Part shown: positions 1 through 9,756 of the stretch, in pieces
How the letters are laid out: each line of letters opens with the position of its first letter
How positions within the stretch are numbered: the stretch's first letter is position 1
DNA from: a virus
Lineage: Duplodnaviria > Heunggongvirae > Uroviricota > Caudoviricetes
IMG/VR virus record: IMGVR_UViG_3300029878_000054
Span: 1 to 9,756 of that record
Reading direction: 5' to 3' (one strand)
DNA: 9,756 nt
The notes under the pieces: generated by a model
Databases searched by the model: none
What the model was told of the DNA's origin: nothing
The model's input: the letters and a program-made list of their open reading frames with translations, nothing else
Translations under genes and position numbers: made by a program

Positions 1-160
1 ATAGTGCGTTCACCGAATACGTGCGCAACAACCGTCTTCCGGAGACTGTCATACGCGTAAAACAGCCAGCGCTGGCGCGATTTAGCCCCGACATAGCCCC
101 ACTGTTCGTCCATTTCCGCGCAGACGATGACGTCACTGCCCGGCTGTATGCGCGAGGTTA
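1..160 (-). mobile_element. insB: IS1 internal fragment (partial insB, running off the left edge; IS1 left end and insA absent)
   Basis: Minus-strand translation of 1-132 reads [48 protein letters not shown], which I recognise as the N-proximal part of IS1 InsB. The IS1-like DNA stops near 160, where Ala-rich repeat DNA begins, so the element is broken internally rather than at an inverted repeat. Confidence 0.8.
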
Positions 161-393
161 GCGTTTGTTTCGCTGCTCTTTGCTGCTGCCTCGCTATTTT
201 TCGCGTTGGTTTCTGATTTTTTGGCTGCTGTCGCGGAGTTTGCCGATGCAGTTTGTGAGTCTGCTGCCGCCTGTGCGCTGTTATCCGCATTCGTCTCAGA
301 CGTTTTTGCGGCCTTCGCGGAATTTCCTGCCGCCGTTGCCGAGGAAGCTGCACTAACCCTGCGTCTGTCAGCACAGTAAAACCCGGTGTGCAT
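133..393 (-). pseudogene. Chimeric remnant ORF: side-tail-fibre-like Ala/Ser/Thr/Asn-rich repeat fragment whose last codons and stop are supplied out of frame by IS1 DNA
   Basis: 86-aa ORF with SETNA-type repeats ([20 protein letters not shown] ... [21 protein letters not shown]) resembling the shaft repeats of lambdoid Stf-family tail fibres. The N-terminus ([13 protein letters not shown]) is implausible and the frame closes 4 codons upstream. The C-terminal NLAHTAGQ-stop lies inside the IS1 fragment. Confidence 0.4.
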
Positions 394-668
394 CGTTTTT
401 GATTATTCCCGCACACTCACGCAGAAGGAATTCCCCGTCGGGCTACGGTCATGGTTAATGCGGGAATACGGCGACGATACAGCGCAGCTAAAAGGGTAAT
501 AGACGGATAGACCGGTTTATTTCATTCCACAGGATTCTGAGTGTCCCCAACTTCCTCCAATAGTCTGAGCGTACACCTATATAGTTTTAATTTTCATCAA
601 TCCATTTAACTATCGTTTAATTGTTGTCACATAGGATTCTGCCGTTTTTAACAATGCAGGATAATAAG

Positions 669-962
669 ATGAAAAAAATGTTGTTTTCTGCCGCTCTGGC
701 AATGCTTATTACAGGATGTGCTCAACAGACGTTTACTGTTGGAAACAAACCGACAGCAGTAACACCAAAGGAAACCATCACCCATCACTTCTTCGTTTCG
801 GGAATTGGACAGGAGAAAACTGTCGATGCAGCCAAAATTTGTGGCGGCGCAGAAAATGTTGTTAAAACAGAAACCCAGCAAACATTCGTAAATGGATTGC
901 TCGGTTTTATTACTTTAGGCATTTATACTCCGCTGGAAGCGCGTGTGTATTGCTCACAATAA
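669..962 (+). CDS. borD: Bor-family outer-membrane lipoprotein (lambda Bor / serum-resistance lipoprotein homolog), 97 aa
   Basis: MKKMLFSAALAMLITGC... has a signal peptide with lipobox ITGC and matches lambda Bor almost along its length. AGGA lies 7 nt upstream of the ATG at 669. The ORF-track start at 621 is a TTG extension and is not used. Confidence 0.9.
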   Translation: MKKMLFSAALAMLITGCAQQTFTVGNKPTAVTPKETITHHFFVSGIGQEKTVDAAKICGGAENVVKTETQQTFVNGLLGFITLGIYTPLEARVYCSQ

Positions 963-972
963 TTGCATGAGT

Positions 973-990
973 TGCCCATCGATATGGGCA
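973..990. terminator. Hairpin between convergent bor and Rz (stem TGCCCAT / ATGGGCA, 4-nt loop); possible weak bidirectional terminator
   Basis: 7-bp perfect inverted repeat seen directly in the 31-bp gap between the bor stop (962) and the Rz/Rz1 stop (994). No U-tract on either side, hence low confidence. Confidence 0.3.
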
Positions 991-993
991 GCT

Positions 994-1455
994 CTATCTG
1001 CACTGCTCATTAATATACTTCTGGGTTCCTTCCAGTTGTTTTTGCATAGTGATCAGCCTCTCTCTGAGGGTGAAATAATCCCGTTCAGCGGTGTCTGCCA
1101 GTCGGGGGGAGGCTGCATTATCCACGCCGGAGGCGGTGGTGGCTTCACGCACTGACTGACAGACTGCTTTGATGTGCAACCGACGACGACCAGCGGCAAC
1201 ATCATCACGCAGAGCATCATTTTCAGCTTTCGCATCAGCTAACTCCTTCGTGTATTTTGCATCGAGCGCAGCAACATCACGCTGACGCATCTGCATGTCA
1301 GTAATTGCCGCGTTCGCCAGCTTCAGTTCTCTGGCATTTTTGTCGCGCTGGGCTTTGTAGGTAATGGCGTTATCACGGTAATGATTAACAGCCCATGACA
1401 GGCCGACGATGATGCAGATAACCAGAGCGGAGATAATCGCGGTTACTCTGTTCAT
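994..1455 (-). CDS. rzpD: Rz-type i-spanin (inner-membrane spanin subunit), 153 aa
   Basis: N-terminal TM helix ([18 protein letters not shown]) followed by a charged coiled-coil-like region; near-identical to DLP12 RzpD as I recall it. The ATG at 1455 overlaps the endolysin stop (ATGA arrangement). The ORF-track start at 1467 is GTG. Confidence 0.85.
1053..1235 (-). CDS. rzoD: Rz1-type o-spanin (outer-membrane lipoprotein), 60 aa, embedded in the +1 frame of Rz
   Basis: [20 protein letters not shown]... has a signal peptide with lipobox VVGC and a proline-rich mature part ([15 protein letters not shown]); it lies wholly inside Rz in another frame, the classic Rz/Rz1 arrangement. Confidence 0.8.
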
Positions 1456-1949
1456 TGCTGACCCCACAAACAGATTTCACGCTCAATCTCACGACGAGTC
1501 ATGAGACCTTTCCATTGCTTACCGCCAGCATATGTCCAGCGACGTAGCTGATCACATGCGCCTTTGATATCGCCCTGGTTTATTTTGCGAAGAAGCGTCG
1601 ATGTTCTGAAATTGCCAGCACCCACGTTGTAAACGAATGAGTAAAGAGCGCCGCGCATTGTTTCCGGTATATCGACTTTGATGTACGGGTTAATTTGTCT
1701 GGCGACCGTGGCAAGGTCTTTATTCAGGAGGGCTTTGCATTCTGCTTTGGTATACGTTTTACCGAGCATGATGTCTTTTCCTGTATGCCCGTGACATACA
1801 GTCCATACACCAACAATATCTTTGTATGGTATGTAGCTGACACCTTCCAGACCATCGTTACCACTTGGGCCAGTAATTAACACTGATGCTATAGCAATTG
1901 CTCCGCCACCAATAGCAGCAGCAACGGCTTTTCGTAATGATGGAGGCAT
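1452..1949 (-). CDS. rrrD: SAR endolysin (phage lysozyme, T4-lysozyme-like, phage 21 R type), 165 aa
   Basis: N-terminal signal-arrest-release segment ([20 protein letters not shown]) followed by a lysozyme core ([23 protein letters not shown]); the start ATG shares one nucleotide with the holin stop. Confidence 0.9.
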
Positions 1950-2164
1950 TATTCACCTCTCGCAGCCTTGCGCTTATCTTCTTTAATCTTGAAATAAAGG
2001 TTTGTCAGGTACGTCAGCAGGCCAAATACCAGGCTACCCAGCACACCTATTGCTGCCCACTGTGAGGGCGTGACTTTATCGAGCAGCTGTAAAAACCAGT
2101 AACCGGCACTACCTGCTGAGGTGCCATAGGCGACACCCGTTGTTAACTTATCCATGGATTTCAT
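1949..2164 (-). CDS. essD: Pinholin (phage 21 S-type class II holin) with dual start motif MKSMDK (antiholin/holin), 71 aa
   Basis: [71 protein letters not shown] has two TM segments and a charged C-tail. GAGGTGG lies 7-13 nt upstream of the ATG at 2164. The ORF-track start at 2209 is rejected. Confidence 0.85.
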
Positions 2165-2753
2165 AACCCCACCTCGCAGACAAAGCGGGTGTAAATTGAG
2201 GGAATACAACGTATCGCAAAAAAGCAGAAACGTAACAGACTCGGAGTCAGTGAATAACTCAGGTATTGAGTTATCAGCTAATATCGAGACTCAAAAAATG
2301 GAAAAACCAGCTCGACGGCGGGTTTAAGCTGTGTGACGAAGTAACCACTCTTAACAGCATAACCAATTTTTTACGTACGTAAACCACTGAATGATATTTA
2401 TGAGAATGCTACTGAGTGTTCAAAACACCACCACAAATACATAAGAAAACCTCAACAAATAACCAACAAATAATTTCCAGTGTTATTTTTAGCCGATTTA
2501 AATTGAACCTTCAAATTATAGAGCGCTTATAAATAACAGCCGTTAATATAAATTGGCTAATAGATTTATTTTTATTCAGCCAAGAGCTATGAATAGGATT
2601 CGATAGAAAAAAGTTCAGATAAAAATAGAGATCTACTTCACAAATCAAACGAGAAACCAAAACTTACATCTTGAAATAATCACATTGATTAGATGAATAT
2701 TTATCGCGCAGTGACATCATTTTTTAATAATAGTTCAAAAAAAAGGGCTCACG

Positions 2754-3851
2754 ATGAAAAAATTAACAGTGGCAATTTCTGCTGTAGCTGCATCAGTACT
2801 GATGGCGATGTCTGCTCAGGCAGCTGAAATTTATAATAAAGACAGTAACAAGCTGGATCTGTACGGGAAAGTTAATGCCAAGCACTACTTCTCCTCTAAT
2901 GATGCAGATGATGGTGATACTACTTATGCCCGTCTTGGCTTCAAAGGTGAAACCCAAATCAACGATCAACTGACTGGTTTCGGTCAGTGGGAATATGAAT
3001 TCAAAGGCAACCGCGCTGAATCTCAAGGTTCCTCCAAAGACAAAACCCGTCTTGCATTTGCAGGCCTGAAATTCGGTGACTACGGCTCAATCGATTACGG
3101 CCGTAACTACGGTGTAGCATACGACATCGGTGCGTGGACTGACGTTCTGCCAGAATTCGGTGGCGATACCTGGACCCAAACAGATGTGTTCATGACTGGT
3201 CGCACCACTGGTGTTGCAACCTATCGTAACAACGACTTCTTTGGTCTGGTTGATGGTCTGAACTTTGCTGCTCAGTACCAAGGCAAAAACGATCGTAGCG
3301 ATTTCGATAACTACACTGAAGGTAACGGTGATGGCTTCGGTTTCTCTGCTACCTATGAATACGAAGGATTCGGTATCGGTGCAACTTATGCGAAATCTGA
3401 TCGTACCGACACTCAAGTTAATGCAGGGAAAGTTCTTCCTGAAGTATTTGCTTCCGGTAAAAATGCAGAAGTTTGGGCCGCAGGTCTGAAATATGACGCT
3501 AACAACATTTACCTGGCCACTACCTATTCTGAAACCCAGAATATGACTGTATTTGCTGATCACTTCGTTGCTAATAAAGCCCAAAACTTCGAAGCTGTTG
3601 CACAATATCAGTTCGATTTCGGTCTGCGTCCGTCCGTTGCTTACCTGCAATCTAAAGGTAAAGATCTTGGAGTATGGGGCGATCAGGACTTAGTCAAATA
3701 TGTTGATGTAGGTGCAACCTATTACTTCAACAAAAATATGTCTACTTTCGTTGATTACAAAATCAACCTGCTTGACAAAAATGACTTCACTAAAGCACTC
3801 GGTGTAAGCACTGATGACATCGTTGCTGTAGGTCTGGTTTACCAGTTCTAA
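2754..3851 (+). CDS. nmpC: General-diffusion outer-membrane porin, NmpC/OmpD type (OmpC/OmpF/PhoE family), 365 aa, apparently intact
   Basis: Signal peptide ending AQA, then AEIYNKD; porin-family sequence throughout; C-terminal ...VGLVYQF with terminal Phe. High-expression-style codon usage. It sits between Q and the lysis cassette on the opposite strand, as nmpC does in DLP12. Confidence 0.93.
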
Positions 3852-3860
3852 TCTGATTAC

Positions 3861-3901
3861 GAAAAAGATATGTTGCGGGAGGCGTTGCCTCCCCAACATA
3901 T
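3861..3901 (-). terminator. Rho-independent terminator for minus-strand (late, Q-side) transcription; candidate tR'-like terminator
   Basis: On the minus strand this is ATATGTTGGGGAGGCAACGCCTCCCGCAACATAT followed by CTTTTTC: a ~15-bp stem with one bulge and a 3-nt loop, then a U-tract. It is read directly from the sequence. Confidence 0.5.
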
Positions 3902-3988
3902 AAGTGGCTCCCTCAAGCCACTTCCTTTAGAAGCACAACCTTGCTTCTAACTATATAAACCTTCTGTTATATATTACCCTTTATTTTT

Positions 3989-4016
3989 GGGGGCGTCTCA
4001 ACGCCCCATTTTTAAT
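3989..4016 (+). terminator. Rho-independent terminator for plus-strand transcription (likely the distal terminator of the porin gene)
   Basis: GGGGGCGT-ctca-ACGCCCC followed by ATTTTTAAT on the plus strand; hairpins at 3902-3928 (AAGTGGCT/AGCCACTT then CCTTT) and 3927-3950 (TTAGAAGCA/TGCTTCTAA) lie just upstream. Confidence 0.5.
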
Positions 4017-4040
4017 AATTTTTAGTAAACAATTGGCATA

Positions 4041-4424
4041 TTAATTAGAGTTATTAACAACGATATCCATCTCTAACCGGATATCTAATGCCATTAACAT
4101 CCCTTCAATTATGCCCTCAGCCTTCTGTAACCTTTTCCCGATATAACCATCAGAGCAGCAATGCTTACCTGCCAGTGACATGAATGTCATACCGACTACA
4201 TAATAATCTACTAATAAATCGTGCAAATCGCTGTTGTTCTTTTTCAGACGGGCCATGCACCCGCAAATGATCATCGCGTCATCGTCACAACATTGCGGGC
4301 GAGATTTTACTTTTGAAGGAATTAATCCCTTAAAACCGGCGGCAATGGACGACCAGGTCACATCTTCATGATTATTAGCCGCCCACGCTCCCCAACGCTC
4401 AAGAACCATCTGAATATCACGCAT
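4041..4424 (-). CDS. quuD: Late-gene antiterminator Q (DLP12 QuuD type), 127 aa
   Basis: [24 protein letters not shown]...[18 protein letters not shown]...HCCSDGY matches QuuD as I remember it, including the Cys-rich zinc-binding region. Start chosen at MRDIQ (4424) rather than the ORF-track start at 4439. Confidence 0.85.
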
Positions 4425-4509
4425 CAACTTACTCCACAAAAATCAGACCAGAACGCCAATCACAAGCAAAAATCAACAAAACAGTATTAGTTGATTGTTA
4501 TCTCTGACT

Positions 4510-4632
4510 TCATACTCCTGCTCCTGTCAGGGTTTTGGCGTAATTCTTCAGTATTCGGTAATCGGTCAAAACAGAACCGGGGAAACGATATAAGCGCAGA
4601 TGCCCCCAGCGGTGGCGAAGAAGTTCTGCCAT
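4510..4632 (-). CDS. Small ORF (40 aa) between rusA and Q, at the position of ylcG in DLP12
   Basis: Hand translation of the minus strand gives MAELLRHRWGHLRLYRFPGSVLTDYRILKNYAKTLTGAGV-stop, starting 14 nt after the rusA stop. It is below the ORF-track size cut-off. No strong SD; identity to YlcG not verified. Confidence 0.4.
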   Translation of the reverse strand: MAELLRHRWGHLRLYRFPGSVLTDYRILKNYAKTLTGAGV

Positions 4633-4646
4633 ATAAAACTCAAACA

Positions 4647-5009
4647 TCATTCATTCCCCATTTCGGTGATGGTCAGTTCCAGCCTCCCACCTTTGGTAAC
4701 GGGCATCTTCACAACGCGGTAATCAACGACCTGAGCATCATCCAGCCAGAAACCTGCTTTAGTGAGTGCGTCAAAAGCGGCTTTTTGCAGATTATCCAGG
4801 TCACGGCGACGGCGATCCGGCATGTGGCACTCAATGCGGATTTTCACAGGCATAGCCAGGCCGATATCCAGCATTGCGTTTTTAATGATTCGGGCGACGT
4901 TATCGCGGTATGCCTGCCCCTCTGCGCTGATGTGCGTGCGCCCGCGATTATGGCGGTAATAGCGATTATTGCTCGGAGGCCAGGGTAATGTGATGCTGTA
5001 GGTATTCAC
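4647..5009 (-). CDS. rusA: Crossover-junction endodeoxyribonuclease RusA (Holliday-junction resolvase), 120 aa
   Basis: [26 protein letters not shown]...[51 protein letters not shown] is essentially the K-12 RusA sequence as I recall it; the start overlaps the ybcO stop (ATGA). Confidence 0.95.
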
Positions 5010-5296
5010 GCCTTAATAACCCCCTCTTTCAGCCAGATAACCTGTGTTCTCGCCATACCTTCCAGCGCACATTCTTTTGCATATGCAGCATCGACAAAAT
5101 GTGTGCGGCGGTCGATTTCGTCGTGGCAGGCAGAACATGCAATGGTGGCAATCAGGTCTGGCGGTTTGATACCGGTACCGCACAATCCAGCCAGCCGGAT
5201 ATGTGCCAGTACAGACGTTTCAGGGTTGCCATTACATACGCCAGGGATTCTTACCTGGCATTCCCGACCACGCGCTGCTTTTCTCAAATCAGCCAT
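5006..5296 (-). CDS. ybcO: YbcO-family protein (DUF1364, Cys-rich putative nuclease of lambdoid nin regions), 96 aa
   Basis: [62 protein letters not shown]... with a strong SD (AGGAGG) before the ATG at 5296; the ORF-track extension to 5335 uses a TTG and is rejected. Confidence 0.85.
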
Positions 5297-5459
5297 GACT
5301 CCTCCTTGCTGCCAGTCGCAACCATTTTTTATCAACCAAGCTGGCGGTATATCCGAGCAGTGTTGGTATTTCGGAAGGCTTCAGCTCAGGTTTACGCTTA
5401 CGACGATTTGGTACTCTGTAAATGTGCCCGTTCATGACACGAATAAGCGGTGTAGCCAT
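5289..5459 (-). CDS. ninE: NinE-family small protein, 56 aa
   Basis: Hand translation gives [56 protein letters not shown]-stop, with the basic KRKP...WLR pattern of lambda NinE. The start shares one nucleotide with the ybcN stop and the end overlaps the ybcO start by 8 nt. Not in the ORF track because of its size. Confidence 0.6.
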   Translation of the reverse strand: MATPLIRVMNGHIYRVPNRRKRKPELKPSEIPTLLGYTASLVDKKWLRLAARRSHG

Positions 5460-5914
5460 TACGCCTCCTGCTTGTCGCGCAGCAGCTGGAACTCGCAGCT
5501 CTGCGGAATAGTCAGGTGGCAGCCAATATTCATCGCCCAGGCTTCAACCTTACACAGGAAGACATACATCTCTCCGGTATCAAGATCGGAGGTATGGCGT
5601 AACGACTGGATAGTAGTGATTTCGCCGGTTACGACATCAACCAAGTCCTTGGTTTCATAACCGAGGTATGTGTGTTTGAGTGCATCTTTTACCCATACTG
5701 CAGTAGCGAACGTTTTCCCCCTGCTGATGAGGTACTCGCTGATTTCGCTGTACCACATGTGGCTGAGTGCATTCTGGGAAAGACTGCGTCTCTCGCGCCA
5801 CGGTTTAAGCACCATGCGAAAGCATTTTCCGTCCTCCAGATAAGGCTGGATCTGCTGACCGATAGTGGTGAAGTTACCGCGATGTAATTTGATGCCGTCT
5901 TGTGGGAGGTTCAC
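5459..5914 (-). CDS. ybcN: NinB/Orf-family recombination protein (DLP12 YbcN-like), 151 aa, GTG start
   Basis: Contains the [12 protein letters not shown] motif characteristic of NinB-family proteins; GGAGGTG sits 4-10 nt upstream of the GTG at 5914-5912. Confidence 0.85.
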
Positions 5915-6012
5915 GCTTCACCTCCGCAGAGGTCAAACGTTGGATGCAAAGAATCGCAGGTGCATTTCTGCATCTGTGAAGGGAGAAGAGAGTTTAGATT
6001 GTATGTGCGCAT
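5911..6012 (-). CDS. Small ORF (33 aa) upstream of and overlapping the ybcN start, at the position of ylcH in DLP12
   Basis: Minus-strand hand translation gives [33 protein letters not shown]-stop; its TGA overlaps the ybcN GTG (GTGA). Length equals K-12 ylcH (33 aa) as I recall, but the sequence identity is not verified. Confidence 0.35.
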
Positions 6013-6301
6013 AAACGTCCCCGTTTAGCGCAGAAGTCACCGGAGGTGTTCAGGCTCCGATGCGATAATTATGACGATCTGATTTTGGAAAATCAAATTT
6101 AAGTAACCGCCAACCTATAATTTTCAATCAAGATTTCATTTATTAGCTCACTCATATAAAAATACATTACAACGTTTTTATCTCTTAATTTATGAAGGCA
6201 ACCTCGAAAAACAAATCACCCAAACACTTTAAAACAATTAAACCCGTTTAAAATTACAATTACATTTAGAAAGCAAACTTTCAAAAGATGTGATGATACA
6301 A

Positions 6302-6330
6302 TTGCATAAAACAAATACTTGGGGTAAAAT
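6302..6330 (+). promoter_or_regulatory. Candidate sigma70 promoter for the AT-rich cargo operon (TTGCAT-N17-TAAAAT)
   Basis: -35-like TTGCAT at 6302-6307 and -10-like TAAAAT at 6325-6330 with 17-nt spacing, about 100 nt upstream of the first ATG of the island. AT-rich DNA generates such matches easily, hence low confidence. Confidence 0.3.
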
Positions 6331-6436
6331 ATAAAAATAACACTCCCAGCTTAACGCTAGGTGGCGGTAGCGTGTATTTTTCAAATACGCCTATCACCCC
6401 ATTATGTTTTTTCATATTTAAGAGATTGGTTATATA

Positions 6437-6811
6437 ATGGAACTAATATACACTTATATCCACAATTATAAAGGTTTAAATAAGCTGTCCCTCCCCACCT
6501 CAAGTAAATTTACCTTTAGCCATAAAGGTAACGTCCTTACAATTGCTAAGAAAGATTTAAGTCGTGACTATTATAGCAATATTCCCTGTACATTAATTTT
6601 AGGGAAAAATGGTGTTGGAAAGTCATCAATTTTAGATTTCATTAGTAGCTTTATTTACGATTTTGAAGGTAGCGGTTATAGCATCTGGAATGAAAATGAT
6701 AAACTTATAATTATCACAAGCAATTGCAAACCTCCTGTAATATTATCCAAAATGCAAACGGAACTGATTGATAATAATGAACATTTTTTAGAAGAAACAA
6801 AATCAATCTAA
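6437..6811 (+). CDS. N-terminal portion of an ABC/AAA15-type ATPase (Walker A only); probably the 5' half of a gene split by a frameshift
   Basis: P-loop LILGKNGVGKSSILD at residues ~53-67; no Walker B, signature or H-loop motif in this ORF. The frame ends at 6811, 31 nt after the downstream frame opens. Confidence 0.7.
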   Translation: MELIYTYIHNYKGLNKLSLPTSSKFTFSHKGNVLTIAKKDLSRDYYSNIPCTLILGKNGVGKSSILDFISSFIYDFEGSGYSIWNENDKLIIITSNCKPPVILSKMQTELIDNNEHFLEETKSI

Positions 6812-6843
6812 TAAAGATAAATAACACAATCGACCTCAAAAGT

Positions 6844-8223
6844 ATGTTAGTTGGACAAAAAAAGAAAAAAAACGATTCGATTTCTAAAGATTTATCACTG
6901 TCATATTTTTTGCAAGGCAGTAAAACACGCAATAAGAAATTACTCAAGCAATTAATTTCATTTTCAGACCACAGTTCATGGGCTAAAGACAATTTATCAA
7001 GACTTAATACTAAATTTCAATTTGAAATAGAAAACTCACCAGTATATAAAATAAATTCTATTATAAAAAACAATGATATTGGTGACAAAGGACTTTTTGG
7101 AGCTATTGAATACTTTTTTGATACGTTGAATGATAGAATTAAAAACAATAAACTCCCTAGATATATTGAACGTGATTTAGATTCTTTAGGTATTTCACTT
7201 GTGGATATACTCAATCATGGGATAGATTACGATGAAGATTTTATTATTAGCATTATTTTTAACAAAGAAAGATCATTAAATTTCCTCGCAACCTTTTCAT
7301 ATCACAAAATAATTTACTTGATGCTTTTGCCTGCAATAACATGGCATTTACTCAAGACATCAAAAATCCCTAAAGACATATGTGAGACTGTTTATTTATT
7401 TTGCTTGTGTCGCGCGTATCTTGAAGAAAAAGATCCAGCAAAAACTATATTAGAGACTTTAGATGAATTTAACGTTAATGTTAAATTTCAGTCAAAAATA
7501 GAAATGTTATCTGAACATATCTCCGACATTATAGGTAATATAGCTGATATATTAGAAAACACAGCAAGAGACCCAGTTGATAGTTTATCTTTCACAGTTG
7601 AAGAACCAAAGCAGATTATGGAGTTAATAAGATTAGTTGATAGGTTACCAAATGGCGTATCATCGCGATTTAAGTATGGTTGGGATTCACTTAGTTCAGG
7701 AGAGTTTGCAAAATTAAACCTTTTCAATCAACTTTATGATTCTATAGAACATAGCAACAGCAAAAATATTATAATATTATTAGATGAGTGTGATTTATAT
7801 CTACACCCTGAATGGCAACGAGTTATTTTTTCAGAAATTATAGATTTAACATTAAGATATAAACAAAGTAAAAATATTCAATTAGTATTTACAACTCACT
7901 CCCCTATACTCGCAAGTGATTTTTTGCCATCAGATATAATATATCTTGAAAGAGATCATAATCAAGGAACCTATACTAAGAAAGTAGAGTTTGGTTTCGG
8001 AGCAACCATATCAGAATTATATATAAATGGTTTTTTTATTGATGCTACAATAGGACAGCACGCACATAATTATCTAAACTCAATAATAAAAAACTCAGAT
8101 GACGGTAATTTAAATAAACATCAAAAAACCATACTATCACAAATTAAAAATAAACTTCTCATAAATCTTATTGATCTGAAGTTAAACAAAAACAATGATA
8201 AAACAGATTCTTTTGAGAAATGA
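6844..8223 (+). CDS. C-terminal portion of the same ABC/AAA15-type ATPase (signature, Walker B and H-loop motifs); a fused model 6437..8223 gives ~595 aa if one T is added to the T6 run at 6784-6789
   Basis: LSSGE signature-like motif, Walker B IIILLDECDLYLHP and H-loop VFTTHSP; no Walker A. The frame is open upstream to 6781 with no ATG before 6844. Confidence 0.7.
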   Translation: MLVGQKKKKNDSISKDLSLSYFLQGSKTRNKKLLKQLISFSDHSSWAKDNLSRLNTKFQFEIENSPVYKINSIIKNNDIGDKGLFGAIEYFFDTLNDRIKNNKLPRYIERDLDSLGISLVDILNHGIDYDEDFIISIIFNKERSLNFLATFSYHKIIYLMLLPAITWHLLKTSKIPKDICETVYLFCLCRAYLEEKDPAKTILETLDEFNVNVKFQSKIEMLSEHISDIIGNIADILENTARDPVDSLSFTVEEPKQIMELIRLVDRLPNGVSSRFKYGWDSLSSGEFAKLNLFNQLYDSIEHSNSKNIIILLDECDLYLHPEWQRVIFSEIIDLTLRYKQSKNIQLVFTTHSPILASDFLPSDIIYLERDHNQGTYTKKVEFGFGATISELYINGFFIDATIGQHAHNYLNSIIKNSDDGNLNKHQKTILSQIKNKLLINLIDLKLNKNNDKTDSFEK

Positions 8224-8741
8224 GTAAAAAAATGATAAAAATAAACAAAGACTTCAATGTTGATGTAAAAATATCCTTTTCTAAAATAGTAAGCAAAGTT
8301 AATAAACGCGTGAAGCAGAGGAAGTTACTGAACATTACTCCCGATGAAGTAGAGTTTCTAAATACAATCAACAAAAAAACTATCAGAAAATTAGTTTTTT
8401 CAAAACCCAAACGATTAAAAAATATAATCATCAAAATATACAACAAACACCCAATTGTGTGTGAGTACTATTCTCCTGATTATTTTTTAAGGCACTTAAA
8501 TTTACAACCATTAACAAACCTACAATTACCTTTAAAAACAAAAGAAAACAAAAAAATAGTTTATAATGAACTAGCACATGCCATCAAAATAATCACATCT
8601 TTCTCTCAAACTACACAAAGCCTAATACTTGAGGATATATTAAATACACATTTCTCACCACAAAAATTATCTAGTTTAAGAGATAAGATTCTTAATCTTA
8701 TAAGTATCAAGAATGGTGGTCCTAAAGGAAAATACCATTAA
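8220..8741 (+). CDS. Hypothetical lysine-rich basic protein, 173 aa, unknown function
   Basis: ORF whose ATG overlaps the stop of the ATPase ORF (ATGA); no recognisable catalytic motif. An alternative start at 8232 (MIKINK) is possible. Same extreme AT-richness as its neighbours. Confidence 0.5.
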   Translation: MSKKMIKINKDFNVDVKISFSKIVSKVNKRVKQRKLLNITPDEVEFLNTINKKTIRKLVFSKPKRLKNIIIKIYNKHPIVCEYYSPDYFLRHLNLQPLTNLQLPLKTKENKKIVYNELAHAIKIITSFSQTTQSLILEDILNTHFSPQKLSSLRDKILNLISIKNGGPKGKYH

Positions 8742-9423
8742 GTTATTTCCATCATGGGTTAAAAATATTTCTGAAATATTTAAATACTCACTTATTGATA
8801 GAGAAACAGCGTATCAATTGAACAGTTTTTTAGACATTAGCATATGCCCATATTGCAACAGTGAAGAAATTGAACAAGTAGAAGACCATACAGGTACTAG
8901 CTACAGGCCAGCATTTGATCATTTCATACCTAAGTACAAATATCCGTTGATCTCCTTTAGTTTATTTAACTTAATTCCTAGCTGCACTAAATGCAATAGT
9001 ACTTATAAAAAATCACTCGATCCGATCATGAGCCCATTTTCAAATCCTTTTCTTGAAGGTGTAAATGACACTCAGCTTTTTGATTTTAATTATGACATTG
9101 ATTATATATATAGAGATGGCCAAATTGATGATGATCACATTCAAATTATACTAAAAAAACAAAAAAACAACATCGATGAAAACATGGCTAAACTTAGCAT
9201 AGAGAATAGATATAATTCACGCATTAGAAAGAAAGCAGTTAGATTAATTGCAAAGAGAGCATTTGATCTAAAAGCTTATGAAGAAAATTTCATTATAGAA
9301 CCAACTCTTTTCGCTACTTTCGGTTACGAGACTAACATTGAGCCGCTAAAGCATATGCATAAAAAACTTACTCAAGATGCAATATTAGTATTCTGCAACA
9401 AACAAGTACCGTTAATTGAATAA
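8713..9423 (+). CDS. HNH (His-Me finger) endonuclease-domain protein, 236 aa
   Basis: CPYC ... (22 aa) ... DHFIP ... NLIPS ... CTKCN, i.e. the CxxC / DH / N / CxxC arrangement typical of HNH nucleases, in the N-terminal half. The start overlaps the preceding ORF by 29 nt. Confidence 0.7.
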   Translation: MVVLKENTIKLFPSWVKNISEIFKYSLIDRETAYQLNSFLDISICPYCNSEEIEQVEDHTGTSYRPAFDHFIPKYKYPLISFSLFNLIPSCTKCNSTYKKSLDPIMSPFSNPFLEGVNDTQLFDFNYDIDYIYRDGQIDDDHIQIILKKQKNNIDENMAKLSIENRYNSRIRKKAVRLIAKRAFDLKAYEENFIIEPTLFATFGYETNIEPLKHMHKKLTQDAILVFCNKQVPLIE

Positions 9424-9680
9424 GTAAAATGAAAGGATATCGAGCTATATAATGTAGTATGTCGAAAAATCAAACAGAAAAAAATCGAATAGTTACACTG
9501 TGCTCGGTGCTGTCTTCATGCTCCGTTCCTCTCGTAGGCTAGTAAAATTCGCGTCATCACCGGGCTTGGGGGCCATCATCGAAAATCTGATTGGTGCTTT
9601 TGTGCCAAGAGATTTCCTCTTCGGTTACCAATCGGTAGTGAATCGTTCGCTAGATATTGCTGACATCGACCAGATCGCCC

Positions 9681-9756
9681 TGATCTTACCCAGCAATAGT
9701 GGACACGCGGCTAAGTGAGTAAACTCTCAGTCAGAGGTGACTCACATGACAAAAAC
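9681..9756 (+). mobile_element. Left end of an IS3-type insertion sequence (terminal inverted repeat starting TGATCTTACCCAGCAATAGTGGACACGCGG), continuing off the right edge
   Basis: The sequence from 9681 matches what I recall as the IS3 left end, including the GAGGTGA SD and the ATG at 9736 that begins orfA (MTK...). Confidence 0.75.
9736..9756 (+). CDS. insE: IS3 OrfA (transposase N-terminal subunit), first 7 codons only (partial at window edge)
   Basis: ATG ACA AAA AC... preceded by GAGGTGA 8 nt upstream, consistent with the IS3 orfA start MTKTVS... Confidence 0.6.

Follow-up and report, generated by a model that had tools for sequence, protein, structure and literature searches.

The left end of a 9,756-nt stretch of prophage DNA (hereafter the window, meaning the whole stretch that was analysed) raises the question of how part of an insertion sequence came to lie against part of a tail-fibre gene beside bor, and whether anything at this place still functions. 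The sequence-only reading of this locus had described it as a rearrangement scar, in which decay of a tail-fibre gene was combined with truncation of IS1. Our analysis supported that description, and comparison with related strains added a second junction, between the tail-fibre DNA and the segment upstream of bor, which we place at 354-355. We conclude that the region is a non-functional scar at the late end of a DLP12-type prophage, and that it was very probably left by two successive microhomology-mediated (illegitimate) deletions.

The window represents the late half of a DLP12-type lambdoid prophage, with the late direction on the minus strand. Its genes are, in series, ybcN, ninE, ybcO, rusA, quuD, an nmpC-type porin gene (plus strand), essD, rrrD, rzpD/Rz1 and bor/iss (plus strand). 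Together with the nin-region genes, the late order Q–(porin)–holin–lysozyme–Rz/Rz1–bor identifies the window as a remnant of the DLP12 type. The series ybcN-ninE-ybcO-rusA-quuD-nmpC-essD-rrrD-rzpD-borD is shared with DLP12 at the argU site of K-12, and window positions 615-6097 are 96-97% identical to that prophage. The closest complete relatives were the argU-site prophage of ETEC TW10828 and others, to which positions 354-9682 are 99.1% identical; in TW10828 a tRNA-Arg gene lies at the int end, and the window stops short of this end. Left of position 354, these relatives hold the full ylcI-cos-nohD…J-lom-stf-tfa series. The statement in the sequence-only reading that K-12 has ybcV/ybcW next to borD was accurate, whereas in the TW10828-type relatives it is ylcI-cos-nohD that adjoins bor. 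A match to BL21(RP) was dropped as a relative, the region there being a jumble of unrelated fragments.

Two further differences from K-12 were seen within the window. The nmpC/ompC-like porin gene is intact (2754-3851, 365 aa), whereas the K-12 copy is interrupted by IS5. Positions 6437-9423 carry a two-gene candidate anti-phage cassette, PDC-M62 (a Septu-like AAA ATPase and an HNH-type protein), in the place occupied by ybcM/ylcH in K-12 DLP12. TW10828 has intact versions of both cassette genes (595 aa and 397 aa), whereas in the window each is frameshifted, by -1 near 6783 and by -2 near 8722, and these splits recur identically in several independent assemblies.

The features at the left end of the window are the following.

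1 to 160, minus strand: IS1 remnant, equal to IS1 nt 488-329, with 159/160 identity to the IS1A copy of strain Res13
158 to 160: junction A, TTA, a 3-bp microhomology common to IS1 (insA stop TAA, nt 329-331) and stf
158 to 355, minus strand: internal fragment of a lambdoid side-tail-fibre (stf) gene, with 198/198 identity to L004 3001-3198 and to many E. coli stf genes
133 to 393, minus strand: 86-aa chimeric ORF with its start ATG at 393, from the list of open reading frames and frame arithmetic
354 to 355: junction B, TA, a 2-bp microhomology joining stf to the bor-upstream segment
356 to 668: conserved non-coding segment upstream of bor, 99.8-100% identical to many E. coli prophages from 354 onward
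669 to 962, plus strand: intact bor/iss lipoprotein gene (PF06291 Lambda_Bor, E=6e-31; iss in the annotation of relatives)

We resolved both junctions to the base by a three-way alignment of the window, IS1 and stf. One minus-strand frame of positions 1-160 translates to an InsB peptide, the same one that the sequence-only reading had quoted for the minus strand of 1-132. Identity to IS1 stops at window position 160, where the window continues GCGTTTG and IS1 has CCGACTG. The break falls at nt 329-331, in the TAA stop of insA, which agrees with the earlier placing of the end of IS1 near 160, inside the element and not at a terminus. At the other junction, the last position identical to stf is 355, and the match to the DNA that lies upstream of bor in intact DLP12-type prophages starts at 354. 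Only 2-3 bp of microhomology are present at both junctions, and neither of them lies at an IS1 terminus. The underlying matches are far beyond chance, with E-values of 1e-80 to 1e-101.

The sequence-only reading had proposed that the rest of IS1 be sought to the left of the window. Looking up the 459-aa split ATPase ORF of the window led to L147, L148, L149 and L150, from which the DNA left of the window was recovered. In L148 (GCA_052183795.1, an NCBI contig of 301.7 kb), which shows 1 mismatch to the window in 9680 bases, the IS1 remnant extends 279 bp further left to an intact IRR, giving a total of 440 bp (2878-3317). The distance from this normal IRR to the start of an AraC-family regulator gene is 206 bp. 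Identity to IS1 is high in all of this DNA (159/160 over nt 329-488, and about 99% over the 440 bp in L147 and L148). The remnant is thus like an IS1A-type element in its nucleotide sequence, its InsB frame and, in the near-identical L148, its intact IRR, but it keeps the right 440 bp only. The deleted left 328 bp comprise IRL, insA (from nt 56) and the A6C frameshift motif (about nt 307-313). A complete IS1 is a 768-bp element with two terminal inverted repeats, whereas here the IRL side is replaced by stf DNA, and the combination of insA, A6C frameshift site and insB' that specifies the InsAB' transposase is broken. A target-site duplication of 8-10 bp is also absent, there being a single terminus, and the two flanks, stf and the DNA upstream of the AraC gene, are unrelated to each other. 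Since IRL, insA and the A6C site are gone, the remnant can neither make transposase nor transpose, and the IS1 part of the scar is a remnant, not a mobile element.

Beyond IS1, positions 1-2877 of L148 contain the AraC-family regulator, xdhC-like genes and fragments of an rve_3 integrase core and of LysR. The corresponding end in K-12 is occupied by appY-ompT-envY, and Res13 matches the L148 flank at 99.8%. Other IS1 insertions were seen in an AT-rich stretch just upstream of bor (window 639-668; L002 3293-4059; L008 1-111), which attracts this element. Strain E1535 has a full IS1 there with a roughly 10-bp duplication of window 639-648. In GCA_013352005.1, which also bears the scar, a further IS1 stops at window 666/667, with 2 bases left to the bor ATG.

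The middle part of the scar matched stf genes annotated as 'prophage tail fiber N-terminal domain-containing protein' without a single difference (158-355, E=3e-98). In strain AR_0077, where stf is placed after J and lom as in lambda, the fragment corresponds to codons 259-323 of a 1160-aa gene, extended by one base (the last) of codon 258 and by two of codon 324. It encodes Ala-rich AAK(T/S/K)SETNA repeats, which are also found in the shaft of lambda Stf. The earlier attribution of this SETNA-type DNA to a side-tail-fibre gene was therefore correct; it is an internal piece of such a gene and not an intact one. The parent protein has a PF08400 N-terminal domain (residues 1-134) and an S74 chaperone domain (1017-1068), and the fragment falls between the two. 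Thus, compared with lambdoid Stf proteins of the prophage tail fiber N-terminal domain/S74 family, codons 259-323 are identical, but the fragment begins at residue 259 and is devoid of the PF08400 tail-attachment domain. The distal receptor-binding region, the C-terminal S74 domain and tfa are absent from the window and present in the parent allele, L004, and in a metagenome contig, L140. A fragment without the PF08400 domain and without the distal receptor-binding and S74 part cannot form a fibre.

On the other side of junction B, the bor-upstream segment supplies the minus-strand ATG at 393 that opens the chimeric ORF. In intact relatives this segment runs leftwards into ylcI, cos and nohD, with cosN 450 bp away from the breakpoint. 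The bor/iss gene at 669-962 marks the prophage side of the scar.

An identical scar was present in at least seven other assemblies, from isolates and metagenomes (L006, L007, L008, L147, L148, L149 and L150). As these assemblies are independent, the scar did not arise as an error of assembly. Contigs built from short reads usually end 50-110 bases into the IS1 part, which is the behaviour expected of a repeat. Neither junction was found in 5,426 complete E. coli genomes, the exact junction-A pattern had no match in GTDB representatives or JGI metagenomes, and a search of the literature returned nothing specific to this locus. The scar is a genuine, inherited, lineage-specific allele.

How, then, did the scar arise? 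The sequence-only reading had argued that at least two events were needed, and L140 bears this out. This contig was found by a pattern consisting of the bor-upstream sequence with any non-reference base before TA. It has junction B, the same to the base, has no IS1 junction, and its stf continues from codon 259 to the natural end of the gene. At L140 2996-6037 the bor-upstream ATG is fused in frame to stf codon 259, giving a 1013-aa ORF that corresponds to an N-terminally truncated tail fibre with S74 and without the tail-attachment domain. A tfa fragment and then prophage cargo genes follow stf. The left 5998 bases of L140 match E. coli prophage ends at 97.8%, and this match stops exactly at junction B. 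A state with junction B and the rest of stf attached, as a two-step history would predict, therefore exists, which supports two successive deletions. About 5 differences from the window in 158-210, and an stf that diverges leftwards from the L004 type towards another distal allele, make L140 a cousin of the intermediate and not a direct ancestor. In this metagenome contig, 535 bp of unrelated DNA replace bor and the 3' part of Rz, so that the contig might be a chimera.

From these comparisons we infer the following order and mechanism. In deletion 1, a TA that lies between ylcI and bor, 47 nt from the ylcI stop, would have been joined to a TA at stf codon 258/259, with loss of everything from ylcI and cos through the terminase, head and tail genes to J, lom and the first 258 codons of stf. 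Judged from an intact relative, its size would be roughly 21 kb; the same interval measures 23.6 kb in TW10828, which has an extra IS66. Deletion 2 would have joined stf codon 323/324 to IS1 nt 329-331 through the shared TTA/TAA, using an IS1 copy that, at the far end of the prophage, lay upstream of the AraC-family regulator gene; the original position of this copy relative to stf is one that we infer. This step would have cost the prophage the remainder of stf, tfa and any DNA farther on, together with the left 328 bp of IS1. In its present form the prophage is unable to package DNA or to build particles, and what is left is an immobile IS1 remnant, a 198-bp scrap of stf and an 86-aa ORF created by accident. 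The stf fragment retains the orientation that it has in the intact prophage relative to the late operon, and this, together with its 100% identity, is as a simple deletion predicts. A comparable event is seen in K-12, where DLP12 also lost structural genes by a microhomology deletion, aaaD'/tfaD', with a 3-bp junction (shared TAT).

We considered two other origins for the pair of junctions. The scar could have been made by the IS1 transposase, through IS1-mediated adjacent deletion or another by-product of transposition. IS1 does abut the stf scrap, and the element is frequent at this locus: E1535 and GCA_013352005.1 carry full copies upstream of bor, and Res13 has another close to the AraC gene. 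However, transposase-mediated deletions begin exactly at the IS terminus and leave the element whole, whereas junction A lies inside the element (nt 329-331) with the IRL side gone, and no IS is present at junction B. With neither junction at an IS1 terminus, adjacent deletion does not explain the scar, and we regard a transposase origin as very improbable. The internal break also bears out the earlier statement that the IS1 junction is not a normal transposition end. Alternatively, one complex rearrangement could have produced both junctions at once, with the 198-bp stf piece as filler DNA; a short piece between two microhomology junctions is what may be seen at a repaired break. The occurrence in L140 of junction B alone, with the remaining stf contiguous, and the orientation of the stf piece, which is that predicted by nested deletions, make such a single event highly unlikely. 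Two successive deletions remain the preferred explanation for the scar.

We then asked whether the 86-aa ORF has a function. According to the sequence-only reading, it ran from the repeat DNA into IS1 and stopped there. The ORF is a chimera that stops in IS1, as stated, but it opens in the bor-upstream DNA, which supplies the ATG and the first 13 codons, and not in the repeats. Residues 14-78 are Stf residues 259-323 in the native stf frame, and residues 79-86 and the stop codon are provided by IS1, in a frame that is neither that of insA nor that of insB. No Pfam family matched the ORF. The exact 86-aa protein was called on only 3 short contigs and was absent from the protein collection searched. 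Direct reading of window 394-420 revealed no Shine-Dalgarno sequence at a normal distance from the ATG. We take the ORF to be an accidental chimera, presumably without function. It appears extremely unlikely that the ORF functions as a new gene and encodes a small, domesticated protein of Stf origin, expressed from the residual late operon. The ORF does lie in the sense direction of Q/pR' late transcription and is exactly conserved in the lineage. This conservation, however, is due to the sequences being nearly clonal (at most 3 differences in 9.7 kb) and not to selection, and the lack of a family match and of a normally spaced Shine-Dalgarno sequence, an ORF tail of out-of-frame IS1 and the fact that gene callers skip the ORF in L147 and L148 all speak against a gene.

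The bor-side end of deletion 1 was found to recur. Five deletions with different partners end, to the nucleotide, at the same TA immediately before ACCCTGCG (window 354-355, equal to L001 4001-4002). The partners are stf codon 258 in the window lineage and L140, tfa codon 44 in the Res13 strains (L003), nohD codon 15 in MLI104K2 (L011), stf codon 907 of another allele in an IMG/VR contig (L113), and nohD codon 154 in a metagenome contig (L139). Each partner brings its own TA at the crossover, and all five deletions remove cos. Three of the five partners came from a pattern able to see junctions at this base only; Res13 and MLI104K2 were found without this bias. Res13 has the AraC flank in common with the window lineage but carries a different, full IS1 copy 191 bp away, which indicates that the Res13 and window loci decayed independently. 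Each of the five junctions keeps the reading frame set by the ATG at 393, a pattern that is only weakly significant (p about 0.04) given that 52% of the TA dinucleotides in the late genes are in that codon phase. The breakpoint forms the centre of a short palindrome (AGGGTAACCCT, containing GGTAACC).

Several accounts of this breakpoint were tried and rejected. A mobile-element end was rejected for lack of a terminal inverted repeat: a search of the window for the terminal 21 nt in inverted form, allowing up to 3 mismatches, gave no copy, and no convincing terminal repeat was seen. Cleavage at cos was rejected from the position of cosN (L001 3549-3560), and a TA-flanked cassette site was rejected from the K-12 ybcV-ybcW module, which replaces L001 3971-4025 and is not inserted at the TA. 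Hairpin-driven slippage was discarded since the predicted folding of the DNA was not stronger than that of shuffled sequence (z = 0.4-0.7). A search for empty sites gave none, the ylcI-side context always leading into the bor segment, bar one IS3-family insertion. Nearby homology boundaries (L001 3970, 4025, 4034 and 4197) were rejected as deletions, as they are natural mosaic joints to other packaging modules. Several of these mosaic boundaries cluster within about 65 bp on both sides of the breakpoint (L001 3970-4034, plus 4197; window about 323-387, and 550), and the joints lead to ybcV-ybcW, to a TonB-like gene with another terminase, and to an HNH/P27-type terminase module.

The recurrence raises the possibility that junction B was formed by a site-specific process at the TA before ACCCTGCG, acting through a recombinase, a nuclease or a transposon-end-like site. 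The use of exactly this TA with five partners, each with its own TA, and the failure to see the reverse product, with the ylcI side kept, in 125 loci are consistent with such a process. Against it, three of the five partners derive from the position-restricted pattern search, the site has no terminal inverted repeat and no unusual DNA structure, it is not cos, the extra module of K-12 is not at this TA, and no enzyme candidate was identified for the palindrome site. On balance a site-specific origin of junction B seems unlikely. The more specific proposal, that TA 354/355 (the TA before ACCCTGCGTCTGTCAGC) is a site-specific, one-ended deletion hot spot of DLP12-type prophages, is doubtful as well. 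It would have the retained bor-upstream sequence recognised and joined repeatedly to a TA in the downstream late genes, with loss of cos and packaging; candidate agents might be a serine-recombinase-like crossover with a TA core, a nuclease acting at the GGTAACC palindrome, or a transposon-end-like site acting in trans. Illegitimate deletion stays our preferred reading for junction B too, although, given the recurrent bor-side breakpoint, deletion 1 may perhaps not have been a purely random illegitimate event.

In K-12 DLP12, ybcV-ybcW-ylcI-nohD remain beside borD and the breaks lie in terminase and tfa, whereas in the window everything from ylcI through stf codon 258 is gone. Prophage decay and domestication are reportedly pervasive in enterobacteria (for example Bobay, Touchon and Rocha 2014). 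The window shows no substantive difference from that general pattern, in that packaging and structural genes were lost and cargo (bor/iss and the porin) was kept. The scar is an ordinary, lineage-specific instance of well-known prophage decay by deletion and IS activity, and its pieces were already known.

Taken together, the scar shows by what route a DLP12-type prophage was inactivated in one commensal E. coli lineage, in which bor/iss, the nmpC-type porin and the lysis cassette were nevertheless retained. The two lineage-specific junctions of the scar could serve as typing markers. If the bor-side breakpoint were site-specific, it would have a bearing on the way in which lambdoid prophages are fixed in host chromosomes, and a hot spot at this position would mean that prophages can be domesticated along a directed path instead of through random decay.

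Follow-up and report, generated by a model that had tools for sequence, protein, structure and literature searches.

A porin gene within a defective prophage

The window, by which we mean the whole 9,756-nucleotide stretch of DNA analysed here, carries a porin gene embedded among the genes of a lambdoid prophage (Table 1). It is the only open reading frame listed at its position on the plus strand, and it lies between the antiterminator gene Q on one side and the holin, lysozyme, Rz and Rz1 genes on the other, all of which are encoded on the minus strand. This arrangement agrees with the initial annotation, made from the sequence alone, which had placed an oppositely oriented porin between Q and the lysis genes. 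Farther phage genes (rusA, ybcO and ybcN) also occupy the other strand, and the sole neighbor sharing the orientation of the porin is a bor/iss lipoprotein gene, itself a known accessory gene. The bor/iss region directly follows a tail-fibre fragment, and packaging, head and tail genes are missing. Truncated by IS1 beside the tail-fibre fragment, the prophage is defective, so that the porin is effectively a resident chromosomal gene.

Table 1. Features of the porin locus and its phage surroundings (window coordinates).
Feature	Position	Strand	Basis or remark
IS1 piece	1-163
86-aa ORF	133-393		matches only an internal segment of tail-fibre families
bor/iss lipoprotein gene	621-962	+	known accessory gene
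Rz, rzpD	994-1455/1467	-	Pfam Phage_lysis; RefSeq
Rz1, rzoD	1053-1235	-	Pfam Rz1; RefSeq
Lysozyme, rrrD	1452-1949	-	Pfam Phage_lysozyme; RefSeq
Holin, essD, P21-type	1949-2164/2209	-	Pfam Phage_holin_2_1; RefSeq
Porin upstream region/leader, AT-rich	2210-2753	+	composition (30-35% GC)
Putative CRP sites (two)	about 2329-2349; about 2625-2645		J02580 annotation of PA-2 lc, conserved in the window
NmpC/Lc porin ORF	2754-3851	+	365 aa, ATG start, no internal stop (ORF listing)
Signal peptide, 23 aa	2754-2822	+	sig_peptide feature of PA-2 lc; solved mature chains start at residue 24
Mature NmpC/Lc porin, 342 aa plus stop codon	2823-3851	+	full length (Pfam, NCBIfam, structure-chain alignment)
CTAA, IS5 target in K-12 nmpC	3790-3793	+	uninterrupted in the window; K-12 junctions and reconstruction
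IpeX-equivalent 3' UTR (inferred ends)	3852-4018	+	published 167-nt length and terminator position
Candidate tR'-like terminator of a short late-promoter transcript	hairpin 3868-3901; five T 3862-3866	-	sequence and minus-strand fold
Intrinsic terminator	stem 3990-4007; T-run 4009-4013	+	terminator search
Antiterminator Q, quuD	4041-4439 (RefSeq start at 4424)	-	Pfam Phage_antitermQ, E = 1e-53; quuD in G4/9, AW1.7, TW10828

An intact nmpC/lc gene

The initial annotation had described an uninterrupted 365-residue frame with a signal peptide and a porin C-terminus and had proposed alignment as a check of its length, and each of these points is borne out. The Pfam Porin_1 profile (PF00267) matches the ORF over positions 1-337 of 337 (E = 1e-156) with no truncation, and residues 24-365 align with the entire mature chains of solved OmpC, OmpK36, PhoE and OmpF structures (2xe2, 1pho, 1opf and others), revealing no premature stop and no missing strands. 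The ORF also passes the NCBIfam porin OmpC model (526 bits versus a cutoff of 484), which is a subfamily model and not an equivalog. The precursor opens with a signal peptide of the form MKK...SAQA, continues into the mature sequence AEIYNKD, which follows the general porin pattern AE(I/V)YNKD, and ends in ...VGLVYQF as OmpC and OmpF do; the terminal Phe is present and presumably serves as the porin assembly signal. Across seven aligned porins, OmpC, OmpF and OmpD-type sequences included, K39, R60, R99, R150, D130, E134, the PEFGGD segment and the terminal YQF form invariant columns. From established knowledge of OmpF, we take PEFGGD to be the loop-3 motif and the six charged residues to belong to the pore constriction. 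Given 62-66% identity to solved porins, we infer that the protein would form a 16-strand barrel trimer of the OmpC/OmpF type that conducts solutes. Pore formation by NmpC in lipid bilayers is credited to Hindahl et al. 1984 in a citing paper. An antisense ORF at 3690-3899, listed as 'ORF1' in the PA-2 record, was rejected as spurious, since it is contained within the porin gene and has no match among phage protein families.

The gene is an intact nmpC, equivalent to lc of phage PA-2 and thus a well-known porin gene of DLP12-type lambdoid prophages of E. coli. Its product is identical to RefSeq WP_000737266.1 and to the proteins of strains G4/9, AW1.7 and TW10828. It differs at 2 of 365 residues (G149Q, T151A) from NmpC of the K-12 prophage DLP12 (b0553, a pseudogene) once IS5 is removed, and at two positions (R99H, V154F; 99.5% identity) from PA-2 Lc, also known as 'protein 2', which substantiates the earlier assignment to an intact NmpC-type porin. 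The exact protein is found on at least 1000 contigs, under names that include 'outer membrane porin protein LC', so a sequencing error that hides a frameshift is unlikely.

The same porin is also a phage protein. Phages PhiR26_1 and PhiR30_1, both active temperate phages, carry 100% identical porins, a full-length relative is present in 42 phage records, and the PHROG family phrog_410 covers the protein end to end. These data bear on a reading in which the gene is an ordinary chromosomal OmpC paralogue that adjoins phage remnants and is not phage cargo. The defective state of the prophage, the NCBIfam OmpC score above cutoff and the name 'porin OmpC' in some sources would suit it; E. coli OmpC, however, is only 62% identical, the Q-holin position recurs in PA-2 and in the 42 sequenced phages, some of them with the 100% identical protein, and the match to a phage protein family spans the whole porin. 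The presence of the porin at the same position in active phage genomes refutes this reading, to which we assign practically no probability.

The IS5 site and the prevalence of intact copies

The statement in the initial annotation that the K-12 copy of nmpC is inactivated by IS5 was verified in NC_000913. There, IS5 is inserted at a CTAA target 58 nt before the stop codon, a site that is uninterrupted in the window, and the joined K-12 nmpC fragments encode a 365-aa protein. With the insertion in place, the K-12 frame leaves the porin after residue 346, continues for eight unrelated residues and stops at codon 356; the last 19 residues of the porin are gone, including the C-terminal strand and the terminal Phe.

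A 1.85-kb segment of the locus is matched in 3647 of 5426 complete E. coli genomes, with a coverage of at least 80% in 2465 of these. To score disruption, a 111-nt query spanning the IS5 site was searched against complete E. coli genomes. It matched 1059 genomes, in 760 of which the segment is unbroken. Twelve partial matches were listed: in ten the break falls on the IS5 position (query 45-53), and one further match stops at query position 75; those ten comprise eight laboratory or K-12 strains, one pig isolate and one human isolate. Since the segment is mostly uninterrupted and the listed breaks fall mainly in laboratory and K-12 strains, the intact gene is the normal state and the K-12 pseudogene the exception. 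An nmpC::IS5 allele in the record of phage 434 was considered as an independent disruption and rejected: the record is that of the 434B recombinant, and nmpC::IS5 sits in a block of it that is annotated as 434 non-homology yet follows DLP12 in gene order and in the position of IS5.

The 3' flank and IpeX

From the porin stop to the Q stop, 189 nt (3852-4040) are 100% identical to K-12, PA-2, AW1.7 and G4/9, unlike the leader and ORF, which vary by 0.4-3% across the same four. Folded on the porin strand, this flank gives four hairpins and, after them, an intrinsic terminator; the free energy is -62.9 kcal/mol compared to -30.4 for shuffled sequences (z = -10.1). In E. coli and E. albertii, flanks of 95% and 87% identity that sit next to different porin alleles keep the hairpins. 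Substitutions in these two variants fall mostly in loops or unpaired positions, and three pairs are broken in one of the two. One compensatory pair, in hairpin 1, was seen among three distinct flank sequences, which are too few for a claim of covariation. An Rfam scan of the whole window at E <= 1 returned only a chance snoRNA-like match; Rfam contains no IpeX family.

IpeX is described in PMC12197685, PMC5069750 and PMC8065619 as a 167-nt RNA of DLP12 and PA-2 that is processed from the phage porin transcript and represses ompC and ompF. Counting 167 nt from the porin stop codon leads to position 4018, just past the terminator, and we therefore assign 3852-4018 to IpeX. This putative sRNA region, which the initial annotation had missed, would be the part that links the porin gene to host porin levels.

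The conservation of the flank could be taken further, to mean that selection acts mainly on the IpeX RNA, or on an antisense relation to the late transcript, with the porin ORF chiefly a carrier. An identical and very strongly structured 3' flank next to a variable leader and ORF would be expected under this reading, as would the antisense position of the flank relative to the stretch just downstream of Q. Against it, the ORF is under evident purifying selection, in that it is full length with invariant pore residues and a retained codon bias, and the K-12 locus has been kept even though IS5 separates IpeX from the porin promoter there. We thus regard a primarily RNA-based role as very unlikely and consider porin and sRNA together below.

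Codon usage, leader and expression

The initial annotation had likened the codon usage of the porin to that of chromosomal porins. We compared it with K-12 ompC and ompF (NC_000913) and with the phage genes of the window, and all three measures place it nearer to the former. The effective number of codons is 36.2 for the porin, 29.0 for ompC and 37.1 for ompF, whereas the phage neighbors range from 44 to 61. With ompC and ompF as reference, the codon adaptation index of the porin (0.59) approaches the values of ompF (0.68) and ompC (0.83) and exceeds those of the phage genes (0.25-0.35), and its relative synonymous codon usage correlates at 0.91 with ompC plus ompF versus 0.66 with the pooled phage genes. 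A terminator of its own (3990-4007) and codon usage unlike that of the flanking phage genes are consistent with the proposal that the porin is a moron.

The 544-bp leader (2210-2753) is AT-rich DNA of a kind that is often silenced, and a scan of it for sigma-70 consensus sequences returned no promoter. Its identity amounts to 98.3% to PA-2, 99.4% to AW1.7 and 97% to K-12. The PA-2 lc record (J02580) marks two CRP sites, both of them conserved here; an offset of +1262 converts their coordinates to those of the window. The one at 2625-2645 (GAGATCTACTTCACA) has an aligned counterpart, TCTAGATCACA, ahead of the chromosomal OmpD-type genes, and this counterpart is a near-palindromic CRP-type site. 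Footprinting of the leader against OmpD loci recovered this shared block and no common core promoter. The porin unit may have a promoter of its own: the CRP sites are conserved, and promoter activity is known from literature on other strains.

Whether the gene is expressed can be approached through that literature. Strain AW1.7 encodes the identical protein behind the nearly identical leader and is reported to express NmpC highly and to have it in the outer membrane; expression of NmpC in a sensitive strain is reported to raise survival at 60 °C by 50- to 1000-fold (both from Ruan et al. 2011, as quoted in PMC12890032 and PMC5093140). For strain CFT073, two nmpC copies are described with strong expression at 37 °C at the RNA and protein levels, and PMC8544407 gives a 16.5-fold induction at 37 °C for the promoter of K-12 nmpC. 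Expression of the porin in the window strain is therefore plausible by analogy with strains that carry the same allele. The status of 'major porin' that the initial annotation gives it is unproven.

A contrasting reading holds that the porin is intact but silent ('quiescent') in the window strain, owing to silencing of the AT-rich leader or to repression by an sRNA, and contributes little or nothing to the outer membrane. The leader, with 30-35% GC and lacking a consensus promoter, points in this direction. So does the title of Prilipov et al. 1998, which terms nmpC of E. coli B 'quiescent' although the gene is intact, as well as a report of nmpC mRNA as a RybB target. The strong codon bias, which is of the highly expressed type, argues for an active gene, as do the reported expression in AW1.7 of an identical allele behind a 99.4% identical leader, the high expression in CFT073 at 37 °C and the promoter activity in K-12. 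In addition, the ORF has stayed intact in the 760 of 1059 genomes that retain the segment in one piece at the porin 3' end. On balance we judge silence in the window strain unlikely, yet a reading to be reckoned with.

Proposed function and convergence with the late operon

Porin identity and integrity, gene order, orientation, codon bias, the terminator, conservation of the IpeX region and prevalence were established in this analysis. On this basis we consider it highly probable that the intact nmpC/lc gene is accessory cargo of DLP12/PA-2-type lambdoid phages and prophages, a self-contained unit that acts by the published porin swap. The swap itself is drawn from reviews combined with sequence identity. 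In a lysogen, the host would transcribe the porin unit from a promoter within the AT-rich leader. The precursor would be exported by means of its Sec signal peptide and would become an additional general-diffusion porin of the outer membrane, while the 3' UTR would be processed to the IpeX sRNA, lowering OmpC and OmpF. Such an exchange of porins would alter the surface offered to phages and colicins as well as the permeability of the cell. For the window strain, transcription, protein abundance, IpeX processing and repression, and the effects on receptors and antibiotic entry derive from the literature or from inference.

The orientation of the gene suggests a further layer. The porin unit is convergent with the late operon, and Q-dependent transcription must therefore read through 1.1 kb of the porin gene in antisense before it arrives at the holin gene. 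The first ~170 nt that late transcription copies past Q are complementary to the porin 3' UTR, and within this UTR, just past the porin stop codon, the minus strand could form the hairpin of the candidate tR'-like terminator. Transcription of the porin unit might thus brake leaky expression of the lysis genes, through collision or RNA-RNA pairing, and Q-driven late transcription might conversely shut off porin and IpeX. We regard such mutual interference as distinctly unlikely. No description of it was found in the nmpC and IpeX literature consulted, and it may be the only reading offered here with some novelty.

A phage-borne porin was described in the 1970s-80s as protein 2/Lc of PA-2 and as nmpC of the qsr'/DLP12 prophage. 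The window porin is this textbook nmpC/lc, intact as usual and accompanied by its known sRNA, and as such is already known; intact nmpC is annotated in thousands of genomes, and intactness, as the common natural state, is not notable. What deserves attention is that automated names such as 'porin OmpC', 'OmpD' or 'porin' hide one or more extra prophage porins, along with an OmpC/OmpF-lowering sRNA, in many natural E. coli. This has a practical bearing on porin-loss antibiotic resistance, phage-receptor typing, heat resistance (AW1.7) and outer-membrane proteomics, fields that usually take as their reference K-12, where nmpC is broken.

Comparison with known systems

The general porins OmpC, OmpF and PhoE (2J1N, 2OMF, 1PHO) share with the window porin the family, length, loop-3 motif and C-terminus. 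Sequence identity amounts to 62% for OmpC and 58% for OmpF of E. coli, and the K-12 ompC locus adjoins micF, whereas the window porin lacks both micF and an OmpR-type context.

Relatives outside Escherichia were sought by tblastn in one genome per species and fall into two tiers. The first, at 74-79% identity (78-81% in alignment), comprises chromosomal OmpD-type porins of Salmonella enterica subsp. arizonae, Citrobacter, Enterobacter, Lelliottia and Klebsiella spallanzanii and is the closest found, in line with the NmpC/OmpD-type label of the initial annotation. The second, at 61-67%, includes extra porin copies in genomes that also have a first-tier match (Salmonella arizonae, Citrobacter sedlakii and Enterobacter species); these copies are probably OmpC-type porins. 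First-tier genes are flanked by a formate dehydrogenase gene (fdnG) and an EamA transporter gene on one side and by a GFA-family gene and an MFS transporter gene on the other, which we take to be the yddG-ompD-smvA arrangement of Salmonella. At the first-tier loci examined, among them those of Salmonella arizonae and Citrobacter braakii, neither phage genes nor an IpeX-like 3' flank was found.

Beyond the CRP-type upstream block, the OmpD-type proteins share with the window porin an almost exactly alike N-terminal half, and differences concentrate in the signal peptide and in residues 181-300. The chromosomal position of OmpD is not shared, as the window porin is flanked by phage Q and holin genes instead. 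By these sequence criteria the window porin is a member of the OmpD lineage by descent and not a positional orthologue. The gene probably descends from a chromosomal porin of this lineage that was captured by a lambdoid phage, an origin that would account for its host-like, high-expression codon bias. Porin alleles are mosaic, being identical over the first 180 residues and differing in the block 181-240, a pattern that could have arisen if prophages exchanged a variable cassette by recombination.

The two closest systems are the phage elements themselves. Positions 615-6097 of the window are collinear with K-12 DLP12 at 96-97% nucleotide identity, the only exception within this stretch being IS5 inside K-12 nmpC, and the gene order ybcN-ninE-ybcO-rusA-ylcG-quuD-nmpC-essD-rrrD-rzpD-borD is common to both. 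DLP12 additionally has ybcK, ybcL and ybcM, in place of which the window contains a low-GC island. A defence-like island of the window shows three apparent frameshifts at homopolymers (region 6780-8725). The lc region of PA-2 (GenBank J02580) matches window positions 1262-4078 with 98.2% nucleotide identity over 2.8 kb that span Rz, the lysozyme gene ('ORF2' in J02580), the leader with its two CRP sites, lc and the 3' flank, and lc is oriented against the lysis genes just as the window porin is. The two elements differ in their state: PA-2 is an active phage, whereas the element in the window is a defective prophage.

Results and discussion

The 167 nt behind the porin (nmpC) stop codon carry what corresponds in position and sequence to the published IpeX sRNA. 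This 3′ UTR (window 3852–4018, plus strand) is 100% identical to those of E. coli K-12 and phage PA-2 and folds into four hairpins and a terminator (z = −10), and IpeX has been described as an ompC/ompF repressor (PMC12197685, PMC5069750, PMC8065619). A scan of the window against Rfam returned no IpeX family. Directly past the stop codon lies a hairpin followed on the minus strand by TTTTT (together window 3862–3901), a candidate terminator that may end a short transcript from a putative late promoter downstream of Q. IpeX and the short late-promoter transcript would be antisense along their full length across window 3852–4040. The 69-aa antisense ORF at the porin 3′ end is 'ORF1' of the 1986 PA-2 record; we rejected it as a probable non-gene, as it overlaps the porin and has no match in PHROGs.

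Features located in the window
Feature	Position	Strand	Detail
Tail-fibre fragment ORF	133–393	−	86 aa
Bor/Iss outer-membrane lipoprotein gene	621–962	+	RefSeq start would be 669
Antisense ORF overlapping porin 3′ end	3690–3899	−	69 aa
Island ORF	6437–6811	+	
Island ORF	6844–8223	+	
Island ORF	8220–8741	+	
Island ORF	8713–9423	+	
Island indel 1	near 6783		T7→T6
Island indel 2	near 8225		A8→A7
Island indel 3	near 8722		TTT→T

Two porin alleles are common in E. coli prophages, and we compared the window copy (2754–3851) with the other (locus L008, 44–1123), which is 91% identical and present in many phages. The first 180 residues do not differ, whereas residues 181–240, a block taken to cover surface loops, hold 21 of the 33 differences, a mosaic pattern that suggests recombination or diversifying selection.

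The prophage is defective, as read from its left end: a partial IS1 (window 1–163, 97.5% to an IS1A copy of strain LR-50) and a tail-fibre fragment, matched by phage tail-fibre families at an internal segment only (profile positions ~125–200), run directly into ylcI–iss intergenic sequence, which makes up the window from 354 on, so that packaging and morphogenesis genes are lost. Besides the porin gene, the plus strand carries a second accessory gene, that of Bor/Iss, which the closest genomes annotate as iss ('increased serum survival').

Where DLP12, the cryptic K-12 prophage, has its ybcK/L/M region, the window carries a very low-GC island (26–31% across 6100–9500) with two genes that make up a candidate anti-phage system. 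Its first gene encodes an AAA ATPase that matches PADLOC PDC-M62A and also resembles PtuA, AriA and GajA; its partner matches PDC-M62B and is PtuB-like, with CxxC...H motifs. Both genes are intact (595 and 397 aa) in ETEC strain TW10828, which is 99.86% identical, whereas in the window three indels break each into two pieces. All three are losses of bases from short T or A runs, and they represent either genuine inactivation or sequencing errors at homopolymers.

The genome of phage 434B (locus L089, OL657227.1, 2501–4797) carries nmpC with IS5 inserted after codon 346, within a block annotated as non-434 DNA. Because its gene order is that of DLP12 and its IS5 position that of K-12, this block looks like the DLP12 Q–nmpC–lysis block, gained by recombination from a K-12 host.

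Follow-up and report, generated by a model that had tools for sequence, protein, structure and literature searches.

The window analysed here, a stretch of 9,756 nucleotides from a virus record of the class Caudoviricetes (IMGVR_UViG_3300029878_000054), contains an AT-rich island beside a run of phage genes (table). The G+C content is 0.25-0.33 in each 300-nt interval from ~6000 to 9450, against 0.44-0.55 in the left flank (4650-6000) and 0.39-0.46 in the right, in line with an earlier note, made from the sequence alone, that had placed such an island (roughly 25-30% G+C by eye, flanks ~50%) at 6085-9480. The unit common to other genera slightly exceeds the AT-rich stretch, running by blastn from ~6098 to 9601-9674. 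All ORFs of the island are on the plus strand, at 6437-6811 (124 aa), 6844-8223 (459 aa), 8220-8741 (173 aa) and 8713-9423 (236 aa), and the minus strand carries the phage genes ybcN, ninE, ybcO, rusA and quuD, so that the opposed orientation of four island ORFs and phage backbone that the note had described is seen in the ORF list.

Features of the window around and within the AT-rich island
Feature	Position	Strand	Content	Basis
Phage backbone, left	5459-6097	-	ybcN (ninB homologue, 5459-5914), 33-aa hypothetical ORF (5911-6012), ~85 nt more	RefSeq annotation of near-identical loci
Leader	6098-6436	+	non-coding, AT-rich, travels with the cassette	alignment to Morganella and Serratia
PtuA-like ABC ATPase gene, disrupted	6437-8223	+	PDC-M62A; intact 595 aa	profile, PDB and structure matches
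Long PtuB-like HNH nuclease gene, disrupted	8220-9423	+	PDC-M62B; 397 aa, or 401 aa from the ATG at 8220	
Downstream segment	9424-9680	+	near-normal G+C, co-inherited with the cassette	blastn, alignment A4
IS3 left end	9681-9756	+		100% identity to K-12 IS3 end

The same island occurs in six complete Escherichia coli genomes at 99.3-99.9% identity, three of which carry two intact genes encoding an ATPase of 595 aa and an HNH protein of 397 aa. Alignment to these six loci bears out the earlier suspicion of a frameshift splitting the ATPase: a 1-nt deletion in the window (T7 to T6, at 6784-6789) separates the first ORF, with the Walker A part, from the second, with the signature, Walker B and H-loop part. 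The HNH gene has likewise lost 2 nt (TTT to T, at ~8722-8723), leaving the N-terminal helical domain in the third ORF and the HNH and C-terminal helical domains in the fourth. A further length difference, A8 to A7 at 8226, is harmless, the A7 variant being a common natural allele that gives a 401-aa nuclease, the intact parent of the fragments, present on 92 contigs. The ATPase and nuclease genes are separated by 9 nt in one intact E. coli locus (L001). Both elements of the tight packing described earlier are present, an ATGA overlap at 8220 and one of 29 nt at 8713-8741, but the latter is the product of the 2-nt deletion within one gene. Similarly, the 173-aa “basic protein”, previously taken for a separate gene, is the HNH protein's own N-terminal domain, and this protein is a single ORF of 397 or 401 aa in the near-identical E. 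coli loci. The exact fragment products of 124, 459, 173 and 236 aa are found on 49, 32, 28 and 41 public contigs, respectively, indicating that the form in the window is a real lineage allele, and at least three independent inactivating frameshifts are seen across E. coli lineages. The cassette in the window is a pseudogene pair.

The translation of the ATPase contains a Walker A motif (GKNGVGKSS), a signature motif (LSSGE), a Walker B motif (IIILLDECD) and an H-loop (TTHSP), and in an alignment of 44 homologues the residues G56, N58, G61, K62, S420, G422, D450, E451, H488, S489 and P490 are invariant or nearly so. In all four motifs the intact protein has the make-up of the ABC-type ATPase PtuA. 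A search of the AAA_15 and AAA_21 families, as the earlier note had proposed, returned matches for the ATPase. Against the PDC-M62A profile PDLC04734 the intact ATPase is matched over residues 1-570 (profile positions 1-548 of 597; E 4e-44), and the two fragments in the window match the N-terminal and C-terminal parts of the same M62A profiles. PADLOC profiles for PtuA match to E 5e-19, in the C-terminal half only, and PtuA chains in the PDB at E 3e-7 to 7e-7. The AF2 model (pLDDT 81.5) has retron I-A PtuA and Septu PtuA as its top Foldseek matches (E 1e-9); for the PtuA chains the Foldseek probability is 1.0, yet the TM-scores are only 0.25-0.35.

The nuclease carries an HNH motif with two CxxC pairs (CPYCN...DHFIPK...NLIPSCTKCN), within which C206, C209, D230, H231, N247, C255 and N256 are invariant or nearly so in homologues. 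All of the ATPase and HNH motifs listed in the earlier note were thus found in the translations and are conserved. The intact 397-aa protein matches the M62B profiles PDLC04743 (E 1.5e-33) and PDLC04741 (E 9e-26, residues 1-347 on profile positions 1-323 of 401). PADLOC HMMs for PtuB give a partial match (E ~1e-8), and the remaining likeness to PtuB is one of fold, comprising a predicted beta-beta-alpha-metal HNH domain and a helical C-terminal domain of the PtuA-docking type. The structural comparison with PtuA and PtuB suggested in the earlier note succeeded for the ATPase, as above, but the whole-chain nuclease model retrieved nothing with Foldseek. The family profile did not reach PtuB among PDB sequences, giving chance prefoldin matches only; phmmer gave one chance match, and tblastn with the nuclease found one weak phage match and, on plasmids, matches to the HNH core only. 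Ahead of the HNH domain lies a helical domain of ~150-185 aa, beyond canonical PtuB, which is also present in those relatives, chiefly Gammaproteobacteria with some Bacteroidota and Firmicutes, that match the family profile from its start. No known counterpart of this domain was found, suggesting that trigger and regulation may differ from those of Septu.

Homologues of the nuclease in seven other enterobacterial genera (43-84% identity) and in Enterovibrio (31% identity) are single ORFs. A two-gene operon with the ATPase first and no other obligatory component is found in the intact E. coli loci, in eight other genera and in 78 of 80 species-level relatives, and none of the 80 has a gene between the two. 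This, together with the fused ORF in homologues and the fact that the family is already catalogued, speaks against the undescribed Septu variant with an additional gene that the earlier note had envisaged. The island is an ordinary two-gene cassette of ATPase and HNH nuclease, belonging to the Septu family and damaged by frameshifts, and not a new multi-gene system.

The carrier is a defective lambda-like prophage of E. coli (DLP12/lambda-like), and the cassette is a moron in the slot from P to ninB/ybcN, which agrees with the earlier description of the island as prophage cargo placed between replication and nin genes. In the DLP12 prophage of K-12 (KLY), positions 6199-6396 of the locus (L012) match window positions 5900-6097 at 91% by blastn before homology stops, marking the left edge of the cargo slot, which in K-12 contains ybcM-ybcL-ybcK-ylcJ-emrE. 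The right flank (9480-9680) does not resemble the ren region of K-12, and megablast of the island against deposited phage genomes gave no match. Prophages of Enterobacter and Pantoea hold the cassette in this same slot, flanked by P and the nin-region/Q genes and again encoded on the strand opposite to the phage genes. In Morganella it has another prophage location, and in Serratia, Enterovibrio and Atlantibacter it lies outside phage sequence, a distribution consistent with a module that moves autonomously. Its G+C content is ~30%, against 50-60% in its hosts.

The segment downstream of the nuclease gene is shared to 9674 in Serratia and to 9601 in Morganella; within it, no ORF or RNA family could be assigned, there being no long minus-strand ORF and no Rfam match above noise. 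After ~9682 the window departs from the six E. coli loci, and 9680-9756 is 100% identical to the end of K-12 IS3, matching an annotated IS3 family transposase. The element is inserted immediately past the cassette and takes the place of the stretch that in intact prophages connects to replication gene P. This junction occurs in no complete genome of the collection. Decay of the prophage as a whole is evident from the IS3 insertion, together with a rearranged left end. Because frameshifts split both genes and the prophage is decaying, the copy in the window is most likely non-functional, and the earlier reading of it as a defence module probably does not hold for this copy.

The leader is conserved together with the genes, 6097-6436 being 74% identical to the Morganella locus and 6185-6436 75% identical to that of Serratia. 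It includes a promoter-like pair, TTGCAT (6302-6307) and TAAAAT (6325-6330) with a 17-nt spacer, conserved in an alignment of six genera, and an invariant 14-mer, GGTGGCGGTAGCGT, at 6360-6373, 63 nt upstream of the ATPase start codon, identified in the same alignment and when all loci were scanned for the motif. Relatives of ~30% identity lack this 14-mer near the start of the ATPase gene, so it is not a family-wide feature. Transcription of the cassette probably starts at this conserved promoter of its own and runs counter to the early-right operon of the phage. The basis for calling a promoter is this conservation, since a generic promoter and terminator scan, which is uninformative in AT-rich DNA, returned 24 promoter-like sites against 20.6 +/- 4.4 in shuffled sequences. 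A structured leader RNA or retron-like ncRNA was considered and rejected (RNAalifold -1.97 kcal/mol, six pairs, essentially no covariation). Rfam, scanned over the window with an E-value threshold, gave one chance-level snoRNA match outside the island, and ARAGORN predicted neither tRNA nor tmRNA.

We consider it very probable that the locus is a horizontally acquired, prophage-borne two-gene cassette of the Septu family in its long form (PDC-M62), inactivated in the window. Taken at face value, the four ORFs with tight or overlapping junctions, the last of them (236 aa) about the size of canonical PtuB (210-234 aa), would suggest a working three- or four-gene Septu variant with the 173-aa product as a third component and a naturally split ATPase. 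However, the near-identical loci contain a single ORF for the ATPase and a single one for the nuclease, the ORF junctions fall at the 1-nt and 2-nt deletions that are peculiar to the window allele, the intervening gene is absent from all 80 related loci, AF2 folds the 397-aa protein as a single unit (pTM 0.80), and parting Walker A from the signature and Walker B motifs leaves neither piece with a nucleotide-binding site. The multi-gene reading is largely refuted, and we give it hardly any credence. It is also very unlikely that the frameshifts are sequencing or assembly errors in a strain that truly carries the intact two-gene system. The ATPase deletion does sit in a homopolymer, as does the A8 to A7 difference, and homopolymer length varies in other assemblies of the island; but the exact fragment products recur on the contigs counted above, which come from several sources and point to independent assemblies of one lineage, the A7 form is a common natural allele, the loss of 2 nt from a run of only three T is untypical of homopolymer error, and there are no similar within-gene indels in the rest of the window. 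As for a reversible ON/OFF switch, in which recoding by -1 ribosomal or transcriptional slippage supplies traces of a toxic system, the ATPase lesion creates the heptamer U_UUU_UUA (CA-T-TTT-TTA) in the correct frame, at which slippage by -1 would re-establish the ORF with EHFLRRNK in place of EHFFRRNK, and the A7/A8 runs vary in other lineages. The nuclease lesion, however, lies outside any slippery tract, recoding there would have to proceed by an unfavourable +1 shift, and the alleles appear clonally fixed rather than variable within a lineage, making a switch extremely improbable.

Whether the intact cassette serves primarily against phages is a separate matter. The repeated inactivation in E. 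coli lineages is compatible with a burden on the host, expression of PtuAB in the absence of its retron partner is toxic (PMC12640716), the cassette moves alone between unrelated sites, and a phage-challenge test of a PDC-M62 member or of the enterobacterial clade was not found in the searchable literature; these points would suit a selfish addiction or toxin module, or a nuclease that serves the phage by acting on host or competitor DNA at induction. Against this, the characterised relatives (Septu, retron I-A PtuAB and PARIS AriA) are all anti-phage effectors (PMC13096335), PDC-M62 was defined from copies embedded in BREX, DISARM or type I RM loci, an orientation against the lytic operon with a predicted promoter of its own is typical of morons expressed in the lysogen, and toxicity is compatible with abortive-infection defence. 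A primarily non-defensive role is in our view very unlikely, and we retain the Septu-family defence cassette as the preferred reading.

In Septu, PtuAB is described as a 6:2 complex with the nuclease inhibited by ATP binding (as summarised in PMC12640716, citing Li et al. [quoted passage not shown] By analogy, the intact ATPase would oligomerise and keep the HNH subunit inactive until a cue from an infecting phage unleashed cleavage of DNA or of a tRNA (tRNA-Tyr, for example); replication of the phage would then halt and growth of the infected cell be sacrificed, protecting the lysogen population and with it the prophage. A more speculative proposal, which we regard as rather doubtful, is that the phage is sensed, or the HNH site gated, by the N-terminal domain of the nuclease and not solely by the ATPase, that GGTGGCGGTAGCGT is a dedicated regulatory site, that the repeated frameshifts reflect selection against a costly, self-toxic effector, and that the cassette represents a mechanistically distinct Septu subtype.

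Two RefSeq proteins, labelled “AAA family ATPase” and “hypothetical protein”, can now be assigned to Septu/PDC-M62, and the P-to-ninB moron slot of lambdoid prophages emerges as one repeatedly occupied by this cassette, in Escherichia, Enterobacter and Pantoea, with separate inactivations in E. coli. The N-terminal domain of the long PtuB, like the motif conserved in the leader, could reveal how stand-alone Septu is triggered or controlled. The locus also highlights the danger that frameshifted AT-rich cargo mimics a novel multi-gene architecture in annotation.

Among known systems, PARIS (AriA/AriB), Gabija (GajA) and OLD share the ABC fold and motifs with the island ATPase, AriA and GajA profiles matching it at E 1e-13 to 1e-17 and AriA appearing in Foldseek, but their nucleases are of the Toprim or DUF4435 type whereas the partner here is an HNH protein; neither protein matches Toprim or DUF4435, and membership of these systems was rejected. 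Unlike the PtuAB of type I-A retrons (Retron-Eco7/Ec78 and Eco4/Ec83), the island has no RT-like ORF and no msr/msd RNA, and its proteins score far under the NCBIfam retron equivalog cut-offs (PtuA 48.5 bits against 500, PtuB 13.9 against 150), arguing against a Retron-Septu; neither protein passes any NCBIfam family. Compared with stand-alone Septu, as solved for an E. coli complex (8EE4/8EE7/8EEA), the island ATPase is longer (595 aa against 465 aa in PtuA), with sequence likeness in the C-terminal half only, and the solved PtuB lacks the N-terminal helical domain of the island nuclease, with which its sequence identity is 11-20%. The closest counterpart is PDC-M62 (M62A and M62B), a PADLOC candidate (Payne et al., bioRxiv 10.1101/2024.01.29.577857) from a set of systems predicted by “guilt by embedding”, the profiles of which match both intact proteins end to end, with agreement in gene order and sizes. 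Homologues in Bacillus cereus are strong members (E 9e-82 and 4e-60), and the enterobacterial clade scores well below them, pointing to a divergent branch, of which the window copy differs further in being frameshifted in both genes. The same Bacillus loci are called PDC-M62 by PADLOC and Septu by DefenseFinder.

The window belongs to a DLP12/lambda-like E. coli prophage, and the four ORFs of its AT-rich island are two broken genes, one for an ATPase and one for an HNH nuclease. The earlier note had described an AT-rich cargo island with plus-strand ORFs and ATPase and nuclease motifs, and this description is correct: G+C content is 25-33% in each 300-nt interval over ~6000-9450 and 44-55% on the left side, the four ORFs are present, and the quoted catalytic motifs occupy columns that stay invariant when 44 homologues of the ATPase and 28 of the nuclease are aligned. 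Further AT-rich dips (G+C 0.29-0.40) occur at 2250-2850, upstream of the porin gene, and at 450-900, around the Iss/Bor lipoprotein gene.

Features of the window
Feature	Position	Strand	Remark
rzpD, rrrD, essD, quuD, ylcG, rusA, ybcO, ninE, ybcN		minus	From annotation of near-identical loci
Repeat-rich ORF (Ala/Ser/Asn/Lys)	133-393	minus	Tail-fibre-fragment-like, at left end
Iss/Bor lipoprotein gene	621-962	plus	Known moron (prophage cargo gene)
Porin gene	2754-3851	plus	Known moron
TTGCAT-N17-TAAAAT	6302-6330		Promoter-like
14-nt block GGTGGCGGTAGCGT	6360-6373		Leader
Island ORFs	6437-6811, 6844-8223, 8220-8741, 8713-9423	plus	Fill the AT-rich stretch
Downstream segment	9424-9680		3' of nuclease stop
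IS3 left end	9681-9756		Abuts cassette at ~9681; includes ATGACAAAAAC, start of first IS3 ORF

The island was found by megablast in only 6 of 5,426 complete E. coli genomes, at 99.3-99.9% identity and in the same prophage slot each time. In TW10828, EC38 and AR_0077 the annotation has two genes here, whose products are a 595-aa AAA family ATPase and a 397-aa hypothetical protein. A column-by-column comparison of seven sequences (the window and the six loci) for length differences revealed three that are confined to the window. At ~6784 a T7 run is short by one T, and the ATPase frame stops after residue 124, the next ORF starting at Met137; at ~8226 an intergenic A8 run is short by one A; and at ~8723 TTT is short by two T, which cuts the second gene into 173-aa and 236-aa ORFs and explains their 29-nt overlap. 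The A7 allele at ~8226 is harmless, bringing an ATG at 8220 in frame to yield a 401-aa nuclease product (MSKK-MIKINK...), which is known from 92 public contigs and otherwise has the same sequence as the two window fragments when these are joined. The extra 173-aa gene and split ATPase, which had been proposed as a new architecture, are thus the product of pseudogenisation, since near-identical loci carry two intact genes. The fragments left by the two disrupting frameshifts are no one-off error, given that the exact 124-, 459-, 173- and 236-aa sequences are present on 49, 32, 28 and 41 contigs, respectively, in NCBI, ENA, JGI and Logan assemblies.

In the window the nucleotide-binding domain of the ATPase is not contiguous and the nuclease is in two pieces, and we therefore expect this copy to be inactive, with the caveat that its 236-aa ORF matches canonical PtuB (the Septu nuclease) in size. 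The T deletion leaves CA-T-TTT-TTA at 6781-6789, whose U_UUU_UUA heptamer is correctly framed for a classic -1 slippery site; a -1 slip there would recover the downstream ATPase frame with one F-to-L change. The heptamer would permit low-level -1 recoding but may be a coincidence. Three ETEC genomes (L002, L003 and L004) share a 1-nt deletion in an A7 run (~8373 equivalent), and their nuclease annotation begins at an internal start, giving a 322-aa form present on 200 contigs; one of the three also has an extra A in an A8 run of the ATPase gene (6864 equivalent) that truncates the ATPase. E. coli lineages have thus inactivated this rare cassette repeatedly, on at least three independent occasions as judged from their differing frameshifts. 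Cassette-bearing prophages also vary in cargo beside the repressor gene (13637-14940 in L005 and 13680-15230 in L006, two of the E. coli loci), with a RexA-family protein and partner in EC38, two hypothetical proteins in AR_0077 and a DUF7946 protein in TW10828. The site resembles a second variable slot of this phage group, probably a defence-related one.

The ancestral state is a single long nuclease gene. Full-length homologues of 396-400 aa (43-84% identity, 99-100% coverage) are present in seven enterobacterial genera (Serratia, Morganella, Enterobacter, Citrobacter, Pantoea, Atlantibacter and Ewingella), and a 401-aa Enterovibrio homologue has 31% identity at 85% coverage. The architecture is one of strict two-gene linkage: in all contexts retrieved, the nuclease gene lies directly 3' of an AAA_15/AAA_21 ATPase gene, whose product is 561-602 aa where complete on the contig. 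An ATPase-alignment scan of one genome per species gave 271 relatives, the best 80 loci of which were searched with alignment-built HMMs; 78 of these 80 have a single nuclease-related ORF of 300-460 aa immediately downstream on the same strand (E 1e-30 to 1e-100), and none has a gene between ATPase and nuclease. AlphaFold2 models the 397-aa nuclease as one unit (pLDDT 85, pTM 0.80) comprising a helical N-terminal domain to ~residue 185, an HNH core at ~206-256 and a helical C-terminal part. A 487-aa ENA protein (P0015) is 89% identical to a portion of the nuclease and also contains Pfam domains of phage replication proteins (PF25888, PF07261); a chimeric gene call or a misassembly on its 2.1-kb contig is the probable cause.

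K-12 DLP12 homology ends at 6097, the K-12 slot being occupied by ybcM-ybcL-ybcK-ylcJ-emrE. The non-coding flanks (6097/6185-6436 and 9424-9601/9674) have 74-76% identity to the Morganella and Serratia loci, indicating that the cassette moves as a ~3.5-kb unit reaching past its AT-rich part. Its setting is moron-like. In Enterobacter and Pantoea it is flanked by lambda P and the nin-region/Q genes and is again encoded on the strand opposite to them, and in Morganella its neighbours are a prophage integrase gene and genes for tail fibres. The Serratia, Enterovibrio and Atlantibacter copies occupy non-phage chromosomal sites, one adjoining an IS3-family transposase. The G+C content of the cassette is ~30% despite hosts of 50-60%, and no close relative was found among the deposited phage genomes or plasmids searched. 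The ~250 nt 3' of the nuclease stop (39-46% G+C) are co-inherited with the cassette in Serratia (76% identity, to 9674) and in Morganella (to 9601), and the sole RefSeq annotation of this segment in intact loci is a 40-aa hypothetical ORF. The window's prophage is degraded, having an IS3 end at ~9681 and departing from the reference prophage (L001) before position 354. Positions 1-353 do not align with L001, which has ylcI and nohD there, and together with the tail-fibre-like ORF this suggests a deletion or rearrangement. Among the 5,426 complete E. coli genomes, none has the IS3-cassette junction. An IS3 also lies close by in K-12 DLP12, where it sits within ren and is oriented the other way.

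The promoter-like element is common to E. coli, Serratia, Morganella, Enterobacter and Pantoea leaders and would put transcription start near 6337, and a generic promoter scan did not distinguish it from AT-rich background. The 14-nt block is invariant or one base off in six genera (L001 7276; Serratia L007 6129; Morganella L013 4163; and loci L016 4125, L018 4134 and L020 4124) and lies 62-78 nt 5' of the ATPase start codon in a leader otherwise ~58% conserved. It is missing near the ATPase start in ~30%-identity relatives, and no conserved RNA structure was detected in the leader. The block is a putative operator or other protein-binding site.

The intact ATPase and nuclease match the PADLOC profiles PDC-M62A (E 4e-44) and PDC-M62B (E 1.5e-33 and 9e-26), respectively, end to end, PDC-M01, PtuA/PtuB, AriA and GajA matches being weaker and partial. 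PDC systems are computational candidates, derived from genes lying within loci of the BREX, DISARM or type I RM kind and included in PADLOC with no functional testing (10.1101/2024.01.29.577857). In the Bacillus cereus group, PADLOC Septu and PDC-M62 calls coincide at loci 203 times, and supplementary tables list identical protein pairs as Septu (DefenseFinder) and PDC-M62 (PADLOC) (PMC11811056); the Bacillus homologues found in this analysis are strong PDC-M62 members. Among solved structures, phmmer matched the ATPase only to PtuA chains (retron I-A, Ec83 and E. coli Septu 8ee4) and then OLD nuclease, and Foldseek ranked retron I-A PtuA top for the ATPase model (pLDDT 81.5; E 1.3e-9), followed by AriA and E. 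coli Septu PtuA, with TM-scores that are low because of a long helical insertion. No reverse transcriptase, retron RNA or Toprim domain was found in the island. Together these results bear out the Septu-like assignment of the earlier note, establish fold-level PtuA/PtuB kinship and identify the pair as stand-alone Septu-type, in the long (M62) form.

In E. coli Septu, PtuA and PtuB assemble into a 6:2 complex in which the nuclease is inhibited by ATP, as relayed in PMC12640716. A characterised relative requires its Walker A/B and HNH residues and displays abortive-infection behaviour (PMC13096335), and the PtuA C-terminal extension bundles with the C-terminal helices of PtuB (PMC12819146). Models of the intact ATPase and nuclease both show C-terminal helices, and Septu-like logic is therefore expected in the intact cassette. 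By analogy, its HNH nuclease would be restrained by the ATPase scaffold until released by a phage cue, and the nuclease N-terminal domain may provide an additional sensing or gating layer. This domain, which is what had been taken as a separate gene, has no counterpart in solved PtuB structures, and the locus represents a new, inactivated member of an already catalogued kind.

What the first reader, a model, noticed from the sequence alone, without database searches (positions are those of the whole stretch)
6781..6844. The ATPase is split at a T6 run that is also a canonical -1 slippery heptamer (T TTT TTA)
Seen in sequence: the first ORF (6437-6811) has only the Walker A motif and the second (6844-8223) has only the signature/Walker B/H-loop motifs. 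The downstream frame is open from 6781, so the two frames overlap for 31 nt. The run t6784-t6789 in the zero frame reads CAT TTT TTA, i.e. the heptamer T TTT TTA. A one-base insertion (T6 to T7), or a -1 ribosomal slip on this heptamer, yields a continuous ~595-aa ATPase. Possible explanations are a sequencing/assembly homopolymer error, a real inactivating or phase-variable slippage mutation (switching off a toxic defence gene), or programmed frameshifting. There is no ATG between 6781 and 6844 and no good SD before 6844, which argues against an independent second gene.
Basis: partly seen in the sequence, partly recalled or inferred. Interest (0 to 1): 0.7.

Follow-up and report, generated by a model that had tools for sequence, protein, structure and literature searches.

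The report
Frameshifted defence ATPase gene, real mutation
The "split ATPase" is one gene of a two-gene Septu-like candidate phage-defence cassette in an E. coli prophage, broken by a real, inherited one-base deletion in a run of seven T's; it is an ordinary decaying pseudogene, not a sequencing error and not programmed frameshifting.

Summary
ORF1 (6437-6811, Walker A) and ORF2 (6844-8223, signature, Walker B, H-loop) are two halves of one ATPase, split at T6 (6784-6789). Adding one T gives a 595-aa protein identical to WP_001702986.1.

All six complete E. coli genomes with the locus have T7. Homologues in eight other genera are single polypeptides of 547-612 aa.

T6 is not a sequencing error. 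The exact 124-aa ORF1 is on 49 public contigs, and several independent assemblies and a gut metagenome contig match the window 100% over 5.7-6.8 kb.

T6 arose at least twice. One assembly differs from ETEC-2264 by this base alone in 7313 nt. It does not switch back: 22 of 22 informative contigs of the window's lineage are T6.

Programmed frameshifting is not supported. T7 is the in-frame norm. U_UUU_UUA is outside the motif classes efficient in E. coli. No downstream structure exists, and 19 such heptamers occur in these AT-rich ORFs.

The partner HNH gene also carries a 2-bp frameshift deletion, and an IS3 sits 260 bp downstream.

Verdict: homopolymer-slippage pseudogene of a PADLOC PDC-M62 cassette in a DLP12-like prophage. 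Low interest.

The parts
6437..8223 (+). Frameshifted (pseudo)gene for the ~595-aa ABC-type (AAA_15/AAA_21) ATPase, component A of the PADLOC candidate system PDC-M62 (Septu/PtuA-like).
   Evidence: With T7 restored it is 100% identical to WP_001702986.1. It matches PDC-M62A at 4e-44 over residues 1-570 in a single stretch. Pfam AAA_21 scores 51.6 bits and AAA_15 44.4 bits, both above cut-off.
6437..6811 (+). ORF1: the N-terminal fragment (124 aa). Walker A is at 6602-6625. The last 7 codons (LEETKSI) are out of frame, followed by TAA.
   Evidence: It matches positions 1-127 of the PDC-M62A models. The exact sequence is on 49 contigs.
6784..6789 (+). T6 homopolymer, the site of a 1-bp deletion relative to T7 in intact alleles.
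   Evidence: All 6 complete genomes have T7. Fifteen further loci carry T6 (L007-L016, L017-L021). Proteus has T7, Enterobacter has TTTCTTT, and Shewanella has no run.
6787..6843 (+). Conserved coding segment FRRNKINLIKINNTIDLKS, stranded in the -1 frame and belonging to neither ORF in this allele.
   Evidence: Translation. Conservation in homologues, with K127, N129 and N130 invariant.
6844..8223 (+). ORF2: the C-terminal 459 residues. Signature SLSSGE at 7687-7704, Walker B at 7768-7794, H-loop TTHSP at 7891-7905. No Shine-Dalgarno sequence lies upstream.
   Evidence: It matches positions ~182-585 of the PDC-M62A models.
8226..8232 (+). A7 run, which is A8 in the complete genomes. It lies just 5' of and overlapping the start ATG (8232) of gene B. 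The change merely puts the upstream ATG 8220 in frame and is probably harmless.
   Evidence: A 401-aa intact B, 4 residues longer than the 397-aa form as the in-frame upstream ATG 8220 would give (inferred), is on 92 contigs.
8232..9423 (+). Frameshifted gene B, the PDC-M62B HNH nuclease, which is 397 aa when intact. Here it is split into 8220/8232-8741 and 8713-9423 by a 2-bp deletion (TTT to T at 8723). The HNH motifs CPYC...DH...CTKCN lie in the second fragment.
   Evidence: Intact B matches PDC-M62B at 1.5e-33 and the C-terminal fragment at 2.7e-32. Pfam HNH scores 21.4 bits, at cut-off. Fragment 8713-9423 is on 41 contigs.
9683..9756 (+). Left end of an IS3 element inserted about 260 bp downstream of gene B. 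It is absent from the complete genomes and from L009.
   Evidence: The alignment diverges at 9683. The sequence is 98.8% identical to annotated 'IS3-like element IS3 family transposase' copies in 4273 genomes. Three Logan contigs break at 9709.

Best explanation
The window carries a genuine, heritable loss-of-function allele of a single ATPase gene.

Mechanism. The ancestral gene reads ...GAA CAT TTT TTT AGA... (H-F-F-R). Loss of one T from the T7 run gives T6. This is the usual outcome of strand slippage at a homopolymer during replication (inferred mechanism). The reading frame shifts and translation ends 7 codons later at TAA 6809-6811. The product is a 124-aa Walker-A-only stub. The rest of the gene, which holds the conserved KINN segment, signature, Walker B and H-loop, is left without its own start signals.

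What the gene is. It is component A of a two-gene cassette made of an ABC-type ATPase and an HNH nuclease. PADLOC files this as the candidate system PDC-M62, a relative of Septu PtuA/PtuB. The cassette is an AT-rich insert (27-31% GC) between replication gene P and the nin genes of a DLP12-like lambdoid prophage. It is transcribed opposite to the phage early genes.

State of the locus in this lineage. The locus is decaying.
1. After the T6 mutation, the partner HNH gene acquired a 2-bp frameshift deletion.
2. An IS3 element inserted just downstream.
3. One relative has a further frameshift in the ATPase.

The 'slippery heptamer' T_TTT_TTA is only the by-product of deleting one base from T7 followed by A. 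At most it allows trace read-through.
For: One gene, normally intact:
- All 6 complete E. coli genomes with the locus have T7. Five of them annotate one 595-aa CDS.
- The window's repaired protein is 100% identical to WP_001702986.1.
- Intact 595-aa forms are on 262+166+40 contigs.
- Homologues at 26-90% identity in Morganella, Proteus, Citrobacter, Enterobacter, Atlantibacter, Vibrio, Shewanella and Pseudomonas are single proteins of 547-612 aa covering 96-100% of the query.
- The junction segment is conserved.
- The A+B cassette is conserved as two intact ORFs in Proteus, Enterobacter and Shewanella.

T6 is a real allele:
- The exact 124-aa ORF1 is on 49 contigs and the exact 459-aa ORF2 on 32 contigs, from NCBI, JGI, ENA and Logan.
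- L010 (a human gut metagenome contig), L012, L015 and L016 are 100% identical to the window over 5.7-6.8 kb.
- L007 differs from ETEC-2264 by the T deletion alone in 7313 nt. That rules out a noisy assembly and shows a second origin.

T6 is stable, and the locus is decaying:
- Of the 23 contigs read that carry the window's 2-bp deletion in gene B, 22 reach the T run and all 22 have the 124-aa ORF1. None has the 595-aa form. The 23rd (L022) does not reach the run.
- L009 has T6 with an intact gene B and no IS3. This gives the order of events.
- L020 has an extra A8-to-A7 frameshift in the ATPase.
- Other strains carry different frameshifts at other runs: A7 to A6 in gene B on 200 contigs, and A8 to A9 in the ATPase of strain 90-9280.
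Against: - I could not see reads or learn the sequencing platform of the public assemblies. 'Real allele' rests on concordance of many independent assemblies, not on pile-ups.
- The same deletion recurs on at least two backgrounds, and several other homopolymer indels occur in the locus. That would also be expected of a mutational hot spot used as a switch.
- Contig counts are not strain counts, because the same sample can appear in both NCBI and Logan.
- No experiment shows that the T6 allele is non-functional, or that the intact cassette defends against phage.
Confidence: 0.86

Rival explanations
1. Sequencing or assembly homopolymer error: the real genome has T7 and the split is an artefact.
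For: All six complete RefSeq genomes with the locus have T7. The window shows three indels against them, two of them in homopolymer runs. That is the pattern error-prone assemblies give.
Against: The window's exact haplotype (T6, A7, the 2-bp deletion and the IS3 junction) is reproduced base for base in at least 4 independent assemblies or metagenome contigs over 5.7-6.8 kb. ORF1 is on 49 contigs. Logan contigs break at the IS3 repeat, as short-read assemblies do (the platform is inferred). L007 has this deletion as its only difference from ETEC-2264 in 7.3 kb.
Confidence: 0.03
2. Programmed -1 ribosomal frameshifting on T_TTT_TTA: the two-frame arrangement is an evolved way of making the full-length ATPase, or of setting a ratio of short to long product.
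For: The heptamer fits X_XXY_YYZ in the zero frame. A -1 slip would give a full-length protein differing from wild type only by F118L. U_UU.U_UU.A falls in the class that is efficient in eukaryotic systems (PMC4066793).
Against: The in-frame T7 is the state in all complete genomes and in about 90% of contigs, and every homologue is a single ORF, so the arrangement is not conserved. In E. coli the efficient U-motifs are H_HH.U_UU.Y, and ZZN must be all-purine or all-pyrimidine, which UUA is not. Without a stimulator, motifs give only 2.1-10 times a 0.055% background (PMC4066793). The 90 nt downstream fold at -2.9 kcal/mol, z = +0.89. I see no Shine-Dalgarno-like GGAG in the ~25 nt upstream (read by eye). 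Nineteen such heptamers occur by composition alone. The partner gene is broken in the same allele.
Confidence: 0.02
3. Phase-variable contingency switch: the T run flips between T7 (ON) and T6 (OFF) at an elevated rate, letting populations switch a costly defence system off and on.
For: T6 is found on at least two, possibly three, haplotype backgrounds. Within the ETEC-like clade there are 5 indel events against 2 SNPs in the 3.6-kb island. Indels hit several of the longest runs, T7, A8 and A7.
Against: All 22 contigs of the 2-bp-deletion lineage that reach the run are T6, with no reversion. Secondary irreversible lesions (the 2-bp deletion, IS3, a further frameshift) have accumulated on the T6 background. 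A 7-nt run is short for slipped-strand phase variation (general knowledge). The run is not conserved in homologues: Enterobacter has TTTCTTT and Shewanella has none.
Confidence: 0.07
4. A functional split ATPase: ORF1 and ORF2 are made separately and reassemble, as the N- and C-terminal halves of some ABC/SMC-type ATPases can.
For: Walker A and Walker B/signature lie on separate lobes in this fold. Both fragments are called as genes by annotation pipelines.
Against: There is no start codon in 6781-6843 and no Shine-Dalgarno sequence before ATG 6844. The conserved 19-residue segment with invariant K127/N129/N130 is lost from both fragments. No homologue is naturally split.
Confidence: 0.02

Closest known systems
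PADLOC candidate system PDC-M62 (A = ATPase, B = HNH protein)
   Same: The repaired ATPase matches PDC-M62A at 4e-44 across residues 1-570. Intact B matches PDC-M62B at 1.5e-33. The genes are adjacent and co-oriented. The same A+B pair occurs in Proteus, Enterobacter and Shewanella.
   Different: In this window both genes are frameshifted. PDC-M62 is itself an unpublished, untested candidate (PMC11811056).
Septu (PtuA ATPase + PtuB HNH nuclease), including the retron-associated PtuAB
   Same: The architecture is the same: an ABC-type ATPase followed by an HNH nuclease. PtuA models and solved PtuA chains match the C-terminal ATPase lobe (PADLOC 4.7e-19; PDB 8ee4 and 9kjx at about 1e-7). PtuB models match B at about 1e-8. 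In Bacillus genomes, DefenseFinder Septu calls and PADLOC PDC-M62 calls often fall on the same genes (PMC11811056).
   Different: Similarity is confined to residues ~440-580 of the ATPase. NCBIfam PtuA scores 48.5 bits against a cut-off of 500. B is 397 aa with an extra N-terminal domain of about 190 aa that has no match. No retron is present.
Homopolymer frameshift pseudogenes in decaying prophage or defence cargo
   Same: A single-base loss in a mononucleotide run, a premature stop, lineage-wide inheritance, and further lesions and an IS insertion nearby.
   Different: Nothing distinctive, except that the same deletion arose at least twice.
Bacterial programmed -1 frameshift sites (dnaX, IS3/IS911 orfAB)
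   Same: It is an X_XXY_YYZ heptamer in the zero frame with an open -1 frame.
   Different: The motif is of an inefficient class in E. coli, has no stimulator, and is not conserved. The in-frame allele is the norm.

Membership tests
PADLOC PDC-M62 two-gene candidate defence system | Protein A matches a PDC-M62A profile over most of its length. | tested here: met
   The repaired protein scores 4e-44 over residues 1-570 against model positions 1-548 of 597. ORF1 and ORF2 match the N- and C-terminal parts separately.
PADLOC PDC-M62 two-gene candidate defence system | An adjacent protein B matches a PDC-M62B profile. | tested here: met
   Intact B (397 aa) scores 1.5e-33. The window fragment 8713-9423 scores 2.7e-32.
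PADLOC PDC-M62 two-gene candidate defence system | Both genes are intact in this window, i.e. the system is potentially functional. | tested here: not met
   A is split by T7 to T6. B is split by a 2-bp deletion.
PADLOC PDC-M62 two-gene candidate defence system | Demonstrated anti-phage activity. | not testable with these tools
   It is described as an unpublished candidate system (PMC11811056).
Septu PtuA/PtuB | The ATPase reaches the curated PtuA family threshold. | tested here: not met
   NCBIfam NF041760 PtuA scores 48.5 bits against a cut-off of 500, over the C-terminal lobe only. PADLOC PtuA hits reach 4.7e-19 but only over residues ~440-575.
Septu PtuA/PtuB | An HNH nuclease partner lies immediately downstream. 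| tested here: met
   Pfam HNH scores 21.4 bits, at cut-off. PtuB profiles score about 1e-8. The CPYC...DH...CTKCN motifs are present.
ABC-type ATPase (Pfam AAA_15/AAA_21) | Pfam hits above gathering score, with Walker A, signature, Walker B and H-loop present. | tested here: met
   AAA_21 scores 51.6 bits (cut-off 27) and AAA_15 44.4 bits (cut-off 32.1). The motifs are located and are invariant.
Programmed -1 ribosomal frameshift site | A slippery heptamer of a class that is efficient in the host. | tested here: not met
   The heptamer is present. The efficient E. coli classes are H_HH.U_UU.Y and V_VV.A_AA.R, and a heterogeneous ZZN such as UUA shifts poorly (PMC4066793). No measurement was made on this site.
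Programmed -1 ribosomal frameshift site | A stimulatory element: a downstream structure or an upstream Shine-Dalgarno-like sequence. | tested here: not met
   The 90 nt downstream fold at -2.9 kcal/mol, z = +0.89, and 162 of 200 shuffles fold at least as well. I see no GGAG-like sequence upstream (read by eye).
Programmed -1 ribosomal frameshift site | The two-frame arrangement is conserved among homologues. | tested here: not met
   All homologues and most E. coli alleles are a single in-frame ORF.
Slipped-strand phase-variable (contingency) gene | Tract length varies within a clonal lineage, i.e. reversible switching. | tested here: not met
   All 22 contigs with the lineage-marking 2-bp deletion that reach the run are T6. 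Within-culture heterogeneity is not testable here.
Slipped-strand phase-variable (contingency) gene | The same tract changes recurrently and independently. | tested here: met
   T6 is on the ETEC-2264 haplotype (L007, the only difference in 7313 nt) and on the window haplotype. The two are told apart by G/A at 6766, the A-run at 8373 and more than 20 flank SNPs.
Slipped-strand phase-variable (contingency) gene | The tract is conserved across homologues. | tested here: not met
   T7 is present in E. coli and Proteus only. Enterobacter has TTTCTTT and Shewanella has no run.

The most novel reading that the evidence does not exclude
The T7 run, and the other A/T runs of this cassette, act as a slow contingency switch. 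Recurrent T7-to-T6 slippage repeatedly turns off a costly, self-toxic Septu-like defence system in E. coli lineages. Trace -1 slippage on the resulting T_TTT_TTA heptamer keeps a very low level of full-length ATPase. Inactivation at this site would then be selected rather than neutral decay.
Probability: 0.07. Interest if true: 0.45.

Novelty: already known. Interest (0 to 1): 0.15.

Why it matters
The practical value is mainly for annotation. The two 'genes', deposited in public records as a 124-aa 'ATP-binding protein' and a 459-aa 'AAA family ATPase', should be annotated as one frameshifted pseudogene. The two ORFs downstream should likewise be one frameshifted HNH gene. Defence-system callers would then score this prophage cassette as inactive in this lineage.

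It is also a small, clean example of how an AT-rich, horizontally acquired defence cassette is lost. The route is homopolymer slippage at several runs, independently in different lineages, followed by IS insertion. It does not bear on recoding biology.

Tried and rejected
- Sequencing error. I compared the window with 6 complete genomes, then looked up exact proteins and contigs. Rejected because the allele is reproduced in many independent assemblies.
- Programmed frameshifting. I checked the literature rules for E. coli, the downstream fold, heptamer counts and shuffles and conservation in homologues. Rejected.
- Reversible switching within the lineage. I looked up the 236-aa B fragment, which marks the lineage. 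All 22 informative contigs are T6. Not supported.
- Looking up contigs of the A7/intact-B allele (P0035), to find the T7 progenitor of the window haplotype. The tool turned the look-up away. I therefore cannot say whether the T6 alleles on the window haplotype and on the L008/L014 haplotype share one origin. Only two independent origins are secure.
- The first literature query failed on syntax.
- Solved-structure and NCBIfam searches for gene B gave nothing significant beyond the HNH region. The N-terminal ~190 aa of B remain unassigned.
- No structure prediction was run. It would not bear on the question.
Full report
**1. Observation**

- ORF1 is 6437-6811 (124 aa) and contains the Walker A motif GKNGVGKS at 6602-6625.
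- ORF2 is 6844-8223 (459 aa). It contains SLSSGE (7687-7704), Walker B IIILLDECD (7768-7794) and the H-loop TTHSP (7891-7905).
- The run 6784-6789 is T6. The zero frame reads CAT TTT TTA GAA ... TAA (6809-6811).
- The -1 frame is open from 6781, after TGA 6778-6780.
- No start codon lies between 6781 and 6844, and no Shine-Dalgarno sequence precedes 6844.
- Adding one T gives a 595-aa ORF.

**2. What the gene is and where it sits**

The window is part of a DLP12-like lambdoid prophage of E. coli. RefSeq annotation of near-identical loci shows, in order: an nmpC-type porin, quuD, ylcG, rusA, ybcO, ninE and ybcN on the minus strand; then the ATPase and a hypothetical protein on the plus strand; then replication genes P and O, ydaT and the repressor region.

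The two plus-strand genes form an AT-rich island of 26-31% GC, against 43-53% in the phage genes.

The repaired ATPase is an ABC-type AAA_15/AAA_21 protein. Its best match is the PADLOC candidate PDC-M62A, at 4e-44 over residues 1-570 in one stretch. The downstream protein matches PDC-M62B and has HNH motifs. Weaker matches, limited to the C-terminal lobe, go to Septu PtuA/PtuB, including solved PtuA structures. PDC-M62 is an unpublished candidate whose calls often coincide with Septu calls (PMC11811056).

**3. T7 is the normal state**

- Six complete E. coli genomes carry the island at 99.3-99.9% identity. All six have T7.
- Five of them annotate a single 595-aa CDS.
- The window's repaired protein is 100% identical to WP_001702986.1.
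- Homologues at 59-90% identity (Morganella, Proteus, Citrobacter, Enterobacter, Atlantibacter) and at 26-32% identity (Vibrio, Shewanella, Pseudomonas) are single proteins of 547-612 aa covering 96-100% of the query.
- The segment stranded between the T run and ATG 6844, FRRNKINLIKINNTIDLKS, is conserved. K127, N129 and N130 are invariant in all 18 aligned sequences.
- The A+B cassette is intact in Proteus (591+398 aa), Enterobacter (602+396 aa) and Shewanella (559+396 aa). In Enterobacter it sits at the same P/nin junction of a lambdoid prophage.

So ORF1 and ORF2 are fragments of one gene.

**4. T6 is a real allele, not an error**

An exact-sequence look-up finds the 124-aa ORF1 on 49 contigs and the 459-aa ORF2 on 32 contigs, in NCBI, JGI, ENA and Logan. 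Intact 595-aa forms are on 262+166+40 contigs.

Four retrieved loci match the window 100% over 5.7-6.8 kb:
- L010, a human-gut metagenome contig;
- L012, an NCBI assembly;
- L015 and L016, Logan assemblies of different runs.

Where covered, the match includes T6, the A7 run, the 2-bp deletion and, in L010, the IS3 junction. Several Logan contigs stop at 9709, inside the IS3 repeat. That is the behaviour of short-read assemblies (platform inferred, not verified).

**5. How often it arose, and whether it switches**

L007 (Logan ERR4899693) is identical to the ETEC-2264 chromosome over 7313 nt except for this one missing T. It shares that clade's markers: A at 6766, A6 at 8373 and more than 20 flank SNPs. 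The window haplotype has G at 6766 and A7 at 8373. T6 therefore arose at least twice.

A third flank haplotype (L008, L014) is also T6. It could share ancestry with the window's island, and I could not resolve this.

Within the lineage marked by the window's 2-bp deletion in gene B, 23 contigs were read. Twenty-two reach the T run, all 22 have the 124-aa ORF1, and none has the 595-aa form. L022 does not reach the run.

L009 has T6 and A7 but an intact gene B and no IS3. The order of events was therefore T6 first, then the B deletion and the IS3 insertion. L020 has yet another frameshift, A8 to A7 at 6865-6872.

This is stable inheritance with accumulating damage. It is not on/off switching.

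**6. The locus decays the same way in other strains**

- The three ETEC chromosomes L002-L004 share A7 to A6 at 8373-8379. This truncates gene B to the annotated 322-aa form, which is on 200 contigs.
- Strain 90-9280 also has A8 to A9 at 6865-6872, splitting its ATPase.
- Within the ETEC-like group there are five indel events against two SNPs in 3.6 kb.
- The cassette contains 22 A/T runs of 6 nt or more.

**7. Programmed frameshifting**

Deleting one base from T7 followed by A necessarily leaves T_TTT_TTA, so the heptamer is not independent evidence.
- In-frame X_XXY_YYZ heptamers are common here: 19 in the four AT-rich ORFs and none in the porin gene. In shuffles of ORF1, 62% have at least one.
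- The systematic E. coli study (PMC4066793) finds that the efficient U-type motifs are H_HH.U_UU.Y. It finds that ZZN must be all-purine or all-pyrimidine for high efficiency. It also finds that motifs without stimulators give only 2.1-10 times a background of 0.055%. U_UU.U_UU.A belongs to the class that is efficient in eukaryotic systems only.
- The 90 nt downstream fold no better than shuffles, at -2.9 kcal/mol, z = +0.89.
- The T run itself is not conserved. E. coli and Proteus have T7, Enterobacter has TTTCTTT and Shewanella has none.
- A -1 slip would give a near-wild-type protein (F118L). The expected yield is a fraction of a percent, and the partner gene is broken anyway.

**8. Conclusion**

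The finding is a correctly observed frameshift. The best explanation (confidence about 0.86) is a genuine, inherited 1-bp homopolymer deletion. It has pseudogenised the ATPase of a Septu-like PDC-M62 cassette in a DLP12-like prophage, and in this lineage the whole cassette is being lost.

The rivals rank as follows:
- a slow contingency-type hot spot, about 0.07;
- sequencing error, about 0.03;
- programmed frameshifting, about 0.02;
- a functional split ATPase, about 0.02.

Both alleles and the family are already in public databases, so novelty is nil and interest is low. The useful outcome is corrected annotation.

Noticed in passing
window 8232-9423 (deletion at 8723): The partner gene B (PDC-M62B, HNH, 397 aa when intact) is also frameshifted in this window by a 2-bp deletion (TTT to T). 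This gives the overlapping ORFs 8220/8232-8741 and 8713-9423. The 236-aa fragment is on 41 public contigs.
   Followed up: yes
window 9683-9756: The left end of an IS3 element is inserted about 260 bp downstream of gene B, in front of the phage replication gene P. It is absent from the six complete genomes and from L009. Logan contigs of this lineage break at 9709.
   Followed up: yes
window 8226-8232: This A7 run is A8 in the complete genomes. It puts the upstream ATG 8220, which overlaps the ATPase stop (ATGA), in frame with the gene B start at 8232. A 401-aa intact B, 4 residues longer as that in-frame ATG would give (inferred), is on 92 contigs, so the change looks harmless.
   Followed up: partly
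L002-L004 (window equivalent 8373-8379); L003 and L020 (window equivalent 6865-6872): Other strains carry different homopolymer frameshifts in the same cassette. A7 to A6 in gene B is shared by three ETEC chromosomes, and the 322-aa annotation is on 200 contigs. The ATPase has A8 to A9 in strain 90-9280 and A8 to A7 in L020. In the ETEC-like group indels outnumber SNPs 5 to 2.
   Followed up: partly
L025 (Enterobacter ludwigii) 4001-6983; L023/L024 (Proteus mirabilis); L026 (Shewanella algae): The same ATPase+HNH cassette sits at the same P/nin junction of a lambdoid prophage in Enterobacter. In Proteus it lies next to an IS and an integrase. In Shewanella it lies between unrelated genes with no phage or mobile-element genes called nearby. 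It therefore moves as a two-gene unit.
   Followed up: partly
window 8232-8800 (N-terminal ~190 aa of gene B): The N-terminal half of gene B has no Pfam, NCBIfam or PDB sequence match. Only PDC-M62B profiles cover it. Its function is unknown.
   Followed up: no
window 2754-3851: An intact 365-aa OmpC/NmpC-type porin gene lies in the prophage late region, annotated 'porin' in related genomes. From memory, the K-12 DLP12 copy is interrupted by an IS; I did not check this here.
   Followed up: no

What the first reader, a model, noticed from the sequence alone, without database searches (positions are those of the whole stretch)
8220..8741. Uncharacterised lysine-rich 173-aa protein sandwiched between ATPase and HNH nuclease
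Seen in sequence: an ORF translationally coupled on both sides (ATGA overlap upstream, 29-nt overlap downstream), very basic (many Lys/Arg, KxxK runs), with no Cys/His cluster or nucleotide-binding motif. Inference: it is a third subunit, for example a nucleic-acid-binding sensor or adaptor, which is the part of the system that departs most from known ATPase+HNH pairs. The alternative is that it is an N-terminal extension of the HNH protein separated by another frameshift, but the HNH frame only opens at 8704, so this would require an indel.
Basis: partly seen in the sequence, partly recalled or inferred. Interest (0 to 1): 0.55.

Follow-up and report, generated by a model that had tools for sequence, protein, structure and literature searches.

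The report
Frameshifted N-terminal half of HNH nuclease
The "173-aa lysine-rich protein" is not a third gene: it is the N-terminal helical domain of a 397-aa HNH nuclease, cut off by a 2-base deletion, in a decayed copy of a two-gene Septu-like (PADLOC candidate PDC-M62) phage-defence cassette carried by an E. coli lambdoid prophage.

Summary
The ORF is real at 8220-8741, with the ATGA overlap upstream and the 29-nt overlap downstream. Its status as a separate gene comes from indels. Six complete E. coli genomes carry the same AT-rich island at 99.3-99.8% identity. In four of them it holds two genes, a 595-aa AAA_15/AAA_21 ATPase and a 397-aa HNH protein. The window differs from these by three indels:
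- T7->T6 splits the ATPase.
- A8->A7 creates the ATGA-overlapping start; the conserved start is ATG 8232.
- A TT deletion at 8723 splits the 397-aa gene after Pro164.

The fused ~390-aa architecture persists down to 22% identity. All 47 full-length carriers of the N-domain among 1.84 billion representatives also carry the HNH part. No relative examined has a third gene.

The broken allele is real: eight independent contigs match it without gaps. It is probably inactive. Interest is low to moderate.

The parts
6437..6811 (+). 5' fragment of the ATPase gene (124-aa ORF; Walker A GKNGVGKS at residues 56-63 of the intact protein)
   Evidence: In intact relatives it is the start of a 595-aa AAA family ATPase (WP_001702986).
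6784..6789 (+). T6 tract; T7 in intact relatives. The 1-nt deletion frameshifts the ATPase near codon 116.
   Evidence: window versus L001 and L002; versus L003.
6844..8223 (+). 3' remainder of the ATPase gene (459-aa ORF; signature LSSGE and Walker B IIILLDE; AAA_15/AAA_21). PDC-M62A / PtuA-like.
   Evidence: Pfam; PADLOC PDC-M62A 4e-44, PtuA 4.7e-19 for the intact protein; solved PtuA structures, E 3e-7.
8226..8232 (+). A7 tract; A8 in the RefSeq relatives. The shorter tract puts ATG 8220 in frame and creates the ATGA overlap and 4 extra residues (MSKK). The tract length is polymorphic; a 401-aa intact allele exists.
8232..8723 (+). Codons 1-164 of the 397-aa HNH gene: the all-helical N-terminal accessory domain (the core of the finding). 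The conserved start is ATG 8232, since homologues begin MI(K/R).
   Evidence: alignment A1; AlphaFold2 pLDDT 91 and 88, helices 10-161; always fused to the HNH part; dN/dS 0.07-0.25.
8721..8728 (+). Break point: CCTAAAGG here, CCTTTAAAGG in intact relatives. The 2-nt (TT) deletion after Pro164 shifts the frame, which then reads KGKYH and stops at 8739-8741.
8713..9423 (+). 236-aa ORF = MVV plus residues 165-397 of the HNH protein. This is the complete PtuB-like core: Zn finger C206/C209/C252/C255, D230-H231, N247, N256 (intact numbering), and a helical C-terminal domain.

Best explanation
The 173-aa ORF is the 5' part of a pseudogenised gene. In intact form the locus is a two-gene cassette in the nin region of a DLP12-like lambdoid prophage, between ybcN/ninB and replication gene P. 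The first gene encodes a 595-aa ABC-type ATPase (PADLOC PDC-M62A, PtuA-like). The second, closely adjacent or overlapping gene encodes a 397-aa HNH nuclease (PDC-M62B). That nuclease has a ~164-residue all-helical N-terminal accessory domain followed by a complete PtuB-like core: a Zn-finger HNH domain plus a helical C-terminal domain. Shown here: the gene fusion, its conservation, purifying selection on the N-domain, and the PtuA/PtuB-like sequence and fold. Inferred by analogy with Septu and retron-Eco7 PtuAB (PMC12819146, PMC12673091, PMC13096335): the ATPase oligomer holds the nuclease through the nuclease's C-terminal helices, and phage infection releases or activates it to cut DNA or tRNA and abort infection. 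Inferred, with low confidence: the N-domain is a clade-specific regulatory or adaptor module that packs on the nuclease core. It may gate the core or give an extra contact to the ATPase, which is 100-200 aa larger than Septu PtuA. It is probably not a generic nucleic-acid binder. In this window the cassette carries two disabling frameshifts: T7->T6 in the ATPase, and a TT deletion after Pro164 of the nuclease. A harmless A8->A7 change makes ATG 8220 look like a coupled start. The copy is therefore most likely non-functional.
Against: There is no experimental evidence on PDC-M62 or on this E. coli cassette; it is an unpublished PADLOC candidate (PMC11811056). The role of the N-domain is inference only. 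The break falls exactly at the boundary between the accessory domain and a canonical-size PtuB core, so a residual activity of the 236-aa product cannot be excluded by sequence alone. The curated NCBIfam PtuB and TIGR02646 models score far below their cut-offs.
Confidence: 0.92

Rival explanations
1. A genuine third subunit: the 173-aa ORF is an independent, translationally coupled gene encoding a sensor or adaptor that works with the ATPase and HNH proteins.
For: In the window the ORF has its own ATG, overlaps both neighbours, and is called as a gene in public assemblies.
Against: Both overlaps are created by indels relative to islands that are 99.8% identical. All full-length relatives are fused, and no separate N-domain gene is seen apart from short pieces of 53-235 aa read as fragments. 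Six divergent loci have two genes. The extra MSKK start is absent from every homologue.
Confidence: 0.02
2. Split but still functional: the TT deletion falls in the inter-domain loop, so the N-domain (173 aa) and a PtuB-size core (236 aa, restarting at ATG 8713 inside the overlap) are both made and re-associate. The allele would then be a natural three- or four-polypeptide version of the system.
For: The break lies after Pro164, in a non-helical stretch of the model between helices 147-160 and 167-170. The 236-aa ORF equals a whole canonical PtuB. The allele persists in many independent samples.
Against: The same allele also has the ATPase frameshifted between Walker A and the rest, losing residues 117-135, and ATPase motifs are essential in Septu (PMC13096335). 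All eight loci match without gaps at 99.98-100%, which fits one recent clone rather than long maintenance. The extreme N-terminus appears to dock on the core only in the single-chain model: pLDDT 93 in the full model against 52 in the N-domain model.
Confidence: 0.05
3. Sequencing or assembly error: the three indels are homopolymer miscalls in one assembly, and the real genome has intact genes.
For: Two of the three indels lie in T7 and A8 homopolymers, and the window shows 3 indels but only 1 SNP against L001 within the island.
Against: Contigs matching the window without gaps, all three indels included, come from eight independent ENA, Logan (SRA) and NCBI samples. The exact ORF products are on 28-49 contigs. 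The TT deletion is not a long-homopolymer event.
Confidence: 0.02
4. Slippage-prone tracts act as an ON/OFF switch (phase variation, or transcriptional slippage) for a costly prophage defence cassette.
For: Several different frameshift alleles exist in E. coli at A/T tracts: A8/A7 at 8226, A7->A6 at 8373, changes around the A7 tract at 8550, and T7->T6 at 6784. The A8/A7 state varies even within the TT-deletion lineage (169-aa versus 173-aa products). Roughly half of public copies are broken.
Against: Tracts of 7-8 nt are short for classical phase variation. The TT deletion is not readily reversible. The counts can be explained by clonal expansion of a few decayed lineages such as ETEC. No reversion events were demonstrated.
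Confidence: 0.04

Closest known systems
PADLOC candidate system PDC-M62 (PDC-M62A ATPase + PDC-M62B HNH protein; unpublished candidate of Payne et al. 2021, see PMC11811056)
   Same: Both intact proteins hit the PDC-M62 models best (A 4e-44 over residues 1-570; B 1.5e-33, with one model spanning residues 1-347, which includes the N-domain). The gene order and adjacency are the same. In the Bacillus cereus group PDC-M62 calls coincide with DefenseFinder Septu calls (203 cases, PMC11811056).
   Different: The window's copy is broken into four ORFs by two frameshifts. No experimental validation of PDC-M62 was found in the searchable literature.
Septu (PtuA ATPase + PtuB HNH nuclease), including Septu Ec-B88 and the structure 8EE4/8EE7
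   Different: Canonical PtuB is 210-234 aa with the catalytic His at ~57-75. Here the His is at 231, because a ~164-aa helical domain precedes the core. The ATPase is 595 aa, against 465 aa for Septu PtuA. The curated NCBIfam PtuA, PtuB and TIGR02646 models score far below their cut-offs.
Retron type I-A (Ec78/Eco7, Ec83) PtuAB effector module
   Different: No reverse-transcriptase gene is annotated or called next to the pair, in the window's relatives or in the other loci examined; a retron ncRNA was not searched for. The N-terminal domain on the nuclease is absent from retron PtuB.

Membership tests
PDC-M62 (PADLOC candidate) | Protein A matches the PDC-M62A HMMs | tested here: met
   The intact 595-aa ATPase scores 4e-44 against PDLC04734, aligned 1-570 of 595. 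The window's copy is the same gene at 99.8% identity but frameshifted.
PDC-M62 (PADLOC candidate) | Protein B matches the PDC-M62B HMMs, N-terminal region included | tested here: met
   PDLC04743 scores 1.5e-33 over residues 107-344. PDLC04741 scores 8.8e-26 over residues 1-347. The window's 173-aa fragment alone gives no PADLOC hit.
PDC-M62 (PADLOC candidate) | The two genes are adjacent, on the same strand, with A upstream of B | tested here: met
Septu (PtuA/PtuB) | PtuA: ABC/SMC-like ATPase with Walker A, signature and Walker B motifs | tested here: met
   Walker A is GKNGVGKS at 56, the signature LSSGE at 419, and Walker B IIILLDE at 445. Pfam AAA_21 and AAA_15 hit, PADLOC PtuA scores 4.7e-19, and PDB PtuA scores about 3e-7. 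In the window the gene is interrupted between Walker A and the remainder.
Septu (PtuA/PtuB) | PtuB: HNH nuclease domain with a four-Cys zinc finger, followed by a three-helix C-terminal domain that binds PtuA | tested here: met
Septu (PtuA/PtuB) | Scores above the curated cut-offs of NCBIfam PtuA (NF041760), PtuB (NF041761) and TIGR02646 | tested here: not met
   PtuA scores 48.5 bits against a cut-off of 500. PtuB scores 13.9 against 150. TIGR02646 scores 14.8 against 52.15. These models are equivalogs of the retron Ec78 proteins, so failing them excludes that narrow family, not the Septu-like kind.
Septu (PtuA/PtuB) | Canonical PtuB size and architecture (~210-234 aa, no N-terminal extension) | tested here: not met
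   The protein is 397 aa with a ~164-aa helical domain before the core.
Septu (PtuA/PtuB) | Protects against phage; requires both the ATPase and the HNH motifs | not testable with these tools
   This needs plaque assays with the intact allele and motif mutants, as was done for Septu Ec-B88 (PMC13096335).
Retron type I-A | An adjacent reverse transcriptase and msr/msd ncRNA | tested here: not met
   No RT gene is annotated or called next to the pair in any locus examined. An ncRNA was not searched for specifically.

The most novel reading that the evidence does not exclude
The most novel reading not excluded is this. The ~164-aa helical domain defines a distinct 'long-PtuB' branch of Septu-like systems, in which the nuclease carries its own sensor or gate. 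The recurrent natural breaks inside or just after this domain in E. coli would then be selected events, not neutral decay: the TT deletion here, the A7->A6 allele with an intact ATPase in ETEC strains, and the fragments broken around 8550. They would detune or switch a toxic effector, for example by leaving a canonical-size PtuB core expressed from an internal start.
Probability: 0.07. Interest if true: 0.55.

Novelty: new member of a known kind. Interest (0 to 1): 0.2.

Why it matters
The main value is corrective. A gene caller, or a reader, that takes this window at face value reports a three- or four-gene system with a novel 'third subunit'. The real unit is a two-gene ATPase-HNH cassette that PADLOC already catalogues as PDC-M62 and that is Septu-like. 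The same artefact has entered databases: PHROGs has separate families for two fragments of this one gene.

The biological residue is modest. Some Septu-like nucleases carry a conserved, structurally confident, unannotated ~164-residue helical domain in front of a complete PtuB core, and its role is unknown. The natural truncation alleles in E. coli offer ready-made constructs for testing it.

Tried and rejected
**Domain assignment of the 173-aa ORF or N-domain.**
- Pfam, NCBIfam and PADLOC on the fragment, and Pfam on all 12 members of alignment A3, gave only sub-threshold noise such as Ig_TMM62 and EcoEI_R_C.
- A PDB sequence profile search gave nothing; the best hit was Septin-14 at E 0.28.
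- Foldseek of the full model against PDB gave nothing at E < 0.3.

**Nucleic-acid binding inferred from basicity.** Rejected as a conserved property. N-domain net charge ranges from -12 to +21 across 56 family members, and only 61% have pI above 8.5. The lysine richness here partly reflects the 27-30% GC content of the island.

**Homology to other long HNH relatives.** hhalign of the N-domain against the N-terminal regions of ~370-450-aa HNH relatives, Bacillus included, gave only a 30-column match at 84% probability. This is inconclusive.

**Deposited phage genomes.** Only one weak partial hit.

**Sequencing error.** Rejected.

**Spurious AT-rich ORF.** Rejected.

**Different prophage contexts for the broken allele.** Differences in gene calls suggested this, but BLAST shows all eight loci are the same sequence as the window.

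**Li et al. 2024 (PMC12318543).** The paper is not held.

Full report
**Setting.** The window is part of a DLP12-like lambdoid prophage of E. coli. It holds Bor/Iss, Rz/Rz1, lysozyme, holin, a porin, Q, rusA, ybcO, ninE and ybcN. Between ybcN and replication gene P lies an island at about 6300-9450 on the + strand. Its GC content is 26-31%, against 41-55% in most of the flanks. The finding lies in this island.

**Observation.**
- The 173-codon ORF spans 8220-8741.
- Its ATG overlaps the TGA of the upstream ATPase ORF, giving ATGA.
- The next ORF starts at 8713, a 29-nt overlap, in a frame that opens at 8704.
- The product has 28 Lys, 6 Arg and 1 Cys, with pI 10.15.
- No hit reaches a curated cut-off in Pfam, NCBIfam or PADLOC.
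- A stop-free run this long does not arise in 500 shuffles of the island, where the maximum is 144 codons.

**What it really is.** Megablast against 5,426 complete E. coli genomes found the island in six chromosomes at 99.3-99.8% identity. In four of them it is annotated as two genes: an AAA family ATPase of 595 aa (WP_001702986 in strain TW10828) and a hypothetical protein of 397 aa (WP_004030156 in TW10828). Against strain TW10828, the window's island shows one SNP and three indels:
1. T7->T6 at 6784-6789 splits the ATPase into 124-aa and 459-aa ORFs.
2. A8->A7 at 8226-8232 brings ATG 8220 into frame. This creates the ATGA overlap and four extra residues (MSKK). The true start is ATG 8232, because every homologue begins MI(K/R).
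3. A TT deletion (CCTTTAAAGG -> CCTAAAGG) at 8723 ends the frame after Pro164.

The 173-aa product is therefore MSKK + residues 1-164 + KGKYH. The 236-aa product is MVV + residues 165-397.

**Is the fusion the ancestral, selected state?** Yes, on four lines of evidence.
- The homology search returned 396-401-aa proteins from Serratia, Morganella, Enterobacter, Citrobacter, Pantoea, Atlantibacter and Ewingella, at 84% down to 43% identity and 99-100% coverage. Enterovibrio (31% identity, 85% coverage) and Pseudoalteromonas (59% coverage; 30% by BLASTP, 22% over alignment A1) extend the series. The alignment is continuous through the break point.
- A profile of the N-domain alone, run against 1.84 billion cluster representatives, found only 57 clusters. 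All 47 of 370-407 aa carry the domain at residues 1-~170 and also carry the HNH part (E <= 1e-36). The ten short ones are 53-235 aa and are read as fragments.
- Loci from Enterovibrio, Pseudoalteromonas, Bacillus cereus, Serratia, Morganella and Enterobacter all show an AAA_15/AAA_21 ATPase of 561-667 aa. It is followed by the ~390-aa HNH gene, which overlaps it by 8-17 nt or follows after a gap of up to 12 nt. None has a third gene.
- dN/dS of codons 1-165 is 0.07-0.25, like the rest of the gene. The N-domain is a real, constrained protein domain, not a spurious AT-rich ORF, and it is not a gene of its own.

**Is the broken allele real?** Yes. The exact 124-, 459-, 173- and 236-aa products occur on 49, 32, 28 and 41 public contigs. 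Eight loci from independent ENA, Logan and NCBI samples match the window without gaps at 99.98-100%, so they share all three indels. This is a circulating clonal allele, not an assembly error. Other alleles exist:
- an intact 401-aa form (A7 tract);
- a 322-aa form, in which an A7->A6 change at 8373 breaks the N-domain while the ATPase stays intact, as in ETEC-2264;
- fragments of 108-114 aa broken around the A7 tract at 8550.

**Family.** PADLOC assigns the intact proteins to the candidate system PDC-M62: A at 4e-44, and B at 1.5e-33 with one model covering residues 1-347. Weaker hits go to Septu PtuA (4.7e-19), PtuB (2.8e-8) and PDC-M01B. In the B. cereus group PDC-M62 calls coincide with DefenseFinder Septu calls (PMC11811056). 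Solved PtuA chains are the ATPase's best PDB relatives.

The Zn-finger cysteines (C206, C209, C252, C255) and the catalytic D230-H231, N247 and N256 are conserved. They correspond to C43/C46/C78/C90 and H57 of retron-Eco7 PtuB (PMC12673091). The offset of about 163 residues equals the N-domain. The window's deletion therefore cuts almost exactly between the accessory domain and a canonical-size PtuB core, which is why the three-gene reading looked natural.

**Mechanism.**
- Established for Septu and retron PtuAB, from the literature: the ATPase oligomer binds the nuclease through the nuclease's C-terminal helices; both the ATPase and HNH motifs are needed; activation leads to DNA nicking or tRNA-Tyr cleavage and to growth arrest (PMC12819146, PMC12673091, PMC13096335).
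- Inferred here: the intact cassette works in the same way.
- Inferred with low confidence: the N-domain is a clade-specific regulatory or adaptor module. Two observations bear on this. Its basicity is not conserved, with net charge from -12 to +21, which argues against a generic nucleic-acid-binding role. Its first ten residues are confident only in the full-length model (pLDDT 93 against 52), which suggests the N-terminus docks on the core.

With both genes frameshifted, the window's copy is most likely inactive. A residual role for the 236-aa core cannot be excluded by sequence.

**Verdict.** The locus is a decayed member of a catalogued Septu-like candidate family. Novelty is limited to an uncharacterised accessory domain, and interest is low to moderate.

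Noticed in passing
window 6437-8223 (T tract at 6784-6789): The ATPase is also a pseudogene. T7->T6 splits the 595-aa gene into 124-aa and 459-aa ORFs and loses residues 117-135, between Walker A and the rest of the protein.
   Followed up: yes
window 8232-9423; PHROGs phrog_9626 and phrog_8644: PHROGs contains two separate 'families' that are fragments of this single gene. One is a 108-aa N-terminal piece. The other is the 322-aa GTG-started remainder of the A7->A6 allele. Frameshift alleles have thus been turned into database families.
   Followed up: partly
window 8373-8379 and 8550-8556 (A7 tracts); L003 (ETEC-2264): Several independent frameshift alleles of the HNH gene circulate in E. 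coli. From a partial read of the cluster, about 204 contigs carry the 322-aa allele and about 41 the 236-aa allele, against about 217 with intact 397-401-aa forms. In ETEC-2264 the ATPase is intact and only the N-domain is broken. Whether this is clonal decay or selection was not resolved.
   Followed up: partly
window 6300-9450 versus the flanks 340-6300: Against strain TW10828 the island has 1 SNP (0.3 per kb), while the rest of the compared prophage stretch (340-9687) has 65 SNPs (10.5 per kb). The cassette appears much more recently shared than its prophage backbone.
   Followed up: no
window 2754-3851 (+), 621-962 (+), 994-1467 and 1053-1235 (-): Ordinary lambdoid cargo and lysis genes: a prophage-borne 365-aa porin, a Bor/Iss-type lipoprotein, and Rz with the nested Rz1 lipoprotein ORF.
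   Followed up: no
window 1-340 and 9688-9756: Both ends of the window diverge sharply from strain TW10828. The left end encodes an Ala/Ser/Thr/Asn-rich repetitive 86-aa ORF on the - strand (133-393). This is consistent with the mosaic structure of lambdoid prophages.
   Followed up: no

What the first reader, a model, noticed from the sequence alone, without database searches (positions are those of the whole stretch)
8713..9423. Predicted effector: HNH nuclease with complete zinc-ligand and catalytic motif
Seen in sequence: C45-P-Y-C48, D69-H70, N86 and C91-T-K-C94 are spaced as in His-Me finger (HNH) nucleases. The C-terminal ~130 aa are acidic and Asp/Asn-rich with no recognisable motif. 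Established knowledge: HNH nucleases are the DNA-cleaving effectors in Septu and several other defence systems and are usually kept in check by the partner ATPase. If the ATPase is truly frameshifted, an unregulated nuclease could be toxic, which would make the frameshift biologically meaningful.
Basis: partly seen in the sequence, partly recalled or inferred. Interest (0 to 1): 0.45.

Follow-up and report, generated by a model that had tools for sequence, protein, structure and literature searches.

The report
Broken Septu-like HNH nuclease gene fragment
The ORF does encode a real HNH nuclease module of a Septu-like phage-defence pair carried by a lambdoid prophage, but it is only the last 60% of a 397-residue gene that a 2-bp deletion has split, next to an ATPase gene that is also frameshifted, so it is a decayed copy of a catalogued system and not a free, active effector.

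Summary
The motif is real. All but C91 (at least 90%) are invariant in 50 homologues from several phyla, as is N95.

The ORF is not a gene. Six complete E. coli genomes carry the same island at 99.3-99.8% identity. In three of them the nuclease CDS is 397 aa. The window lacks TT at 8723 (CCTAAAGG instead of CCTTTAAAGG). This splits the gene into 8232-8741 and 8713-9423.

The partner ATPase is split by a T7-to-T6 slip at 6784-6789. All four ORF products occur exactly on 28-49 public contigs, so the frameshifts are lineage alleles and not read errors.

The native protein also has a roughly 200-residue helical N-domain that PtuB lacks.

The "unregulated toxic nuclease" idea is not supported. The nuclease gene is broken too. 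Alleles with a broken ATPase and an intact nuclease exist. Published PtuB is non-toxic without PtuA.

Verdict: ordinary, a pseudogenised member of a known kind.

The parts
6437..6811 (+). 5' fragment of the partner ATPase pseudogene (124-aa ORF, carries Walker A GKNGVGKS). It ends early because of a -1 slip in the T-run at 6784-6789 (T6 here, T7 in intact relatives).
   Evidence: PDC-M62A 3.7e-13, profile positions 1-99. for the indel. The intact 595-aa CDS is annotated in TW10828.
6844..8223 (+). 3' fragment of the ATPase pseudogene (459-aa ORF: ABC signature LSSGE, Walker B IILLDECD, H-loop TTHS). Together with 6437-6811 it corresponds to one 595-aa PtuA-like ABC/SMC-type ATPase.
   Evidence: AAA_21 2.2e-9, AAA_15 4.7e-8. 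(PDC-M62A 1.2e-33). (full length 4e-44, end to end). (PDB PtuA chains, 3e-7 to 1e-5).
8226..8232 (+). A-run between the ATPase stop (8221-8223) and the native nuclease start (ATG 8232). It is A7 here and A8 in all six complete-genome relatives. The change lies upstream of the native start codon and only makes the upstream ATG at 8220 appear in frame.
8232..8741 (+). 5' fragment of the nuclease pseudogene. It encodes native residues 1-163 (all-helical N-terminal domain, MIKINK...) and then runs out of frame to a stop at 8739-8741.
   Evidence: The N-domain is conserved end to end in homologues. PDLC04741 covers residues 1-347 of the full-length protein. phrog_9626 matches residues 1-108.
8721..8727 (+). 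Site of the 2-bp deletion that splits the nuclease gene: CCTAAAG here, CCTTTAAAG in relatives (a single T at 8723 instead of TTT).
   Evidence: All 23 contigs read that carry the 236-aa product also carry the frameshifted ATPase.
8713..9423 (+). Residues 5-236 equal native residues 166-397, which is the whole PtuB-like module (HNH core plus helical C-terminal domain).
8845..8997 (+). HNH beta-beta-alpha-metal core: C45-x-x-C48-N49, D69-H70 (general base), N86, C91-x-x-C94-N95.
   Evidence: for invariance. for secondary structure. The H-to-N spacing of 16 residues matches the catalytic H75/N91 of Septu Ec-B88 PtuB (PMC13096335).
9160..9420 (+). Helical C-terminal domain (ORF residues about 150-236). 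It is inferred to be the docking domain for the ATPase C-terminal extension, by analogy with PtuB.
   Evidence: for the helices. for the fold match over most of PtuB. PMC12819146 for the role of the PtuB C-terminal domain. The docking role here is an inference.

Best explanation
The 236-codon ORF is the downstream piece of a pseudogenised HNH nuclease gene. The native product is a 397-residue protein. It has an all-helical N-terminal domain of about 200 residues, followed by a PtuB-like module made of a zinc-stabilised HNH (H-N-N) active site and a helical C-terminal domain.

The gene sits immediately after a 595-residue ABC/SMC-type ATPase. Together they form a two-gene, AT-rich moron on the opposite strand between the ninB (ybcN) and replication-P genes of a DLP12-like lambdoid prophage of E. 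coli. The pair belongs to the family PADLOC lists as candidate system PDC-M62, a long-form relative of Septu (PtuA/PtuB).

By analogy with PtuAB, the intact system is inferred to work as follows. ATPase oligomers hold the nuclease through its C-terminal helices. A phage cue, coupled to the nucleotide state of the ATPase, licenses the HNH site to cut nucleic acid (nicked DNA in vitro, tRNA loss in vivo for the relatives). This arrests the infected cell.

In this window the system is dead. A T7-to-T6 slip breaks the ATPase and a 2-bp deletion breaks the nuclease. The allele series in public assemblies indicates that the ATPase broke first.

Shown here: the motif, the family, the fold, the gene pairing, the frameshifts and their order. 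Inferred: the complex, the trigger, the substrate and the defence phenotype.
For: Motif and its invariance.

Family: PADLOC PDC-M62B 2.7e-32 on the fragment and 1.5e-33 on full length, PDC-M62A 4e-44 end to end, weaker PtuB (about 1e-8) and PtuA (about 1e-15 to 1e-19) hits. PADLOC's PDC-M62 calls coincide with Septu calls in 203 B. cereus-group loci (PMC11811056).

Conserved ATPase-then-HNH adjacency: Enterovibrio, B. cereus and Larkinella, the last next to type I R-M and SduA.

Full-length conservation: 396-401-aa homologues cover 85-100% of the query across Enterobacterales and Enterovibrio. The profile search finds 8,236 cluster representatives, and the best 150 mostly match the profile end to end.

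Frameshifts. They are real alleles: the exact products occur on 41, 28, 32 and 49 contigs. The TT deletion was found only on the ATPase-frameshift background, in 23 of 23 contigs read. The intermediates L012 and L013 exist.

Context and composition.
Against: No experiment was found for any PDC-M62 member, so defence activity, substrate and complex are extrapolated from PtuAB.

Sequence similarity to PtuB is confined to the HNH core. NCBIfam PtuB scores 16.3 bits against a cut-off of 150, and TIGR02646 scores 16.1 against 52.15. PDB hmmsearch gives E 0.0077. Foldseek support is weak (E 0.065, TM 0.46) and absent for the full-length model.

The N-terminal domain has no counterpart in PtuB and no assigned role, so regulation may differ.

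The 236-aa fragment retains an ATG, and the whole PtuB-like module lies within it. Low-level expression of a partly functional piece cannot be excluded.
Confidence: 0.8

Rival explanations
1. One reading: ORF 8713-9423 is a complete, stand-alone HNH effector. With the ATPase frameshifted it is unregulated and potentially toxic.
For: The ORF has an ATG. It contains every conserved HNH residue and the whole region that superposes on 234-aa PtuB. Septu nicking activity is damped by ATP through PtuA (PMC12819146).
Against: Homologues are 396-401 aa with a conserved N-domain. Relatives at 99.3-99.8% identity have two more bases at 8723 and a single 397-aa CDS. There is no Shine-Dalgarno sequence before ATG 8713 (...AGTATCAAGAATG). 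The fragment alone models less confidently than the same region inside the full protein (pLDDT 76.8 against about 81-95). PtuB alone is not toxic and requires PtuA (PMC11555353, PMC12819146). Genomes with a broken ATPase and an intact nuclease exist.
Confidence: 0.05
2. The homopolymer tracts act as contingency loci, giving reversible on/off phase variation of a prophage-borne defence system. On this view the window simply shows an OFF state.
For: Length polymorphism at four A/T runs among near-identical islands. T6 occurs on both the 6766G and 6766A SNP backgrounds. A6 and A7 at 8367-8373 each occur with both T6 and T7, which suggests recurrent slippage.
Against: The runs are short (6-8 nt) and expected by composition in DNA of 27-30% GC. 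The TT deletion is not a simple reversible slip. Recombination between alleles could create the same combinations. No within-sample heterogeneity was examined.
Confidence: 0.1
3. The frameshifts are sequencing or assembly errors, and the window really encodes an intact system.
For: Two of the three differences from intact relatives are in homopolymers, which are the classic error sites.
Against: The exact 124-, 459-, 173- and 236-aa products occur on 49, 32, 28 and 41 contigs from NCBI, ENA, JGI and Logan assemblies of independent samples. Five fetched loci are identical to the window across the whole island (L014 and L021 are the same contig, so four independent contigs). The TT loss is not a homopolymer-error signature.
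Confidence: 0.03
4. It is a phage housekeeping HNH (packaging- or terminase-associated) or a homing endonuclease, and not a defence effector.
For: It lies in a prophage, and weak PHROG HNH-endonuclease hits exist (5.7e-8 and 4.6e-7).
Against: It is on the opposite strand to the flanking phage genes, far from the terminase, AT-rich, and paired with an ABC ATPase. The same pair occurs outside prophages, next to R-M and Shedu genes. The only match in 50,697 phage records is one distant partial hit.
Confidence: 0.02

Closest known systems
PADLOC candidate system PDC-M62 (PDC-M62A ATPase + PDC-M62B HNH protein; unpublished candidate of Payne et al., PADLOC-DB v2)
   Same: Both proteins hit the PDC-M62 models best, and over essentially their full length when the frameshifts are repaired (A 4e-44, residues 1-570; B 1.5e-33, with PDLC04741 covering residues 1-347). 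Gene order and sizes are the same (about 600 aa followed by about 330-400 aa).
   Different: In the window both genes are frameshifted. No published experimental test of PDC-M62 was found: only one paper in the library mentions it, as a duplicate of Septu calls.
Septu PtuB / PtuA (E. coli Septu, PDB 8ee4/8ee7/8eea; Septu Ec-B88)
   Different: The native protein is 397 aa against about 210-250 aa, with an extra helical N-domain of about 200 residues. Sequence identity is 11-20%. It scores far below the NCBIfam PtuB and TIGR02646 cut-offs. The ATPase is longer (595 against 465 aa). Trigger, substrate and stoichiometry are untested.
Type I-A retron effectors (Retron-Eco7/Ec78, Ec83 PtuAB)
   Different: There is no reverse transcriptase or ncRNA in the island. 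It holds only two genes and there are no Rfam hits in the window.
Other ATPase-nuclease defence pairs (Gabija GajA, PARIS AriA/AriB, OLD, AbiL)
   Same: The ATPase shares the AAA_15/21 ABC-type core (PADLOC GajA, AriA and AbiLi hits of 1e-13 to 1e-17).
   Different: The nuclease is HNH and not Toprim. There is no GajB-like helicase. These similarities are restricted to the ATPase core.

Membership tests
HNH / His-Me finger nuclease superfamily | Catalytic His at the end of strand 1 (often D/H-H), a structural Asn on strand 2, and a metal-ligand His/Asn on the following helix | tested here: met
   D69-H70, N86 and N95 are invariant in 50 homologues. DSSP of the full-length model gives strands at 229-231 and 248-250 and a helix at 253-259.
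HNH / His-Me finger nuclease superfamily | Two CxxC pairs forming a structural zinc site around the core | tested here: met
   C45, C48 and C94 are invariant and C91 is at least 90% conserved. Actual zinc binding was not tested.
HNH / His-Me finger nuclease superfamily | Pfam PF01844 at or above its gathering score | tested here: inconclusive
   21.4 bits, exactly the cut-off, on the 236-aa fragment. 18.8 bits, below the cut-off, on the full-length 397-aa protein.
HNH / His-Me finger nuclease superfamily | Metal-dependent nuclease activity | not testable with these tools
   Requires purified protein with an H231A control.
PADLOC PDC-M62 | Adjacent PDC-M62A and PDC-M62B genes, each matching its HMM | tested here: met
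   these are the best hits for both proteins, with full-length coverage in the repaired alleles. The genes are adjacent and on the same strand.
Septu (PtuA + PtuB) | ABC-type AAA_15/21 ATPase directly upstream of an HNH protein | tested here: met
   The pairing is conserved in distant taxa.
Septu (PtuA + PtuB) | PtuB fold: HNH domain plus a helical C-terminal domain that binds the PtuA C-terminal extension | tested here: met
Septu (PtuA + PtuB) | Curated sequence-model membership (NCBIfam NF041761 PtuB, TIGR02646, NF041760 PtuA) | tested here: not met
   16.3 bits against 150, 16.1 against 52.15 and 46 against 500. These models target the retron-type clade. PADLOC PtuB and PtuA HMMs hit only partially (about 1e-8, and 1e-15 to 1e-19).
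Septu (PtuA + PtuB) | PtuB-size protein (about 210-250 aa) with the HNH core near the N-terminus | tested here: not met
   The native protein is 397 aa, with about 200 residues before the first CxxC.
Septu (PtuA + PtuB) | Anti-phage activity that needs both the ATPase and HNH motifs | not testable with these tools
   Shown for Septu Ec-B88 (PMC13096335). Not tested for this family.
Type I-A retron effector pair | Adjacent reverse transcriptase and msr/msd ncRNA | tested here: not met
   There is no RT ORF in or next to the island. There are no Rfam matches in the window.
Gabija / PARIS / OLD | Toprim nuclease domain (GajA, AriB, OLD), and a GajB helicase for Gabija | tested here: not met
   No Toprim or helicase hits were found. 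Only the ABC core of the ATPase is shared.

The most novel reading that the evidence does not exclude
The long-form PtuB-like family has at least 8,236 50%-identity clusters, is unnamed in Pfam and is labelled 'hypothetical protein' in RefSeq. It may be a mechanistically distinct Septu variant in which the conserved N-terminal helical domain of about 200 residues acts as a phage sensor or autoinhibitory element.

The natural allele series in E. coli runs from intact, to ATPase frameshift, to nuclease frameshift, with recurrent slips in short A/T runs. This could reflect either selection against a nuclease orphaned by ATPase loss or slippage-driven on/off switching of a prophage defence moron.
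Probability: 0.12. Interest if true: 0.5.

Novelty: new member of a known kind. Interest (0 to 1): 0.2.

Why it matters
For this window the result is mainly corrective. A motif-perfect "effector ORF" turns out to be a pseudogene fragment. The biological story built on it, a toxic unregulated nuclease, is contradicted both by the locus and by data on the closest characterised relatives.

There are modest wider points. A very large family of long-form PtuB-like HNH proteins sits just below Pfam's HNH threshold, so it goes unannotated. PHROGs even stores its frameshift pieces as separate families. The family's extra N-terminal domain has no experimental characterisation that was found.

The E. 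coli alleles offer a ready-made natural series (intact, ATPase-dead, both-dead) for testing the dependence of the nuclease on the ATPase.

Tried and rejected
- Foldseek with the 236-aa model gave only a weak top hit to Septu PtuB (E 0.065).
- NCBIfam gave no hit above any cut-off.
- A profile search of PDB sequences gave only a marginal retron HNH hit (E 0.0077).
- The Rfam scan of the window found nothing, so no retron ncRNA or other RNA family.
- The repeat search around the island found only short AT-rich chance matches and no flanking insertion repeats.
- The promoter and terminator scan was not above shuffled expectation (24 against 20.6 +/- 4.4), so no promoter is claimed.
- tblastn against 50,697 phage records found one distant partial hit only.
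- I tried to establish whether the original Bacillus Septu of Doron et al. 2018 is a long-form member. That paper and Li et al. 2024 are not held. A literature search returned nothing. The cluster names of the Bacillus homologues are only "hypothetical protein" or "HNH endonuclease". The question is unresolved.
- The Vassallo et al. E. coli defence screen does not mention HNH or Septu systems.
- Weak Pfam hits (DUF1507, zinc ribbons) were treated as noise.

Full report
**Observation.** ORF 8713-9423 (+, 236 aa) exists. The pattern is not a chance one. In a 50-sequence alignment of homologues from Enterobacterales, Vibrionaceae, Pseudoalteromonas, the Bacillus cereus group, Vagococcus and Bacteroidota (24% mean column identity), C45, C48, N49, D69, H70, N86, L87, P89, C94, N95 and F123 are invariant and C91 is at least 90% conserved (the same columns in full-length numbering +161). 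Pfam HNH (PF01844) scores 21.4 bits, exactly its gathering threshold. The PADLOC model PDC-M62B scores 2.7e-32, and PtuB (Septu) models about 1e-8.

**The ORF is a fragment.** A megablast of 6300-9500 against 5,426 complete E. coli genomes found the island in six, at 99.3-99.8% identity. All six are 3-4 bases longer than the window. Base-by-base comparison shows three differences in the window:
- It lacks one T in a T-run at 6784-6789 (T6 against T7).
- It lacks one A in the run at 8226-8232 (A7 against A8, just upstream of the native nuclease start).
- It lacks TT at 8723 (CCTAAAGG against CCTTTAAAGG).

In TW10828, EC38 and AR_0077 the annotation is a 595-aa AAA family ATPase followed by a 397-aa hypothetical protein. 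In the window the ATPase is split into 6437-6811 and 6844-8223. The second gene is split into 8232-8741 (the ORF list shows 8220 because A7 brings an upstream ATG into frame) and 8713-9423. From K5 onward the ORF equals native residues 166-397.

The 397-aa length is ancestral. Homologues of 396-401 aa cover 85-100% of the query, down to 43% identity in Ewingella and 31% in Enterovibrio. A profile of the family finds 8,236 50%-identity cluster representatives (3,259 at E of 1e-30 or lower), and the best 150 mostly match the profile end to end.

**The frameshifts are real alleles.** All four ORF products of the window exist as exact sequences in the 15-billion-protein collection, on 49, 32, 28 and 41 contigs from NCBI, ENA, JGI and Logan. 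Five fetched loci are identical to the window over the island (two of them are the same contig). All 23 contigs read that encode the 236-aa product also have the split ATPase. Contigs chosen through the ATPase fragment include ones with an intact 397-aa nuclease (L012, L013) and one with the 322-aa allele (L011). The haplotypes form a series:
- intact (6766G, T7, A8, TTT)
- L012 (T6)
- L013 (T6 and A7)
- the window (T6, A7 and the TT deletion)

So the ATPase broke first and the nuclease later. T6 also occurs on the 6766A background (L011). A separate A7-to-A6 slip at 8367-8373 gives a 322-aa annotated product that is the most frequent allele listed (P0122, 200 contigs). Short A/T runs in this island of 26-31% GC are therefore recurrent mutation sites.

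**What the protein is.** With the frameshift repaired, the protein matches PDC-M62B at 1.5e-33, and PDLC04741 covers residues 1-347. The ATPase matches PDC-M62A at 4e-44 over residues 1-570. A paper on the B. cereus group reports that PADLOC's PDC-M62 calls duplicated its Septu calls at 203 loci (PMC11811056), so PDC-M62 is a Septu-like clade.

An AF2 model of the 397-aa protein is confident (pLDDT 90.5, pTM 0.86). It shows:
- helices from residue 10 to 201
- a beta-beta-alpha unit (strands 229-231 and 248-250, helix 253-259) that carries D230-H231, N247 and C255-N256
- two further short strands
- a helical C-terminal region (314-389)

**Context.** The window is a DLP12-like lambdoid prophage. 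Iss/Bor lies on the + strand, and Rz, R and S on the - strand. A porin gene follows on the + strand, then Q, RusA, YbcO, NinE and YbcN/NinB on the - strand. The island lies on the + strand between ninB and replication gene P, antisense to its neighbours. From general knowledge of lambda, this is the position of ren.

Homologous pairs, a 560-650-aa AAA_15/21 ATPase directly upstream of the HNH protein, occur in the following places:
- the Enterovibrio chromosome
- B. cereus, as two tandem pairs
- Larkinella, between a type I R-M system and an SduA (Shedu) gene

PHROGs holds the ATPase (phrog_8939) and, tellingly, the two pieces of the A6 frameshift allele as separate unknown-function families (phrog_8644 of 322 aa and phrog_9626 of 108 aa). 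GenBank phages lack the gene apart from one distant partial hit. There is no RT gene and no Rfam family in the window, so this is not a retron.

**Mechanism (inferred).** For Septu and retron PtuAB, the papers read here report the following:
- Both Walker motifs and the HNH H/N residues are needed for defence, and the outcome is abortive infection. tRNA-Tyr is cleaved in the variable loop during infection (PMC13096335).
- In vitro the complex nicks supercoiled DNA. For stand-alone Septu this is damped by ATP. PtuB requires PtuA for function (PMC12819146).
- PtuA or PtuB expressed singly does not arrest growth, and only PtuAB does (PMC11555353).

I infer that the intact PDC-M62-type pair works in the same general way: ATPase scaffold, docked HNH, phage-triggered licensing, and nucleic-acid cleavage causing growth arrest. 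The substrate is unknown and the role of the N-domain is open. In this window neither protein can be made full length, so the system is a relic.

The hypothesis was that an ATPase frameshift would leave a toxic unregulated nuclease. Three things argue against it. The nuclease is itself disrupted. Genomes with a broken ATPase and an intact nuclease exist. The PtuB relatives need their ATPase. The observed order of decay (ATPase first, then nuclease) is compatible with either neutral decay or weak counter-selection, and the data here cannot separate the two.

**Novelty and score.** The family is catalogued as a PADLOC candidate and is related to Septu. The same island is present in many E. coli assemblies. 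The window copy is a pseudogene. It is a new (decayed) member of a known kind, of low interest in itself (0.2).

The residual novel reading has a probability of about 0.12. It holds that the long-form family with its uncharacterised N-domain works differently from PtuB, and that the allele series reflects selection or phase-variable switching.

Noticed in passing
window 6784-6789, about 6859-6865, 8226-8232, 8367-8373, 8723: Near-identical islands in E. coli differ mainly by indels in short A/T runs: T7/T6, +A in L004, A8/A7, A7/A6 and TTT/T. T6 occurs on two SNP backgrounds (6766G and 6766A). All four T-run x A-run combinations exist, which suggests recurrent slippage or recombination.
   Followed up: partly
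window 8232-9423; loci L002, L004, L005, L011: The commonest allele listed for the nuclease gene in public data is a 322-aa annotated product (P0122, 200 contigs). It is created by an A7-to-A6 slip at 8367-8373 and so lacks the first 75 residues. PHROGs stores the two pieces as separate unknown-function families (phrog_8644 and phrog_9626).
   Followed up: partly
window 8713-9423 compared with L001:8435-9625: Pfam HNH scores 21.4 bits (equal to the cut-off) on the fragment but 18.8 bits (below it) on the full-length protein. A family of at least 8,236 clusters is therefore largely left without a domain call and is named 'hypothetical protein' in RefSeq.
   Followed up: yes
L009 (B. cereus) 2862-12435; L010 (Larkinella) 1-13032: The B. 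cereus locus has two tandem ATPase+HNH pairs plus an extra HNH_4-like protein. The Larkinella pair lies between a type I R-M system and an SduA (Shedu) gene, a typical defence-island context.
   Followed up: no
window 2754-3851 (+), with AT-rich 2200-2750 upstream: A 365-aa porin gene is embedded in the prophage late region on the strand opposite the lysis and Q genes. It is preceded by a stretch of 30-35% GC and looks like another moron. Iss/Bor lipoprotein is at 669-962 (+).
   Followed up: no
window 1-353; ORF 133-393 (-): The left end of the window does not align with the TW10828 prophage (the blastn match starts at 354). The ORF there is an Ala/Ser/Asn-rich repeat (SETNA...) reminiscent of tail-fibre repeats, which may mark a prophage rearrangement or deletion junction.
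   Followed up: no
window about 6000-6436 and 9424-9500: GC content falls from about 50% to 26-31% across the island and recovers near 9500. No flanking direct or inverted repeats that might mark an insertion were found.
   Followed up: partly

Follow-up and report, generated by a model that had tools for sequence, protein, structure and literature searches.

An IS3 end joined to a ren remnant beside the cargo slot in a DLP12-like lambdoid prophage

The window analysed here, a stretch of 9,756 nucleotides from a Caudoviricetes record of IMG/VR (IMGVR_UViG_3300029878_000054, positions 1 to 9,756), broke off within an insertion sequence that was preceded by a short segment of normal G+C content and by a low-G+C cargo island. 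The locus raised the question of what the short segment was, how the insertion sequence came to be joined to it, and whether the island was framed by IS elements. The comparisons made it very likely that a DLP12-like lambdoid prophage received IS3 by transposition into its already decayed ren gene, where a moron/defence cargo slot has its right edge.

The IS3 end and its junction

The last 76 nucleotides of the window (9681-9756, plus strand; beginning TGATCTTACCCAGCAATAGTGGACACGCGGCTAAGTGAG) had been predicted to be an IS3-type end. This was borne out by identity to nucleotides 1-76 of K-12 IS3C at all 76 positions and by matches to annotated IS3 copies, the window end falling within the element. 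By BLAST, the 76-nt end was matched (E=3e-31) in 4281 of 5426 complete E. coli genomes at a median of 3 places per genome, and full-length matches, many of them at 100%, lay under features named 'IS3-like element IS3 family transposase'. On the plus strand, 9681-9719 form the 39-nt left terminal inverted repeat (IRL). It started with 5'-TG and was identical to the IRL of K-12 IS3C; of its 39 positions, 28 agreed with the K-12 IRR read as reverse complement.

The start of orfA (insE) had been placed at 9736, where the bases read GGT; the true ATG was found 10 nt away at 9746-9748, corresponding to IS3 nucleotide 66 as in K-12 insE3 (9681+65). In IS3, orfA is followed by orfB, and a -1 frameshift joins the two into the OrfAB DDE transposase. 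Only 11 nt of orfA (9746-9756, plus strand, M-T-K) were contained in the window, and a gene was called at the same position in contig L007. Contigs L007 and L011 reached IS3 nucleotides 125 and 117, respectively, and both matched IS3 over the first 76 nt. Beyond nucleotide 76, both contigs were compared by eye with the IS3 of WL164, and no divergence was seen in L007 up to nucleotide 125.

The junction was spanned identically by nine independent ENA/Logan assemblies, the contigs of which ended 29-125 nt into IS3. The loci were obtained by the look-up of a 236-aa protein of the window, which gave matches in 55 blocks of ENA/Logan; nine of the ten returned loci crossed the junction. With nine independent assemblies crossing it, the junction is real rather than an artefact of assembly, and it belongs to a sampled lineage. 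It was found in none of the complete E. coli genomes (0 of 20,395 records covered at least 80% of 9458-9756), and the junction pattern had no match among the GTDB species representatives or in IMG/VR. Short-read contigs end at repeats such as IS3. When extension past the window end was attempted, every junction contig stopped within IS3, and this element will interrupt every short-read contig of the lineage.

The ren pseudogene before IS3

The segment preceding IS3 had been described as returning to about 50% G+C and as a probable fragment of the gene that IS3 had hit. Both statements held. A G+C content of 49.7% was measured over 9516-9680, compared with 34% (33.7%) in 9424-9515 and 29% in the cargo at 6100-9423, and the interrupted gene was identified as ren, whose 3' half (approximately codons 43-97) occupied 9516-9680 on the minus strand. 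The whole G+C-normal segment is accounted for by this half of ren. Cargo gene B and ren converge, with their stops at 9423 and 9516, and the A+T-rich spacer 9424-9515 separates the two. A promoter and terminator scan of 9300-9756 found nothing, and an Rfam scan of the entire window gave no match.

The minus-strand reading of 9516-9680 was GDLVDVSNI, a stop, RTIHYRLVTEEEISWHKSTNQIFDDGPQAR and a second stop. Over 49 aa, the translated remnant shared 39% identity with lambda Ren, and the DNA was 77% identical to a gene present in six Klebsiella phages, annotated in four of the six as 'Ren protein' or 'exclusion protein ren'. When the frameshift and the TAG codon were mended, the repaired reading and residues 44-97 of the Klebsiella phage Ren gave a gap-free alignment up to the stop, with 54% identity (E=8e-22 in a single pairwise comparison). 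The PHROG family 142, 'Ren-like exclusion protein', was matched by the 54-aa remnant reading with E=2.3e-6 and by a 70-aa version from an IS3-free relative with E=2.6e-9. Neither the remnant nor lambda Ren itself had a significant match in Pfam, which holds no Ren model, so that the ren identity rests on PHROGs and pairwise comparisons.

The location agreed with this assignment. In lambda, ren directly follows the replication gene P, and the remnant had the same placement in IS3-free relatives, where the ren homology ended approximately 55 nt from the P stop. The frame itself was broken in several ways. A nonsense codon (TGG to TAG) at 9650-9652 on the minus strand replaced the codon of Trp53, which is conserved in the lambda, K-12 and Klebsiella Ren proteins. 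The DNA alignment to the Klebsiella phage genes placed a 1-nt deletion at approximately 9575/9576, resulting in a premature stop at 9557-9559, the original stop being at 9516-9518. In addition, the gene was truncated by IS3, and in the IS3-free relatives it had no start codon and a degraded 5' end, with about 55 nt from the P stop to the conserved INQ motif as against 32 codons in lambda. Compared with lambda Ren and the members of PHROG 142, the window thus holds a remnant cut by IS3 and not a functional member.

The original prediction had also noted that the only long frame of the segment, starting with GTG, reads across the IS boundary. This 72-aa frame (9500-9718, plus strand) was indeed present and crossed the boundary, its end lying inside IS3. 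It is extremely improbable that the frame is a real small gene truncated or fused by IS3, even though the PGAP annotation of TW10828 and AR_0077 has a 'hypothetical protein' in the frame. The frame had no PHROG family match, no promoter-like site was found near it in the scan of 9300-9756, and it ran exactly antisense to sequence that was demonstrably ren-derived on the other strand. It is a chance frame and an antisense artefact of ren, not a gene. The PGAP product is a 40-aa protein, WP_255402470.1, called in L001 (17236-17358) and L015 (7145-7267), which corresponds to the window from 9602 onward on the plus strand; it is probably a spurious call on the antisense strand of the ren pseudogene.

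Empty sites and independent IS3 insertions

The unoccupied site was found in 12 IS3-free loci, namely six complete E. coli genomes, one JGI metagenome contig and five IMG/VR contigs. There, GATCGCCC was followed directly by TGCTTTG (also read as GATCGCCC followed by TGCTTTGTCAG). The six complete genomes matched 9458-9682 at 99-100% and then diverged exactly at the IS3 end. In TW10828, GATCGCCC was continued by TGCTTTGTCAGAATG, and about 35 nt more of ren homology led to the P stop, beyond which came O, the immunity region and genes of recombination; AR_0077 was arranged alike, but in another prophage backbone. All 12 copies lay next to the same cargo as in the window. In 11 of them, 9458-9680 was identical to the window, the TAG codon and the frameshift included, and the AR_0077 copy was 99.1% identical. 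Seven loci were compared directly over this interval, and four further complete genomes were 100% identical by BLAST.

Because eleven IS3-free copies carry the TAG codon and the frameshift, and the 5' end is degraded in these relatives, ren must have been dead before IS3 arrived. The insertion destroyed nothing, ren being non-functional already. Elements of the IS3 family normally duplicate 3 bp of their target, and from the empty site the predicted target is CCC at 9678-9680, which we infer to have been duplicated. We proposed that IS3 landed in the ren remnant by a simple insertion with duplication of CCC. In phage terms, the site would lie in the rightward early operon, with the replication gene P on one side and the nin/Q region on the other. 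What is visible of IS3, its IRL and 11 nt of orfA, would direct IS3 transcription away from the cargo. For such a simple insertion, the predicted right junction is GGGTAGGATCA, CCC and TGCTTTGTCAGAATG.

The right side of the element bears on another explanation, in which the junction marks the end of a deletion of adjacent DNA caused by IS3, or of a recombination between two copies of the element. Lost in that case would be the 5' part of ren, P, O and the immunity region, and int/argU-proximal or unrelated DNA would lie beyond IS3. This is a realistic possibility, somewhat short of an even chance. Loss of the early region and an IS3 near int are common among DLP12-type remnants, as in K-12, WL164 and AW1.7, and the lineage of the window is placed by contig L005 at the appY side of the DLP12 locus. 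In WL164, a truncated IS3 lies next to ren in the same orientation as in the window and is followed directly by intD, which shows that IS3 junctions at this locus do become rearranged; in AW1.7, IS3 stands beside a truncated integrase. No contig joining the IS3 IRR to CCCTGCTTTG was found in the JGI metagenomes, GTDB or IMG/VR, and the right-flank pattern returned empty sites only, but the collections searched also lacked the left junction, which makes this absence uninformative. The closest relatives, with 5 differences in 3.7 kb, retain P, O and the immunity region, which speaks against a deletion.

The K-12 map given in the original prediction, with IS3 upstream of ybcN and emrE-ybcK-ybcL-ybcM-ylcH between them, agreed with the annotation, in which ylcJ is also present. 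The order in the K-12 DLP12 prophage is IS3C followed by emrE-ylcJ-ybcK-ybcL-ybcM-ylcH-ybcN, and renD is split by IS3C. The K-12 insertion (insE3/insF3, b0540-b0542) shares with that of the window the IS element (76 visible nucleotides identical), the target gene, the prophage family and the placement at the border of the cargo slot, upstream of ylcH-ybcN. However, IS3C was inserted at ren nucleotide 93 in the orientation of ren itself, with both ren fragments retained, whereas the IS3 of the window lies at approximately nucleotide 127 of a divergent, Klebsiella-phage-like ren allele and in the orientation opposite to ren. The cargo differs as well, being emrE-ybcK-ybcL-ybcM in K-12 and an ATPase with an HNH-like partner in the window. 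The K-12 junction was found in 305 complete genomes and the window junction in none. A copy of K-12 IS3C was rejected as the source of the window junction on position, orientation and ren allele.

A third junction was present in WL164 at approximately nucleotide 159, again opposite to ren, where the truncated IS3 was fused upstream of intD; this junction was unique to WL164. In AW1.7, IS3 was located nearby, between an outer-membrane protein gene and the truncated integrase. The loci with IS3 in or next to ren are 3685-5248 in K-12 (L003), 15500-16180 in WL164 (L002) and 16317-18987 in AW1.7 (L023). The insertions of K-12, the window, WL164 and AW1.7 are independent events and not a single inherited IS3.

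Three IS3/ren junctions were therefore counted within about 70 bp (nucleotides 93, ~127 and ~159), representing two orientations and two alleles of ren, with a fourth IS3 nearby in AW1.7. That the ren region of DLP12-like prophages is a preferred landing or retention site of IS3 is nevertheless rather unlikely. The recurrence may reflect a hotspot or a survivorship effect. It could arise from a target preference of IS3, or it could follow from selection for separating the replication/immunity region from the Q-lysis region, thereby 'grounding' the prophage.

The cargo slot and the IS elements of the window

The left flank of the cargo slot is formed by conserved prophage DNA with ylcH and ybcN. 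A ylcH-like small ORF was located at 5911-6012 on the minus strand, upstream of ybcN (5459-5914), in accordance with the annotation of TW10828 and K-12, and the similarity of most genomes to the window ended at 6097-6101, just past this ORF. The suggestion that the slot is an exchangeable cargo site was supported, as at least four unrelated gene sets were found between P/ren and ylcH-ybcN across E. coli genomes. These were emrE-ylcJ-ybcK-ybcL-ybcM in K-12 (L003, 5316-9252), emrE-ybcK-P22AR domain-hypothetical in WL164 and AW1.7, a NADAR and phosphoribosyltransferase-like pair in STN0717-20 (L024, 12758-14869), and the ATPase and HNH-like pair in the window (~6100 to 9515), TW10828 and AR_0077. 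Nothing specific on a previously described ren-nin defence hotspot or on PDC-M62 emerged from literature searches.

Cargo gene A (6437-8223, plus strand) encodes an AAA_15/AAA_21 ATPase related to PtuA of Septu; its intact 595-aa relative matched PDC-M62A of PADLOC with E=4e-44 and AAA_21/AAA_15 of Pfam. Cargo gene B (8232-9423, plus strand) encodes a distantly PtuB-like HNH partner, which matched PDC-M62B of PADLOC with E=1.5e-33 and the Pfam HNH model below threshold (E=0.0019). The pair matched Septu (PtuA ATPase and PtuB HNH) more weakly than PDC-M62A/B, PDC-M62 being a candidate system only. The domain matches were present in the window, but neither gene was intact. A frameshift from T7 to T6 at approximately 6783 divided gene A into ORFs of 124 and 459 aa, and a 2-nt deletion (TTT to T) at approximately 8722 split gene B. 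These were two of the five differences from TW10828, in which, as in AR_0077 and in the copies from IMG/VR and JGI, both genes were intact. Both frameshifts were common to all ten recovered assemblies of the window lineage, and in the IS3-free copies the TTT of gene B was intact wherever readable and the T7 was intact in all four matched by the gene A probe; for this reason, the cargo is decaying in the same lineage that acquired IS3. The insertion of IS3 is one more step of erosion beside the frameshifted Septu-like pair.

The poly-A tract between the gene A stop and the gene B start (window 8225) was A7 in the window and A8 in TW10828, and its length (A7 or A8) varied among the IS3-free copies too. 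This length may affect the spacing or the translational coupling of genes A and B. In AR_0077 (L015, 1-7300), the cargo, the ren remnant and P were combined with a different Q (230 aa) and lysis cassette. The cargo/ren/P module thus moves between lambdoid backbones by mosaic recombination.

The claim that the cargo island is bracketed by IS elements was not supported. Apart from IS3, the window had a single piece of IS sequence, an internal fragment of IS1 (1-162, minus strand) recognized by a Pfam DDE_Tnp_IS1 gene call in L005 and by BLAST to the IS1B transposase. It ran from approximately IS1 nucleotide 330 onward, had no terminal repeat and was fused to a fragment of an alanine/serine-rich tail-fibre gene (163 to ~420); this IS1/tail-fibre junction was absent from the complete E. 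coli genomes. The fragment lay about 6 kb from the island (~6100-9515). With IS sequences near both window ends, the IS1 fragment and the IS3 end at 9681, the low-G+C island might be taken for a composite-transposon-like unit brought in or mobilised by the flanking elements, which is hardly credible. A composite transposon would show two like IS elements with their ends, and cargo that is absent where the IS is absent. Here, IS1 and IS3 belong to different families, the IS1 piece is internal and without an end, and about 6 kb with bor/iss and the conserved lysis, porin, Q and nin genes separate it from the island. The same island with identical flanks occurs in the 12 IS3-free loci, including the different backbone of AR_0077. 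The composite transposon was rejected on the unlike IS families, the end-less IS1 and the IS3-free islands. Because these 12 loci carry the same island beside the same ren allele (99.1% in AR_0077), IS3 is a late, secondary insertion that stands outside the structure or the mobility of the island. The IS elements of the window are scars of prophage decay, neither a boundary nor a vehicle of the island.

An IS3 in the ren gene of a DLP12-like prophage is an ordinary and already known kind of event, a part of ordinary prophage decay. As another IS3 insertion in a cryptic lambdoid prophage, and in the same gene as in K-12, it matters little. Mildly unusual is only that independent IS3 junctions recur in and around ren. 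For annotation, the unannotated G+C-normal stretch is now explained as a ren pseudogene, and neither the 72-aa ORF nor the 40-aa PGAP 'hypothetical protein' of the relatives should be called a gene. The context is mildly useful: the interval from P/ren to ylcH-ybcN is a swappable moron/defence slot, in which this lineage is losing a Septu-like candidate system by frameshifts alongside the IS3 insertion.
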